Of a stretch of 64,000 bases of DNA, positions 1 to 64,000 are shown piece by piece; within the stretch, counting starts at the first letter, position 1; every line of letters begins with the position of its first letter. Source of the stretch: Auanema rhodensis (taxonomy: Eukaryota > Animalia > Nematoda); contig OZ059894.1 of assembly GCA_964057225.1 (NCBI GenBank), positions 5,580,001 to 5,644,000 of the forward strand. Direction: 5' to 3'. The notes beneath the pieces are model-generated. The model made no database searches. It was not told the origin of the DNA and saw nothing but the letters and a program-made list of their open reading frames with translations. A program made the position numbers and the translations under genes.

Positions 1-1
1 A

Positions 2-264
2 GTTCTTGATGCAAATGGTTGTGATTACGAACAAAGGGAACGATATCTGATTCTTTGTGTTCACGGTGATCCAAATGCCGATTCATTGGTACAATGGGAG
101 ATGGAGGTACTATATATTTTTGCTTGTTCTTTACTCGTCTATAATTTTAGGTGTGTAAGCTACCTAGATTGAGTCTGAATGGTGTTCGCTTTAAACGAAT
201 TTCCGGTACTTCTATCGGATTCAAAAACATTGCCTCAAAAATTGCGCAAGAACTTAACCTGTAA
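2..264 (+). CDS. par-1: PAR-1/MARK kinase, last two exons (C-terminal KA1 domain); gene starts upstream of window
   Basis: Exon 2-106, intron 107-150 and exon 151-264 translate to [72 protein letters not shown], the diagnostic MARK KA1 tail. Confidence 0.95.
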
Positions 265-906
265 AAATAAACCTGCTCATTCTCAATTCGTAACTACAAG
301 ATCTTCGAGTGAAGTTACTTTGGAGAAGTATTTTCTTAAAATTCACAATGCATATGAAAGGTATATTATCAATTCAAGCGTACTATAGTTAACAGTTAAT
401 ATTTTTTATATATTATCTGAATTGTTAATGTTGAAGGCACTTCTCTCATACATCATTCGTTTTCTTGTGATGGAACCTCTCTACCTTTTTTTGTAGCTCC
501 GTCATAGAACACAATTTTGTGAATAATATATTTAGTTAGCAAAACACCGAAAATAGCCTTAAGTAAGAGTTCAGCTATTTTTGCAATTATGTTTGCATTT
601 TATTCTTTGCTTTTTGTTTTCTTTTTGTTTTTTTTTCTTCGGATGGCTATCTTATCTTTTCACCAAAAGAAGTGAACTGCTTAGTGAGCTTGGTTTTCAT
701 ATATTTCCCACTAGTCCAGTAATCAGTATAGTGATTCATCGCTTTACTTATTGGTATTTAATTTGTCAGCGATTTGCGCCCAGTACTGTGATTGTTCTTC
801 TTCTATAGCGTGTATACGTCATTCTATGAATTTATACCTTTCTAGCAATTAATTTAAATGTTTGTGCGATGCGATCATTTTTTTATTGTTTTTTTATATA
901 TATTAG

Positions 907-1974
907 TTATACACGAATGTTTCCGATCAGAACATTGGGTTGTATTATCATAATAAGACCGCCCATTTCATTAAATTCTAGACAACTGTATGTTATCATT
1001 CCTATTATGGTTAGATATTCGCACAGGGCAAAAGTTTCATAACCTAAAATGGTGATATTAGGAGATATTGCAAGGAAATATTACCAAATGGGATACAGTA
1101 GAAGTCGTATAATATGAATGTTAGGAATAACATGAAGCCAATAATTGTGAGGAATATAACAATGTTTCTTCTTAAGTAATGCAAACTCTTAAATAGTTAT
1201 GGACTGTGAAAACAAATCGTCTCTATATAGGTATCAGAACAAACCCTTTCTGGATCTCTATCCATCCTCTTCATTGTTACCCAATGTGTTATTATATATG
1301 TATAGGTAAAGATTGCAAAAAGTATAAAAAAAAAAACATGAGCAGCTTAAAACAGTTTAGTTGGCTTATGTGATATAAATAATAAACCATACCACCACTT
1401 TCTCTTTCTCCAACAAGAGATAATAGTACGAGAAACAGTTGAGATAGACATCCATGAGTAACCATTACCTTTTTTATAAAATTCCATAAATTGTCTTCGT
1501 GTTGATTTGACGTACTAATCGACAGAATATCGGAAAATAAGGTTTTATTAATAAATATTGTTTGTAAGTTTGATTACAATTATTCCATACTATAAGCATT
1601 CGGATTGGTGTGCAGGATAATATAGCAACTTGAAAAACTATTCGTTCGATAGGTAAATTAATAACGCGAGAAACAGATGGCAGATATACGTTCTGCAATT
1701 AACAGATAATTTAAACGAGATATAAGAAAAGATTTGAAATCAATTTTTTTAATTTTTGACATATTTCTTACGTTAAATATAATTGGAATAAAAGTAGCTG
1801 ACTTACCCGACAATTCCATTTATAATCATAGAGAAAACTAGCGTGCTTACAATAGCCAATAATAAATGTAAGAATTAAAGGCAATATAAGTAAAGAATAG
1901 CTAAGAGCAGCAATATATTTTAATAAAAATACGCTTATAACGCTTTTTTCAAATGGTTTTCCAAATAAATACAT
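907..1974 (-). CDS. Frag1/DRAM/Sfk1-family (PGAP2-like) multi-pass membrane protein, ~6 exons
   Basis: The spliced translation includes WNCR/NVYLPSVSRVINLPIERIVFQVAILSCTPIRML, LLSLVGERE, AHVFFFILF and YCIPFGYETFALCEYL. These match the PGAP2/Frag1 motifs LPSxS...P.R, E..H..F..F and C...YxxFAxxEY. GT-AG introns join in frame to TAA at 907-909. Confidence 0.8.
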
Positions 1975-4900
1975 ATTAAACAGAGTATACTATTGAAATG
2001 CTATCAGTGCTCATAAGAATAAACATCTGGCTTTGTTTCTTGGGTTCCACTTTGTAACAAACGTATTATGCAGTTGTTTTGTGATATTATTCCTTTTCAA
2101 GGTCACATACATATTTCTATTCTACCCATCTCCAATATCTTGTTTGCTATTTACGGTTTTGTTTTATCATCTTTATATAAATTTCTTGAAGAAAAAATCA
2201 AGAATTTACTTTTTTTTCGGTAAAAAAAAATAAGTTGTTATCATAACTAGAAGTTTCATTCGGAAACGGGAAAGTGTAACTGATTCATGATGCATGGGAA
2301 TTAGGTGAACCGTTCGGCATCATTTTATATTGAGTACAGATTAAGGGCGGTTGATTTCCAAGGTAAGTTGATTTTCTTTCTTTCTTTTTTTCTCAATTTT
2401 ACATACAGAAATCATACCAGAATCCGCTTCTCAAACAATTAAAGAACCTTGGTGAAATATTCATTTTCTGGCTATTCTTCTAAAAATTCATCTTAAGAAA
2501 GAATACAAAAGGTTCCATGTATCGTTTGCAATACTATATTCAAAAACACTTCATGTATTGCGAACAAACACTGATCGTTCTAACTGATTTTTCTATTTCT
2601 CCTTTTCAAAGAAAATATTTTGATTTTCTCCAAGTTTTTTCTTCTTTCATATACTGAATACAACGATGTAGTACTATTACCACGCAATAAACATTATTTA
2701 GCAAACCTGACGAGTTTGTCTTATTTGATTTATAGCTTTCCTGTTTTGGTGCATTATTTCTTACAAAACTTTTAGATGAAGCTCAATTTAAATAGTTTAT
2801 TTTTATTTAACACATGTTTGTCACAAAGCATTCCTTGTTTCCAGCATTAAAAACTTGTTCAATTCATATTATTTTGAAGGAACGTTGTTTTTTTTTCAAA
2901 TTGAAAAGCATTTTTCAGATACTTAATTCTATTCTTTCATGAACTTCTGATAATTCGATAAAAATGTAGAAGAGCTTCTCTCGACCTTCGTTTTACTGAT
3001 CTGAAATGATTGATGACAGTAAAAGACAAATAGATAAACACAAAGTATTGTGAATGCTAGCAAGCGAAGAGAGAAAAATGCGCAAAGGTTACAAATATGG
3101 TAAGACATTTTGAGGTTTGATACTTGTTCTAAAGTTGTGTGCAATCACAGGAGTGAGTTCTTTCGTTCAAACATCATGTATTTGCGTTTGTCGTGGCTCA
3201 CTGTTGCTAGAATCGTTTCTTCCTTTTTAGTTTTTACTTCTCTCTTTAATGCAAGGGAATATGGCGATTTGAATAAATTCGTGAGCTATGAAAAGATTGT
3301 CGGCATTTTGAAAAGCTAAATAAAGATTCTCTCAAGTTCCAAGCTTAATGCGATTTCGAATATGTGTGTATGTTCATTTCTGTTCATTTGGGCATGGAAT
3401 CCCGAAACTATCAATCAAGATGAATAGTATTCATGAAGATCTTGCATAGATAACAACGAGTAGAAACAGATGTCTCTTCCTTGAATAAGACTGTCAATTT
3501 TCGTTTAATTGAACCCCTCGCACACACATATACGCAAAGTGAAAAAGAAAGGCATGATGATGTAAGAGACCTAAGCTAGCTAGTTCTCGTTCTCGTCTTT
3601 TCCTCGTCTTCTCTCCAAGTTTAACACTATTATTCTCTTCTCATAGCATTTTCGCTCTCAGCCTCGTCGCCTTCTCTCGCACTAAGGTAGCATCTACCGA
3701 AAACCGCTATTCTTTTTCTTTTCTACAACTATATGCAAATAGCAACAATTTTCATTGACGGTTAGATTCTTCTTTGGCTTGTAGTGCCAAGCATTTCACC
3801 AGTTGCGTCATTCTTTTTTTTTTGGTTTTTTTCTTTGCCTTCACCCATATTATGGTTTCATTTTCTTTTAGGCTCATCATTAAGCACGACTGAGAAGCCG
3901 TTTATGTGATGCTAACGCTGCTATGAAGTGCGTATTCAAATGTTTATTCGATCTGTTCCTTCAATTTCATATATTCTCGGCTGAATATCAAATTTCGTGT
4001 GTCTTTCTGACTTTAGTCCTGGTCTCATAGTAATCATTCCAACTACGATTTTTACGAGATTATTGTTATTTTTATGTAACTTACGTACATCCTGAGATAG
4101 TTAATCTGTATATATAGAACTTAGATTTCTCTCGAGGTATTGTCTTTTTTCTGTTGTTTCATCTATTTCTTCACAAAATATATTCTTTCTCGCTTGTGAT
4201 ATCAACAATGAGATTTATTGACGATCTGAAATAAGAGCAACGGAAGAAAATCTAGAGAAATCCAGAGCTGATGATGTTTTCCGGAGAAACGAGATGCTAC
4301 TAAGAGAGTCAGCCGGTTGTCTCCCCGTATTCCAAATCGCGTCAAGTGTCTCATCATCTTGTCTTCCTGCTTGCTCCTTGTGTTCATGGGCAAATACAAA
4401 TGAAGACAATAGACAAAAAAAGGCAACGAGGCCATGTCAACAACCTGCGCTGTTTCTTCTAATCACTCCTCGATTCGTCTTGTAAATACGATGAAAGTTT
4501 TATTTTAACATATAATAGTTATTACAAATCAGCTCTTTCTTTCTATAGTTCTTTCTCCTCTTCATTTTGATATCCTCTTATACTTTTTATTTTACATACG
4601 CAGGTTTGTAATATTATGTAATATTTAAACTATTTTGTTTTACGTCGACTCTCATCCTTTTTAAGCATCTTTATTTTTAAAAATTGCAGTTTCTCCTCTA
4701 ACTTTCTTTTATCTGCGATTTCCATATGAAAATGACCTTAGCTTCTTCTTTCAAAATGTAAATCAGAACGTGCGAAAGAAAGACTAAACGAGTAAAATTC
4801 TTATACATAAAACAATTTAAATTTTTTTCTTTCTTCATATATTCTGTCAGATCCTATTAAACAGATTTACACTCACTCGCATAGGTCTCCAAATGTTGGC

Positions 4901-6347
4901 ACTAACGGTGAACAATAAGTTGCCGACGTCCTCTATTTACCCTTAATGCCTCACCTAAAGTTTTCATATCCTAACTCCTCGCCTAACCACACGACAGTGT
5001 ATCGTTAACAATTTATAGCATTCTACTAGTTATTGTCTACTTTTTGTACTGTTTTCTGGAAAAGTTCGTTTTCGATCCTCTATTCACCATCCATTTGCCA
5101 TGAACTAGATGTGCTACTCAGAAGAATCAATCATGCTAAAAAAGCATTTCCCATCATTCCCGCTACATTTATATATATATATGTATGTATGAACACAGTC
5201 ATGTCACCCCGTTCATTAGTTGAACTATCTTTTCTCGTGTTATTTACTTAGATCTATCATTATGAAATTAATACTTTTTTGCATCCTTGATCAGATTATT
5301 ATTAATATTCGTTTTTTAATATTATGTTCAATAAGTTGCAGATGTAAATGCCCATACATAGTCACCAACAAATTTCATCAAAATAATTACGTTGACTACA
5401 ACACATTTTTGATATATCGCAGTGTTTCTAATCCAAATGGATTTTCCTATATCTCTTTGTGTGAAACAATGCCTGATGAAGCAGCTAAATCATATTAACT
5501 TATCTATTGTTGGATAGCTTCTGATTGGAACTGATATATTATCCAAATTGGAACATTTTGGTTATAATGCCGTTAACATCAATCTAAACTGGTTTTAAGT
5601 GTCATTACAATCAATTATGACTTTCCGACAATTTATAGATGTATACTACACATATTTGGATTCTTACTTCTTTACCATATATTTATATTTCAATCTAAAC
5701 CACCCCCTTGAGATTGAGCTTTTTAATTGTGCTAATTGCTATACGACAATTCTGGAGCATAGCATACAAATTGGTTATTGTCAATCAAAATGCAGACATT
5801 TCATGTATAGCATAACACTTTATAACATTCCCATTCTTTAAAAATTTACTTTTTTTTCCTAGTTAACTAAATTCTATGTTTTTGTATTGCATTACTTTTC
5901 TTGTATTTCTTACACGAAAGAAACAATTGTGCATCTATATACTTGCTGTATCTAGTACTAGATTTTGCGTGTGTTGATGTATTTTTACATGAAAACACAA
6001 TCAACGAGGCCCACGGGAGCATTTCTTCTTTCACCAATTCCCACTTTTTTTTCTCGTAAGAACATTTTGAAGTATTTCCATATCTTTTGCTTAGCCATTT
6101 TTTTTGAAGTTTTTTCTCTCAACTATGCCGGATATACTAACTCCCCTAACGCTCCAAACAAAACAACAACACATTGAAGAATTGTGTCTCTTTTCTTCAT
6201 GTTGTTGTTCCATATCTTTATATAAATGCTCTAAAATGTCCTTACTCTTCCCGTGATGCTATTCCTGTGTCTCGAATTTCTTTTTTAGCTTTAAAATTTT
6301 GAGCAGTTTTTCTTACAGAAACCTTTAGCACATGAACTGACGTGCTA

Positions 6348-6900
6348 ATGCGGCTGTTGCAATATTTACTTCTTATTACTTTCTGTCAGATCTCTCATTT
6401 GAAAAGACATCATCATTTATATAAAGGAAGAAAATATGATTTGACGTTATTTATAAGGTATCATTAACCTGCTTCACAGAGACTTAAGTTAATCTTAGGA
6501 ACCATAATGTTAGTGACGCTACTTTTTTCCGTTTAGTCGGAGTTGACAACACAGCTGACTTCAACGTCACAGCGGGAAATACGTTTGAACATACTTTTGA
6601 GGTAATCGAATTTATATTTTCTCTGTGTCGGTTATCATTATAATACGTTTCGATACAGGTTCGTCGTAAAGGCTATTGGACCTTATTTGTTGAATTTCCA
6701 GGCGACCGATACGCCAGATCACCCCGCAAGGTAAAATTTTGGTATACATATTTCTTCAAGCTATTCATTCTCAGATAATATCAAGAGATTCCTATAGGAA
6801 ATGGGTGATGGAAGTATATTACTATCCCGGTGCAGTTGGTTTTAGTGAATGGCACAAATTAAGTCGAAAAAGAGAAGCCCGTTTACTTGGAAAGCATTAA
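6348..6900 (+). CDS. Small putative secreted protein of unknown function (~136 aa, 4 exons)
   Basis: Three short GT-AG introns give an unbroken frame MRLLQYLLLITFCQISHLKR...YDLTLFIRNHNVSDATFFRLVGVDNTADFNVTAGNTFEHTFEVRRKGYWTLFVEFPGDRY...EARLLGKH*. It has a hydrophobic N-terminus and two NxS/T sequons. Confidence 0.7.
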
Positions 6901-7720
6901 TAGATGTCGGTTAAATATGTAATATATACAAGGAGCTCGCATGATCCGGTTTCTAAAGGCTTAATTGCTTATTATCGTCATATTTTATTGGATAAGATAG
7001 TACAATATACAAGTCTTTCTTTTTGAAATCATCAAACTATTATCCCAAAATTAGCATTTAATATATTATATAGGGAGCGTTGATTTTAAACAAGAGTGAA
7101 AGTTTTGAGATTTCGCTGATAACTCATACACGATTTTTATGTGAATATATCGTATCACTTCGCTAGAACAATAACTACTACAGCCAGAAATATTTATCAT
7201 GCGATGTATAATTATATTGAAGCTTTACTTTACGTATACATATTCGTGTATGTAATGAAGGATATTAATAAAATGTTTTTCTTTGCGTTCTTGAAAACTT
7301 TTCAATTCAAATATTATATTATTATTCATAGTACATTTGTGATATTTCAACAATGACGAATAAGATTAGAACTACCTGTGTAAGTTTTAGCACACTGCTT
7401 AACTCATTTAGAAGTTTCGTTAGTGCTAAACGATTGTGTTTACGACAAATATATACCAGCTTTACTCGAATAATTCCAAATAGGTTACACATAACATTTT
7501 CTATATATATATTTTTTTCATATCTAAGTAGTAATATACCCCATGCAAATGAAGGAGAATGGACAGCAATAGCATCGTTCCTCTCCTATATTAGAGGCCA
7601 TTGAAGTGACCCATCGCGAAAAATACCATGCTCTACGGAACATAAGCATTTTGAATTATATTTCACTAGATTTTATTGAGTATTTCTAATTAATTCAAAT
7701 CGTGATGTTCTAAAACTACA

Positions 7721-7753
7721 ATGGTTGCAAGTTGGACAACATCGGTAATAAAA

Positions 7754-7791
<38 letters not shown>

Positions 7792-10700
7792 AGGTGATTT
7801 CCAAACTTTGGGACTTTGATGGCTCTCTTTCTGAGTTAGACTTCCTTCTCAGACAATGTTTAATAGAAACGAAGAGATCACAAGAAGAATTCAAAAAATT
7901 AGCCGGTGAGATATAAGTATTGTAAAAGTTTATAAGCATTCGATTACAACAGACGATCTACTAAATGCAGCTACTATGCCTTCAATTCCAGATCAAAAAC
8001 TGTTGAATTGCCTGAAAATTTTAGTTCATTCAAAGGTAATAGAAAATTGTTATATTTATGTTGAGCTGCTCATTGATTAAGTCAATAAATTGGTCTGATT
8101 TTTTGAGCACAATAACTTTGTTCAAAAGTTTACGTAAAACTACCAGCGTCGAAGCGCTAGTTGTGCTTCTTGACGCTGAACGAGGAAATATATCGTAAGT
8201 ATTTTTAAGATTCTAAATAGATAGTTTTATCCTATAGGTGTTGTTTCAATAATCAAGAGGCTTGCGATCAACTTGTTCTTGCCAGTTTTAAACTTTTGAA
8301 GTGGCTCTCTAACATACTAAACGTGAGATATACCATGCTATCATTTTTACCTAATTCTTATCATTCAAGGACTATATGAACGAAGAATATGGTAAAACCT
8401 TAATTAACACTATATTAGACACTACACTGCGCTATATGAGGGATCCTTTTTTTTTTCAAATTATTAAAATTGCTGTGCCTGACCATGAAGGCATTTTACT
8501 TTTATTCGACTGATCTAAATAGTTTTTTATTAGATGAATACCAATCAAGTGTTACAAAAGTCATCGAAGAACTTGCGGAATCTTTTATTGATGAATATCC
8601 GAATCTAATGGAATTGCAAACATTAGTGGAATCGTATGGGTTTCACACTTAATTTCTAATTTCGAAGTTGATATACTGTTTTTCAGTATTTCACAACCAA
8701 TTACTTACAAAACTGAAGATTTAATTTTATCGCTTTGCAAAAAGCAGGTAAGGAAATATGATAGAACTATCAGGAAATTTGAGTTCAGAACCGGTCAGGA
8801 ATAAAAAGTTTAACAGCTGTATTTATGGCTCAAAGAACTTTAACTCCCGTTGTTGAAGTAGCTGAAACAGTATGTGAATTTGTTTTTTTATATGAATGTG
8901 AATTTTCAGCTTATAAACTTTGCTGCTATATTTGAGTATAATAAGGAAGAATTGTTGTCTGATTTTTTCCAAGCCACCATTCTTGTTATGGTATGAGATA
9001 AAATTCTTCTTAGTTTCATTATTGATTTCAGCTCGATCATCAGAATACTCGATACGACTTGAAAGCATTAGGCTTACATTTCTTTTTCAGTAAAACTCCA
9101 AAGATTATACAGGTGTGCAATGGTTTGAATTTCGGTGTACACTACCAAATTTTCAGCACTTAGTCAAAGTTGAATTCATAACTAGTGAAGTATTATGTGA
9201 AACTCTTCGCTCACTTATAAGTCGGTTTAAGCAGGTTAAAAATGCGCAACAGTATTTTAAAAAAATTTTATTTAAGGAACTTGATGAATTAGATGCAATT
9301 TTTAAAGAGAGCTCTATTTTACGCTTATTGGAAGCATTAAAAGTTTTATCAGATGAACAAAGCTCTGAATTGAAAGATCTAAGGTAAAGTGCTCGGAACA
9401 TATGAACTTTACTGAAATATTCTAGGTATTCACAGATTAAGGCGAATGTAGAATTAAATCATCATCTGCTTTCAAATCCAGGTGATATCAAACCTTTGAA
9501 TACTATTCTAAAAGGATCAGTTATGCGAGCTTCGGTTGAGAAGATATGGGAATTCAAAGTAAGGCATATGCATGTTGATTGTTTATTTTCTGGTTATAGG
9601 ATAAGTTAGATATGATGATACCTCGTTTTTGTGGCAGTTATGGTATTCTTTTGGATTCTATTATTGGTTCGTACTCTGCTGATGGTAGTGTTACTGATTT
9701 TTCTAGGAGATTAGCTTCGTGAGACTGACGACATTTTACATTATTCAGACTGGCACTTTCAGATTTTGTCGCGAGGCTGAGGTTGAGATGATTAGTGCTG
9801 AACGTTCTCAACTGTTTGATGGATATTTTATTTGTTTGATGAGATTGGCTGTTTTTTATCCCTTTTTGGTATTTCGTTTAATATTCATGAAATAGGACGA
9901 GTTTTCAGACATTAGAGTCAATTGTGTCGGGAATAGATAATAGTTCTCCAGATAATCAAAATGGAATTTTGTAAGTCTTTACCATTAACATTTGTTATTA
10001 GTTCAGTTGTCTAGTTATCGATGGTCATCTGACTTTATTCTACACATTATGCCCAATGCTTCTGAAGTTCAGGATTCTCCAACACGAAAAGTAAAGGAAC
10101 ATTTTCTATAAGTACATTTAAATCATATTATTTTAGCATTTCTCTGGTGTAACAGACGACATGAAGCGGGAATATAGAGATCGTATTCTTCGCTTACAGG
10201 AAGGAGAAATTTTTTGGAATGATCAGACGTAATTATATTGATGTAATCTAGTTATTAAAGGTAGTTAAAATACATTTGCAGTCAATCATGCAGAGATGTG
10301 ATTGAGCTTGTGCCTGTAATTGGCTCTGTTTGGCTAGACTATTTCAAAGATCGACGTTCAGAGCCAGAATTTCTGAAAAATTCGTTTAAGGTTTGTAAGT
10401 TTTATTTTTTTAAAGTGTTGTTTCTATTTCAGAATGTTGTTTTCTGCTTCCAACGCGTTACGTCTGCTGTAATTTGTCTTTCACAGTGGCTAGAGAATCA
10501 AGTTTTTTAACTGTTAACTGTTAAAGATATTACAACAAATTTAGGAGAATAATGACATTAGAAGAGCGATGGCATCAAGTATTATTTTCGGCATAGATGA
10601 ACAAATTAGGTCAATTCCCAAAGAAACTTCTGAACGATCGATGTATGTAACTAAATCAAATCAATAATAAACAGAAAAATATTCCCATTTATACAGATGG

Positions 10701-11963
10701 CCAGTGGTGCGAAATATCTGTAATTACTACTTGAGCGATATATGTAATCCATCTCTGCCTCATCCTCTTTCAATTACTCTGAAATCCATTGCAATCAGGA
10801 GTTTCCCTAATTGTTCCAGATTACAGGTTGTTCCTATTCCTATTATATCTTATTATAACATTTAATCATTCAGGTACCTGATCCAAATATTTTGAAAGAT
10901 TGTTGGCTCTACGCACAAAGGCAAAATTGGTTTAATCATAAAACTCTAACCCTGATAAATCGATGCAATCAAGCTGAAGATCACAGAACCTGGATAAGGG
11001 TAATTTTGTATTATCGAGACAATAGAGTTATCAATTTAGTTTTTTATAAATTATCTTATGCGTTTAATGGCTCAGGATGTTATGGCAAAAGCAATTGAAT
11101 TTATTTGTGCAATTTTGCTACTTGATCCTATAAGTTCTATACTAATTATATTGGAAGTTGGGTTCCCTGAAATGACATAATCATCAAAGTTTTATTTAGC
11201 TTTTATTTGAATATCTTCTACAAATAGAGAAACGGAGTGTTTCTGAGAAAGATGAAACTAATAATAAATTGAAAAAGTCAAAGGGACGAGATGTTACAGA
11301 CGGACCTGGTATTCAACATGAGGCTCCTCATGTACTACCTTTGGTGAAATTAACTGTTCAGGTTGTGGTTATTTAATACAAACATGTAGTGAATATTTTA
11401 GGTAATGTATATTGGAATATGGTTAGTAGATTTCAAGAAAGGATTTAATATGGAAGATTCTGAACAACCAGAGTCAAAGCGCTTTAAAGCTGAACAGAGT
11501 TCTGGTATGTTTTTCTTCTATAATTTTTCTTAATCTTAATTATCATTAAGATGAATCTCAGCTTGATCTTATATTACCCACAATACGTAAATGTATTCAG
11601 CATATGAATAAGGAAGTCAAACAAGGTTAGTTTTTAAATGTTCTATGATGTAAGAATCGATTTATTAAATTAAGGCGTATTCACCCCAGCTGTTTCGGCT
11701 GTAATGCACATCGTGAAGAACATAGCTTCCACTCCTCCTAATCGCTGCAAGGATATTTTACTGACACTTATTCCGCCAGATTTAGTAATTATTTCAAAAA
11801 TTTCATAAAATATCCCCATTTTAAGGTCTTCCGGATGGGTCTAGCAGATCCGAGCTCTGTTCCGTATGAAATGTTTGATACTTTCTGTGATCCTAAAAAT
11901 ACTGATCATATCAAAAAGCGTGTTCGATATCTGTGTATGTTGCGATCTATGGGTGCTTTATAG
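7721..11963 (+). CDS. lin-25: Mediator subunit MED24 (LIN-25/MDT-24) ortholog, many short exons
   Basis: N-terminal DLLNAATMPSIPDQKLLNCLKILVHSKSINWSDFLSTITLFKSLRKTTSVEALVVLLD...ISCCFNNQEACDQLVLASFKLLKWL and the later LHFFFSKTPKIIQHL align with recalled MED24 segments (LLEQA..GPSPNPLILSYLKYA...LSC...EEC..LC; FTFLKIPQVL). The last exon ends ...YLCMLRSMGAL* at 11963; I did not check the frame of every internal exon. Confidence 0.8.
7756..7785. repeat. (TA)n microsatellite in first intron of lin-25
   Basis: Direct TA run. Confidence 0.9.
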
Positions 11964-12654
11964 CTTTTGTTGATCTCGTTTTTATATTTGTACTTTCTGA
12001 ATTCAATAAAACGTTTAAACGAAAAATTTCACGTACTAACATATATTCGAAGGGATACGTGATAAATAAGCTTTTCTTTTGCTTCCCGAGTCAATGCACA
12101 TAGCTCACCCATCATTGATTTCGCTCTGCAGAAAGAGAAAATTTCTGTTTTGCACGTACACTGGCTGTGCAGGCTTCAACTTCCTAGTCCAGAGCTTTGT
12201 CGATTTTACTAGCCGACATTAAACTCGCATCTTTCTATTCCTTATAATCATCTCATTCGTTAAATTCAGCATAAAACCTTACGTTTTCTTATCTGCAATT
12301 CAAAACTAAAAAGCTACTGATAACATATTACTTGAAGATGTTATTAATTTTTTGCCCATTGTCCAATTGTCCATTTAGTTTTGACACTTGACAAAAAAAT
12401 ACAAAGTTATGTTGCATTATTTAACGTTCTTAACATCTTATGTCACTGAATAAGCTGTTCTAGTCTGAGCAGGTCAAAGTACAACTAGGTGTTACCGAAA
12501 GAATGCTGAATTTTCGCGGTTGTTTTCGTCTCTGCTTTTATATTGATTCCACTTTGTATCGTATGTTTTCTCTCTCGCTCGTTGTATCACTATCAGCTAT
12601 CTTCTTCTTTTCCCCGAACTTCTCCTTGTCATTTAGTGAAACATTCAGAAGGAA

Positions 12655-16203
<3,549 letters not shown>

Positions 16204-16463
16204 AGTTCGAGCAGTATTACAGTTTTTTTTGCGCAACGATGAATGAAAATTAATATCGTTTTATTATAAGGTTTTATGATACATAGTTTGCTTATATAAA
16301 TTTTTTCTTCTGTAATTTTACTAAAATTGTTGTAATATTTTTATCCTCATATAATGTAATCTTAAGTTTTATAAACTTTTTTGTTTCGTCAAATGATTAT
16401 TATTTTTTTTTATTAAAAGTAAAGAATAGTAGTGAATATATGGTAGTCATAAAATATAATAAT

Positions 16464-19252
16464 TTATGAGTCATCTGATGATTTTGTTGAGGTTGATGAA
16501 ATTGATTTTGAAGATGTAGATTGTGAAGAGCTTAAATTTGATGAATTTCTTGATGATGTTTTTGATGATAAACCGCATTTACTTCGATTGGTTTGTGAGC
16601 CACTGCTAGAACCTGTACCCCTCCACGACTTCTCCTAAACAGGTTTAATATTTTCTTAATTTTTAAAGAATCAAGTGTTTTGATTTCTCAGATAATACTC
16701 AAGACAGAAGATCAATGATCAAAAGATCGATTTTTAAAATCAAAAGCGAAATGATGGATATTTCGGAATTGCTTTTTCGCATTAGTTATTGGGAACTATG
16801 ATTCATAAAAAACGAAATATAAAATGAAAGTTAGAAAAGTTAATAATATTAATAAAATATTTTCAATATTTCAGGTTTTTTACTGCTAATAGAGAGATAC
16901 CATATAATTTATTCCAGTTTTGTTATGGTTCATTTAAAATATTACCTCTATCTGTTCGTGATGAACTGAGAACGTATTGTTTGAAAGATCAGAATTCTGT
17001 GGTATGCCATCTATTTTCTGAAGATACACCATTGTTTTTCAAACGCTTGCATATCATATTACCGATTTTTCTGTTAATGATTTCATCGTTTCCTTATATT
17101 TTTTTTCCAAGGCATTCTTATGTGAAATTGATGACTGTAATTCCATCACGAGTGGCCGATTCAAAACTCTACAACAATACAAAACAAAATAAAACAAAGA
17201 CGTATTGCTTCTTAAACATTACCTTTCTCTCATTTCTTCTAGTTGTTGATTATACTCCTGAGCCAGGGATATAAGATTTAATCTGAACTTATACTTTTTT
17301 ATATTATAATACACTATTTTTCCTACCGCTTCTCTTGTGCTCTCTTACTAACATCATTTGTACTTTTAGATTTTGTGATTGTCGACAACAGCAGGTTCTT
17401 TGATGGCTTCATGCGACTGCTCTCAAAATCCCAATCTCTTCCGGCTTTTTTCAATTTTTCTTCTCGTTCTTGCAGTTTCATTCTACGTACAAATGATATT
17501 TATTTATAACATGATCATCGTGCATAAAATACTTGTTAGCCAGCATTCGGAGTTGGGCTGAGTGTGTTGTTCTATATGCAACATCATCTCCATGAAGGTA
17601 TGCTAAAGAAATCGGATGACCAGAGAAACGATTTGAAGGAGTAGCTGAACGACACTGAAATGCAAGCATTGGGAAATAGTTTAGACTTGAAAAAAAAGGA
17701 ATAAATGTTTTCTTGATAACTAACATTTCGATGTTTTGATGGCTTCGATTCTGATAGATTGAAAGGTACTACTACGGTGTTTCTAGTTTTTCCTTTTTTT
17801 AGTGCCCGCTCTTTCAGCTGGAAAGTATGTAATCACTATGACTTAAATTAACCAAGAACCTGTTTATGTAAGTTCTCGAAGTTGGGTATCTTTTGCGGAA
17901 GTTTTTCAATTTTTCTAGGAGAATCCAAACATTTTTTGTGGCGAAGTTGGAAGGCAATATTCGTTTTAATAGTATGTTCCTTAAATTAGACAAATAATTT
18001 CAAGCAGGAAAATTCAAGACGATACTTTTATTCCAGGAGGAGAATAAGCTTGAGATAACAATCTAGAAGCACGATTGCTATTTTCCTGTTCTCTGTGATA
18101 TTTATTCAAATCTCCTATAGAAACATAAGTTGAAATAGGCACGGGGCGAGCACCTATTGCTGAAATAATTGGTTTCTCAAAAAAATAGATATAAAAATAG
18201 GATACTGTTTAGATCAGCGTAACTTTTGCTTTTTGACTTCGAATTAAGCATCATTCGTTTTTTGAGTAATTCTTGGATTTTCTGAAATCAGAAAAGAGAG
18301 ACTTTGAAGATTCGTTACTATTTTATATCATACCTGTAAATATTTAGAATCATTCACAAACTTATTATTAGAAACGTAAGTTGTATCAGGTATAGGATTA
18401 GCTTTGAAAGGCTTCATTAAGCTTCTGATTCGATTTTCCTCTTCGTTTTTCAATTCCTTCTCTCTTACCATATCCTGAACAAATTTTCTAGAATATGTGT
18501 TTCCTGATTGTTTCCTGTAAAAAAACAGAATATATATTTCTCTTTGTATTTCCTGCCTATTCAAAAAAGTGAACGGTTTTGGGCTTGTTGGTTTTTTGCT
18601 AATGATGGAAGTTCGACGATCTTTTTGTTCCTTAGGTTTAGCGTTAACATCTGATTGTTTGATAGGATTTCTCAGTTGGAAATTATCTTAAAGCGCGTAG
18701 ATAAAAGAATAATACTTGTAACATTTTATACCACAATTTAATATAGTAACCTTAGATTTCAGTTTTTCAAAATCACTTTTTTCCTGAAAACAAAAATTGT
18801 TTTCTAAATTAGATGAAGGATAACCTTATTTCTCATCATTCTAGCGTTTAGATTTGTTGCTTCAACAGCATTTGATTGAGCCGGTGTATTATTAGAGATA
18901 TTAGAGCAGGTGTTTTCCAAAAATAGGTCAGACCAGTAATGAGTACAACCGGGAGAAGTGTGATATGTGGCATTATAAAGTGAAGGATTCGAAGAACTGT
19001 TGTGAAAACGCGATTTTGTTTCTAAATATTTTGTCGTTATTTTATGTTTTTGTCGCAAATATTTGATTTTTTCTATGAAGTCGCTTTCTTGAAGTAGAAA
19101 ACTATCCTGAAAAAAATTGTTTGAGGAATAGCTAATTACTGTCTAAAAATATAATATATATTTTAAAAATTACATACATGTTCCAAAGCACATAATAAAT
19201 TTTGCGTTGCTGTTAATGTCTTCTCAATGGAGTTCATTGGATTAGTTAGCAT
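16464..19252 (-). CDS. fam-161: FAM161-family ciliary/microtubule-binding protein
   Basis: Motifs KPTSPKPFTF, MKPFKANPIPDTTY, GARPVPISTY and RASRLLSQAYSPP are typical of FAM161/UPF0564. A Ser-rich last exon ends TAA at 16464. Start MLTNPMNSIEKTL is inferred. Confidence 0.78.
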
Positions 19253-19442
19253 TTCCTAGCAATCAAAATCGATGAGAATTGGCAAATGTTGCCATGTGAC
19301 CAAACGCTAACTATAAACAATATTTTATCTGTTGGGCACCCAAAAAATTCAAGAAATACACTCTAGAAAAACGAAGAGAAAATCTAAAAAATATATGTTT
19401 TGTGAATAGTACTAGATTGCATGTCTGCTAACCATCAGGGTT

Positions 19443-19456
19443 GTTACCTAGGAAAC
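19443..19456. promoter_or_regulatory. X-box (RFX/DAF-19 site) upstream of fam-161
   Basis: GTTACCTAGGAAAC (reverse GTTTCCTAGGTAAC) is a 14-bp imperfect palindrome resembling the X-box GTTNCC-N2-RGNAAC. It lies ~190 bp 5' of the inferred fam-161 ATG. Confidence 0.7.
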
Positions 19457-19751
19457 AGAGGAAGTGTTCAAGCAGCGTTGACCATAATTGGTAGAGGCTC
19501 CATTAATCCGTTGGTAGGTTTAGCTATAACCACAAGGCATACATTTTGAAAACGATTAATCTTGGAATATTAGATTATCTTTTGTGTATTCTTATTAAAC
19601 GCGATCTATCTATTTATAGATTTATAAATGTTTATAAATAATTAAGTTATTCTAATGCTCATACATTATAACATACAATGGTTTTTCAATACTATTCTTC
19701 TTAGTTAAGATAAACAGTAATGCACAAATAACATTCAAAAATATTTACAAT

Positions 19752-22700
19752 TTATTCTAGCTTCCAAAGCAGTAGTGATGACTCTTTATCTCCATATGTG
19801 ATAAAGTGTTTGTCATCTATCGGTGTCACAGAAACAGAATGCGAGTGAGCAATTAATTCGTGATATCCTGCCTATATAAAATAATCAGAATTTTATAGTA
19901 TAAGAAATGGGGTACTAAATCAGCCAAATTACTTACTATAAAACTTGTAACAGGCTTTCGATACAGACGAACTGATCCTGTTTGATTTCCACAGTATATG
20001 ATATCATCTTTTGAAGAAACATTCCCAGCTCCTAAAATTGAACACTTTTATCCAAATAGAATAAAATGATAACAAAAACCATTAAATGTGTGTTGTAAAC
20101 ATCCACACTCAAACGATATATTGCATGAAGAACTTGACCATTCAATATCTCGTGCTATTGATAGATCCAATGATTCACCCGATAAAGCCCCTACACATTT
20201 TTGGTTATAATACATTATTTCTCATTAATAGTTAGTTTACTTTAAAAATCAACATCTAATAACAGGAAACATAAAAACTCACAGAAATATGAATGACCTA
20301 TATACGAATTTGCTCTAATGTTTTGCGAATGAACATCCCAATCCATACTTTGAATAGGTGCTGATAACGACGAAAATCTCGTCAGCTTATGCAATTTTTT
20401 GCTATTATCCAGACGATAAATAAACGCTTGAAGATTCTGAACATATAGTCAAAATGCATGCATATACTGTTTTGCAGTGACGTTTTGTTAAAGTGAACAA
20501 ACCTTCTTAGCAATGAATAGAAAATGTCCGTTAGGTGAAAACTTTAAGCAAGTAACAGGATGAGGAGATTCAGAGTTTTCAAATATCTGCTCCTTTGTAC
20601 TTAAATCGAGTAAACACCAAGTTCCAGATGAAAATGCAACCACTATTGCATTAGAAGGTTCATGAGCAGTAATGCAATTAATGCCATCCTAAACAAGGTA
20701 TACCTAATAAGTGGCGAATGGTTTATTCTGACAGAAAACTTCCTATACCATTCCGTAAGATAAGTATCTAAACTCCATAAGCGAAGTCCTCCATCTTTGG
20801 ACGATGTTAAGAAACTTTTGGACATTATCAATGCCTCGCATGAAGAAATATCAGCTTTGTCACCCTTGAAATGCAGTATTTTGAATGAAATGGTTACAAT
20901 TTTTACTTGTATTAGAGGAAATACATCTTTATCAAAAGATCCTTCATATAATGTATTTTTCACCGTTCCGATAATAAATTGATCGTTTTCCAGGCTAAGT
21001 ATTGACGATGGCAGGCCTCCCTCATCAGGCATCTAGAGATCTAAGTTTGTTATGTTATTTCACAAGCAGTTCCTACATCTGCTGGTCGTTTCCTTCTGAC
21101 CAAATCAGTCATATCCCACTCATTAACTGTTTTATCTTTGCCAGCTGTGAGTAAATATCCTTTCCGTGAAACAGAAATAGCCAAAACTCCTCCGGGATGA
21201 ACAGAATGCGCCTGAAATACATCGTGAAAAGTACTCATGAATCACTATTACTAACTTGTTTTGTTATTTTAAACGTATCAGTATTCCATAAAGCAATAGT
21301 GCCTGATGAATCACCTGTGGCCAATTGACCGGCATCCGTAAAGCAAAAGCACGAAATCGATTTATTTCTATCAGTTCCCTTAAAATTTATTTCTTAGTGT
21401 GCAGAAATTCAAATCAACTACTTCGAATGTTACAGTATGCTTCAAAGAAATAATTGTTTTCCCATCAAAATTCCAAAATGTGAGTTGTGCTCCAGCCTGT
21501 ATTACGAAAATCCCTGCTGTAACTGGATGCCATTCTGTTGTTATGATGTTTCCAGATTGTAATGCATTTATTTTTTTGGCAACACCTTTTTTTTTTAAGG
21601 TATTTATGATAAATATATTATTTGATTTTGACGAATCAATCACTAAAATATGCGACCCACCTAAAATAACAATTGTATACTTATAGAGGAACACTACCCT
21701 GTACCATCATATTGTGAAAATGAAATAGATACAATTTCAGAATTGATAAAATGATCTTCTCCTTTCAATATATAAAGTTTCGAAAGAGATATGCTGTCCC
21801 AAACTATAATTTCAGCCTGAAATACTATTACAGTTAATAAACTAATGTATTGACATAATTATCACTATCAAGAAGTTTGTTTCCCAACAAAGTTCTCTTT
21901 GCTTTTGAATATATTCACATTTTGAAATATATCAAATGTATTTCGCCATTATGACGGATATGATAGTCGAATAAGAATAAACTAATTACGTCAGATTTAT
22001 AAGAAAAATGTTCAGCGTCTCGTTTATCTTGCCCACTTGCAACAACATGTTTATTAGGATGGAGAGCTAAACTGAAGAGGAAATACCATTAAAAATATAA
22101 AAGTTCTATGAATTACCATTTTATTTGATTTGTATGTTCTAGAAAGAACCGCTGTTTCTTTTCTTTTGTATTGAACAATATGATAACGTTTCCTGTTGCG
22201 TATACTATCTCAGCTGTTGGCAAGTAAACGGGTTTAATATTTGTATTTTCACCCCGGAATCCTATAATTAAAAATTCTTCTTTCAAGCTTACAAGGTGCA
22301 CGCTAACAATGTATATAAATATTCAATGGAACATTACTTACCAAAAGACCATTCTAAAGAAGGCATTTTTTTTGGAGCTAAAACTTCAGCTTGTGGTTCT
22401 ATTACTACTCCTGTTGGTAAAGGGATTACTACTTTACGTCCAGAGATAAAAAGCTTTAAAGACGTTTCGTTTAGTTCGTAAGACGGTATATTCAAGCTAT
22501 AAAAATTCTAATAATATTTTTTTTATATATTATATAACATATTATTATTATATAACAAGCAAAACATTATATTACTTACGGCTCGGTGAAATTGACAGTT
22601 GTGATCATAGCAGTTCGATTTTCTTCGGAATGCTCAGCTGATAAATTAGTCTGATTACTAATCATATCCATATTGGACATCCATTTTCTCATAGGAGAGC

Positions 22701-23293
22701 CTAAAAAGCATACTCGATTCAGATATTAATAAATTTGTACCTCTGCTGCTTTTACCCATTGGAATATTCATAATGGTTTGCGACGCTCGTTTGTTCTGAT
22801 ATAGAAAGATAAAATGCAATAGTTTCGGTACTCACCATATCTTTTGTTGCACTAGGAGTGTATTCGCTTCTTGTTAGTGTATTTATTCCTATTGGAGAAA
22901 ATGATTGAGATTGGCTTCTTGATGGCTTGTTTCCTGAATATGCTCAAATATAAGAATGACGTTCATGATCCCATATTTACCCAAAAATGAACTTGATTTT
23001 TCTAAACTTGTAAGTCTACGAACTACGGATGTGAGAGATTGCTGAAGTCGCATCTATGAAAATAAAATTTGCATAAATATCTCAGATGTAATACATACAA
23101 TATCATTTCGTTGGTTTTCAATTTGTTCTTTCAAGTATGATATTTGACAGTGCAACAACTCATTTTCTGATATAAGATAATCATCTGGAACTGCAACTTA
23201 TTATAAGTTATATAGTGATGACTGACTTATATCTTCTCCAGTGCTCGATCTTCTCGATGAATAGAAAGTGGTCATTTCAGGAGATGAATTCAT
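19752..23293 (-). CDS. elp-1: EMAP-like (EML) WD40 microtubule-associated protein
   Basis: N-terminal coiled coil (ENELLHCQISYLKEQIENQRND), HELP-type region (PSLEWSFG...FRG...YLPTAEIVYATGNVIILFN...QRFFLEHT...LHPN..VASGQ) and WD40 repeats (AHSVHPGGVLAI, SAPIQSMDWD), ending LLWKLE*. Start codon uncertain. Confidence 0.9.
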
Positions 23294-24439
23294 CTGAAGT
23301 AGTAAATCCATATGCTCATGAAGACGTGTTAAACAAGGAAACCGACGTCTATATAGAAAAGTAGCTAGGAGTAGTAACAAAGTTGATATCAATATTGCCA
23401 TTGCTGGTTTGAAGCAATTTGGCAATGACACAAGCAAAAATACAATATACCTTTGAAATTTTAAAACTTTGATATATTTATTTGAGCGCTTTATTGAGCA
23501 ATAGAAAAAATTAAAACACTATGAGACATAAAACAAATATATATGTACGTTTTGTGTAAGAAAGAAAGAATACCAAGCTGAAATAATTGATGAACATACG
23601 AATAACTACTCGAGAATACACTGAATATGGAATTTCATGAATAACAAAATGAGATGAACTAGCATTGAACATGCATACTGAGAACATCACTCTTGCCATT
23701 GTATATTGTTCTATTCTTATTTGTATCCTCAAGATCCAAACATATTGTAGAAGTAAAAATGATGTCTGATTTCTGTTTCATTCAACTCTATGGACTTACC
23801 TTAAGCGTTAAATGAACCTCTACAAATACAATCATTTATTGATTAGAAGCTTACAAACAATTTCTCTTGATGTTCTATTGAGATACTGGAGACCAATTCA
23901 AACTTTATATGTTCTCAACAAATGAAGGGAAAAAAACCAGAAGATAACTACATTCCAAATTGTTACTTAAAGATATTTGCAAACTTTTTTTTACAGAACA
24001 GTACGATTGCCATGATCAGTAAATTCGAATGCTTCAAAAAAAACCGTGGTATCTTAGTTTAAACTGTCAAGGAAAGATAACAGTTTTTTCTCTGATAAAA
24101 ATTCAAGTGACTAAGAATTTCTAAAAAAACAACTTTCACAGTATTGGAAACAAATCCTTTATTTATTCAACACCATAATTTAAATACGATACTTATTATT
24201 ATTTATTTAAAAACAAAATTATTTAAAATTATGATTGTTTTGTTGTATATATGCATACACTTGATACCACGATTGTTTGACTACTTTATTAATGTACTTT
24301 TATAAAATTATAAATCATTTTAATATCGTATCGATAGTTTGTGTAACATCAGGTTGTATCGATTATATTATCTTCTTAGGAAATCATAGAAATAACCTTG
24401 ACCAAAACGATAACAATAGTTGGACGTTTTCTTATGTAA

Positions 24440-27041
<2,602 letters not shown>

Positions 27042-27202
27042 ATACACATAATGTCAGATGTTTCGAAGGTATATTTATCAAGTATAATTAGTTTATTTAG
27101 CAATTTTAAATTAAATTAAATAACATTTGTTTTTGTTTAGTTTCAGCTCATAAAAATAACTTAAAAATTGTTGATTTGAAACATTATTCAATACATAAAA
27201 CA

Positions 27203-27693
27203 TTATCCCCATCCATAACCACAACAGCCGTTAGCGTTCCAAGTAACAGTAGCAAAGGTACCACAGCCACAACATCCTCCACAGCACCCCCAATCTAAGA
27301 AGTAAATATGTTGTCAACATATTTTGGAAAGTTGTTGCTAACTCAATATAATTAAAACTACTTACCACACCATCGTTTCGCTCTAATAGGAGTGCCAGTG
27401 CGATTATTGAACATAACTACTTTTGGATCTATCAAGTCAGTCGACAGCTTACTTTCATTGTCGTTTTCAACAATGGTTTCTAAAGTTTTTTCTTGAAGTT
27501 TGGATGTTACCTGAAATTAAATCAATTTATAATTTTTCTGAATAATTTTTCGGCTGAAATAAATCTTTTAATTCGAAAATTCATATACCTTTTCATGATT
27601 GTTAGCATCTCGGGATAACAAAGTATCGAGAATATTGCAATATCCACTGGTAACCAAAAGAAGTATGAAGATATTTGAGTAAATCAATCTCAT
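27203..27693 (-). CDS. Secreted prepropeptide with RAKR site and Cys/Gly/Trp-rich C-terminal peptide (3 exons)
   Basis: Signal-like MRLIYSNIFILLLVTSGYC, an acidic pro-region, then PIRAKR-WCDWGCCGGCCGCGTFATVTWNANGCCGYGWG*; two GT-AG introns keep the frame. Confidence 0.82.
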
Positions 27694-28376
27694 CGTCGAT
27701 GATAAATTTTCCCACATCAACAGCATGTTATATACTCCCCATTCAAATAATATCGATGTTTATCCAGATGTTCTGCACCCGTTATTCTTACTTGAATTTA
27801 CATTTCAGCAAATAAATATGGTCATTTTCTGACAATTTTTATTGAATTTATACATGTTAATTGGTTTACATACCTTTCTTTATCTCATTATAAATTCCTG
27901 AAAAAATGTAAATGTTCATGTTTATTTTTGACGAGAAATCAAAAAGTACTTCAAAAATTACGTTCTCATATTCAATAATGCACAAATAAAAATATTTTGC
28001 ATTAAACACTGTTGTATAACATGGACTATCTTCTTATAAATATTCAACTTATGATTAGAGTTTATTCGAAGCTATTCAGGATTGTTACTACGAGAAAAAA
28101 ATATTTCGTCATTTTCCCAAAATACAATTATGCCCTGATCTTTATTGAAAATAATGTTAGAACATTTTTTGAATATTTTTAGTTAAAATATCACTTGTTG
28201 GATATTTTTCGGTTGATCTTGAACATCTAGCAAAAAAGTACGGGATTATTGCGTCTGTATAATCAAAATTACAATTACATTTGCGAACAATTGCGAGTTA
28301 CACATATTATTTGAAATGATTTTTTCTGTTTACAATTCGAGATATTTTTTGTTTAATTCGTATATATTCTGTAGCT

Positions 28377-29310
28377 TCACTGCAGAAGCATAAAAATTTG
28401 GAGATGAAAGGAATCTGCATCTTCAGTAAGCAATCTGAGAGCGATAGTTAGATGTCTTGAAATCGAACTTGACCCGACTTGATTGGTTTCGGAAAATAAC
28501 GGCGTTGACGTTTCTACATTGACATTAGCAACGGAAGAGCTGGTTGTTTGATGGACGCAGGACATTTTTAATTTTCTCATTTAAAATTTAAATCTTCACA
28601 AGTGGAATCTTCTACAAAGTTGCTGAAACTTTGAAATGTTATTCGCAGCTGTTCATAATAATTATATTATTGAAATTATTAATTGAAAAGACAAAATTAC
28701 AAAGCTGACCGGAAAGATAATCTTCAATTTATACGAATAGACAGACATGAATTCTCAATTTTTTTTCAACTTTTCAGAAACAAATATATTATTTTCCAGC
28801 TTTCGTCATATAGATATTATAACCATCTTATTTAACTACTTTTTATTTTGAAAACTTTTAATATAAAAAAATGCTGATTTTTCACTCATGATGGCGGTTA
28901 TTGATGATTCTCAATTTCCGAGTCTGATATTCGTTTTCCGCTGGAAAAAAAGTTCCTAACCAACTATTTGAGTTCTCACTCTTCTTGTGGTGCTTCCGCA
29001 TTTATCCCCCACAGACAACCTAATTTCATTTTTCTGAAAATTTCTTCGAAATTTCGGAAAACTATTTTTTTTATCTTGATTGTAGTCGAGATATGCCTGA
29101 ATAAGTTATTTGTTTTTATTTTTTTTATAATCAGGAAGCATAATAGAACTCTTCCTAGATTAGCTGTTTCACTCGCCTCAGACTGCGCTCTGATTATCTT
29201 TACAGATTTCGCTATAAAAGAGAGCATGAACGAAAATATAACGAAAGATACATACGAAAAAAGGAGAAGAGTAGATAGTAGAAAAATACATAAAGAACTG
29301 TTAATTTTTA

Positions 29311-29390
<80 letters not shown>

Positions 29391-29774
29391 TAAAAACTTA
29401 CCTTGTATTTATTTTCTCCCCAGGTTTTAAATGAGATATTCTGAAGCTTAAAATATTTCTGTTAGTCGAACATTGATACAGGTTTTTAAAATTCTTGTTA
29501 AAGAAAGTGAAAGCTTTTTCTCTTCTTTTACTATATATTCTTTCGTCTTCCCAATGGATTTGAATCTTCCCAAACTTCTTTTTAAAAATGTTTCTTTAGT
29601 AAGACGTTGTAGTTCGATATTCTCATAGTCGGAAGATACAACGATCCTGAAAGTGATGTTGTTATACATGCCTATAATTTCTAAGTCGGATAAACTGACT
29701 ACTTCTAATTTATCCGGCATTTGAGTAGCAGCGAGGCCAACCCACTCGTTCACAGATTGTGACTTATGGCTCAT
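28377..29774 (-). CDS. Possible multi-exon hypothetical protein (structure uncertain)
   Basis: Collinear minus-strand ORF pieces (29448-29774, 28976-29227, 28377-28580) with splice-like signals between them; no family recognised and no complete in-frame model verified. Confidence 0.35.
29313..29388. repeat. (TA)n microsatellite
   Basis: Direct ~75-bp TA run; it explains the IYIYIY ORF. Confidence 0.9.
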
Positions 29775-31266
29775 GTTCTTTTTTTCAAACTTCCCTCTCC
29801 ATCTTTATACAAAACAATAAAGTTATCCATATAAGTGCTTATATATCCAATCTAGTGAACATAGTTCTATTCATATTTTACTACAGATAGTTGGTTGAAC
29901 TATTTAGTCTGTGTGGCCGTTATGTCGTCACAAGCGTCTTATTTTCGAAATATGTTTTTTTTTAAATAAAAGGTTTATTCTCTTGCAAATCATAATGTAA
30001 ATCGTGAAAGACAAGAAGACAAAAGTAGAAAAAAGTTAGAGAGAAAAGAAGGAGAGAAGAGAGAGAGAGAAAAAAAAAGATAGAGAGAGAGAGCATTTAG
30101 AGTAGGAGGAACAAAAAGAATGTATCTATATGAACGTGATAGTCTTGCGACTATTTTGTAGTTATTGAAACAATAAATTGCCATATTAAACGAGCAATTA
30201 TATGTTCATATATCGTTATTGTCATTAAACAGTCACAAGATGAATTAACTTCTCTGTCATAATTTCATTTATTTTTTGATCCTTTTGCCTCGAACTCTGT
30301 TTTATCTCCTGCTCCATCTCACAATTGAATAACTTTTGAATTTCTATTGTGGAATGTATTGCACCATATAGAAGTAAATTTAACAATATCTTTATACAAT
30401 AACACTTTGTAAAAGTTATTTGCATATTCGTCTATATTGTTTTTTTGTATTAATAACGCAGTAAAGGATTTATATTAAATGAACTTTATGTATAATTTTT
30501 ATTTTGAAAATGCACTGTATATTTTAGTTACTAGAAAGCCTAAAAGTTTTTTTCTTTTTACCGAAATAAATTCTTTCTCTGTTAGCTTTACAAAGCTCAC
30601 TCGTTCTTCAATCATTCATCTCAAACCACAAAAAGTCTTGTTAGTATTCCTCTGTCTATTAGTTTTTAAAGCTTGAAGAGATGTATATATGTGCATGTGT
30701 TGTATTACTTTTTCAGATTACCTAACTACAAGGATTTCTAGTTCATACATTTTTTCTGTTAATTTGCACTGCAAGGTGGAGAAATACACTTTAATTTTGG
30801 CTCCATTAAAATAGGAACTTGTGACGTATACTCTTTGCTTTTCGTTATTCGTTATTCGTAATTAAATTTAATCTTACTGTTTGCTTCAACCTTTGAATAT
30901 TGCTTTTATTAGCATCTTTGTTCAAACTTTATGTCTTCAATGTTGAATCGGATTCTACCCGTTAACCTTATCCATTAGATGAGTTTCCTTTCATCACATT
31001 TTCTTGAAAATTATTTACTTATACAAAAATATAAAAAAACATATTCAATTTTAACGATGAAATATATACGTATAATTAATATAAATTTTTCTCATAGTAT
31101 ATTGTCTGATAACTGATACAATTATTGTTTACATCTTTCTCTCCAGTTTTTTTTATTTCTTTATTATGCTTCGTTTGCTAATATTGCTCTTATATAATAA
31201 TGTTATTTGTTTCTTTACAATATTGAACTAATTTAGGTAATAAAGGAGAAACGAAAAAGAAAAAAA

Positions 31267-32019
31267 ATGAAATATACTCAAATTATTTCTATTGTTGGCT
31301 TTCTTTTCATCGTCGACTTTGCGTATTGTCGAGTTATAAACTATGAAAGTAAGACTTTTCATTCTTTAAAAGCTTAAGATTCCGTAAAACAAATTTTAAA
31401 ACGTTATAAAATAAAGAAAAAAACATAAGAAAATAGGAAAACAAGGATTGGATATAAACGTATTTTTCGATATGTTAGTCATTTGGAGTCTGACTTCGAG
31501 ACGCATCATATTCTCCTTTACTTGGCGAAATTCCTATTTCCTTATAGAAAATCAGATAAAAAAGTCAATGTAATCGGAATAACTACTTTAATCTATGATT
31601 AATTCTCTGAAGCTCAAAGGCCAGTGAATGAAAGATTAATTTAAATTCAATTTTTCTCAAAAAAAAAATATTTTTTATTTAATTTTTTCCAGACGGAGTC
31701 ATGCTCCGCGAAGGCGGTGAATGGCCGGAAGTTGATAATCTATTGGCACCTAGCTCTTCAAAAGATTTTGATGTTATAAATGTAAATTATTCGATGTTTA
31801 AACTTGAAAAAAATGTACTATTATAGGAGCAATGGAGAAATTCTTTTAATGCCCAAGAATTTCTAAACCCTACCAAGAAAAGTACAAGGTTTTTATTTTG
31901 TTTCATTTATTACTAATTTATTCTTCAAAACACAACACAATAAAAAGACTCTTTCTCATACGACACTTTTCAGTCTCAAACGTTTGGCATTGCTTAGTGC
32001 TCGAGGCTTTGGACGGTAA
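31267..32019 (+). CDS. Neuropeptide precursor yielding an allatotropin-like ...SARGF-amide (4 exons)
   Basis: Signal peptide MKYTQIISIVGFLFIVDFAYC; the spliced C-terminus ...NPTKK-STSLKRLALLSARGF-G-R* has dibasic sites and an amidation Gly. Confidence 0.82.
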
Positions 32020-32527
32020 TTAACAGGAAAATCAGAAACATTCTAAAAACTAAGGTGTTGAGATATATATTTCAACATATATCATCTTTATTTTAGTTTA
32101 TTACTATCTTAACTATATTATTCTTTTAAATGATTCATTTTCACAGAAGACCTGAGACAGAAATCTGATCCTATTGTAGCTCTCATTTTTCTGCTATCGC
32201 GTACTGTCATTCTATTTTCCGCTTCCTAAAAAACATTTTCGAGAAATAAACCTGTTGATTTGTATGTGTTCTTTCTCACTTGTAACAGCTGGACATCATT
32301 TAGAAAGGGATAACTCAACTGATTTACATTTATAACCAGTTATGTTAATTTTATAACATTTTTAATGGCTATTTTAACTGGTCTTATGTCTATAATAATA
32401 TAAAGAACATCGAAGATATGTATAGCTTCTTTATACTATTTTGGCCTCATACATTGATTGTATTAGAAATCGGTCAGCCACAATTGTTTAAAAGGGCAAC
32501 TTGTTCTACATTCTAACGTCCGAAAGC

Positions 32528-34016
32528 ATGAACAATTTGAAAAATCTTCGAGCACCAGATATTTTTATCTATTTATTCCTTATTTTAACTTGCACTGCAC
32601 TCTGCTTTGTTAATATTGTATTTGTTAAATTAAAAAGAGAAATTGACAATAGTTGGCTTGTGTTGACATTCGAAATTCAGGAAACAAAGGTAATTTTTCA
32701 TTAATTGTTATAATACGCTTTCAAGTTTTAAAAAGGTTATTTATGTTTTCTCTTGTTTTGTAGCTGCCAAACAATCGTAATTATAATCAATTATTTAGCT
32801 TATGCATATGTTTCAGGTCGTTTCCGAAAATATTTATAAAGAGCTTCGTCAATTTTCTGTGCAAAATCGTGAAAAGCGACAAAGCTACTACGATAAATCA
32901 GCTTCTCAATATCGAGTTCCTGCGTCGGAAGCTGTTGAGGCCAGTCCACCATCCATAAGACCAAGTTCTGATAAAAGTCAGAAACCTATTCTATATGTAT
33001 AAATATATCAATATGTATGAATATAGATAGCAATAATCTAGCTAATATCTGCCCACCTGGACCCCCAGGACTCAAAGGACAATCTGGTGAGCCAGGTTTA
33101 ATGGGATTGCCAGGGAAGTCAGGAAATCCGGTACGAAAAGACATGTCTTCGGTTTCATGCTACGCTTGCTTTATTCAGGGTTTGAATGCAGATAACATAA
33201 ATATAATTTTTCATGAAATAGCATGTATATTCTGCCCTGCGGGTGAAATGGGAACACCCGGCCCTCCTGGCGTACCAGGTAATCAATGATATTATACCAA
33301 TAATTTAAATGATTCAAAGTATTCGAAAATTATATTTTAACTGTAACCATCCAAACCATAATAGGCATATCATGAATACTGTATTAATAAGATTGTTCAG
33401 CCGCTATGGTTTCGATTATCATGTAAATCACAAACCTCGTAATCTTAAGGTACTCATGGAATACGAGGAGCCCGTGGTATACAAGGCAATCCTGGTTACA
33501 ACGGGTACCCTGGACCTCCAGGAAATGCTGGAAATCCAGGTGGTGTCGGGAAGTCTGGACCTCCTGGCTTACCAGGACTACGTGGTAATGATTTTATTCA
33601 TCAGCGAGGGTTGCCTGGACCTCATGGTTTAATCGGTAATGTTGGAGTAACTGGCCAAGTTGGTAATGTAGGAAAACCTGGAGCTAAAGGAATATCGGGT
33701 GAAATGTCAGTTTTGAGAGGATCCATTTCTTGATCGTTTCTAGTACAATATCTACTTACTATAATTTTTGTTCAGGGGAGCAATAGGACCACCAGGTAAT
33801 GATGGAAAACAAGGGCCAAGTGGTTTAAACGGTAAAGAGGGTATCACAGGAAAAAAGGGAGTGGACGGATTGGTAAGCAATTTTTAGATATATCCTTTTA
33901 TATTGAGTTTTCATATTCACTGGCCAAAAACTTTTTTTTAGTATTGTCAATGTCCACAAAAAAGTTTCGAAGTTCAGGATCATGAAGATGCAACTGTGAT
34001 GTCTTATATAATTTAA
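32528..34016 (+). CDS. Nematode cuticle collagen
   Basis: N-terminal TM segment, REKR furin site, CPPGPPG, CIFCPAG, interrupted Gly-X-Y blocks and C-terminal YCQCP. Confidence 0.92.
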
Positions 34017-34672
34017 TTGTAATAATATGTTTTATACATACGGAATAGTATATATGATACAGAACATGAATAAAATATTATGAAAATAGCAAATGTTGGG
34101 AAATTATTGAAATTGAATTTTTTCACAATAACAGCATTAAAGTGGTTAGCAGGATGAGTAACAGGCACAAATAGTATAATATGCGTAGCGTTGGGAACTC
34201 AAGAGAACTCGTATATCACAAGAACATTGAGATAATGATTTCGAAGTTGCATAACAGATTTCGCAGTTCAAATAATTATTTATAGAAAATGATATCTAGT
34301 CCAAATTCGGATTAGAATTGTGAATGTGTGCCTATAAGAGTTTTGGGTAATAATAATTAGATAGAAAATATGGAAATAGTTATGCACCAATCAAATTATT
34401 CACATAATCATCATAATAAGGAGTAGCAGAACTCTTCAAAAAATAACACATGAAAAGAAAAAATTGAAAATAGATGGGTTCAATATTTCATAGAATAGTA
34501 TCAAATTATCACGAACTACTCGTAGACAATAATAAACATTTGAAACCAAATATTATGGTTTTCAGATTAAAAACAAATTAAATATATATAAGTACACCGA
34601 GAGGTTCTCATTATATATATATATAATATATATATATAATGAAGAAATTCATATTTCCTAGCGAGGAGGAGT

Positions 34673-37600
34673 TTAGCTTAAGTAAAACAGTACTATCACT
34701 GGTACTGTGACAAGAGTAAGAAAGAATAACATGAAAAGTGAATCTAAACGTTCAGCTATACGTACATAGCCGTTCATTTCTCGTCGACGTCGAGGTCCAT
34801 GCGGATCATCCATATCGAAATCTTCCAACTCACCCTGAGAATATAATATTATTTTAATATTAATATAATATGTTTAATGCTATGTTTTTATATATCGAAT
34901 ATTGAGGTTTAGTTAAAATAAATTCTTTCGTTGAATTTAATTGCATCATTTTCAAAACTAGAGAAGCTTAACACATCATTTTTTATTCTTCTTCAAATTT
35001 TCGTGTGTTTCCCAGAGGTTTCGATTGACTTTTGTTTCATAAAATATGTGAGGATATCTGTGTCGTGCAGCTGCAACGATCTAATAGTGAGCTTCTAATG
35101 TTCAGTGAAGATAGGACACAATTTATGGCATTCGCAGGAAAAAGAAAATAGGAGGAAATGATGGAGAAACAGGTTCATTGAGTGTCAATGAAGAGAAGAG
35201 CGACAACGGCTGTTGTCTCTTTTCACCTATTTCTTCACTAGATATCATGAGCATTCTAAATGTGTATGTATGTATGTGTATCTATGTAGACATCTAGAAA
35301 ATCATCAAATAGATGATTAACTAAACGACAGTTAGAAAGAAAATGTTTTCAGAGAAAAATATCTGAAATAATAATCTGAACCAGTCCGAAACTAACTGGT
35401 CACCTTTTTGAATATATTTAATTTAATTTTGAATGTTATCAAGCCGTCAAACAATGAAAAAGTAATGTCAGCACCAATAAAATTTTTTTATAATGTACCT
35501 GAAGATTTTCACACGTGCTTGCTAATTTCTTCACAAACGACTCGAGAGCATGTATACGTTTCAGCATCGATATTTCAGCATGAATTTCACCATTTAAATG
35601 ATCCGTAATTAAAGGTTTTGTTAATCCTAATTCGTCATTCTGTTGCTGATCAACCTGCAATTGATCCCGTAGTGTCCACTATAACCAAAAATGGAGAGTT
35701 CATGGGGAAAAAAATCGTTACCTTAGGTCTTATAAGCCTCAAACAAAAACACTTTAAAACCCATCTTGGTGGTTCCTTTCCAAAACGTCCTTTTCGATGA
35801 ACTCTCATGACGATTCCAGTCGTCATAGCTGCCAATGAGACGACAATCATGTTGAAGAGAAAATATGCAACTAAATCCAATTCGATGATTCAATAACGTA
35901 TAAGATAATTTTTGATCTCATAATTTTTTAACAATCAAGTAATGCCTTGTTACGTTTTAAGTTTTTAATATCATTTTGCAACATTCTAAGTTTCAGAAAT
36001 TTAGTGCTCTTCTAAGAAATAAAACAGAAGGTAAGGATTCCAGCAAGATTTACACATTTTATGACATTTCTCTACTAAATTAAAGATGCACTAATCGTCT
36101 ATACATATATCTTCGACATTTTTAAATATATGATTTCTTTAATGGCGTTGGAATAATGGGGTGATACTCACAACACTTTGATTGATAATTCAAAATATAT
36201 TATAGTAATTTTCATGTATTCATATTTGAATCTCACCTAATAGAGGTACGTGTGTTGAACTATGTGGAACCTTTTCACTAACAACTAGAGAAAGAACAGC
36301 CATTGTTAGGATGGCTGTTACACCTAATGTAAACCTTTCCTAAATATAAATTACTTCAAACATTTGAAAAATGTGCTTGTATTACCTCTCGTTCACCTGT
36401 TGTTGAAAAGCGTGCAAATAATCCAACCACCGATATTGAGCACATTATGTAAGATGGGAACGTTAAGGTCACCATATAGAACAGAGGCCGTCGTTTGACT
36501 GACACATCAAAGCTTACTTCGGATACCTGCAACTTTGCTTAAAAACAATTTGTTGCTAAAAAAAACCTCTGTGCCCTCATGCTCATAAGTGTCTTCTTTT
36601 ACAGAAATATTTAGCAATTTCCATTCCTCATTATCAGTATAATGCTGCAGAGAATGTTCTGTATGAGCATGCAGTCGAATCTTTTCTTTTCCATATGCCC
36701 ATGAAGCTATCTTAACAAATGAATAACTTAAGCTATATTGCTACAACCTTTGAAATATATTCAAATAATTAATGTTATACCTGTAGAGCACAACGTTGGT
36801 CGTCAAGAGGAAAATGACGTATATTAATTTCACACGAAACAGTGTGAACAGCTGGATGACTAGCCACTATTGTACCGTTAGAAGAAATTCTTACAGGTGC
36901 TCGAACGGATGATAAAAGATCTTCATGTTCCAGCCTGGAATTTTGAACCCTTAATTCTGGGCTCATGCGCCCTTATCAATAGTCTAATAGTGTTCCAAAT
37001 GTAGACTTGTAGATGAGGATTATATCATATACATGTAATAATAATTGAACTGTATTGCTGACTTACATATTAAAAATTATGATATCTGGCAGCCAAATTT
37101 TGTCAATGGGTAACCATGTTTTTGAAATTCCTCCAAAGAGCGCTGGATCCCAGGCAAGTGATGGATCTATCCATCGCTGAAATTATCAATATTCTATGTT
37201 TTATTTTTTAATAAACAACTTCTTCGACATATATCAAAACTGTCATTGTCTGTTTGAGTTCGTCAATTCCCAATATATGCACTAATTCCATCTCGTAGTG
37301 TAAATCCAAAAGACCGTCTGGTGGAGCATTCATGTTGTGCCGTTGAAGAAGATATTCTGTCAACTTTTTCGAGGAACCTTTAAAATAATCTAATGAATTT
37401 TCTCTTAACTATTACAGTATACTATGTTGTTTTTTGTATCAACACACTTTTTTTGTTATCTCACAGTTTGTTTTAGCTAAAGGTTTAGCGAAATGAGCTT
37501 GAAACGATCTCTATTTCACATTAAGCTGTTAGGTTGATCCCATCATTTCTAACACATGTAGTTTCATCTTTGACTTTAAAATTGTCTTTTATTTTCTAAG

Positions 37601-38148
37601 AACATTTGATGCTTCACAGGAAGTACAGAAGGTCCACATTTCTTCCAAAGGAAATATGTAAGCGAAGAAAAGACGGACACGAGAGAGATAATTGGATAAC
37701 ATATTACATGCATGAACTATTATGCTCTTGGGACTCACGCGTGTTACTGAATTCCTCAGCGTTTTGAACATTCTATTCAATTTTGAATTTTTTCGTTTGA
37801 AAAAACATGACCTTAGATTGCCAAAAAAAGCAAGAAATTTCTTTCTTTTTTTTGTAAAGAATCATGTTTGATATACACTTTTAGAGATATTGAACTTAAA
37901 ACTCAAAAAAATTGTGGAAAGAATAAAAGCTTTTTTTAGGTTTAAGTTTATGAATAAATTAAATTAACAGTACCGGGAACAACATTGTCGATTTGTCCAT
38001 CGTAGCTCACAGTAGTTAACTATAAAATTTCAAAACTTTAGCAAGGAAAACAAAGCAGATTTATTACTTGCACAGACGGACCTCCGACTTCTTCCATAGC
38101 CCAAATATTAATTAGAAATGACGGTATAAATAGCAATAAAAACAACAT
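34673..38148 (-). CDS. pbo-5: Cys-loop ligand-gated cation channel of the PBO-5/PBO-6 (proton-gated) type
   Basis: Signal peptide, WLPDIIIFN, Cys-loop CEINIRHFPLDDQRC, no vicinal CC in loop C, M2 EREERFTLGVTAILTMAVLSLVVSEKVPHSSTHVPLL, and M4 after AERLD. The pbo-5 call rests on recall of this subfamily and on chromosome V-type neighbours. Confidence 0.7.
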
Positions 38149-41100
38149 TTGCGTCTGAAAACTGTCAAAACACTTTTGAAAAATTGTGGGTTCTAATCTT
38201 TAATTGATAAATGCAATAAAACGAGTAAAAATACAAAAGTTATCAAGATAAACTGTAAGTCGGTCAAATGAAAGCAAATTTTGAATGAAATTGAAGAATG
38301 ATGTTAAGAGGTGATGATGGCCGGAACTGATTGCTGTGAGTCTAATGAATGGAAAAGAAGAGAATGAAAGAAGATGTTCGCAACTGGTGCAATGGCCATT
38401 AATACATAGAGTGAAGAACAAATGACACGCCTCCTATCTGTTCACCATATGCCTCAAGTCATTTTAGCGCAAGGATAAAGGATTAGAAGAGAATAAAAAG
38501 AAATTGAAGAGCTAATACATTGGTGATAGATGAAGAAGAAAGTTGGAATAATTCAAGCGAACAAGGGGGCAATGAGTCAGGCCACATTTGACATAGCAAT
38601 AAGCAAAGTTGGTTGAAATCGAGCACCGGAAAGAATGCATCAAGATTGAGATTCAAATAAAATCAACAAAAATAGATAGAAATGGGTATAGACAAGAAAG
38701 ATCGATCAGCTTAACAAATTGGATTCACTGCTTCATCTCAATAAAGTTTGAGTTAAGTTCGTGTACATTACAATCGCTTGATGTCTTAGAGCCAATTACA
38801 AGTTAATGGATACGGTAGCCATGACGAAGGGCATACCTAACACATGTCTTGGAGAAGTCAATAGAAATGCTATTCATACGATTGATTTCCTTTCATAAAG
38901 GTACTAAAATTAAAATTTATGAAGTATTAGATAAATATATGTGAATAGAACAACTGAAAATTCTACTAAACATTAAATTCGAAAGAAAGAAGAGCACTGA
39001 GCCGAACATTTTCATTTCGATTAACCTAATGGAGGGGAGAAGGAAAGCGAAACCCAATGATTTGATTGTATTCTCTTGAGCTCAGATAATTTAGTCAAGT
39101 TTCTCAATATTACACTTTGAATTACTGGTTTTGAGGGCTTGTGATTTTCTTCTTCGTTCGTTGGGTTTTTTCTATAGTGATAATATCTACAAAAACCATT
39201 TATTGCTAGATATAATTCAAATATATTTAAGAAAGAGGTTCATAATAAACCTCATTTTATACTCATTTTTAGAAATTGTTATAAAAAGGATCAGAAACAT
39301 TTTCTCTCTCTGAAGATTATATAAATATCAACATTTAAAACTTAGATCACTGAGAAAAATAAATATAAATTTAAAATCCAATTTATATTATTTTTCGAAA
39401 CTCGAACTTAAGTACAAAATCAGTATTCAGATATAAGCATGATGTAACGATGAGAAAATTTAGTTCAGTGAGGTCACCTTGGTCAATGAAAACTCTATAA
39501 AATGTTACAAACTCATTAAGCTTTAACTACTTGTTTCTCAATTAGTTTTACTTGATACTGATGAGGTAAGTTCACATCACTATATGTTAAAGATGTATAC
39601 GCTTGTCTTTTATAAAAAATGAGAATGATGAGTACGAATCAGATATTTTTTAAATGAGTGTTTTTTTGCCCATTCATTGTGTTTTACAGATGAGTGACAA
39701 ACGAGATTCTGTATCAGATGCTCATAACATGAGGATAACTTTGGTAGTAATATATAGAAAAACGTTTATATTATATTGAAAACGGTGTTAATTACATGAA
39801 TTTTTTATTTGTGGTTATAAGATTATTATTTTAAAAAGTAAATTGCTCTAAAGTTTCATTCATTAAAAAAATATAAAATTTATTTGTGTCTTTTCTTTAC
39901 TTTAAATTATAATTAGTTAAGTAATTACAAAATTTAGTTTCGTGTTATCAATCAGTTGTAAAAATGATTTAAAACACTAGATAGTTTTGCTGCGTTTGAT
40001 TTTCTTTTTTTTTTAATAAATGTAAAGTTTGAATACAACTTTTCAAACTAAAACAATTTCATGGTTTGACTATATTCAGGTGCCAGTTAACTTATGCCTT
40101 TTGCAGTTTTGCGTATGAAAAAAAATGTTTCGTTTAATATATGAATATAATATGTATGCATACTGAATATAGTATACTTTTTAATTTTATTTTCAGATCT
40201 TGTTTTTTTTGTGTTTTTCACTATTAAACAAAAGTGATACAATTAAGTTTTTAACAATTACAGTATACATATATATAAATATTTTGTAAACGTTAAAAAT
40301 ATATTAGATATGATCAAAGTTTCTAGAAAAACATGATATCATTTGCATTAAATGTAATGAAATATTTAAAAACATTTACAGATAAAGATGTGTATATCAG
40401 CTCTCATTTAGTATACATCCTTTCACACAGATCTAGGGTTATCAATTTCATAGTTTTCATTCTAATACTCTTCAAAACATCCTTTTGTGAAAAAAAACCT
40501 TTAATTTTCTTAGAAACATCATCGGACGATTCGATTTTTAAAAACGGAACAAGAAAACATGAAAGGAAGTTCTAATATGTAATTTATGCCTCTTTGTTTA
40601 CATATGTGAAGCTATAACTACTATAAGATAATAATATTGAGAGAAATGTGTAATAAAAATGTTTTTTCAGATTTGACTCCTGCAAACATCAAATGATGCT
40701 TGATTATTAGTTTGATTATATCAATTATGGTAAATATGAAAACGCCTCTTTCAATGTGATAACAAATCATGAAGTTCATTTGATAAGAATAGTTCTGTTC
40801 GGATAATTAACGCTTGTTCTATTTTTCTGTGCTGAAACGTTAAAATTGATTTGCTTATAGTGTATATATAATATATTTTTGAAAAGTATTAAATTAAAAC
40901 GTTTTTTTTAACTATATATTGAATATAAATCGGTAGTTCGCAGTCAAGAAATATGATATAATATGTTTTTTTTCTTCTTCCAGTATTTTTTTTGAATTCC
41001 AATGTAAAAATTCATCTTAAAAATAGTTTTTCAAGATTAATAAGTTTGTGCTGCTGATTCCATGCATCCCATGAGATTGCAAGGAATTGAAAAACATGAA

Positions 41101-44100
41101 GCTATACATGCTCACATCTCTGAATATGTACGTCTTAAGTTTTCATTTTATTCTGGTATTGAACCATAGTTCTGCTAATAATTTTTTGTGGTCAATTGTA
41201 TTACAGAGCTTACGAAGAATGAAATATTTAATTTAGAACTCTGACATCACAAAACCATCTGCGAAAATTAAGCAATTCATATTCACTAATCATTTTTATT
41301 TTCCACCTATATTTATACATGTACAAGTATATAAAATATATTTTTGTATATGTTTCTTTATGTCTTATTTCCGTTTTTCTTCATTTTTCTAAAAATCTTC
41401 ATAACAATTACTTTTTTGGAATTACGTCTTCCTTACATGCTTTCCTTACTAACAGAAAATAACGAGCCAGATCTTATTTTAATCATTCATAAAGTCTTTC
41501 TTTCCTCATAAAATTATATAATTTAATACATGTCTCAAGTAAGATTTAGCCTTTCAAGGATATGTTTCCGTCATGAGCAGATTCACCATCACACCACAAG
41601 CTTCATTGCTAGCATCTTCTCTTCAGCATTTTCTGCTTTAGTCTTCAGCCTATTCATTTAATGTTCTTCCTCAGTAGTCCCATGGTACCAGATCAACTAT
41701 TCTAAGCAGCATTTTTTTATTCGGCTAGCAACTAAAATTTTTTACGACAATATATCTGTTCCATGTTGTGATGGATAGAAAACATCATGAAGTAGGAAGA
41801 AAAGGAGGAAGAGATATATAGCCTGGAAATTATACCATAAGTCGGGCTATCCACCCTCACCACCACCCTCACAACGCCGTATTAGGCTATGTTGTCTCTC
41901 AGTCCTCTTGAAAAACTATACTGTCTCTTTCCCTGACTAATGCTCTTGAGGGCAAACAAGGACAAGAAATGAGAGAAAGAGAAAAACGGGGAAAGTAGAG
42001 ATAGGAAAAGAGCATGAACGAATGAAAGATGATGAAAGATAGAACTGAAGAAAAGAGAAAGTGGGAGACATAGAGAGTTAGAGAATTAGAGGGTAAGAAA
42101 GAGATGCGGAGAAGGAGAGGGCAGCTTTGAATTTCCAATAGCGCCCAGCACATAGGAGCCAGTTCGAGTAGTAGCGATAGGCCTTCAAGGGTACTTTACA
42201 TCTTATGTTTTTACATATTTTCCTGTTCCGTTTGGAATTCGTGTTGTTATAACTTTGATCAAGCTTCATATGATCTATCCATAATCTTCTAAAATATTTT
42301 ATTGCTTCTCCCAAGCGTTCTGCTATATTTATAAATTAATCTTTCCAATAATTATAGCAGTATATCCACCAAGCTAACAACATATTAAAGTATATATATA
42401 TATATATACTTATAATTAATTTCATTTGCTCATCATAACATTTGAATCTGAAAAAGTAGAAAGAATGATGTACACTGAAATAAATTTAATCACATGATCC
42501 CAGCGACAACGTGTTTGTTTTTAGATTAAAATAAATATGTTGATTAAACATCTAAATTTTTCAAATCAATTTATATTATCATTTTTCTGACTTTCAGTTT
42601 ATTTTTTTTCTCACTCAGTGTTTAATTATTTTGAATAATTATCGTTATTACAATATCTTTTTTTCCTGGCCTACAAATGTAGCTGTTATGCTTCTTTGGC
42701 TGTTCTGTATCAACCAGTCCAATCCATTATCACACATGAATACATTGTATCTATTATACATCTGCCAGGCCTTATTTCAGTTTCAACATGTGTTGTTTAC
42801 CGGTTTTTATTTTTATTTTTATTTTTATTTTTATTTTTGTTTTGTTTTTTAATTTTTCAAATATCTATTCATTGCCACACCTCAGATATGCACTAACGAT
42901 ATAGTGATACTAACAAGACAGCTGTTTTTTGTTGAACGTTTTTCGTCAAACTTCTTTTTTTAATAAAAAAAAAGTTTAATATAGAAGTCTATGTGAATCA
43001 AGTATTTATTATAAAGAAAATACGAGTGATTCACAAAAAAAAAGAGAATGTATCCTTTCCAACAGTAAGATCACCACCATTCATAGCATACAGATAAAGA
43101 ATGACGTCAAATGCTTGATCCACGTGAGTTTCACGCGGAAATCGTACGAAACCGTTTATAGGCATGACTATGAGCCTAGATAACAACGTCTGAATATTGT
43201 ACTCTTTTCATTGTTAAAATTTCAAAAAAATATTTTTTTCACAAAAACAACTTCTGGAATTCTTCATCTAGTTTTCTCATTTATTTTTTCAATATACATG
43301 TATAACTAAACGGTTGGAAATCGTCCCTCATTTGAACTTTCATATTGAAATGATTAGTCAATGACCACACTGAGTCGTTGCTTGACCTTTTTCGATCAAA
43401 GAGGTCATTAACATGGTAGCTGGTTCAATAGTTGCTACAGAGGTCACATCCAGATCTATACCCTTGTACTTAAAATTTTTTACTCCATTTATCCAATGTT
43501 TGAAACGAGAAAGCATTCATTCTTAGATCTTATGTTGTCTTTATTCTTGGCTTTTTTGATTTATCACTGATTTACTGTTTTTCTTGCCAAGTTATCCTTC
43601 CCAAAAACTCACACAATGATAAAACAATAGGGTGAAATAGTTTTTGCTCAATTTTAATTTTTTTGATTTCGCGTTTTTGTTTTCATTCATTAATAGTTAA
43701 TTTTACTTTTCGTGCGACAATATCAATCTTAATACACTTGGTTATACCAACAAACCAGTTTCCCGATCAGGATGGCCAATTTTAGCGAAGTTGAAGCCAT
43801 TCAAACATTAAAAGCTGAAGAAGGCATGATTCATCAGATTAATTTATTGTTCCATTTATCATAGTTTATTAGAATTTATTTTTATAAATTTAAACCATAA
43901 ATACTATTTGCATATTCTACATGTATTTTTCTATAAAAGTTTTTCCAATTACATGGCAGCGGAACTATTTTATTTTTCTGATATTTTATTGAAACTTTTC
44001 ACGTTTGAAACTGATTACTATTTTTGTTACTACTGCAAAAACCCCAACTTGATTTGTGCTGAAGTCCAAACCGATCAATTTCTATAATATAGCAAAATAG

Positions 44101-46075
44101 TCAATTTAAGAAAAGCTTCTAGACCACTAGTCGGCGGAATAATTAGATTCTTTCGTTCAATTCTTCTGTCTCTCACTCGATGTGATGCATCCGAAGTTTT
44201 TATCCAAGTGATGAGAAGGAGTTTTAGCTTCATTTATTCGTGTCACTAACATCCGTAGTTTCAATGAGTAACTTTTCTTGCCGAACAACATATTTTTATC
44301 AGTTTATTTGAAAATAACGCAATCTTGTTTCACAATTTTCATATTTATTTATCATATTTGAGTAGGCATTTCAAGTAGATCAGTTGGAAATTTTTTCCTT
44401 GTCAGCAGATGTGTCTGACTAGGTCAGCTCAAAGTAAGTCGTTCATTGAATTGTGCACAATCAAGCTTGAATCTATTTTCTTCTCCTACCCCTTATCGAA
44501 ATAAGACTTGCATATCAGTTCATGAAGTTTCCAATAGCAGTTTGGATAATGGATCATAAATATTCTCATTTTGAAAAAAGTGTGGAATTGAATAGAAGTA
44601 AAACTAGCTCCAAGTTGGACTTTTGAACAAAATAACAATTTCACTTAATCAAATTGAAAAACGTAAATAAACCATATGTATCGATGTAGTTACATATATA
44701 AATATTACGTAAATACATATAATTTTTCAGCTTGATGATTGTTTTTCATTTTATATTTTTTCCTTTTGCTGAGTGTAATTTCGTTTCTCAGTGTAGTCTG
44801 CGAATATATCGGCACAGTTGTGAGCTAAAAAAGTATTTTAAAAAGTTTATTAACAAAATCAAAAAAAATAGAAAGCTTTTCTCATTTCCTCTTTTTTTAA
44901 AATTATTTTATTATTATTTCTAGATTTCTGTCTTATTATTTCTTCTAACTTCTTTATTTTATATTTGTTCTTATTGTTTATCTAATGAAAAAAATATATT
45001 TTAATATTGAGTCAAATAAATAAGATTTGAATCAGTTGTGATCTTAACTTTAATTTTTTCTCTCTCTCATAATTATGATCTTTATGATCAAATTACACTA
45101 GTTCGTTTGCGAAAATCTTTCATCTGTTGGCTGATAAGCTCTTTTTAGTGATTTTGATACAATAAAAAAGTCGATGGTTCATAGATTAAGATTATAAATT
45201 GAAATTACAGGTTAAATGACTATTATAAAATTAATATTATCTATAACTTTTGTTCATTTTTCACACTTCAAATACTTATTAAACATTATAGCCATGGAAA
45301 AGATCCAGAAAAGTTTTTAACTCTGCTAGATTTCCTTACTATTCCTCTGTTATCTCTTTTTGCTTTTCAATCTACACATTCTAATAAATATCTTCATGTT
45401 AACAAATGTTCTTTTCTTAATTTTCATTTAGCCTAGTATTTGTTTTATGTTTCTTATAGTCAAAAAATTTTCCCTTGGTCTCAAGACTTCACTTTCTTCT
45501 ATTATAACATATGCTGGAACATGAGATTCAAGATTTTCCGACAAGCTTCGTAACTTAACGTTTTTTGTTTCAGTTTAAAATTTTTGCAGCTCATCGTTTT
45601 TAACTCACTTGCTGCGAATATGAAAAAAAAACTTTTGCTCTTCTTGAATTTTATTTTTCATTAACCCTGCAACTCTTAATTATGAGTTTTAATATTGTTT
45701 TTAAATTATGGATGGCTGAAAATTGTTTCGCTTTTTTAGAATATAATGTAAAAAAAAAGAAATGTGTAATAGTTGTCCTCCGTCATTTATTTATACTTGA
45801 GTGAGAAATTTTTTTTCTTCAGAAGAATAGAATCGTTGCTATTAGTGATGAGGCATTCTAGGAGAATATACTAAATTTAAAAATTTTTTGTTCTGCCAGA
45901 AACAAGATCTCGTTTTTAACGCTTTTCTGTCAAGCTTTGTCAATCAGATGTTTCGTTTTATTCCCGACTTGCTGCAATTATGTCGCTAGATCATTTTTCA
46001 ACTTTCTTACTGTCGTGAAAAGTATATTTTTTAATTTTTTTATTCTATTTTCAAAAAAAGTTGTTAACAGATGAA

Positions 46076-47596
46076 ATGATTGGCCAGAGACTGGAAAAAA
46101 TATTTCGTAAGCTTAGAATAAGCAACGAAAAAAAATTGAAATATTCGAAGAAGAAGAAGGAAAAACGAAGTAAAAAAGAAATCGTATTACCTGATGCTGT
46201 TTGGTAAGTTTTTACAGATGTTTTGTAATTTATATTCATGTTTCCTTTTTATAGGGGTAGAATATTTGATTATTCGTCTCCATTTGATGTAGCACGATGG
46301 CGAACTGTTAACCGTCAATTTCATCGAGTAGCTGAAGAGCGAAACCAACAATTACTCTATTTGGATATTCTTCGTATTGATATAAATGCAATTTTACCTC
46401 CCTCTATAAATAGTGATGGTAGAGTAATGCCTTGTTAGCAATTAGTATTTTTTTGTTCAGGCGATTTTTTCCGACATTCAACTTGTCAAATTCTTGCTCA
46501 CAGCGAGCGTCGTTCACTATTATTAGCTGTTCATTCTCACTGGACCGTAAATGATGCTTTTCGTTTATTACAGATCCTTAGACACTTTGGACAATTTGCA
46601 GCTACAATCACAGTAAAACCACTGTTTTCAGAAAACTTTTAATAATATTTTCGTTACAGCTTGATGTTTCGATTGCTGAACTTTGTGTGGCCGGTCAGTG
46701 TACAAATGATATAAGACATTGGTTTACTTTCCAAACAATAGCATCAAGTATTGATGAACTTCCAAATTTTAAACTGGTAAGTTATTGAATGAAAATGGTA
46801 GGAAGCATAGCAGATAATTTATTAAATAAACAAATTATCTTTATTTTGTTATCTAAAAGTATCTGCCCTTTGTCGGATTCATACTTTACATTCACTGCCA
46901 AATTCAATGTAAAATGATTTCTGATTTTCCACTTCTCACAACATAATATCTTTATCGAGGCTCATTTTTAACTTAAAATTGTTACGATTTTCTAAAAGAT
47001 TGACAAAAAGTTGAACTTCCTTTACTGAAAGCGTGCAATCTTATTTGAACCAAACTTCGAAGAGAGTTCATTTAGACTTAAGAAATTTTGAAAAATAAAA
47101 AAAAATAAATCTATTATTCAAATATTATTGTTGAGATAAATTTCAGAAGACATCTGGCCCCGGCTGGCTACCGAAATCCGCCACTTTTCCAGTCGCTATA
47201 AGTGGAGAAACAAACAAATTACCCAAGTGGAATCCTCGTACCCAGCGAATTCCTCTTGGTCCGATTTTTCCAAATGCAAAAGAAGTAATACTTTATATAT
47301 CCAATCTCATAAGTTTGTAACTATCAGATTGTTAAAGTTAGAACTATGTATTGAACTAAACTATTTATATTTAGATAACATTCCAAACAACTTTGTCTCA
47401 ACTGCGTCGGCTACGACGATTTTCTGTATATGAAACTCCATCATCATCACTATTTTCGAGAGATGTTCTACAACTATTCCGTTTATCTATTACCGGTACA
47501 AAACAATCACCCCCGGTTCCGTTACGATTGATCTCTTTCATGGAATGGTTGGATACTGAACGTCTAGGAGGAAAATATTGTACACAATTCTGTTGA
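46076..47596 (+). CDS. F-box domain protein
   Basis: Lys-rich N-terminus, then the spliced F-box motif LPDAVW/GRIFDYSSPFDVARWRTVNRQFHRVA; further exons run to ...GGKYCTQFC*. Confidence 0.75.
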
Positions 47597-48878
47597 TTTT
47601 GTTTTAATATTTTTTTGAAACTTTTACGTTTCTTGTGCTAAATACTTTTTCTGAATGATTTGGAAACAGATTCTGTACTCAATTTAAGAATGTTTAACTC
47701 TTTCTTCTTTTTCTTAAAAAATCAAATGCTACTAGAAGAAGAGTTTTACATTTATTTTAATCGTATCTCAATTCCAAATTTGAATACCTGAATATGTACA
47801 TATACATACATATAGCACGGGTCAAAACGATTATTGTCTCCAGTGGAGTCAAGTATGTTCAATCTCGTAATGTTTTTGGTACTTATAAACCATTATAGGA
47901 ATATAATTTATTGTTTTTATATCCCATTTTTTCTCCTGGAAACAAATAAGCAATAAAGAGTTAAAATTTTAAAAAATATATAAATATTATAAGTTGATAT
48001 TCATATAGAACTTTGAACATTGAAATTTTTATATTGCTTCTATGGCTATTTTTCTTTCTTCTCAGCAATGCAGTACTTTTGATAAAAATATTCTTTGCGA
48101 TTACAATTGGATTTTCTCAGATAAAAGAAATTTCTCTGTAATTTAGTAACACAATTTGAAAATGAAAACTACATACCAAACACGCCTGACTTATTCAAGT
48201 GACCGTATAGAATTTCTTAGTCGTTCAAGAAAGTCCTGAAAAAAATGTAACCAGATGGCTCAATAAATCTTTGTTGACTGTGCATTTTTTTATTCAGTAG
48301 AAGCTTGCCTAGGGGAGGGGTTCCGCTCAGAGAAATACAAAAAACATAGCAAATAAATAGAAATTTATATTACGATATGCCAATTTTGAAAAAATAAAAG
48401 TAAAGAAACAATTGTTTAAAAAAAGCTAAAGCTATAAGTATAAAAAATTCGGCGAGGAAGTTTTCAAAATCAAAAAAAAAAGGTATTATCTGTATGTTGC
48501 TCAGAAACTGTGCAGCAAAAAAAATTTGATTAAAATTTTTGTGCATAGTCAAATAGAAAACTAGCTTTTTTATTTCAAAATGATATTAAAATATGCCATT
48601 TGCCTGTGTACCAGGCGGGACAGGTTCAGAATAGTTCACGTATTCTCACGTCAACATTTGAATCTAGTTTTTATAGGCATCGGTTCCAGATTTATCCGTT
48701 TTCTACTGTTCTCTAGCTTTTCGCGGCTTTCTTAGTTTGTTTGAGCGGAAACTTCAATTCGCACCTATCTGAGCCGAAACAGGCTCCGGCTCGCGCAAAT
48801 ATTGCCTCAGGTGAACGGATATAAATGTCGCCAATGGCCAGGTATTCCACATCAAATTTCGAGTTCCAATTCTCAACA

Positions 48879-49615
48879 ATGAAGACTATCAGGTAAATAC
48901 CTAGTTAACATCACAACAGGTTCAACTCTCATTTTTTAGTATCCTTATTGCTTTTGTTGGTGTTTGTTCTGCTCAATATGCTGCTTGGCCAGTTAGCTCG
49001 TATAGCCCATACTATGCAAGATACTACAGTGCTGCACTTTCTCCATCTTTAGCAGCTCCTCAAGTTGTGGCTGCTGCTCCAGCTCTTTCTCAGCCTATTG
49101 CTGCATCCCCTGCATTTGCTGCTGCTGCTGCTAATGGACTTCCAGTTGTCGCCTCTCCACCACTTGCCTACCCATCTCCAGTTGCCGCTTCTCCAGTTGC
49201 TCCAGGCCCATTGGCTTACCCAGCTCCAGTTGCTGCTGCTCCAGCTCCACTTGCCTACCCAGCTCCAGTTGCTGCTGCTCCAGCTCCACTTGCGTACCCA
49301 GCACCAGTCGCTGCTGCTCCTGCTCCAATGGCCTACCCTGCGCCAGTTGCTGCTGCTCCAGCTCCACTAGCCTACCCAGCTCCAGTTGCTGCTGCTCCAG
49401 CTCCATTAGCCTATCCAGCTCCAGTTGCTGCTGCTCCAGCTCCATTAGCATACCCAGCTCCAGTAGCTGCCCCTATTGCACAGACACCTGTAGCTGCTGC
49501 TCCAGTTGCTGCAGCTCCTTTCGCAGCAGCTCCAGCCGTTGTTCCAGCGTATGCTCCATTCCAGACTGCTGCTTACTTCATCGGAGCAAACAAAGATAAA
49601 ACTGTCAAAGCTTAA
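48879..49615 (+). CDS. Secreted Ala/Pro-rich low-complexity protein with 13-aa (39-bp) repeats
   Basis: TATA-like ATATAAA near 48819; MKTIS/ILIAFVGVCSA signal peptide across one intron; about 8 copies of PLAYPAPVAAAPA with synonymous variation; ends YFIGANKDKTVKA*. Confidence 0.88.
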
Positions 49616-51073
49616 AGAATGTTTTCATCCTAGCCATCTTTTGAAATTTTCTGTATATTTGAAAATGAAGAATAAACTCCTTTCATCTTTATTATTTTTT
49701 TCGAAGTTATTAGATAGATGAACAACACATGTATATTGGAAGAAAATGTTTAGTTCAAATTGGTTTATATTCATAAAACAATGCACACCGGGGATGGAAA
49801 GTTACTGGTTAAACCTTTCAGTATCATGATAAATATGAAACACTATGTTTCTTTTTTCTATTCCATTTTCAAAATGTATACGTTTTTTCGAGAATGGCAG
49901 AGATTTTTTATAAAATATCTAAATAATAGATTAGCAATAATTTGATGAAGTAATTTCGAAATTTTAAAATATATCTGCTTATTCTTAAAAAACTATGAAG
50001 GGATACGTAATCACAACTGATAATATTTGTAAACTTAAATAACGTGTTTTCAAATTATTTGTGAACATACTTTTCTAAAACTAAAATGAGAATTTGAAGA
50101 TTTTTTCATATTTGATTGTTGGAATGTATAATAAATATTTCCACATATGTTTCATGACAACTTTACTTATCACTTTCTTATCTTCATTGCTAATCAATAT
50201 TTCGGATATTACTCACTATATAGCTATGTTGTTTAGTATAATATAAGTATGTGTACTTGCTGAGTATTCATAAAATGATAAGAACTAACTATAACTCACA
50301 TCAAATTTGAAAAATACACATATGTATATATATAATTGTATATTTATATAGTTTTGAATATAATATATAGTTAAATATTTATTTATAAAACATAAAATTA
50401 TTTGGCCTTGTTTAAAATATAAAAAATGTTGAAACTTTCGGATTTTTAAATAACGCAATTGGAATGACTTAAAATTGCAAATACATTAAGCAGAAAGCCG
50501 TGTAAAGAAAGGGATTTTGGAAACAGATGAAGAGAAGACGGAAACAACTTTGACAAGATATAAGGATTGAGAGACAAAATTATGAATAATCAGTTTGAGA
50601 GAATTTAGATTGTAGAATATGGGTGCGAGCCGAAACTGTGATAGTATTTGTTTTCTATCATAGGTTGGCTCGTAAAGTGTCAGAGAAGGCAAGAGATAAC
50701 AGGAAGTATGAAGAGAAACAGAGAATAGTGTTGAACATGTATGCAGAGTCTATTGAGAGCATAGAGTGAATAATGTTGAATACGAACCGTACAGACTGAG
50801 TGGTAGACGTAAGCGGCAACATCACTGAATATACTCTGTTTCTCTCTCTCCTACGTTCTGTATACCTTTCTCCACCTGAATTTTTCTTTTTCTCTACCTG
50901 GTTTACTCTTTCTCTCTGTATGTATCTCTGTCATTCATTTTCTCTTTACAACCAGCCACCTCTAACCCCACCTTCAGTTCAACTTTCTCTGCTCTTTCAA
51001 CCTCGTATGGTATACTGAAGTCAGCTGACAAACTTGACTATTCAGTAAAACCCAGTTTGAATAATTATTAACA

Positions 51074-52223
51074 ATGGAAAAAAAATTAAAATTAGTTGTA
51101 GTAGGAGACAGCTATGTCGGTAAAACCAGGTACGATTTTCCTTTTCTTATTCGTTTTTTCAATGATATGCTGATCTTTTGGTCTGTTTTTTTCTGAACAA
51201 ATCATCTATGCAGTGATCAAACATTTTTTCTACAATGATTTTATTTTTGATTGCAGTTTACTATTCGCTTATACACAGAAACAATTTCTTGACAATTATG
51301 CAACAACAGTATTTGATAATTGGGCTGTAACTATTAGTATTGAAAATATTCTGTATACTGTTAACTTATTTGATACAGCTGGTCAGGTATATTTTATGCA
51401 AAACTTTAATTTCAAAAATCATCTAAAGAATAAAAGAAAAAATAAATTATGATTTAGTGTTCTTGAATGTAGTTGTTTTAAATCTTCTTTATTTTACATC
51501 TTTTGTGAAAGTCACATAGTCGAACCGTAAAAACTTTCTTGTAGAATATTGTGCAAATAATATTCGCAAATATCTTTTTTCTGTTCATTTTAGTTAGAAG
51601 ATCAAAAGATGTTTGAAGTTGTTGAAGGACACAATTATACAAATTTACAACATAGCATGAATCTCGGATTTATAATTTCAATAAAACATTATTTTAAACG
51701 TTCTCTAAAACAATTAGAATCAAAAAAGTTCTTTGTACAGTACATACATTAGATTATAAAATAACTTTTCAGGAAGATTATGATAATTTACGTTATCTCA
51801 GTTATCCAAATACTGATGCTTTTTTACTATGTTTCTCATTGGCAGATCCAACAAGTTTGGAAGCTTGCCGAACAGTATGGATGCCGGAAATAAGGAAGTA
51901 TGCTGGCGAGTCTGTTCCGGTTATACTGGTTGGAACAAAAGAAGATCTCTTGGATAAAACAAATGAAAAGCAAGCAGTTTCAGATGAGCAAGCAACAAAA
52001 GTAGCTTCACAGGTTAGTTAATATAATATTGATAAGATTTCTACTATTCAATAATTATCTTATTTCTTATTAGTTCAATGTTCAGATAGGTTGTACAAAA
52101 TTTTTGGCATGCTCATCGTTAACACATAGAGGTTTAAAACGAGTTTTCGATGAAGCGTTCTTGGTCGCTATAGGATTATCAGTAGCAGATGATACCAAAA
52201 AACCATGTTGTACTATTCAATAA
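51074..52223 (+). CDS. crp-1: Cdc42-related Rho-family GTPase CRP-1
   Basis: [53 protein letters not shown] and C-terminal CCTIQ*; 4 exons. Confidence 0.88.
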
Positions 52224-53071
52224 AATCAGTTTATTTCTTTAAAAAAATGTTTTTTTTTTAATATAGAACTTTATATATAAATGACGAATGTAGGTGAAAT
52301 AGAATGTTAAGCTTTAAATAGTGGATCAACTTAGCAGCATTATTTATTCTGAACTACAAAATGTTATTTTTTAAGCTCAACTAGAGAGGGTTCATAGTTA
52401 AAGATGTAGTGTTGTAACAATCGATTCAATTTGACTGAACATCTTATATGAATGATTCGTTATGATTATCAATTCTTATCTCTGACTTTTCAGGCGCATA
52501 ACTTTTCTAAATGATTGTTCAGATAGTTCAAAAACAATAAAGTTCAAAATAATAATAGTTTTAAAACAATATGGTGAGTTTAGAGGTGTTCAGTGTGTTT
52601 ATTTGTGTTTCATTTTTCGTAAAAAAAAGCCAAACATTACTGTATCCGGGTTTCATAATATTTCTAATGAACCAGTGTGATAATTTCAAGAATTAAAGCT
52701 ATAATCCTGGCATCATTTGTAATATTTTAATCAGATATTATTTCATGAATAGTAATGGGAAATTTTTGATAGAAAAAGAAGGGATACGAAAATATAAAAA
52801 AACAATTCAAGTTTGATACCATACTTTAGTAATTTAAAAAAGCTTAATTTTCATGATTTTCATGCGTTATATGTCTTATTATATAAACAGAAAGCCAACT
52901 ACGATGAATTATGCAGGTTTTTTTTTTGTAATATTTGGCGCTTCTATCATTGTTTTTTTTACTGTTGATTGCTCGGCAATGAATTATGACACTGTTCTTG
53001 AAATCAAAATTTATTTGACTAACACATTTTTATAATATATGTAAATTATGAATACATAAATCTGGATTCGA

Positions 53072-53290
53072 TCTAGGTGGTAATGCCATAAATATCGATA
53101 TGAACGCTGATAATGAGAATATTAATGCGAAAAAACAGCGAAAGAACATTTGATATTATGTTTTCACTTGGTTTTTTTCATAATTTATGCAATTGATACA
53201 AATGTTTTTCTATTCCTTTTTAGACATATACCTGTACTAATGGGTTTGAAGTTTAAAATATTTTGAAAGTTAGAAAAATCATTTATACCA
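53072..53290 (+). repeat. Degenerate direct repeat, left copy (partner 61874-62060)
   Basis: Shares ATGTTTTCACTxGG..TTTTTTCATA and GTTTGAAGTTT..AATA.TTT.AAAGTTA.AAAAATCATTTATACC with the right flank, in the same orientation. Confidence 0.65.
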
Positions 53291-53329
53291 TTTATTTAAA
53301 ATTTTGATTTTCTTTTCATTTCCTCCATT

Positions 53330-54442
53330 CGACTCTTCGTTTCTTCCTCGGCTCTTACGCGGCTTCTCCCACGTTTTTTCGGTTCTTCCTTCGATTTTCG
53401 GTTCTTTCTTGGTTCTTTCTTGGATCTTTCTTGACTATTCTTCTAGGTGAAGAACCAAAAAGTCGATGAAGAACAGAGGAGGCGAGCAAAAACCGAATAG
53501 TCGAAAAATCGAAAGGCTGAAGGAAAAAGGACGAATCGAGAAAGAGATCAGGAAGAGCCCAGGACGAACCAACGAATCGAGGAAGAATTCGGGAAGAACC
53601 GAGGACAAACCGAACTACTGAAGAGGAGCCGAGGAAAAACCAAAAATTCGAGGTCCGTCGTACGTAGTTCAGAAGATCCTAGGAAGAATCGAAGATTCAA
53701 AGAAAAACCGAAGTGGTGAGGAAGAACCGACGAATAGAAGAAGAGTTCAGGAAGAGCCACGGGAGAACCGAACTGCTGAAGACGAGCCGAGGAAGAACCG
53801 AGGATTCGAAAACGGGCAGAAGAAACAACGATCAGCCGCTTAAAAACAGAAAAGTGCCGAAAAAACCAAAAAGTCGAGGTATGTCGTACGTTGTTCAGAA
53901 GAGCCTAGGAAGAGTTGAAGATTTGAAGAAAAACTGAAGTGCTGAAGAAGAACCTACGAATAGAAGGAGCTACGGGAGAACCGAACTGCTGAAGACGAGC
54001 CGAGAAAGAACCGAAAAGTCGCGGAAGAGCCAACAAATCGAGGTCCGTGGTCCAGAATATCAACGGTTTAGAAGAGAAGAATCCAAGGGTGAAAGAAAAA
54101 CCGATGAGTCAAGGAAGAGAACAGAAGAGTCCCGGAAAAACCAAAAAGTCGAGGTCCGTCGTACGTAGTTCAGAAGATCCTAGGAAGAATCGAAGATTTG
54201 AAGAAAAACCGAAGTGCTGAAGAAGAACCGACGAATAGAAGGAGAGTTCAGGAGGATCCACGGGAGAACCGAACTGCTGAAGACGTGCCGAGGAAGAACC
54301 GAAAAGTCGCGGAAGAGCCAACAACTCGAGGTCCGTCGTACGTTGTTCAGGAGGAACATGGTTCGACGAGCCTAGGAAGAATCAAAGATTCAAAAAAAAC
54401 CGAAATGCTGAAGACGAGCAGACAGACAAAACGATCAGCCAA
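53330..54442 (+). repeat. Complex GAAGA-rich minisatellite, left arm (first ~115 bp in opposite orientation)
   Basis: Recurrent GAAGAACCGA, GAAGAGCC, CGAGGTCCGT and CCGAACTGCTGAAGACGAGCCGAG modules. Confidence 0.85.
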
Positions 54443-56036
54443 TTAAAATAGAAGAGAGAGTAGTTCCTTGGTCCAGCAGACTGATGATCCTGGACATTCG
54501 TCGTTGTAAGGAGCCAAAGAAGCAGACAGCGGTACACAATGCCAAACTCTGTAAATTTCAAGAATACAAATACATTTCAATTTCAAATTATTACCAGAAA
54601 TCAGGAGTATGAGAAGAGAGTAGTTCCTCGGTCCAGCAGACTGATGATCCGGGTCATTCGTCGTTGGATGAAGCCAAAGAAACAGACAGCGGCACACAAT
54701 GCCAAACTCTGTAAATTTCAAGAATACAAATACATTTCAATTTCAAATTATTACCAGAAATCAGGAGTATGAGAAGAGAGTAGTTCCTTGGTCCAGCAGA
54801 CTGATGATCCGGGTCATTCGTCGTTGAAAGGAGCCAAAGAAGCAGACAGCGGTACACAATGCCAAACTCTGTAAATTTCAAGAATACAAATACATTTCAA
54901 TTTCAAATTATTACCAGAAATCAGGAGTATGAGAAGAGAGTAGTTCCTCGGTTCAGCAGACTGATGATCCGGGTCATTCGTCGTTGAAAGGAGCCAAAGA
55001 AGCAGACAGCGGTACACAATGCCAAACTCTGTAAATTTCAAGAATACAAATACATTTCAATTTCAAATTATTACCAGAAATCAGGAGTATGAGAAGAGAG
55101 TAGTTCCTCGGTCCAGCAGACTGATGATCCGGGTCATTCGTCGTTGAAAGGAGCCAAAGAAGCAGACAGCGGTACACAATGCCAAACTCTGTAAATTTCA
55201 AGAATACAAATACATTTCAATTTCAAATTATTACCAGAAATCAGTAGTATGAGAAGAGAGTAGTTCCTCGGTCCAGCAGACTGATGATCCGGGTCATTCG
55301 TCGTTGAAAGGAGCCAAAGAAGCAGACAGCGGTACACAATGCCAAACTCTGTAAATTTCAAGAATACAAATACATTTCAATTTCAAATTATTACCAGAAA
55401 TCAGTAGTATGAGAAGAGAGTAGTTCCTCGGTCCAGCAGACTGATGATCCGGGTCATTCGTCGTTGGATGAAGCCAAAGAAACAGACAGCGGCACACAAT
55501 GCCAAACTCTGTAAATTTCAAAACTACAAATACATTTAAATATCAAATTATTACCAGAAATCAGGAGTATGAGAAGAGAGTAGTTCCTCGGTTCAGCAGA
55601 CTGATGATCCGGGTCATTCGTCGTTGAAAGGAGCCAAAGAAGCAGACAGCGGTACACAATGCCAAACTCTGTAAATTTCAAGAATACAAATACATTTCAA
55701 TTTCAAATTATTACCAGAAATCAGTAGTATGAGAAGAGAGTAGTTCCTCGGTCCAGCAGACTGATGATCCGGGTCATTCGTCGTTGAAAGGAGCCAAAGA
55801 AGCAGACAGCGGCACACAATGCCAAACTCTGTAAATTTCAAGAATACAAATACATTTCAATTTCAAATTATTACCAGAAATCAGGAGTATGAGAAGAGAG
55901 TAGTTCCTCGGTCCAGCAGACTGATGATCCGGGTCATTCGTCGTTGGATGAAGCCAAAGAAACAGACAGCGGCACTCAATGCCAAACTCTGTAAATTTCA
56001 AGAATACAAATACATTATAATTTCAAATTATTACCA
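54443..56036 (-). repeat. Tandem array of ten 160-bp units (left arm)
   Basis: CTGATGATCC recurs at 54481, 54641 ... 55921 with exact 160-bp period. Confidence 0.95.
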
Positions 56037-56521
56037 AGTAATTAGCATATTCACAAGACGAACATTGTGTGCTTGATTGTTTATTGAATATATAAGATTA
56101 TCTGGATATCAGATTTTTTTTAAATATTACATAGATCATCTCCGTTTTCGAATTATCGGAGTTTCAAAATATGAAATTAAAATTTATAAACTCACGTACT
56201 CTTCATTATATCTGTAATACTAAAATGAATAATTGAAGCAAGAATTGAAACTTAGGTATGCGGCTTGTTGAAGCCATATTAATGCTACATGCGATCCAAT
56301 CTTCCTTCTGGAGAAATTTTACATGAAAGTTATGGTTTCTGTTCATCTTGTCGAGTTTGCTTTCTGAGAATAAGCTTATACAGATATGGTTCAAGTTAAG
56401 TAATAAATTACCTTGGTCATTCTTTTGTTTTACCGCAAGTACTTTAGAGCTAGCGAAGAGACTTTGCAGTCTGAAGAGCCTAGGAGGTGTCGACCTATGC
56501 GGACAGCGACAGTTAGACAAA

Positions 56522-56592
56522 TGAGTGTCAACTGAAAAAAATTTGCTTATATACCCCTTGACGGGCAGACCACGTAAACCACGCTTACGTCA
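56522..56592 (-). promoter_or_regulatory. Outward-facing core promoter of left arm (TGACGTAA, TATA, Inr)
   Basis: Mirror copy of 57944-58017; CTTATATAC at 56546-56554. Confidence 0.6.
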
Positions 56593-57943
56593 AATTTCAA
56601 AAATTCTAAAAACAAAAACCGGCTGTACATGATTTGAAAATTATGGGAAATGGATTAAAATTTGTGTTTAACTAATGTTTTTATTTTAATTTTAAGGAAT
56701 TATATTACATTTTTAATATTATTATATTATTTATACTGTTTTATACTTTAAAATTATCAAATATTTTTATATAACAATAATTTTTAATTAAATATTTGAT
56801 TTTTTTTATTCATTTCAAGTTGGTTATTACTAATAAACATTTAAATTATTTGAAACATATAAATATTATGAGAATTAATTATAAGTTAATGTTTATGGAA
56901 CATAGACCAAGGCAAATTTATTCTAATTTGACTTGAGTTCGACATTATTCAAATTAGCACAAGAAAATCGAATATTTTAAAAATAAATGCAAAAACATTA
57001 TATAATATTATTATTTAATTATTTCGAGAAATAACAGAAAAAGAACAAGCTTCAGATGTACATGTAAACTCAACATACACGTTGTTGTTCACCAAAAATA
57101 TAAATCGCGGCGTTCTTTTTTATTAATTTCTAATAAAATAATTTATTTAAATTCATTTAAAAGCTAGATCTCAGTGAAATCTCAGTTAAGAAATTCACTC
57201 AAAGATCCGATTTATCGTCTTCGTCTCCTCAAGACGAAACGATTGGTATATTTTTAAATACTCCAACCGACGCTGTTTATTGGAGGGAGTTGTAAAATAG
57301 TTTTCTATTTTTTAAACCAATTAGAATTTCAGATACATCTACATTTTTCTACCCTGTATTGAAAAAATATAACTTTTAAATGAATTTAAATAAATTTTTT
57401 TATTAGAAATTAATAAAAAAGAACGCCGCGATTTATATTTTTGGTGAACAACAACGTGTATGTTGAGTTTACATGTACATCTGAAGCTTGTTCTTTTTCT
57501 GTTATTTCTCGAAATAATTAAATAATAATATTATATAATGTTTTTGCATTTATTTTTAAAATATTCGATTTTCTTGTGCTAATTTGAATAATGTCGAACT
57601 CAAGTCAAATTAGAATAAATTTGCCTTGGTCTATGTTCCATAAACATTAACTTATAATTAATTCTCATAATATTTATATGTTTCAAATAATTTAAATGTT
57701 TATTAGTAATAACCAACTTGAAATGAATAAAAAAAATCAAATATTTAATTAAAAATTATTGTTATATAAAAATATTTGATAATTTTAAAGTATAAAACAG
57801 TATAAATAATATAATAATATTAAAAATGTAATATAATTCCTTAAAATTAAAATAAAAACATTAGTTAAACACAAATTTTAATCCATTTCCCATAATTTTC
57901 AAATCATGTACAGCCGGTTTTTGTTTTTAGAATTTTTGAAATT

Positions 57944-58017
57944 TGACGTAAGCGTGGTTTACGTGGTCTGCCCGTCAAGGGGTATATAAGCAAATTTTTT
58001 TCAGTTGACACTCATTT
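57944..58017 (+). promoter_or_regulatory. Outward-facing core promoter of right arm (TGACGTAA, TATA, Inr)
   Basis: GTATATAAG (57982-57990) fits the nematode TATA consensus GTATAWWAG; Inr-like CTCATTT has its A 31 nt after the TATA; bZIP-type TGACGTAA at 57944. Confidence 0.6.
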
Positions 58018-58501
58018 GTCTAACTGTCGCTGTCCGCATAGGTCGACACCTCCTAGGCTCTTCAGACTGCAAAGTCTCTTCGCTAGCTCTAAAGTACTTG
58101 CGGTAAAACAAAAGAATGACCAAGGTAATTTATTACTTAACTTGAACCATATCTGTATAAGCTTATTCTCAGAAAGCAAACTCGACAAGATGAACAGAAA
58201 CCATAACTTTCATGTAAAATTTCTCCAGAAGGAAGATTGGATCGCATGTAGCATTAATATGGCTTCAACAAGCCGCATACCTAAGTTTCAATTCTTGCTT
58301 CAATTATTCATTTTAGTATTACAAATATAATGAAGAGTACGTGAGTTTATAAATTTTAATTTCATATTTTGAAACTCCGATAATTCGAAAACGGAGATGA
58401 TCTATGTAATATTTAAAAAAAATCTGATATCCAGATAATCTTATATATTCAATAAACAATCAAGCACACTATGTTCGTCTTGTGAATATGCTAATTACTT
58501 G

Positions 58502-59931
58502 GTAATAATTTGATATTTAAATGTATTTGTATTCTTGAAATTTACAGAGTTTGGCATTGTGTGCCGCTGTCTGTTTCTTTGGCTTCATCCAACGACGAAT
58601 GACCGGATCATCAGTCTGCTGGACCGAGGAACTACTCTCTTCTCATACTCCTGATTTCTGGTAATAATTTGAAATTGAAATGTATTTGTAGTTTTGAAAT
58701 TTACAGAGTTTGGCATTGTGTGCCGCTGTCTGTTTCTTTGGCTCCATTCAACGACGAATGACCCGGATCATCAGTCTGCTGGACCAAGGAACTACTCTCT
58801 TCTCATACTCCTGATTTCTGGTAATAATTTGAAATTATAATGTATTTGTATTCTTGAAATTTACAGAGTTTGGCATTGTGTGCCGCTGTCTGTTTCTTTG
58901 GCTTCATCCAACGACGAATGACCGGATCATCAGTCTGCTGGACCGAGGAACTACTCTCTTCTCATACTCCTGATTTCTGGTAATAATTTGAAATTGAAAT
59001 GTATTTGTAGTTTTGAAATTTACAGAGTTTGGCATTGTGTGCCGCTGTCTGTTTCTTTGGCTCCATTCAACGACGAATGACCCGGATCATCAGTCTGCTG
59101 GACCAAGGAACTACTCTCTTCTCATACTCCTGATTTCTGGTAATAATTTGAAATTGAAATGTATTTGTATTCTTGAAATTTACAGAGTTTGGCATTGTGT
59201 GCCGCTGTCTGTTTCTTTGGCTTCATCCAACGACGAATGACCCGGATCATCAGTCTGCTGGACCGAGGAACTACTCTCTTCTCATACTCCTGATTTCTGG
59301 TAATAATTTGAAATTGAAATGTATTTGTATTCTTGAAATTTACAGAGTTTGGCATTGTGTGCCGCTGTCTGTTTCTTTGGCTTCATCCAACGACGAATGA
59401 CCCGGATCATCAGTCTGCTGGACCGAGGAACTACTCTCTTCTCATACTCCTGATTTCTGGTAATAATTTGAAATTGAAATGTATTTGTATTCTTGAAATT
59501 TACAGAGTTTGGCATTGTGTGCCGCTGTCTGTTTCTTTGGCTTCATCCAACGACGAATGACCCGGATCATCAGTCTGCTGGACCGAGGAACTACTCTCTT
59601 CTCATACTCCTGATTTCTGGTAATAATTTGAAATTGGAATGTATTTGTATTCTTGAAATTTACAGAGTTTGGCATTGTGTACCGCTGTCTGCTTCTTTGG
59701 CTCCTTTCAACGACGAATGACCCGGATCATCAGTCTGCTGGACCGAGGAACTACTCTCTTCTCATACTCCTGATTTCTGGTAATAATTTGAAATTGAAAT
59801 GTATTTGTATTCTTGAAATTTACAGAGTTTGGCATTGTGTACCGCTGTCTGCTTCTTTGGCTCCTTACAACGACGAATGTCCAGGATCATCAGTCTGCTG
59901 GACCAAGGAACTACTCTCTCTTCTATTTTAA
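58502..59931 (+). repeat. Tandem array of nine 160-bp units (right arm)
   Basis: Reverse complement of the left array; two units (near 58601 and 58921) have a 1-bp deletion (GACCGG vs GACCCGG). Confidence 0.95.
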
Positions 59932-59934
59932 TTG

Positions 59935-61853
59935 GCTGATCGTTTTGTCTGTCTGCTCGTCTTCAGCATTTCGGTTTTTTTTGAATCTTTGATTCTTCCT
60001 AGGCTCGTCGAACCATGTTCCTCCTAAACAACGTACGACGGACCTCGAGTTGTTGGCTCTTCCGCGACTTTTCGGTTCTTCGTTCGGCTCGTCTTCAGCA
60101 GTTCGGTTCTCCCGTGGATCCTCCTGAACTCTCCTTCTATTCATCGGTTCTTCTTCAGCACTTCAGTTTTTCTTCAAATCTTCAACTCTTCCTAGGCTTT
60201 TCTCAAGTATTGACCTTCTGGATAACGGACGACGGACCTCGACTTTTTGGTTTTTCCGGGACTCTTCTGTTCTCTTCCTTGACTCATCGGTTTTTCTTTC
60301 ACCCTTGGATTCTTCTCTTCTAAACCGTTGATATTCTGGACCACGGACCTCGAGTTGTTGGCTCTTCCGCGACTTTTCGGTTCTTCCTCGGCTCGTCTTC
60401 AGCAGTTCGGTTCTCCCGTGGCTCCTTCTATTCGTCGGTTCTTCTTCAGCACTTCAGTTTTTCTTCAAATCTTCAACTCTTCCTAGGCTCTTCTGAACAA
60501 CGTACGACATACCTCGACTTTTTGGTTTTTTCGGCACTTTTCTGTTTTTAAGCGGCTGATCGTTGTTTCTTCTGCCCGTTTTCGAATCCTCGGTTCTTCC
60601 TCGGCTCGTATTCAGCAGTTCGGTTCTCCCGTGGCTCCTCCTGAACTCTCCTTCTATTCGTCGGTTCTTCTTCAGCACTTCAGTTTTTCTTCAAATCTTC
60701 AACTCTTCCTAGGCTTTTCTCAAGTATTGACCTTCTGGATAACGGACGACGGACCTCGACTTTTTGGTTTTTCCGGGACTCTTCTGTTCTCTTCCTTGAC
60801 TCATCGGTTTTTCTTTCACCCTTGGATTCTTTTCTTCTAAACCGTTGATATTCTGGACCACGGACCTCGAGTTGTTGGCTCTTCCGCGACTTTTCGGTTC
60901 TTCCTCGGCTCGTCTTCAGCAGTTCGGTTCTCCCGTGGATCCTCCTGAACTCTCCTTCTATTCGTCGGTTCTTCTTCAGCACTTCAGTTTTTCTTCAAAT
61001 CTTCAACTCTTCCTAGGCTTTTCTCAAGTATTGACCTTCTGGATAACGTACGACGGACCTCGAGTTGTTGGCTCTTCCGCGACTTTTCGGTTCTTCCTCG
61101 GCTCGTCTTCAGCAGTTCGGTTCTCCCGTGGATCCTCCTGAACTCTCCTTCTATTCGTCGGTTCTTCTTCAGCACTTCGGTTTTTCTTCAAATCTTCGAT
61201 TCTTCCTAGGATCTTCTGAACTACGTACGACGGACCTCGACTTTTTGGTTTTTCCGGGACTCTTCTGTTCTCTTCCTTGACTCATCGGTTTTTCTTTCAC
61301 CCTTGGATTCTTCTCTTCTAAACCGTTGATATTCTGGACCACGGACCTCGAGTTGTTGGCTCTTCCGCGACTTTTCGGTTCTTCCTCGGCTCGTCTTCAG
61401 CAGTTCGGTTCTCCCGTGGCTCCTTCTATTCGTCGGTTCTTCTTCAGCACTTCAGTTTTTCTTCAAATCTTCAACTCTTCCTAGGCTCTTCTGAACAACG
61501 TACGACATACCTCGACTTTTTGGTTTTTTCGGCACTTTTCTGTTTTTAAGCGGCTGATCGTTGTTTCTTCTGCTCGTTTTCGAATTTTAGGTTTTTTCTC
61601 GGCTCGTCTTCAGCAGTGCGGTCAAATCTTCAACTCTTCCTAGGCTTTTTTCAAGTATTGACCTTCTGGATAACGGACGACGGATCTCGACTTTTTGGTT
61701 TTTCCGGGACTCTTCTGTTCTCTTCCTTGACTCATCGGTTTTTCTTTCACCCTTGGATTCTTTTCTTCTAAACCGTTGATATTCTGGACCACGGACCTCG
61801 AGTTTTCGGCTCTTCCGCGACTTTTCGATTCTTCATCGGCTCTTCGGCTTCTT
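59935..61853 (-). repeat. Complex GAAGA-rich minisatellite, right arm (expanded, ~1.9 kb)
   Basis: Same modules as the left minisatellite in reverse orientation (TCGGTTCTTC, ACGGACCTCG), in shuffled higher-order blocks. Confidence 0.88.
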
Positions 61854-61873
61854 ACTGGTCGCCATCCTCAAAT

Positions 61874-62060
61874 TCTAGTTGATAAGCCTAAGCCTCGAAC
61901 TGTACTAGATATCTTTTGATATCTCAGATTTACTCTCATTAACACGCAATACAAGGGGATCGCATGTTTTCACTAGGGTTTTTTCATATAAACATTCCCG
62001 AACTAATATGTGTTTGAAGTTTTTAATACTTTAAAAGTTAAAAAAATCATTTATACCTAG
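61874..62060 (+). repeat. Degenerate direct repeat, right copy (partner 53072-53290)
   Basis: See left copy. Confidence 0.65.
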
Positions 62061-62522
62061 GGAAATTAAAAAATTTACAAAATCGCAAAAGAGTATGAAG
62101 GTAACATAAAATATACATGAAATATGAAATGATCTATTGACGAATCCAAACATTTTCAAAAGGTAAACCAAATAATTCTCAGATACTTATCATATTTGAA
62201 CTGTTGTAATATACAAAAAATGATATGAGATGAGAAAGATTGAACTAAGGTTTTAATATACAAAATATTATGCTCTTTAGTTTATTAAAAATGTACTGAA
62301 TGGAAATAGGGAAACAATTTTTCTAAAAATATGGATATTCGACAAAATGCGTAAGTTTTGTTATTTGAGATGTAATGATAATTATATACATAATATGAAA
62401 TACATCAACGATATGACTATTAGACATCTGAGGCATTAAGCAAAATTTATGTGGGTTCACCTTGTCCGCAATCAAATTCAAAAAAAGTTTATAAAAGCAT
62501 CTGAAACTGCAGAATATGATTC

Positions 62523-64000
62523 TTACAGAGCAGTTATGCTAAGATCTCTTTTTCCTAGCTGTGCCGCTGGTTTCATTATCGTGTGCAAACGAAACCCTGG
62601 TGTTCCTGCATCAAGTTCGGCTTGCCAACGTGTTCGAGAACGTGTCAGATCATTAGCGCTTACAGCGTCGTCACCCCATCCGCTATCACCATCGTCATCA
62701 GCTAGTGTCATAGCATTTCCTGGATCAAAACAACCCGGACTCCAATCCAGATTCGGTAATTGACGTTGAGATAATGGTTGCCATACGGGGGATATTCGTT
62801 CATTCTCTACAAAATTTTTGCCGTACAATAGCAGTGAAAAATGAAATCACTAGTCACCTGTCTCACCTAAATCTACAGTGGTTTTTTCATTTTCTGATAC
62901 TATAGCTGTGACGGCTTGGTAAGCTCCTTGATAATCACGACGTTTTACAAAACAGCAACAATATTCTTGGCGTATTAATCTCAGCAAATGAGCTCCATGA
63001 TGCCTGAAAGAACGATTGGTAGAAACACTGCTGGAGATTTAATTCAATAATGATCTTACTGAAAACATTCTCTATAATCCTTATTAAAAATCATATATAT
63101 GACGCAGTTAACAGATGAATTAAAAATAACTAAGAAGTTACTGGCGTCTGAGAGCAAATTAACCACTAATGGATCTGGGATAGAAAATGTTTCAATCATA
63201 TTAACAACCAGAGCCTTAAAATAAATTTTGATTGCTTTCAATATTGTAAGAGCACAAACGAACCAAAGTATTGCAAGCCAGAAAGAGAATCACAACCATG
63301 ATCATCGTAATAGTATCGTCTCCTGCACCATCATCTGCTTTTGCTGGTAATGATGCATCATGAGCTGAATTGCTAAAAAGAAAAAAAGTCACATATATGT
63401 GACTATCACCATGTAGAAACCATAGTATTTTTTGAAAAAAAATGAAATCGAACCTATCTTTGCTTTTTTTTCTTTCTAAACTCTGTCGACACAGAATTAT
63501 GGCATTCAAACATAAAAGAAATAAAAATGGTAACAAGGTCATCAGTACCATGTACATATATATATTATAAATAACATTAATCGTGAAGAATAAAGAAGTT
63601 GGGCAAATTTCTATTATATGCTCCTAAATTCAAAATAGCAGCTTTTTAATAATTTATTCTATATTACCTGACTAGCTTCATGGAAGCATTTCCGCAAATT
63701 GAACTGGGGAAACCGAAGGGAGTTATACATGATTGACACAATAATAACTGTGAAGCAAATTTTTTTTGCTTGTTGAACAGTACAATAACTTTTTGACAAT
63801 GATTTCCAACAAACCTAAATAAATGAAATGAAAACTTTTCTTTTGAAATAAGAAAATATTTTTTGTTTTCATTAACGTTATTAATTTACATTGATATAAC
63901 AGTCAAATGCTGCAGCAACTGTGAAATAGATACTACACGATTGAGCCATATATCCAAATGGAAGTGTGTATACAGTTGTGTATGGAGCTCTTGCCAGCTC
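62523..64000 (-). CDS. FMRFamide-peptide receptor (FRPR-family) class A GPCR, 3' portion (TM3 to C-terminus)
   Basis: TM5 YMVLMTLLPFLFLLCLNAII, TM6 DTITMIMVVILFLACNTL, TM7 LSDASNFLVIFNSSVNCVIYMIFNKDYR; the tail ends ...DLSITAL* (PDZ-type motif). The gene continues past the window end. Confidence 0.85.

Follow-up and report, generated by a model that had tools for sequence, protein, structure and literature searches.

The window analysed here, a 64,000-nt stretch of the Auanema rhodensis genome, contains an 8.4-kb palindrome, and the question that it raises is whether this structure is a mobile element of the foldback/MULE type, as an earlier note on this DNA proposed, or an inverted amplicon carrying its own expression cassette, which the same note gave as an alternative. 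The palindrome itself, described there with arms of ~3.7 and ~4.5 kb, is real: the full left arm measures 3,723 nt (53447-57169) and the full right arm 4,487 nt (57367-61853). Within them, the core inverted arms (55932-57169 and 57367-58604; 1238 nt) are 99% complementary and lie 197 nt apart. The spacer was correctly called unique; the 209 bp given for it (57164-57372) exceed the measured 197 nt (57170-57366) solely owing to mismatches at 57164/57167 and 57369/57372. The features of the locus, from left to right, are as follows.

53158-53289, plus strand: flanking direct repeat, left copy.
53320-53445, plus strand: degenerate piece of the arm minisatellite in opposite orientation, adjoining the left arm end.
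53447-54594, minus strand: left terminal region, made of the last 46-nt intron (54549-54594) and a terminal exon that runs into the minisatellite.
54595-56034, minus strand: left array of nine cassettes (46-nt intron plus 114-nt exon), all in frame; splicing seen in RNA.
56035-56363, minus strand: left copy exon 2, 329 nt, with several short AUG ORFs, the longest of 46 aa.
56364-56411, minus strand: left copy intron 1, 48 nt, GT..AG, mirror of 58125-58172.
56412-56522, minus strand: left copy exon 1 (5' end approximate), mirror of 58014-58124; left-arm variants in RNA.
56532-56592, minus strand: predicted left promoter, with exact matches to TGACGTAA/TACGTGG (56570-56592) and TATATAA (56547-56553).
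56593-57169, minus strand: left inner arm, AT-rich, upstream of the left copy; 99% mirror of 57367-57943.
57170-57366, no strand: unique central spacer, crossed by a DNA contig with 0 mismatches.
57367-57943, plus strand: right inner arm, AT-rich, upstream of the right copy, from the inverted-repeat comparison.
57944-58004, plus strand: predicted right promoter, with exact matches to TGACGTAA/TACGTGG (57944-57966) and TATATAA (57983-57989).
58014-58124, plus strand: right copy exon 1 (5' end approximate), identical to the left copy; contigs from 58026.
58125-58172, plus strand: right copy intron 1, 48 nt; RNA joint 58122 to 58171, cut +2, GT..AG.
58173-58501, plus strand: right copy exon 2; RNA joint 58500 to 59505, cut +1, GT..AG.
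58502-59825, plus strand: right array of eight cassettes plus the last intron; repeat spacing 159 where shortened.
59826-61853, plus strand: right terminal exon with pyrimidine-rich minisatellite, ~0.95 kb longer than the left.
61964-62057, plus strand: flanking direct repeat, right copy, 88-92% identical.

The unique parts of the two arms are ~99.7% identical. Across the inner unique 1.13 kb (57373-58500) the arms differ by exactly three substitutions, at 57397, 58324 and 58470, where about three in ~1.1 kb had been counted before, and 59826-60081 shows one difference from its left-arm mirror. The inner arms have a GC content of 0.17-0.26, which confirms the claim that they are very AT-rich. 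Both the 160-bp array and the outer minisatellite reported for each arm were located. The arrays span 54455-56036 on the left (9.9 copies) and 58500-59919 on the right (8.9 copies); the outer blocks, purine-rich on the left (53447-54454) and pyrimidine-rich on the right (59920-61853), have a 19-nt base period with higher-order units of ~190-517 nt and are collinear over ~0.8 kb. The right outer block exceeds the left by ~0.95 kb, and the whole arms differ by 0.76 kb. Where the arms end, they fade into degenerate minisatellite without defined terminal motifs. A simple fold-back duplication does not account for the 95-130-nt direct repeats that flank the palindrome, and these count against reading the locus as an inverted gene duplication.

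RNA data, available as contigs assembled from two small runs (X12 and X13), confirm an outward gene model, in line with the direction proposed in the earlier note. On the plus strand, contigs of both runs contain GT..AG joints (58122 to 58171, 58500 to an array acceptor, a joint that goes back 114 nt and one that skips 46 nt), and the intron at 58125-58172 is skipped in both. Exon 2 is unbroken over 58171-58402 and 58386-58500. The proposal that the introns are GT-AG and that one array unit is an exon plus an intron is thus borne out by the RNA contigs. On the left, the terminal exon is the tenth array exon, from 54548, whose frame stops at 54382-54384. In the right array, the exons at 58548-58660 and 58867-58979 are 113 nt long owing to a 1-nt deletion. 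A further contig (X13) lies at 61097-61383, within the minisatellite and terminal region, and an AATAAA occurs at 53296 on the minus strand, just past the left arm end.

Upstream of exon 1, the elements TGACGTAA...TACGTGG and TATATAA are identical in both arms and absent elsewhere in the window, and RNA contigs begin at 58026 and 58050, 3' of the TATA box; these elements presumably act as the promoter. At the two diagnostic sites covered by RNA, the bases are G at 58324 and A at 58470. Since both are the left-arm bases (56212 and 56066), they show expression of the left copy. The right arm retains the promoter motifs and all splice sites, and the RNA contigs carry left-arm variants only. Of the two divergently oriented expression cassettes that had been claimed, that of the left copy is therefore expressed, and that of the right copy may be active as well, judging from its identical promoter.

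Copy number was estimated from two DNA runs. In X1 (2019, short-read), depth is 503 over 58067-58402 and 518 over 59890-60025, compared with 267-269 in the flank; in X9, the exon part stands at 24.2-24.6 compared with 11-14 in the flank. The exon part is thus at about twice the flank depth (1.9-2.0-fold in X1 and X9), so there are about two copies, namely the two arms only. A similarity search within the window found no further copy of the locus in the other 55 kb. One RNA contig and one DNA contig diverge from the window sequence at 58409, and a diverged third copy or allele may exist. Depth in X1 drops towards the centre (flank 267, inner arm 262, spacer 127); we attribute this drop to snap-back and AT bias, and it could also mean that some chromosomes are without this centre.

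We consider it probable that the locus is a head-to-head inverted duplication of an orphan, species-specific RNA polymerase II gene, that is, a palindromic paralogue pair and not a mobile element. The RNA contigs and splice sites support this reading, which is the inverted amplicon with its own expression cassette. The duplication of one orphan gene would be either young or homogenised by gene conversion between the arms. Each copy consists of a TATA promoter, exon 1, a 48-nt intron, a 329-nt exon 2, the cassette array and a terminal exon that runs into pyrimidine-rich minisatellite with the 19-nt base period. Transcription of both copies would proceed outward from the AT-rich centre that they share and yield RNAs of the same sequence, for which some function may be supposed. 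After duplication, the arrays would have gained, lost and exchanged whole units independently; there are ten array exons on the left and nine on the right, the order of variants is not mirrored, and two 1-nt deletions occur in the right array only.

Could the pair encode a protein? An alternative donor directly after an ATGAAGA would skip the rest of exon 2 and put its AUG in frame with the array. In that case the product of the left copy would be ~400 aa of 38-aa repeats with a hydrophobic stretch across each exon junction, and a frameshift would make the right copy a pseudogene. Several features agree with this. The 114-nt exon equals 38 codons, one 399-codon frame is open through all ten array exons of the left copy, and the frame is intact in the copy for which expression is shown. 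In addition, the GTACGT donor at 58337 (56199 in the left copy) is in the right phase behind the ATG, and the hydropathy window peaks at ~2.0 across the exon junction. However, this is the only fitting donor among the AUG routes into the array frame, and its use was not observed: the RNA is unspliced through 58337-58500 and spliced at 58501, which places a TGA and a TAA in frame before the array. In the observed mRNA, the 399-codon frame, the only long open one, is without Met, has in-frame stops upstream and follows a 440-nt leader crowded with short ORFs, the longest AUG ORF being 46 aa, and the same frame is broken in the right copy. E and R residues also fall within the hydrophobic stretch. 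The array exons are as variable as the introns, and their variable sites, in small numbers, include six non-synonymous and three synonymous changes, so that synonymous change is not in excess. An open circular frame was found in 43% of shuffles, and by chance roughly 14% of cases (1/3 x 0.43) should combine a length divisible by three with an open frame.

Searches likewise argue against coding. For the array ORF (75 aa), a search of 5.8 billion clusters that covered proteins of 0.55-1.75 times the query length gave no homologue, the last array exon (54 aa) had no match among 1.84 billion representatives, and eight ORFs of the locus and its flanks had no match in Pfam; a protein atlas returned low-score unnamed clusters only, with a low recognition of 1184. 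We therefore regard a protein-coding pair as unlikely. The frame lacks an AUG, is preceded by stops, is without a homologue and is disrupted in the right copy; most likely, the transcript does not code for a protein. The ~2.7-kb mature RNA of the left copy would most likely be a long non-coding RNA, or else a proto-gene that does not yet code. The base period of the outer block, 19 nt, is not a multiple of three, which we counted as an indication of non-coding sequence. The outer block was also read inward, on the purine-rich strand, as a charged low-complexity protein; this candidate was rejected, as its frames break every 50-100 codons, its period is 19 nt and its GT..AG candidates are only 20-29 nt long. 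As to RNA classes, folding of the 114-nt exon gave z = 0.1-1.0 relative to shuffles, which does not indicate a structured RNA module, a tRNA scan of 52000-64000 found none, and Rfam at the gathering threshold returned no family over the whole window.

More speculatively, the satellite-like array of exon-intron cassettes may have become a new gene caught in two states. The left 399-codon frame would be translated through a minor isoform (donor 56199) or from a non-AUG start into a repeat protein of ten hydrophobic, hairpin-like units while the right copy decays. Alternatively, the ~2.7-kb RNA, whose ten 114-nt modules are identical and whose tail is UCUUC-rich, would have a modular role as scaffold or sponge, in a genome with programmed DNA elimination. 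We hold this to be a long shot.

The earlier note further suggested that read-through of the centre would fold into multi-kb dsRNA and make the locus a source of endo-siRNA. A single RNA running through both arms, which are 99% identical, would indeed fold into a long hairpin, and this would be compatible with an inverted gene duplication. However, both promoters point outward, and two divergent inverted-repeat copies yield RNAs that are the same in sequence, not complementary. Furthermore, no RNA contig lies on 56450-58025, although at low depth this is weak evidence. The hairpin proposal is thus unsupported, and we give it little credence.

A non-autonomous foldback-type or Mutator-like transposon, of the kind of Drosophila FB or Meloidogyne Tm1, with promoters that lie in its terminal inverted repeats by accident, seems to us very improbable. 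The arms are long, unequal and largely made of tandem repeats, as in FB and Tm1; Tm1 also holds a spliced transcript that is poor in ORFs and has no long one (PMC3169594), and the RNA and DNA contigs include a diverged variant of part of exon 2. However, such elements are flanked at their termini by target-site duplications of 8-10 bp (PMC3169594), and no direct repeat of 8-11 bp adjoins the arm ends, the shared 8-9-mers lying inside the minisatellite and off the ends. The twofold depth of the exon part in both DNA runs accounts for the arms only, and the locus is unlike the other 55 kb of the window, in contrast to a dispersed family. No transposase was visible to the earlier note, and we found no ORF of at least 50 aa in the spacer or inner arms and no Pfam match for the ORFs of the locus. 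Unlike foldback transposons, the locus has neither a 9-bp target-site duplication nor terminal motifs, its outer ends fading into degenerate minisatellite, and its transcription units sit in the arms and face outward. Together, these results speak against the foldback/MULE-type element.

Fold-back chimeras are a known artefact of long reads. That the palindrome arose from such a chimera or from a mis-join is extremely improbable and already largely refuted, for although X1 depth is low at the centre, an independent X1 contig covers 57109-57427 with 0 mismatches (the spacer plus 61 nt of each arm, across both junctions), X9 reaches 1x over 57204-57558 and 2x over the exons, and the substitutions, 1-nt deletions, number and order of array units and 0.76-kb length difference between the arms are not produced by a chimera.

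The locus reveals neither a new class of mobile element nor a new small-RNA source. It is a clean, RNA-supported case of a young palindromic gene duplicate in a nematode, in which the unique parts stay ~99.7% identical while the arrays reshuffle, and of a tandem repeat in which every unit is a working exon with its intron. As a small natural system, it could lend itself to the study of gene conversion between arms, of the turnover of arrays and of the way in which repeats do or do not turn into coding sequence.

The earlier note recognised no described nematode element with this architecture; however, the locus is a local two-copy duplication of a kind already known in nematodes, and its closest precedent is the inverted module of the C. 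elegans hsp-16 locus. There, gene modules of 1.9 kb (hsp16-1/hsp16-48; Russnak and Candido, 1985, as summarised in PMC3966223) form an inverted repeat around 416 unique bp (PMC3966223). In both cases, whole gene modules form a near-perfect inverted repeat around a unique centre (416 bp there, 197 bp here) with diverged flanks, and gene conversion was proposed to keep the hsp-16 arms alike (PMC3966223). In contrast to hsp-16, each arm here carries a single orphan gene for which no protein can be recognised. The arms, 3.7-4.5 kb long, consist mostly of internal tandem repeat, and this has turned over independently on the two sides. Adjacent inverted paralogues and recent inverted duplicates of Caenorhabditis (PMC3966223) are similarly local, two-copy, head-to-head and of very low divergence, whereas here the identity spans ~650 nt of non-transcribed AT-rich upstream DNA and reaches a defined centre, which makes the locus a true palindrome. 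Finally, the human and ape Y palindromes (Rozen et al., 2003, as cited in PMC3966223) share with it arms of >99% identity, a unique spacer and transcribed genes, but they extend up to Mb while this palindrome is on the kb scale, and arm-to-arm conversion is here a presumed process.

We performed an inverted-repeat search of the locus and found two core arms (55932-57169 and 57367-58604) of 1238 nt each, 99% complementary and separated by 197 nt. This is far above chance expectation, and the inverted repeat is genuine. The inner ~600 nt of both arms are very AT-rich (GC 0.17-0.26), and the repeats carried by each arm were mapped as follows.

54455-56036, left arm, 160-bp tandem array, 9.9 copies
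58500-59919, right arm, 160-bp tandem array, 8.9 copies
53447-54454, left arm, purine-rich minisatellite outer block, distal to the array
59920-61853, right arm, pyrimidine-rich minisatellite outer block, distal to the array

The minisatellite has a base period of 19 nt and higher-order units of ~190-517 nt; the two outer blocks are collinear for ~0.8 kb, beyond which the right arm has ~0.95 kb of additional repeat. The arms, aligned base by base, show three substitutions in all within 57373-58500 (57397, 58324 and 58470) and one difference within 59826-60081. The palindrome described in the earlier note from sequence alone, with inverted arms, AT-rich inner DNA, 160-bp arrays and minisatellites, was fully borne out, as was its count of about three substitutions in ~1.1 kb.

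Three lines of evidence demonstrate that the palindrome is real DNA. Firstly, a 319-nt contig from the 2019 short-read DNA run X1 matches 57109-57427 with 0 mismatches, taking in the whole spacer and 61 nt of either arm. Secondly, in the DNA run X9, which is labelled as another organism yet has 91% of sampled words in common, the depth of the right half of the spacer (12.5) is similar to that of the flank (11-15), while the exon part has a depth of 24.2-24.6, i.e. twice. Thirdly, the arms are not duplicates of one read: the left array has 10 exons and the right one 9, the array-unit variants come in a different order, two 1-nt deletions (near 58604 and 58924) are confined to the right arm, and the arm lengths are unequal. 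In X1, a Nextera-type library, depth sinks towards the palindrome centre (spacer 127, inner arm 262, flank 267, exon part 503), unlike in X9, where spacer depth is normal for a single copy; over 57047-57842, X1 depth declines in steps centrewards (99-262; flank 267, exon part ~500). We attribute this dip to snap-back DNA and the AT bias of the library; alternatively, the centre may be structurally polymorphic. X9 contigs part from the window sequence at 57204, 57658, 58244 and 61559, so the X9 strain or species may have a different sequence in the AT-rich inner arms and in some of the spacer.

Transcription was assessed using contigs of two small RNA runs, X12 and X13. RNA contigs begin at 58026 and 58050, 3' of the TATA box, and lack 58125-58172, a 48-nt GT..AG intron; they continue unspliced through 58173-58500 and then splice from 58501 to an array acceptor. 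Of the RNA contigs inside the array, one goes back 114 nt and another skips 46 nt, with GT..AG borders; therefore, the 160-bp unit consists of a 114-nt exon and a 46-nt intron. One further RNA contig covers 61097-61383 of the outer block. The GT..AG polarity is that of the + strand of the right arm, and transcription is therefore outward, in agreement with the outward-facing spliced units predicted previously. The RNA matches the left arm at both arm-diagnostic sites, with a G at 58324 (left 56212) and an A at 58470 (left 56066), which shows that the left copy is expressed; judging from the identical promoter and 5' exons, the right copy is presumably expressed too. A canonical AATAAA lies within exon 2 at 58451 (left 56085), 50 nt ahead of its donor, and RNA contig depth drops from ~12 to ~3 past ~58380; a short isoform with premature polyadenylation is possible. 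The regular poly(A) site of the left copy is predicted to lie immediately past another AATAAA, at 53296. In addition, an X13 RNA contig (depth 13.9) and an X1 DNA contig match the window from 58373 only up to 58409, and run on as similar but clearly diverged sequence, which suggests a third, diverged, expressed copy or allele of the gene elsewhere.

To examine coding capacity, spliced models of both copies were assembled by script. In the left copy, a frame of 399 codons is open between a TAA late in exon 2 and a stop at 54382-54384, crossing all ten array exons; the right-copy frame is interrupted by two 113-nt exons. When the exon was dinucleotide-shuffled, 43% of the shuffles had an open circular frame; combined with a 1-in-3 chance of a length that is a multiple of 3, this gives a chance expectation of ~14%. 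The longest AUG-initiated ORF in the spliced models has 46 aa. The only route to an AUG for the long frame is a GTACGT donor at 58337, which directly follows ATGAAGA in the phase required but is unobserved in RNA; splicing from it would join 58336 to 58548 (left 56200 to 55988). Because this donor would supply an AUG, we retain a protein-coding isoform as an unlikely alternative. Against such an isoform, the 399-codon frame contains no methionine in the left spliced model and has TGA and TAA in frame just upstream; no homologues were found among 5.8 billion protein clusters (proteins of comparable length), 1.84 billion representatives or Pfam; and exon variants across the 19 array units comprise 6 non-synonymous versus 3 synonymous changes. 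Exons and introns of these units vary to the same degree, and the protein-atlas recognition value falls within the range for shuffled sequences. These results give no hint of a protein that is known or under constraint.

Since the divergent promoters lie on an inverted repeat, the two copies yield RNAs of the same sequence, not complementary ones, and double-stranded RNA would require a transcript through the palindrome centre. No RNA contig was found on 56450-58025 in these low-depth runs, a weak negative, and the proposed hairpin dsRNA source is not demonstrated.

The evidence also opposes a mobile element. The exon part has ~2-fold flank depth in both DNA runs, no sequence resembling the locus was found elsewhere within the 64-kb window, direct repeats of 8-11 bp, expected of a target-site duplication, are absent next to the arm ends, and ORF and Pfam searches detected no transposase-like ORF at the locus. 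The last result agrees with the earlier note, which saw no transposase; the foldback-like element that it proposed as one reading is not supported. Tm1, a nematode foldback family, has composite inverted repeats, 9-bp target-site duplications and multiple copies (PMC3169594). The locus shares the composite inverted repeats but has neither the target-site duplication nor, judging from the ~2-fold depth and the 64-kb window, the multiple copies.

Close beyond the two arms, the segments 53158-53289 and 61964-62057 repeat each other in direct rather than inverted orientation over ~95-130 nt (88-92% identity). They are the only two copies in the window, and the left one has a ~40-nt insert. A simple fold-back duplication fails to account for this repeat, which might be the trace of an earlier duplication, or of an insertion that duplicated a long target. 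Flush against the left arm end, a degenerate, reversed 125-nt minisatellite piece (53320-53445) creates a second, weak strand switch at 53446, and its start is similar to the extreme right arm end (61836-61858). Farther out, a 182-aa ORF of Ala/Pro-rich repeats (PAPLAYPAPVAAA units) at 49067-49615 (+), amid AT-rich DNA, may be an exon of a structural or cuticle-like repeat protein.

The closest described case is the hsp-16 locus of C. elegans, an inverted repeat of 1.9-kb gene modules on either side of 416 bp of unique DNA, with identical arms, diverged flanks and proposed gene conversion (PMC3966223). Caenorhabditis also has adjacent inverted paralogues as a recognised class (PMC3966223). Because both are known, we assign the locus to an already known kind, and the hsp-16 modules are a precedent for an architecture that the earlier note did not recognise from any described nematode element. 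The original reading is partly supported: the inverted amplicon that carries its own cassette, expressed outward, stands; the foldback transposon does not, and a hairpin-RNA source is not demonstrated. What sets the Auanema locus apart is its probably non-coding orphan gene, together with arms that are mostly tandem repeat whose unit is a working exon and intron cassette, and arrays that have turned over independently in the two arms.

Follow-up and report, generated by a model that had tools for sequence, protein, structure and literature searches.

Sequence comparison suggests that the 160-bp unit repeated in tandem within a 64,000-nt stretch of the Auanema rhodensis genome (hereafter the window) is an amplified cassette of one intron and one exon, carried by a ∼15-member family of spliced, probably non-coding genes that read into CT-rich arrays; we regard this as somewhat better than an even call. 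A previous sequence-only reading had proposed that each unit is an exon-plus-intron module carrying a membrane repeat protein, with a spliced repeat lncRNA as the alternative. The module is upheld by conserved intron features, the protein finds no coding support, and the lncRNA is now the favoured reading.

Tandem Repeats Finder located the 160-bp period in two stretches, 54455-56036 with 9.9 copies and 58500-59919 with 8.9, both at 96% matches. The two arrays (10 and 9 units) are mutually inverted and lie inside an 8.4-kb palindrome (Table 1), in which the paired segments 55932-57169 and 57367-58604 are 99% complementary and are separated by a 197-nt loop. The arrays have the hallmarks of satellite DNA: head-to-tail units, high identity, higher-order structure (a 319-bp duplicate is present in the right arm) and copy-number change, with 10, 9 and 5 units in the three copies of the 160-bp locus. 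An assembly artefact, in the form of a fold-back chimera, was rejected because the arms differ in the number and order of their units, because the loop lies between them, and because the head-to-head layout recurs at four other loci. Neither the 160-bp arrays nor the intron-like block within each unit are products of chance.

Table 1. Features of the palindrome and its two outward-facing halves (window coordinates; strand is the outward, or sense, strand).
Feature	Position	Strand	Details
Palindrome left arm	53447..57169	-	Inverted-repeat pairs; outer limit agrees with sequence
Outer CT-rich repeat region, left	53447..54381	-	GA-rich as read on + strand; roughly half as long as its right counterpart
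Left 160-bp array	54455..56034	-	10 units, each 160 nt; last unit reads to stop at 54382
Palindrome centre	57170..57366	.	Unique 197-nt loop; inverted-repeat pair and sequence
Palindrome right arm	57367..61853	+	Inverted-repeat pairs and sequence
Right promoter-like core	57935..57992	+	TGACGTAAGCGTGGTTTACGTGG then GGGGTATATAAGC (TATA box); mirror 56544-56601 on -; 15 genome sites, 84-100% identity
Putative leader exon 1	58006..58124	+	Donor AAG/GTAATTT; mirror 56412-56530 on -; start inferred; 86% identical to chromosome-4 paralogue
Putative intron 1 (48 nt)	58125..58172	+	GTAATTT...TTCTCAG; mirror 56364-56411 on -; 81% identical to C4, gap-free
Middle region, intron 1 to array	58173..58501	+	No conserved ORF; mirror 56035-56363
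Right 160-bp array	58502..59919	+	9 units; open frame of last unit reaches stop at 59992
Right-arm units 1 and 3	58502-58660, 58821-58979	+	159 nt (CCC to CC), frameshifted, leading to TGA
Outer CT-rich repeat region, right	59993..61853	+	GGTTCTTCCTCGGCTC-type motifs; 19- and 193-bp periods; homologous to CT-rich arrays downstream of all family promoters

Read on the outward strand, every unit consists of a 46-nt AT-rich block (GTAATA...TTACAG) and 114 nt, exactly as the earlier reading had divided it, down to its example of an exon at 59186-59299 and an intron at 59300-59345. The intron-like character claimed for the block was also borne out, as its length and ends match the introns of this genome's myosin genes, which are ∼44–50 nt long, start with GTAAG, GTAAT or GTATT and end with TTTAG, TATAG or TTCAG. 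The block measures exactly 46 nt in four lineages (window, contig C4, L030 and L027) and in L025. Across aligned paralogous copies the AG is invariant, position -3 is only C or T, and the GT is retained in six of seven, the exception being one decayed copy. The flanking "exon" varies in length and sequence among paralogues, whereas block length and AG do not. From this conservation we infer that the blocks are spliced out of a transcript, with a predicted unit-to-unit junction of ...CTGATTTCTG joined to AGTTTGGCATT.... The antisense strand offers a 47-nt GT..AG that leaves 113 nt and is missing from C4, and this reading of the unit was rejected.

Between the palindrome centre and the arrays lies a 176-bp promoter/leader segment found in 15 copies, five head-to-head pairs among them, at 84-100% identity. 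In its promoter core a TATA box comes after two ACGT-core motifs, every family copy has a conserved leader whose donor is still GTAAT or GTATT, and in all 15 the orientation of promoter and leader towards the arrays is identical. In the arrays downstream of each family promoter, sense is always the CT-rich strand; with periods of 19 and 11 nt, these outer CT/GA-rich arrays were rejected as coding sequence. Identity reaches 97-99% between the arms of a palindrome and only 73-86% between different family loci. The window and C4 have different small upstream ORFs. Promoter and splice signals are thus conserved among paralogues with no conserved ORF, as is expected from the sequence of a lncRNA gene, and the conservation of the promoter suggests that it fires.

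The spliced reading frame was followed across the junctions by script. Removal of the 46 nt leaves a single open frame, as had been claimed: phase 2 is free of stops and the other two phases contain one TGA each. The phase-2 peptide reads FGIV(C/Y)RCL(F/L)LWL...YSLLILLIS (peptides predicted from the array include TTNDPDHQSAGPR), its frame remains open through all ten left-arm units, for 384 codons in total, and the outermost units do run on to stops (Table 1). Such a frame could be taken for a translated repeat protein of ∼380–400 aa, with 38-aa units alternating between hydrophobic helices and polar loops, and its length is the first point in favour of that reading and against a non-coding one. 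However, the openness of the spliced frame is at chance level. When the 114 nt were dinucleotide-shuffled 20,000 times, 45% of the products had at least one open cyclic frame on the sense strand (79% when either strand was allowed), and 5 of 11 sense-strand GT..AG excisions of 35–79 nt leave an open in-frame remainder. The lack of a linked in-frame ATG, already conceded by the sequence-only reading, was confirmed in every window unit, including the 384 open left-arm codons. An in-frame TAA (58492-58494; mirror 56042-56044) stands two codons before the first junction, so that the residues read back from the junction are stop-Leu-Leu; the TAA lies at the same distance of two codons in the third copy and at five codons in C4. 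Two further upstream donors can be read from the sequence, and both enter phases that stop within the first unit.

The hydrophobic stretch said to span the splice junction is present in the window units, where the best 19-residue Kyte-Doolittle window averages 2.0–2.2, and this too would favour a membrane protein. Its conservation in relatives did not hold: in C4 the hydrophobic run extends ∼10 residues before it is broken by SNVYDG, and the best window falls to 1.64, so that no segment of transmembrane length is common to the window and C4.

Paralogue comparison weighed further against translation. Two right-arm units, 1 and 3, had been described as frameshifted and are so, which means that the very first unit of that arm is already out of frame; the same -1 variant is common to three units at two loci, and 159-nt units reaching a TGA make up 3/24 of the 160-bp family. 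In the C4 arrays, "exons" of 93 nt and of 98 nt occur together, the latter with a TGA in the examined phase. This 98-nt form accounts for 12 of 41 units in the examined parts of the two palindrome arms there and for every one of the three units that are complete at a third site, and units 1-3 of the C4 left arm are all of this type. In the 139-nt units of C4, two of the three frames are open. Units therefore fail to keep one frame throughout, in multiples of three and free of stops. On the coding side, the 93-nt C4 exons and the 114-nt window exons are open in the same phase and differ in length by a multiple of three, and their phase-2 peptides have H.S.GPR.YSL...LI in common, which supports a repeat protein and counts against our preferred explanation.

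Synonymous variants had been cited as a sign of coding, yet a count of changes among units gave 7 synonymous and 12 non-synonymous differences (pN/pS 0.56, p = 0.17), with no detectable purifying selection; the ratio lies below 1, though not significantly, and to that extent speaks against a non-coding unit. Changes fall on codon positions 1, 2 and 3 in the numbers 4, 8 and 7, and variable columns make up 13% of the intron and 16% of the exon. Between the window and C4, identity is 68% in the exon (with 21 nt of gaps) and 87% in the intron block, against 81–88% across the rest of the locus, where nothing evolves as fast as the "exon". The sequence-only reading had named variation indifferent both to frame and to the GT/AG dinucleotides as fatal to its proposal, and unit variation proved indifferent to frame but not to GT/AG.

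Database searches with the peptides brought no relatives to light. Pfam returned no match for the exon peptide, for a 104-aa ORF of the inner arm or for the outer repeat on both strands, and Rfam none for 52000-63000 at E values up to 1. A word search with the 75-aa read-through ORF yielded no candidates, and an exact-product look-up of a 77-aa antisense ORF found nothing on record. A homology search with a single unit had been suggested as a check on the protein; HMMER, searching 1.84 billion representatives with the 37-aa exon, gave one spurious match only. P0001 (E = 2.6e-6, 33% identity) was rejected as a relative, being itself a translated repeat with unrelated sequence. Exons were searched singly, and the negative outcome of the protein searches is weak evidence because two calibration look-ups were empty as well: besides the 77-aa ORF, a neighbouring 182-aa A/P-rich ORF, used to gauge database coverage, found nothing either, and the libraries may lack this species.

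Taken together, we consider a translated repeat protein very improbable. The ∼400-aa multi-helix membrane protein of the sequence-only reading lacks an ATG, faces an upstream TAA, a frameshift that has spread and the TGA of the 98-nt exons, and comes with no detectable selection or relatives; nothing supports a 38-residue membrane repeat protein. A gentler version, in which a once-coding exon was amplified and is now drifting as a decaying pseudogene array, with a short peptide or nothing made, is also improbable, if less starkly so. One candidate peptide is a 38-aa product in which the exon-1 ATG is joined to a unit in phase 0. The exon lengths of 114 and 93 nt and their common open phase could be leftovers of coding, present evolution looks neutral, and in the members on C6 the first cassette exon opens with ATG. 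The ORFs starting there nevertheless differ in length (that of L027 stops at the next junction and that of L030 continues), their first 27 codons, as read from the sequence, show 4 non-synonymous against 1 synonymous change, and no homologue was found for these peptides.

A plain satellite deserves more attention, although we think it unlikely. Its units would be nucleosome-sized, the conserved AT-rich 46-nt box would act at the DNA level in protein binding or positioning, and the GT/AG ends and promoter-like region would be relics of a dead gene family or be maintained through gene conversion. Units of 139–160 bp, the 319-bp higher-order duplicate and arm-specific unit orders are typical satellite dynamics; other satellites surround these loci (a 350-bp array adjoins the third copy, and five family loci have a 200-bp satellite at their outer ends); and the 32 of 46 block columns that are invariant across lineages exceed what splice sites alone need. 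Yet the block is no better conserved than the rest of the locus, the divergent part being the "exon". In L024, L025 and L029 the 5' half of the block is a different sequence (the block is 49 nt in L024 and L029), and still the GT, the AG and a length of 46–49 nt are kept. The C6 members, in which one or two cassettes directly follow the GT donor of the leader, have a gene-like layout, and promoter and leader are conserved in 15/15 copies with constant orientation towards the arrays. Gene conversion rather than function could also preserve the promoter, and this must be set against the spliced non-coding family.

Under that preferred reading, the 38-codon open frame and the hydrophobic stretch would, with the same slight lean in favour, be by-products of T/C-rich sequence and not a gene product. 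The family would be lineage-specific and consist of ∼15 outward-facing transcription units, mostly in head-to-head pairs (palindromes), each with a strongly conserved promoter, a conserved leader exon with its GT donor, from 0 to >20 cassettes and a long CT-rich array. Unequal crossing-over may have expanded the cassette independently in two lineages, as 160-bp units on contig C1 and as 139/144-bp units on contig C4. The transcripts are most likely non-coding because no ORF is conserved across the family. We advance more tentatively a fuller picture, in which these would be ∼15 regulated, mostly head-to-head spliced ncRNA genes of a nematode lineage, transcribed from TATA/ACGT-motif promoters outward into CU-rich satellites, their cassettes amplifying like a satellite while splice signals and intron length persist and the "exon" drifts. 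Our guess is that the CU-rich repeat RNA could bind pyrimidine-tract-binding proteins as a multivalent sponge, or could act on and control the neighbouring satellites.

Known systems offer partial parallels. According to a passage in PMC3563967 (citing Hayashi and Lewis 2000), the spider silk genes Nephila Flag and Argiope MaSp2 are built of iterated exon-intron modules whose introns are nearly identical within a gene and whose repetitive exons change faster. As in Flag and MaSp2, the exon here is copied in tandem together with its intron and the "exon" changes faster than the intron. The exons of Flag, however, stay in frame and their translation into silk protein is proven, whereas here frameshifted and stop-containing units are common, and neither a linked start codon nor a protein relative came to light. 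In having two TATA promoters that face away from each other within a near-perfect inverted repeat, the locus resembles the hsp-16 loci of C. elegans, where gene conversion keeps inverted, head-to-head pairs of genes nearly identical. The hsp-16 genes encode conserved small heat-shock proteins; the units described here, in contrast, are without a conserved ORF and end in simple-sequence arrays. Mammalian PNCTR is a pyrimidine-rich repeat lncRNA that binds polypyrimidine-tract proteins and is not known to have amplified exon-intron cassettes. The likeness to it would be one of functional analogy only, a putative Pol II-type unit producing an RNA in which short repeats of the UCUUC/CUCGG type would number in the hundreds; the two are unrelated in sequence.

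A 384-codon open frame with perfect introns tempts gene finders and human readers alike, and the locus is a useful caution that next to nothing can be concluded from an open spliced frame or a hydrophobic stretch where the repeat is T/C-rich. It also demonstrates that divergent paralogous arrays of the same genome can settle a coding question without RNA data. A full-text literature search for tandem exon-intron satellites in nematodes gave nothing relevant, and a small family of paired promoters feeding simple-sequence arrays is previously undescribed. On the preferred reading, amplification of intron-exon cassettes in this nematode would not be confined to protein genes, and the family, if transcribed, would be a tractable case of a spliced non-coding RNA growing like a satellite. 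The language-model neighbours of the 182-aa A/P-rich ORF are arthropod cuticle proteins (score 0.85), but an arthropod origin of the DNA was rejected because the nematode SL1 leader followed by its donor is present in 3,430 copies in the genome.

The window (C1:5580001-5644000) was compared with the 181 Mb genome, and two 160-bp-period arrays detected in it by Tandem Repeats Finder proved to mirror each other within a palindrome of 8.4 kb. Its innermost arm parts, on either side of a loop of 197 nt, were 99% complementary, and the array-bearing parts were 97% complementary. When cut at a GTAA anchor on the outward-facing strand, the ten units of the left arm, without exception, and six of the eight that are complete in the right arm resolved into a 46-nt AT-rich block (GTAATA...TTACAG) and a 114-nt block. 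Right-arm units 1 and 3 were 159 nt long (CCC to CC). Unit order differed between the arms, whose flanks are 99% identical, because of a 319-bp higher-order duplicate in the right arm (units 1+2 and 3+4, carrying the -1 deletion). The sequence-only reading had described each unit as an intron plus an exon encoding a 38-aa repeat; its coordinates, peptide and caveats, including the two frameshifted right-arm units, all proved correct upon unit splitting and walking of the frame. On splicing, the predicted unit-to-unit junction would be ...CTGATTTCTG joined to AGTTTGGCATT....

Features of the palindrome, its paralogues and neighbouring sequences (positions without a prefix are in the window; C1, C3 and C4 are contigs; L numbers are genome stretches with family members)
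Feature	Location	Description
160-bp arrays	54455-56036; 58500-59919	96% matches
Arms nearest centre	55932-57169; 57367-58604	
Arm part 1, from centre outward		~0.6 kb AT-rich DNA and promoter-like region
Arm part 2		unique sequence, ~0.5 kb
Arm part 3		160-bp array
Arm part 4, outermost		CT-rich repeat region; left 0.9 kb, right 1.9 kb
TATA boxes	57983; 56553	sequence motif, promoter-like regions of the two arms
176-bp core	57935-58110	
319-bp duplicate	58502-59139 (+)	
182-aa ORF	49067-49615 (+)	
Third copy of locus	C1, 78 kb upstream of array	one arm, 4.8 units, truncated; adjoins 350-bp satellite
350-bp satellite	L015 1-4718 (G000:C1:5557000-5561718)	13.5 copies, 96% matches; adjoins third copy
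Second palindrome	C4:6.351-6.359 Mb	139- and 144-bp units, ~65-70% identity
Further array	C4:7.837 Mb	3 units of 144 bp
Upstream AT-rich DNA		88% identity, window vs C4
Promoter and leader		86% identity, window vs C4
Intron 1		81% identity, window vs C4
Middle region		81% identity, window vs C4
Cassette intron		87% identity, window vs C4
Cassette 'exon'	54455-56034, 58502-59919 vs L013/L016	68% identity and 21 nt gaps, window vs C4
209-bp segment, C3 members	L024 6214-7083; L026 5992-6632	3-4 tandem repeats
199/200-bp satellite	L016 6545-8501; L024 9130-10000; L026 434-1507; L028 1012-1673 and 5277-7001; L029 1-994	outer end of CT-rich arrays, five family loci
GA-rich arrays	L024 4407-5313; L026 4529-5039	spacers of two C3 pairs; 33-, 37-, 50-bp periods
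SL1 tandem arrays	G000:C3:6741531-6766488; C3:14134320-14140138	periods ~252 bp and ~341 bp

A 176-bp core, reading ...(T)ACGTAAACGTGGTTTACGTGG...GGGGTATATAAGCAAATTTTTTTCAGTTGACA..., was present at 15 genome places with 84-100% identity, 10 of them in five pairs set head to head (one in the window, one on C4 and three on C3). After the core came a conserved leader ending in a GT donor (AAG before GTAATTT or GTATTTT), and downstream of every family promoter lay a CT-rich array of constant strand, with 19- and 11-nt periods and up to 176 copies; given these periods, the CT-rich arrays cannot hold a reading frame. A layout with little amplification was found in two members on contig C6 (L027 and L030), which comprise leader, 72-nt intron, cassette exon, 46-nt intron, second cassette exon and CT array. 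In a seven-sequence cassette alignment, the 46-nt block had 32 invariant columns and no gaps, compared with 15 over the final 46 nt of the upstream exon and, for the downstream exon, 9 in its first 50 columns; AG was invariant, position -3 was C or T only, and the sole copy to have lost GT is decayed and lies on the reverse strand. In three members (L024, L029 and L025) the 5' half of the intron is of different sequence, yet these introns begin with GTATG, end with CTTGAAATTTACAG and are 49 or 46 nt long. In this genome's myosin genes, the introns that could be read off were ~44-50 nt, starting GTAAG, GTAAT or GTATT and ending TTTAG, TATAG or TTCAG, and gaps between consecutive myosin exon matches were mostly ~20-45 nt.

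Because promoter, donors, acceptors and intron length are conserved, we infer transcription and splicing from these signals, and on balance we favour a reading in which the 160-bp unit is a cassette of intron plus exon from a small family of spliced non-coding units that face outward and are probably transcribed by Pol II. Unequal crossing-over would have amplified the cassette, independently on C1 and C4, and the open frame would be a by-product. The 209-bp segment, which consists of the leader 3' half, intron 1 and the next exon, represents a second, independent amplification of a cassette within the family. Upstream of the arrays, small ORFs vary among members (window, MASTSRIPKFQFLLQLFILVLQI then a stop, versus C4, MASTSHIPKFQFLF then a stop). 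The 199/200-bp satellite, seemingly part of a larger recurring arrangement, was not found beside the window palindrome, and the GA-rich arrays were absent from the window and C4 inter-promoter spacers.

A genome search with two units returned three further sites, and these within-genome paralogues provide the decisive comparisons. The third copy breaks off mid-unit at its boundary with the 350-bp satellite. On C4, the AT-rich block was exactly 46 nt (GTAAGA...TTCATAG) and matched the window block at 40 of 46 positions, ungapped, while the 'exon' was 93 or 98 nt, with 63 of 93 positions identical to the window 'exon' and two gaps, one of 5 nt and one of 16 nt. By alignment, then, the 'exon' has evolved faster, not slower, than every other part of the locus (other parts, 81-88% identical), whereas a conserved membrane protein would predict the reverse; greater mutability at G/C sites may be part of the reason. 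In its 93-nt form the C4 'exon' is open in the proposed frame and has H.S.GPR.YSL...LI in common with the window peptide; in the 98-nt form a 5-nt insertion creates a TGA in that frame. In the C4 palindrome this 98-nt form accounted for 8 of the 19 left-arm units examined (the first three among them) and 4 of the 22 examined on the right; at C4:7.837 Mb, all three complete units were of this form. Two of three phases are cyclically open in the 139-nt units, and the 352-codon open run on C4 depends on a phase change inside a 144-nt unit. Given the TGA form and this phase change, variation is indifferent to frame, whereas GT and AG were kept. The sequence-only reading had offered indifference to both as grounds for abandoning it, and only the former was seen. 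The reading is partly supported: retention of GT/AG and the 46-nt length in paralogues, with myosin introns of similar length and ends, supports its module, and the protein is not supported.

That protein, a ~400-aa membrane repeat, we regard as very improbable. The 114-nt block is stop-free in the proposed frame only (one TGA in each other phase), and the frame, walked across junctions, stays open through all ten left-arm units (384 codons), with a predicted product including TTNDPDHQSAGPR; in the right arm it meets a stop within unit 1. When the 114 nt were shuffled 20,000 times with dinucleotides preserved, at least one cyclically open frame arose in 45% of cases on the same strand and 79% on either strand, and 5 of 11 GT..AG excisions of 35-79 nt on the unit sense strand left an in-frame open remainder. 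The arrays are not chance; the open frame is at chance level. The hydrophobic stretch across the junction is real (Kyte-Doolittle 2.0-2.2 over 19 residues), but T+C make up 61% of the block, and T-rich codons specify hydrophobic residues. Coding tests used 24 units of the window's 160-bp family from three sites. The proposed selection test among units gave no support (pN/pS 0.56, p = 0.17; control phases, 0.98 and 0.71), with 12 non-synonymous and 7 synonymous changes among 19 substitution variants, 4/8/7 of them at codon positions 1/2/3, and variable columns at 16% in the 114-nt and 13% in the 46-nt block. A single -1 deletion is common to right-arm units 1 and 3 and third-copy unit 4; being common to two loci, it was propagated by exchange processes like every other variant. 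Scanning of the units' frame found no in-frame ATG in any window unit. At its end (...GC TAA TTA CTT G), the exon preceding the array has a stop two codons ahead of the junction (five codons ahead on C4), and the unit phases that the two other visible upstream donors, ATGACCAAG before GT (58124/58125) and AAGAGTAC before GTGAGT, would enter stop in the first exon, based on sequence reading and phase translations. The missing ATG, upstream TAA, shared frameshift, C4 TGA form and fast 'exon' together argue against the protein. A decaying array derived from a once-coding exon is unlikely in our estimation. A satellite acting at the DNA level only, with a conserved AT-rich box, is a possible though less favoured reading; the 32 invariant columns of the 46-nt block fit it, and the conserved promoter, donors and acceptors point instead to the spliced non-coding family.

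Pfam had no match for the exon peptide, an inner-arm ORF or the outer repeat, Rfam none at the palindrome, and a word search none for the 75-aa read-through ORF. Protein searches were run exon by exon; with HMMER, the 37-aa exon had one match among 1.84 billion representatives (E = 2.6e-6, 33% identity), rejected as a relative since the matched entry, too, is a translated repeat, with an unrelated sequence. The HMM search for relatives proposed earlier thus yielded no genuine match, although these protein-search negatives are weak because two look-ups gauging the libraries' coverage of the species gave no match.

Spider Flag and Argiope MaSp2 consist of iterated exon-intron modules in which intragenic introns are nearly identical and repetitive exons change faster (PMC3563967). 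Theirs is the closest known architecture to the 160-bp cassette array; however, those genes are translated, and a protein reading of the array is unsupported. As analogies only, C. elegans hsp-16 loci show similar head-to-head, near-identical pairing, and PNCTR-type sponges are similar CU-rich repeat RNAs, the RNA here being predicted.

Matches to the SL1 spliced leader of nematodes together with its donor (GGTTTAATTACCCAAGTTTGAG before GTA), which mark the genome as that of a nematode, numbered 3,430 with at most one mismatch, with copies in tandem arrays; C. elegans has roughly 110, far fewer. Lastly, a 182-aa A/P/V-rich repeat ORF with PAPLAYPAPVAAA units lies in a local GC peak of the window; it had no Pfam or word-search match, and its language-model neighbours were arthropod cuticle proteins, with a score of only 0.85.
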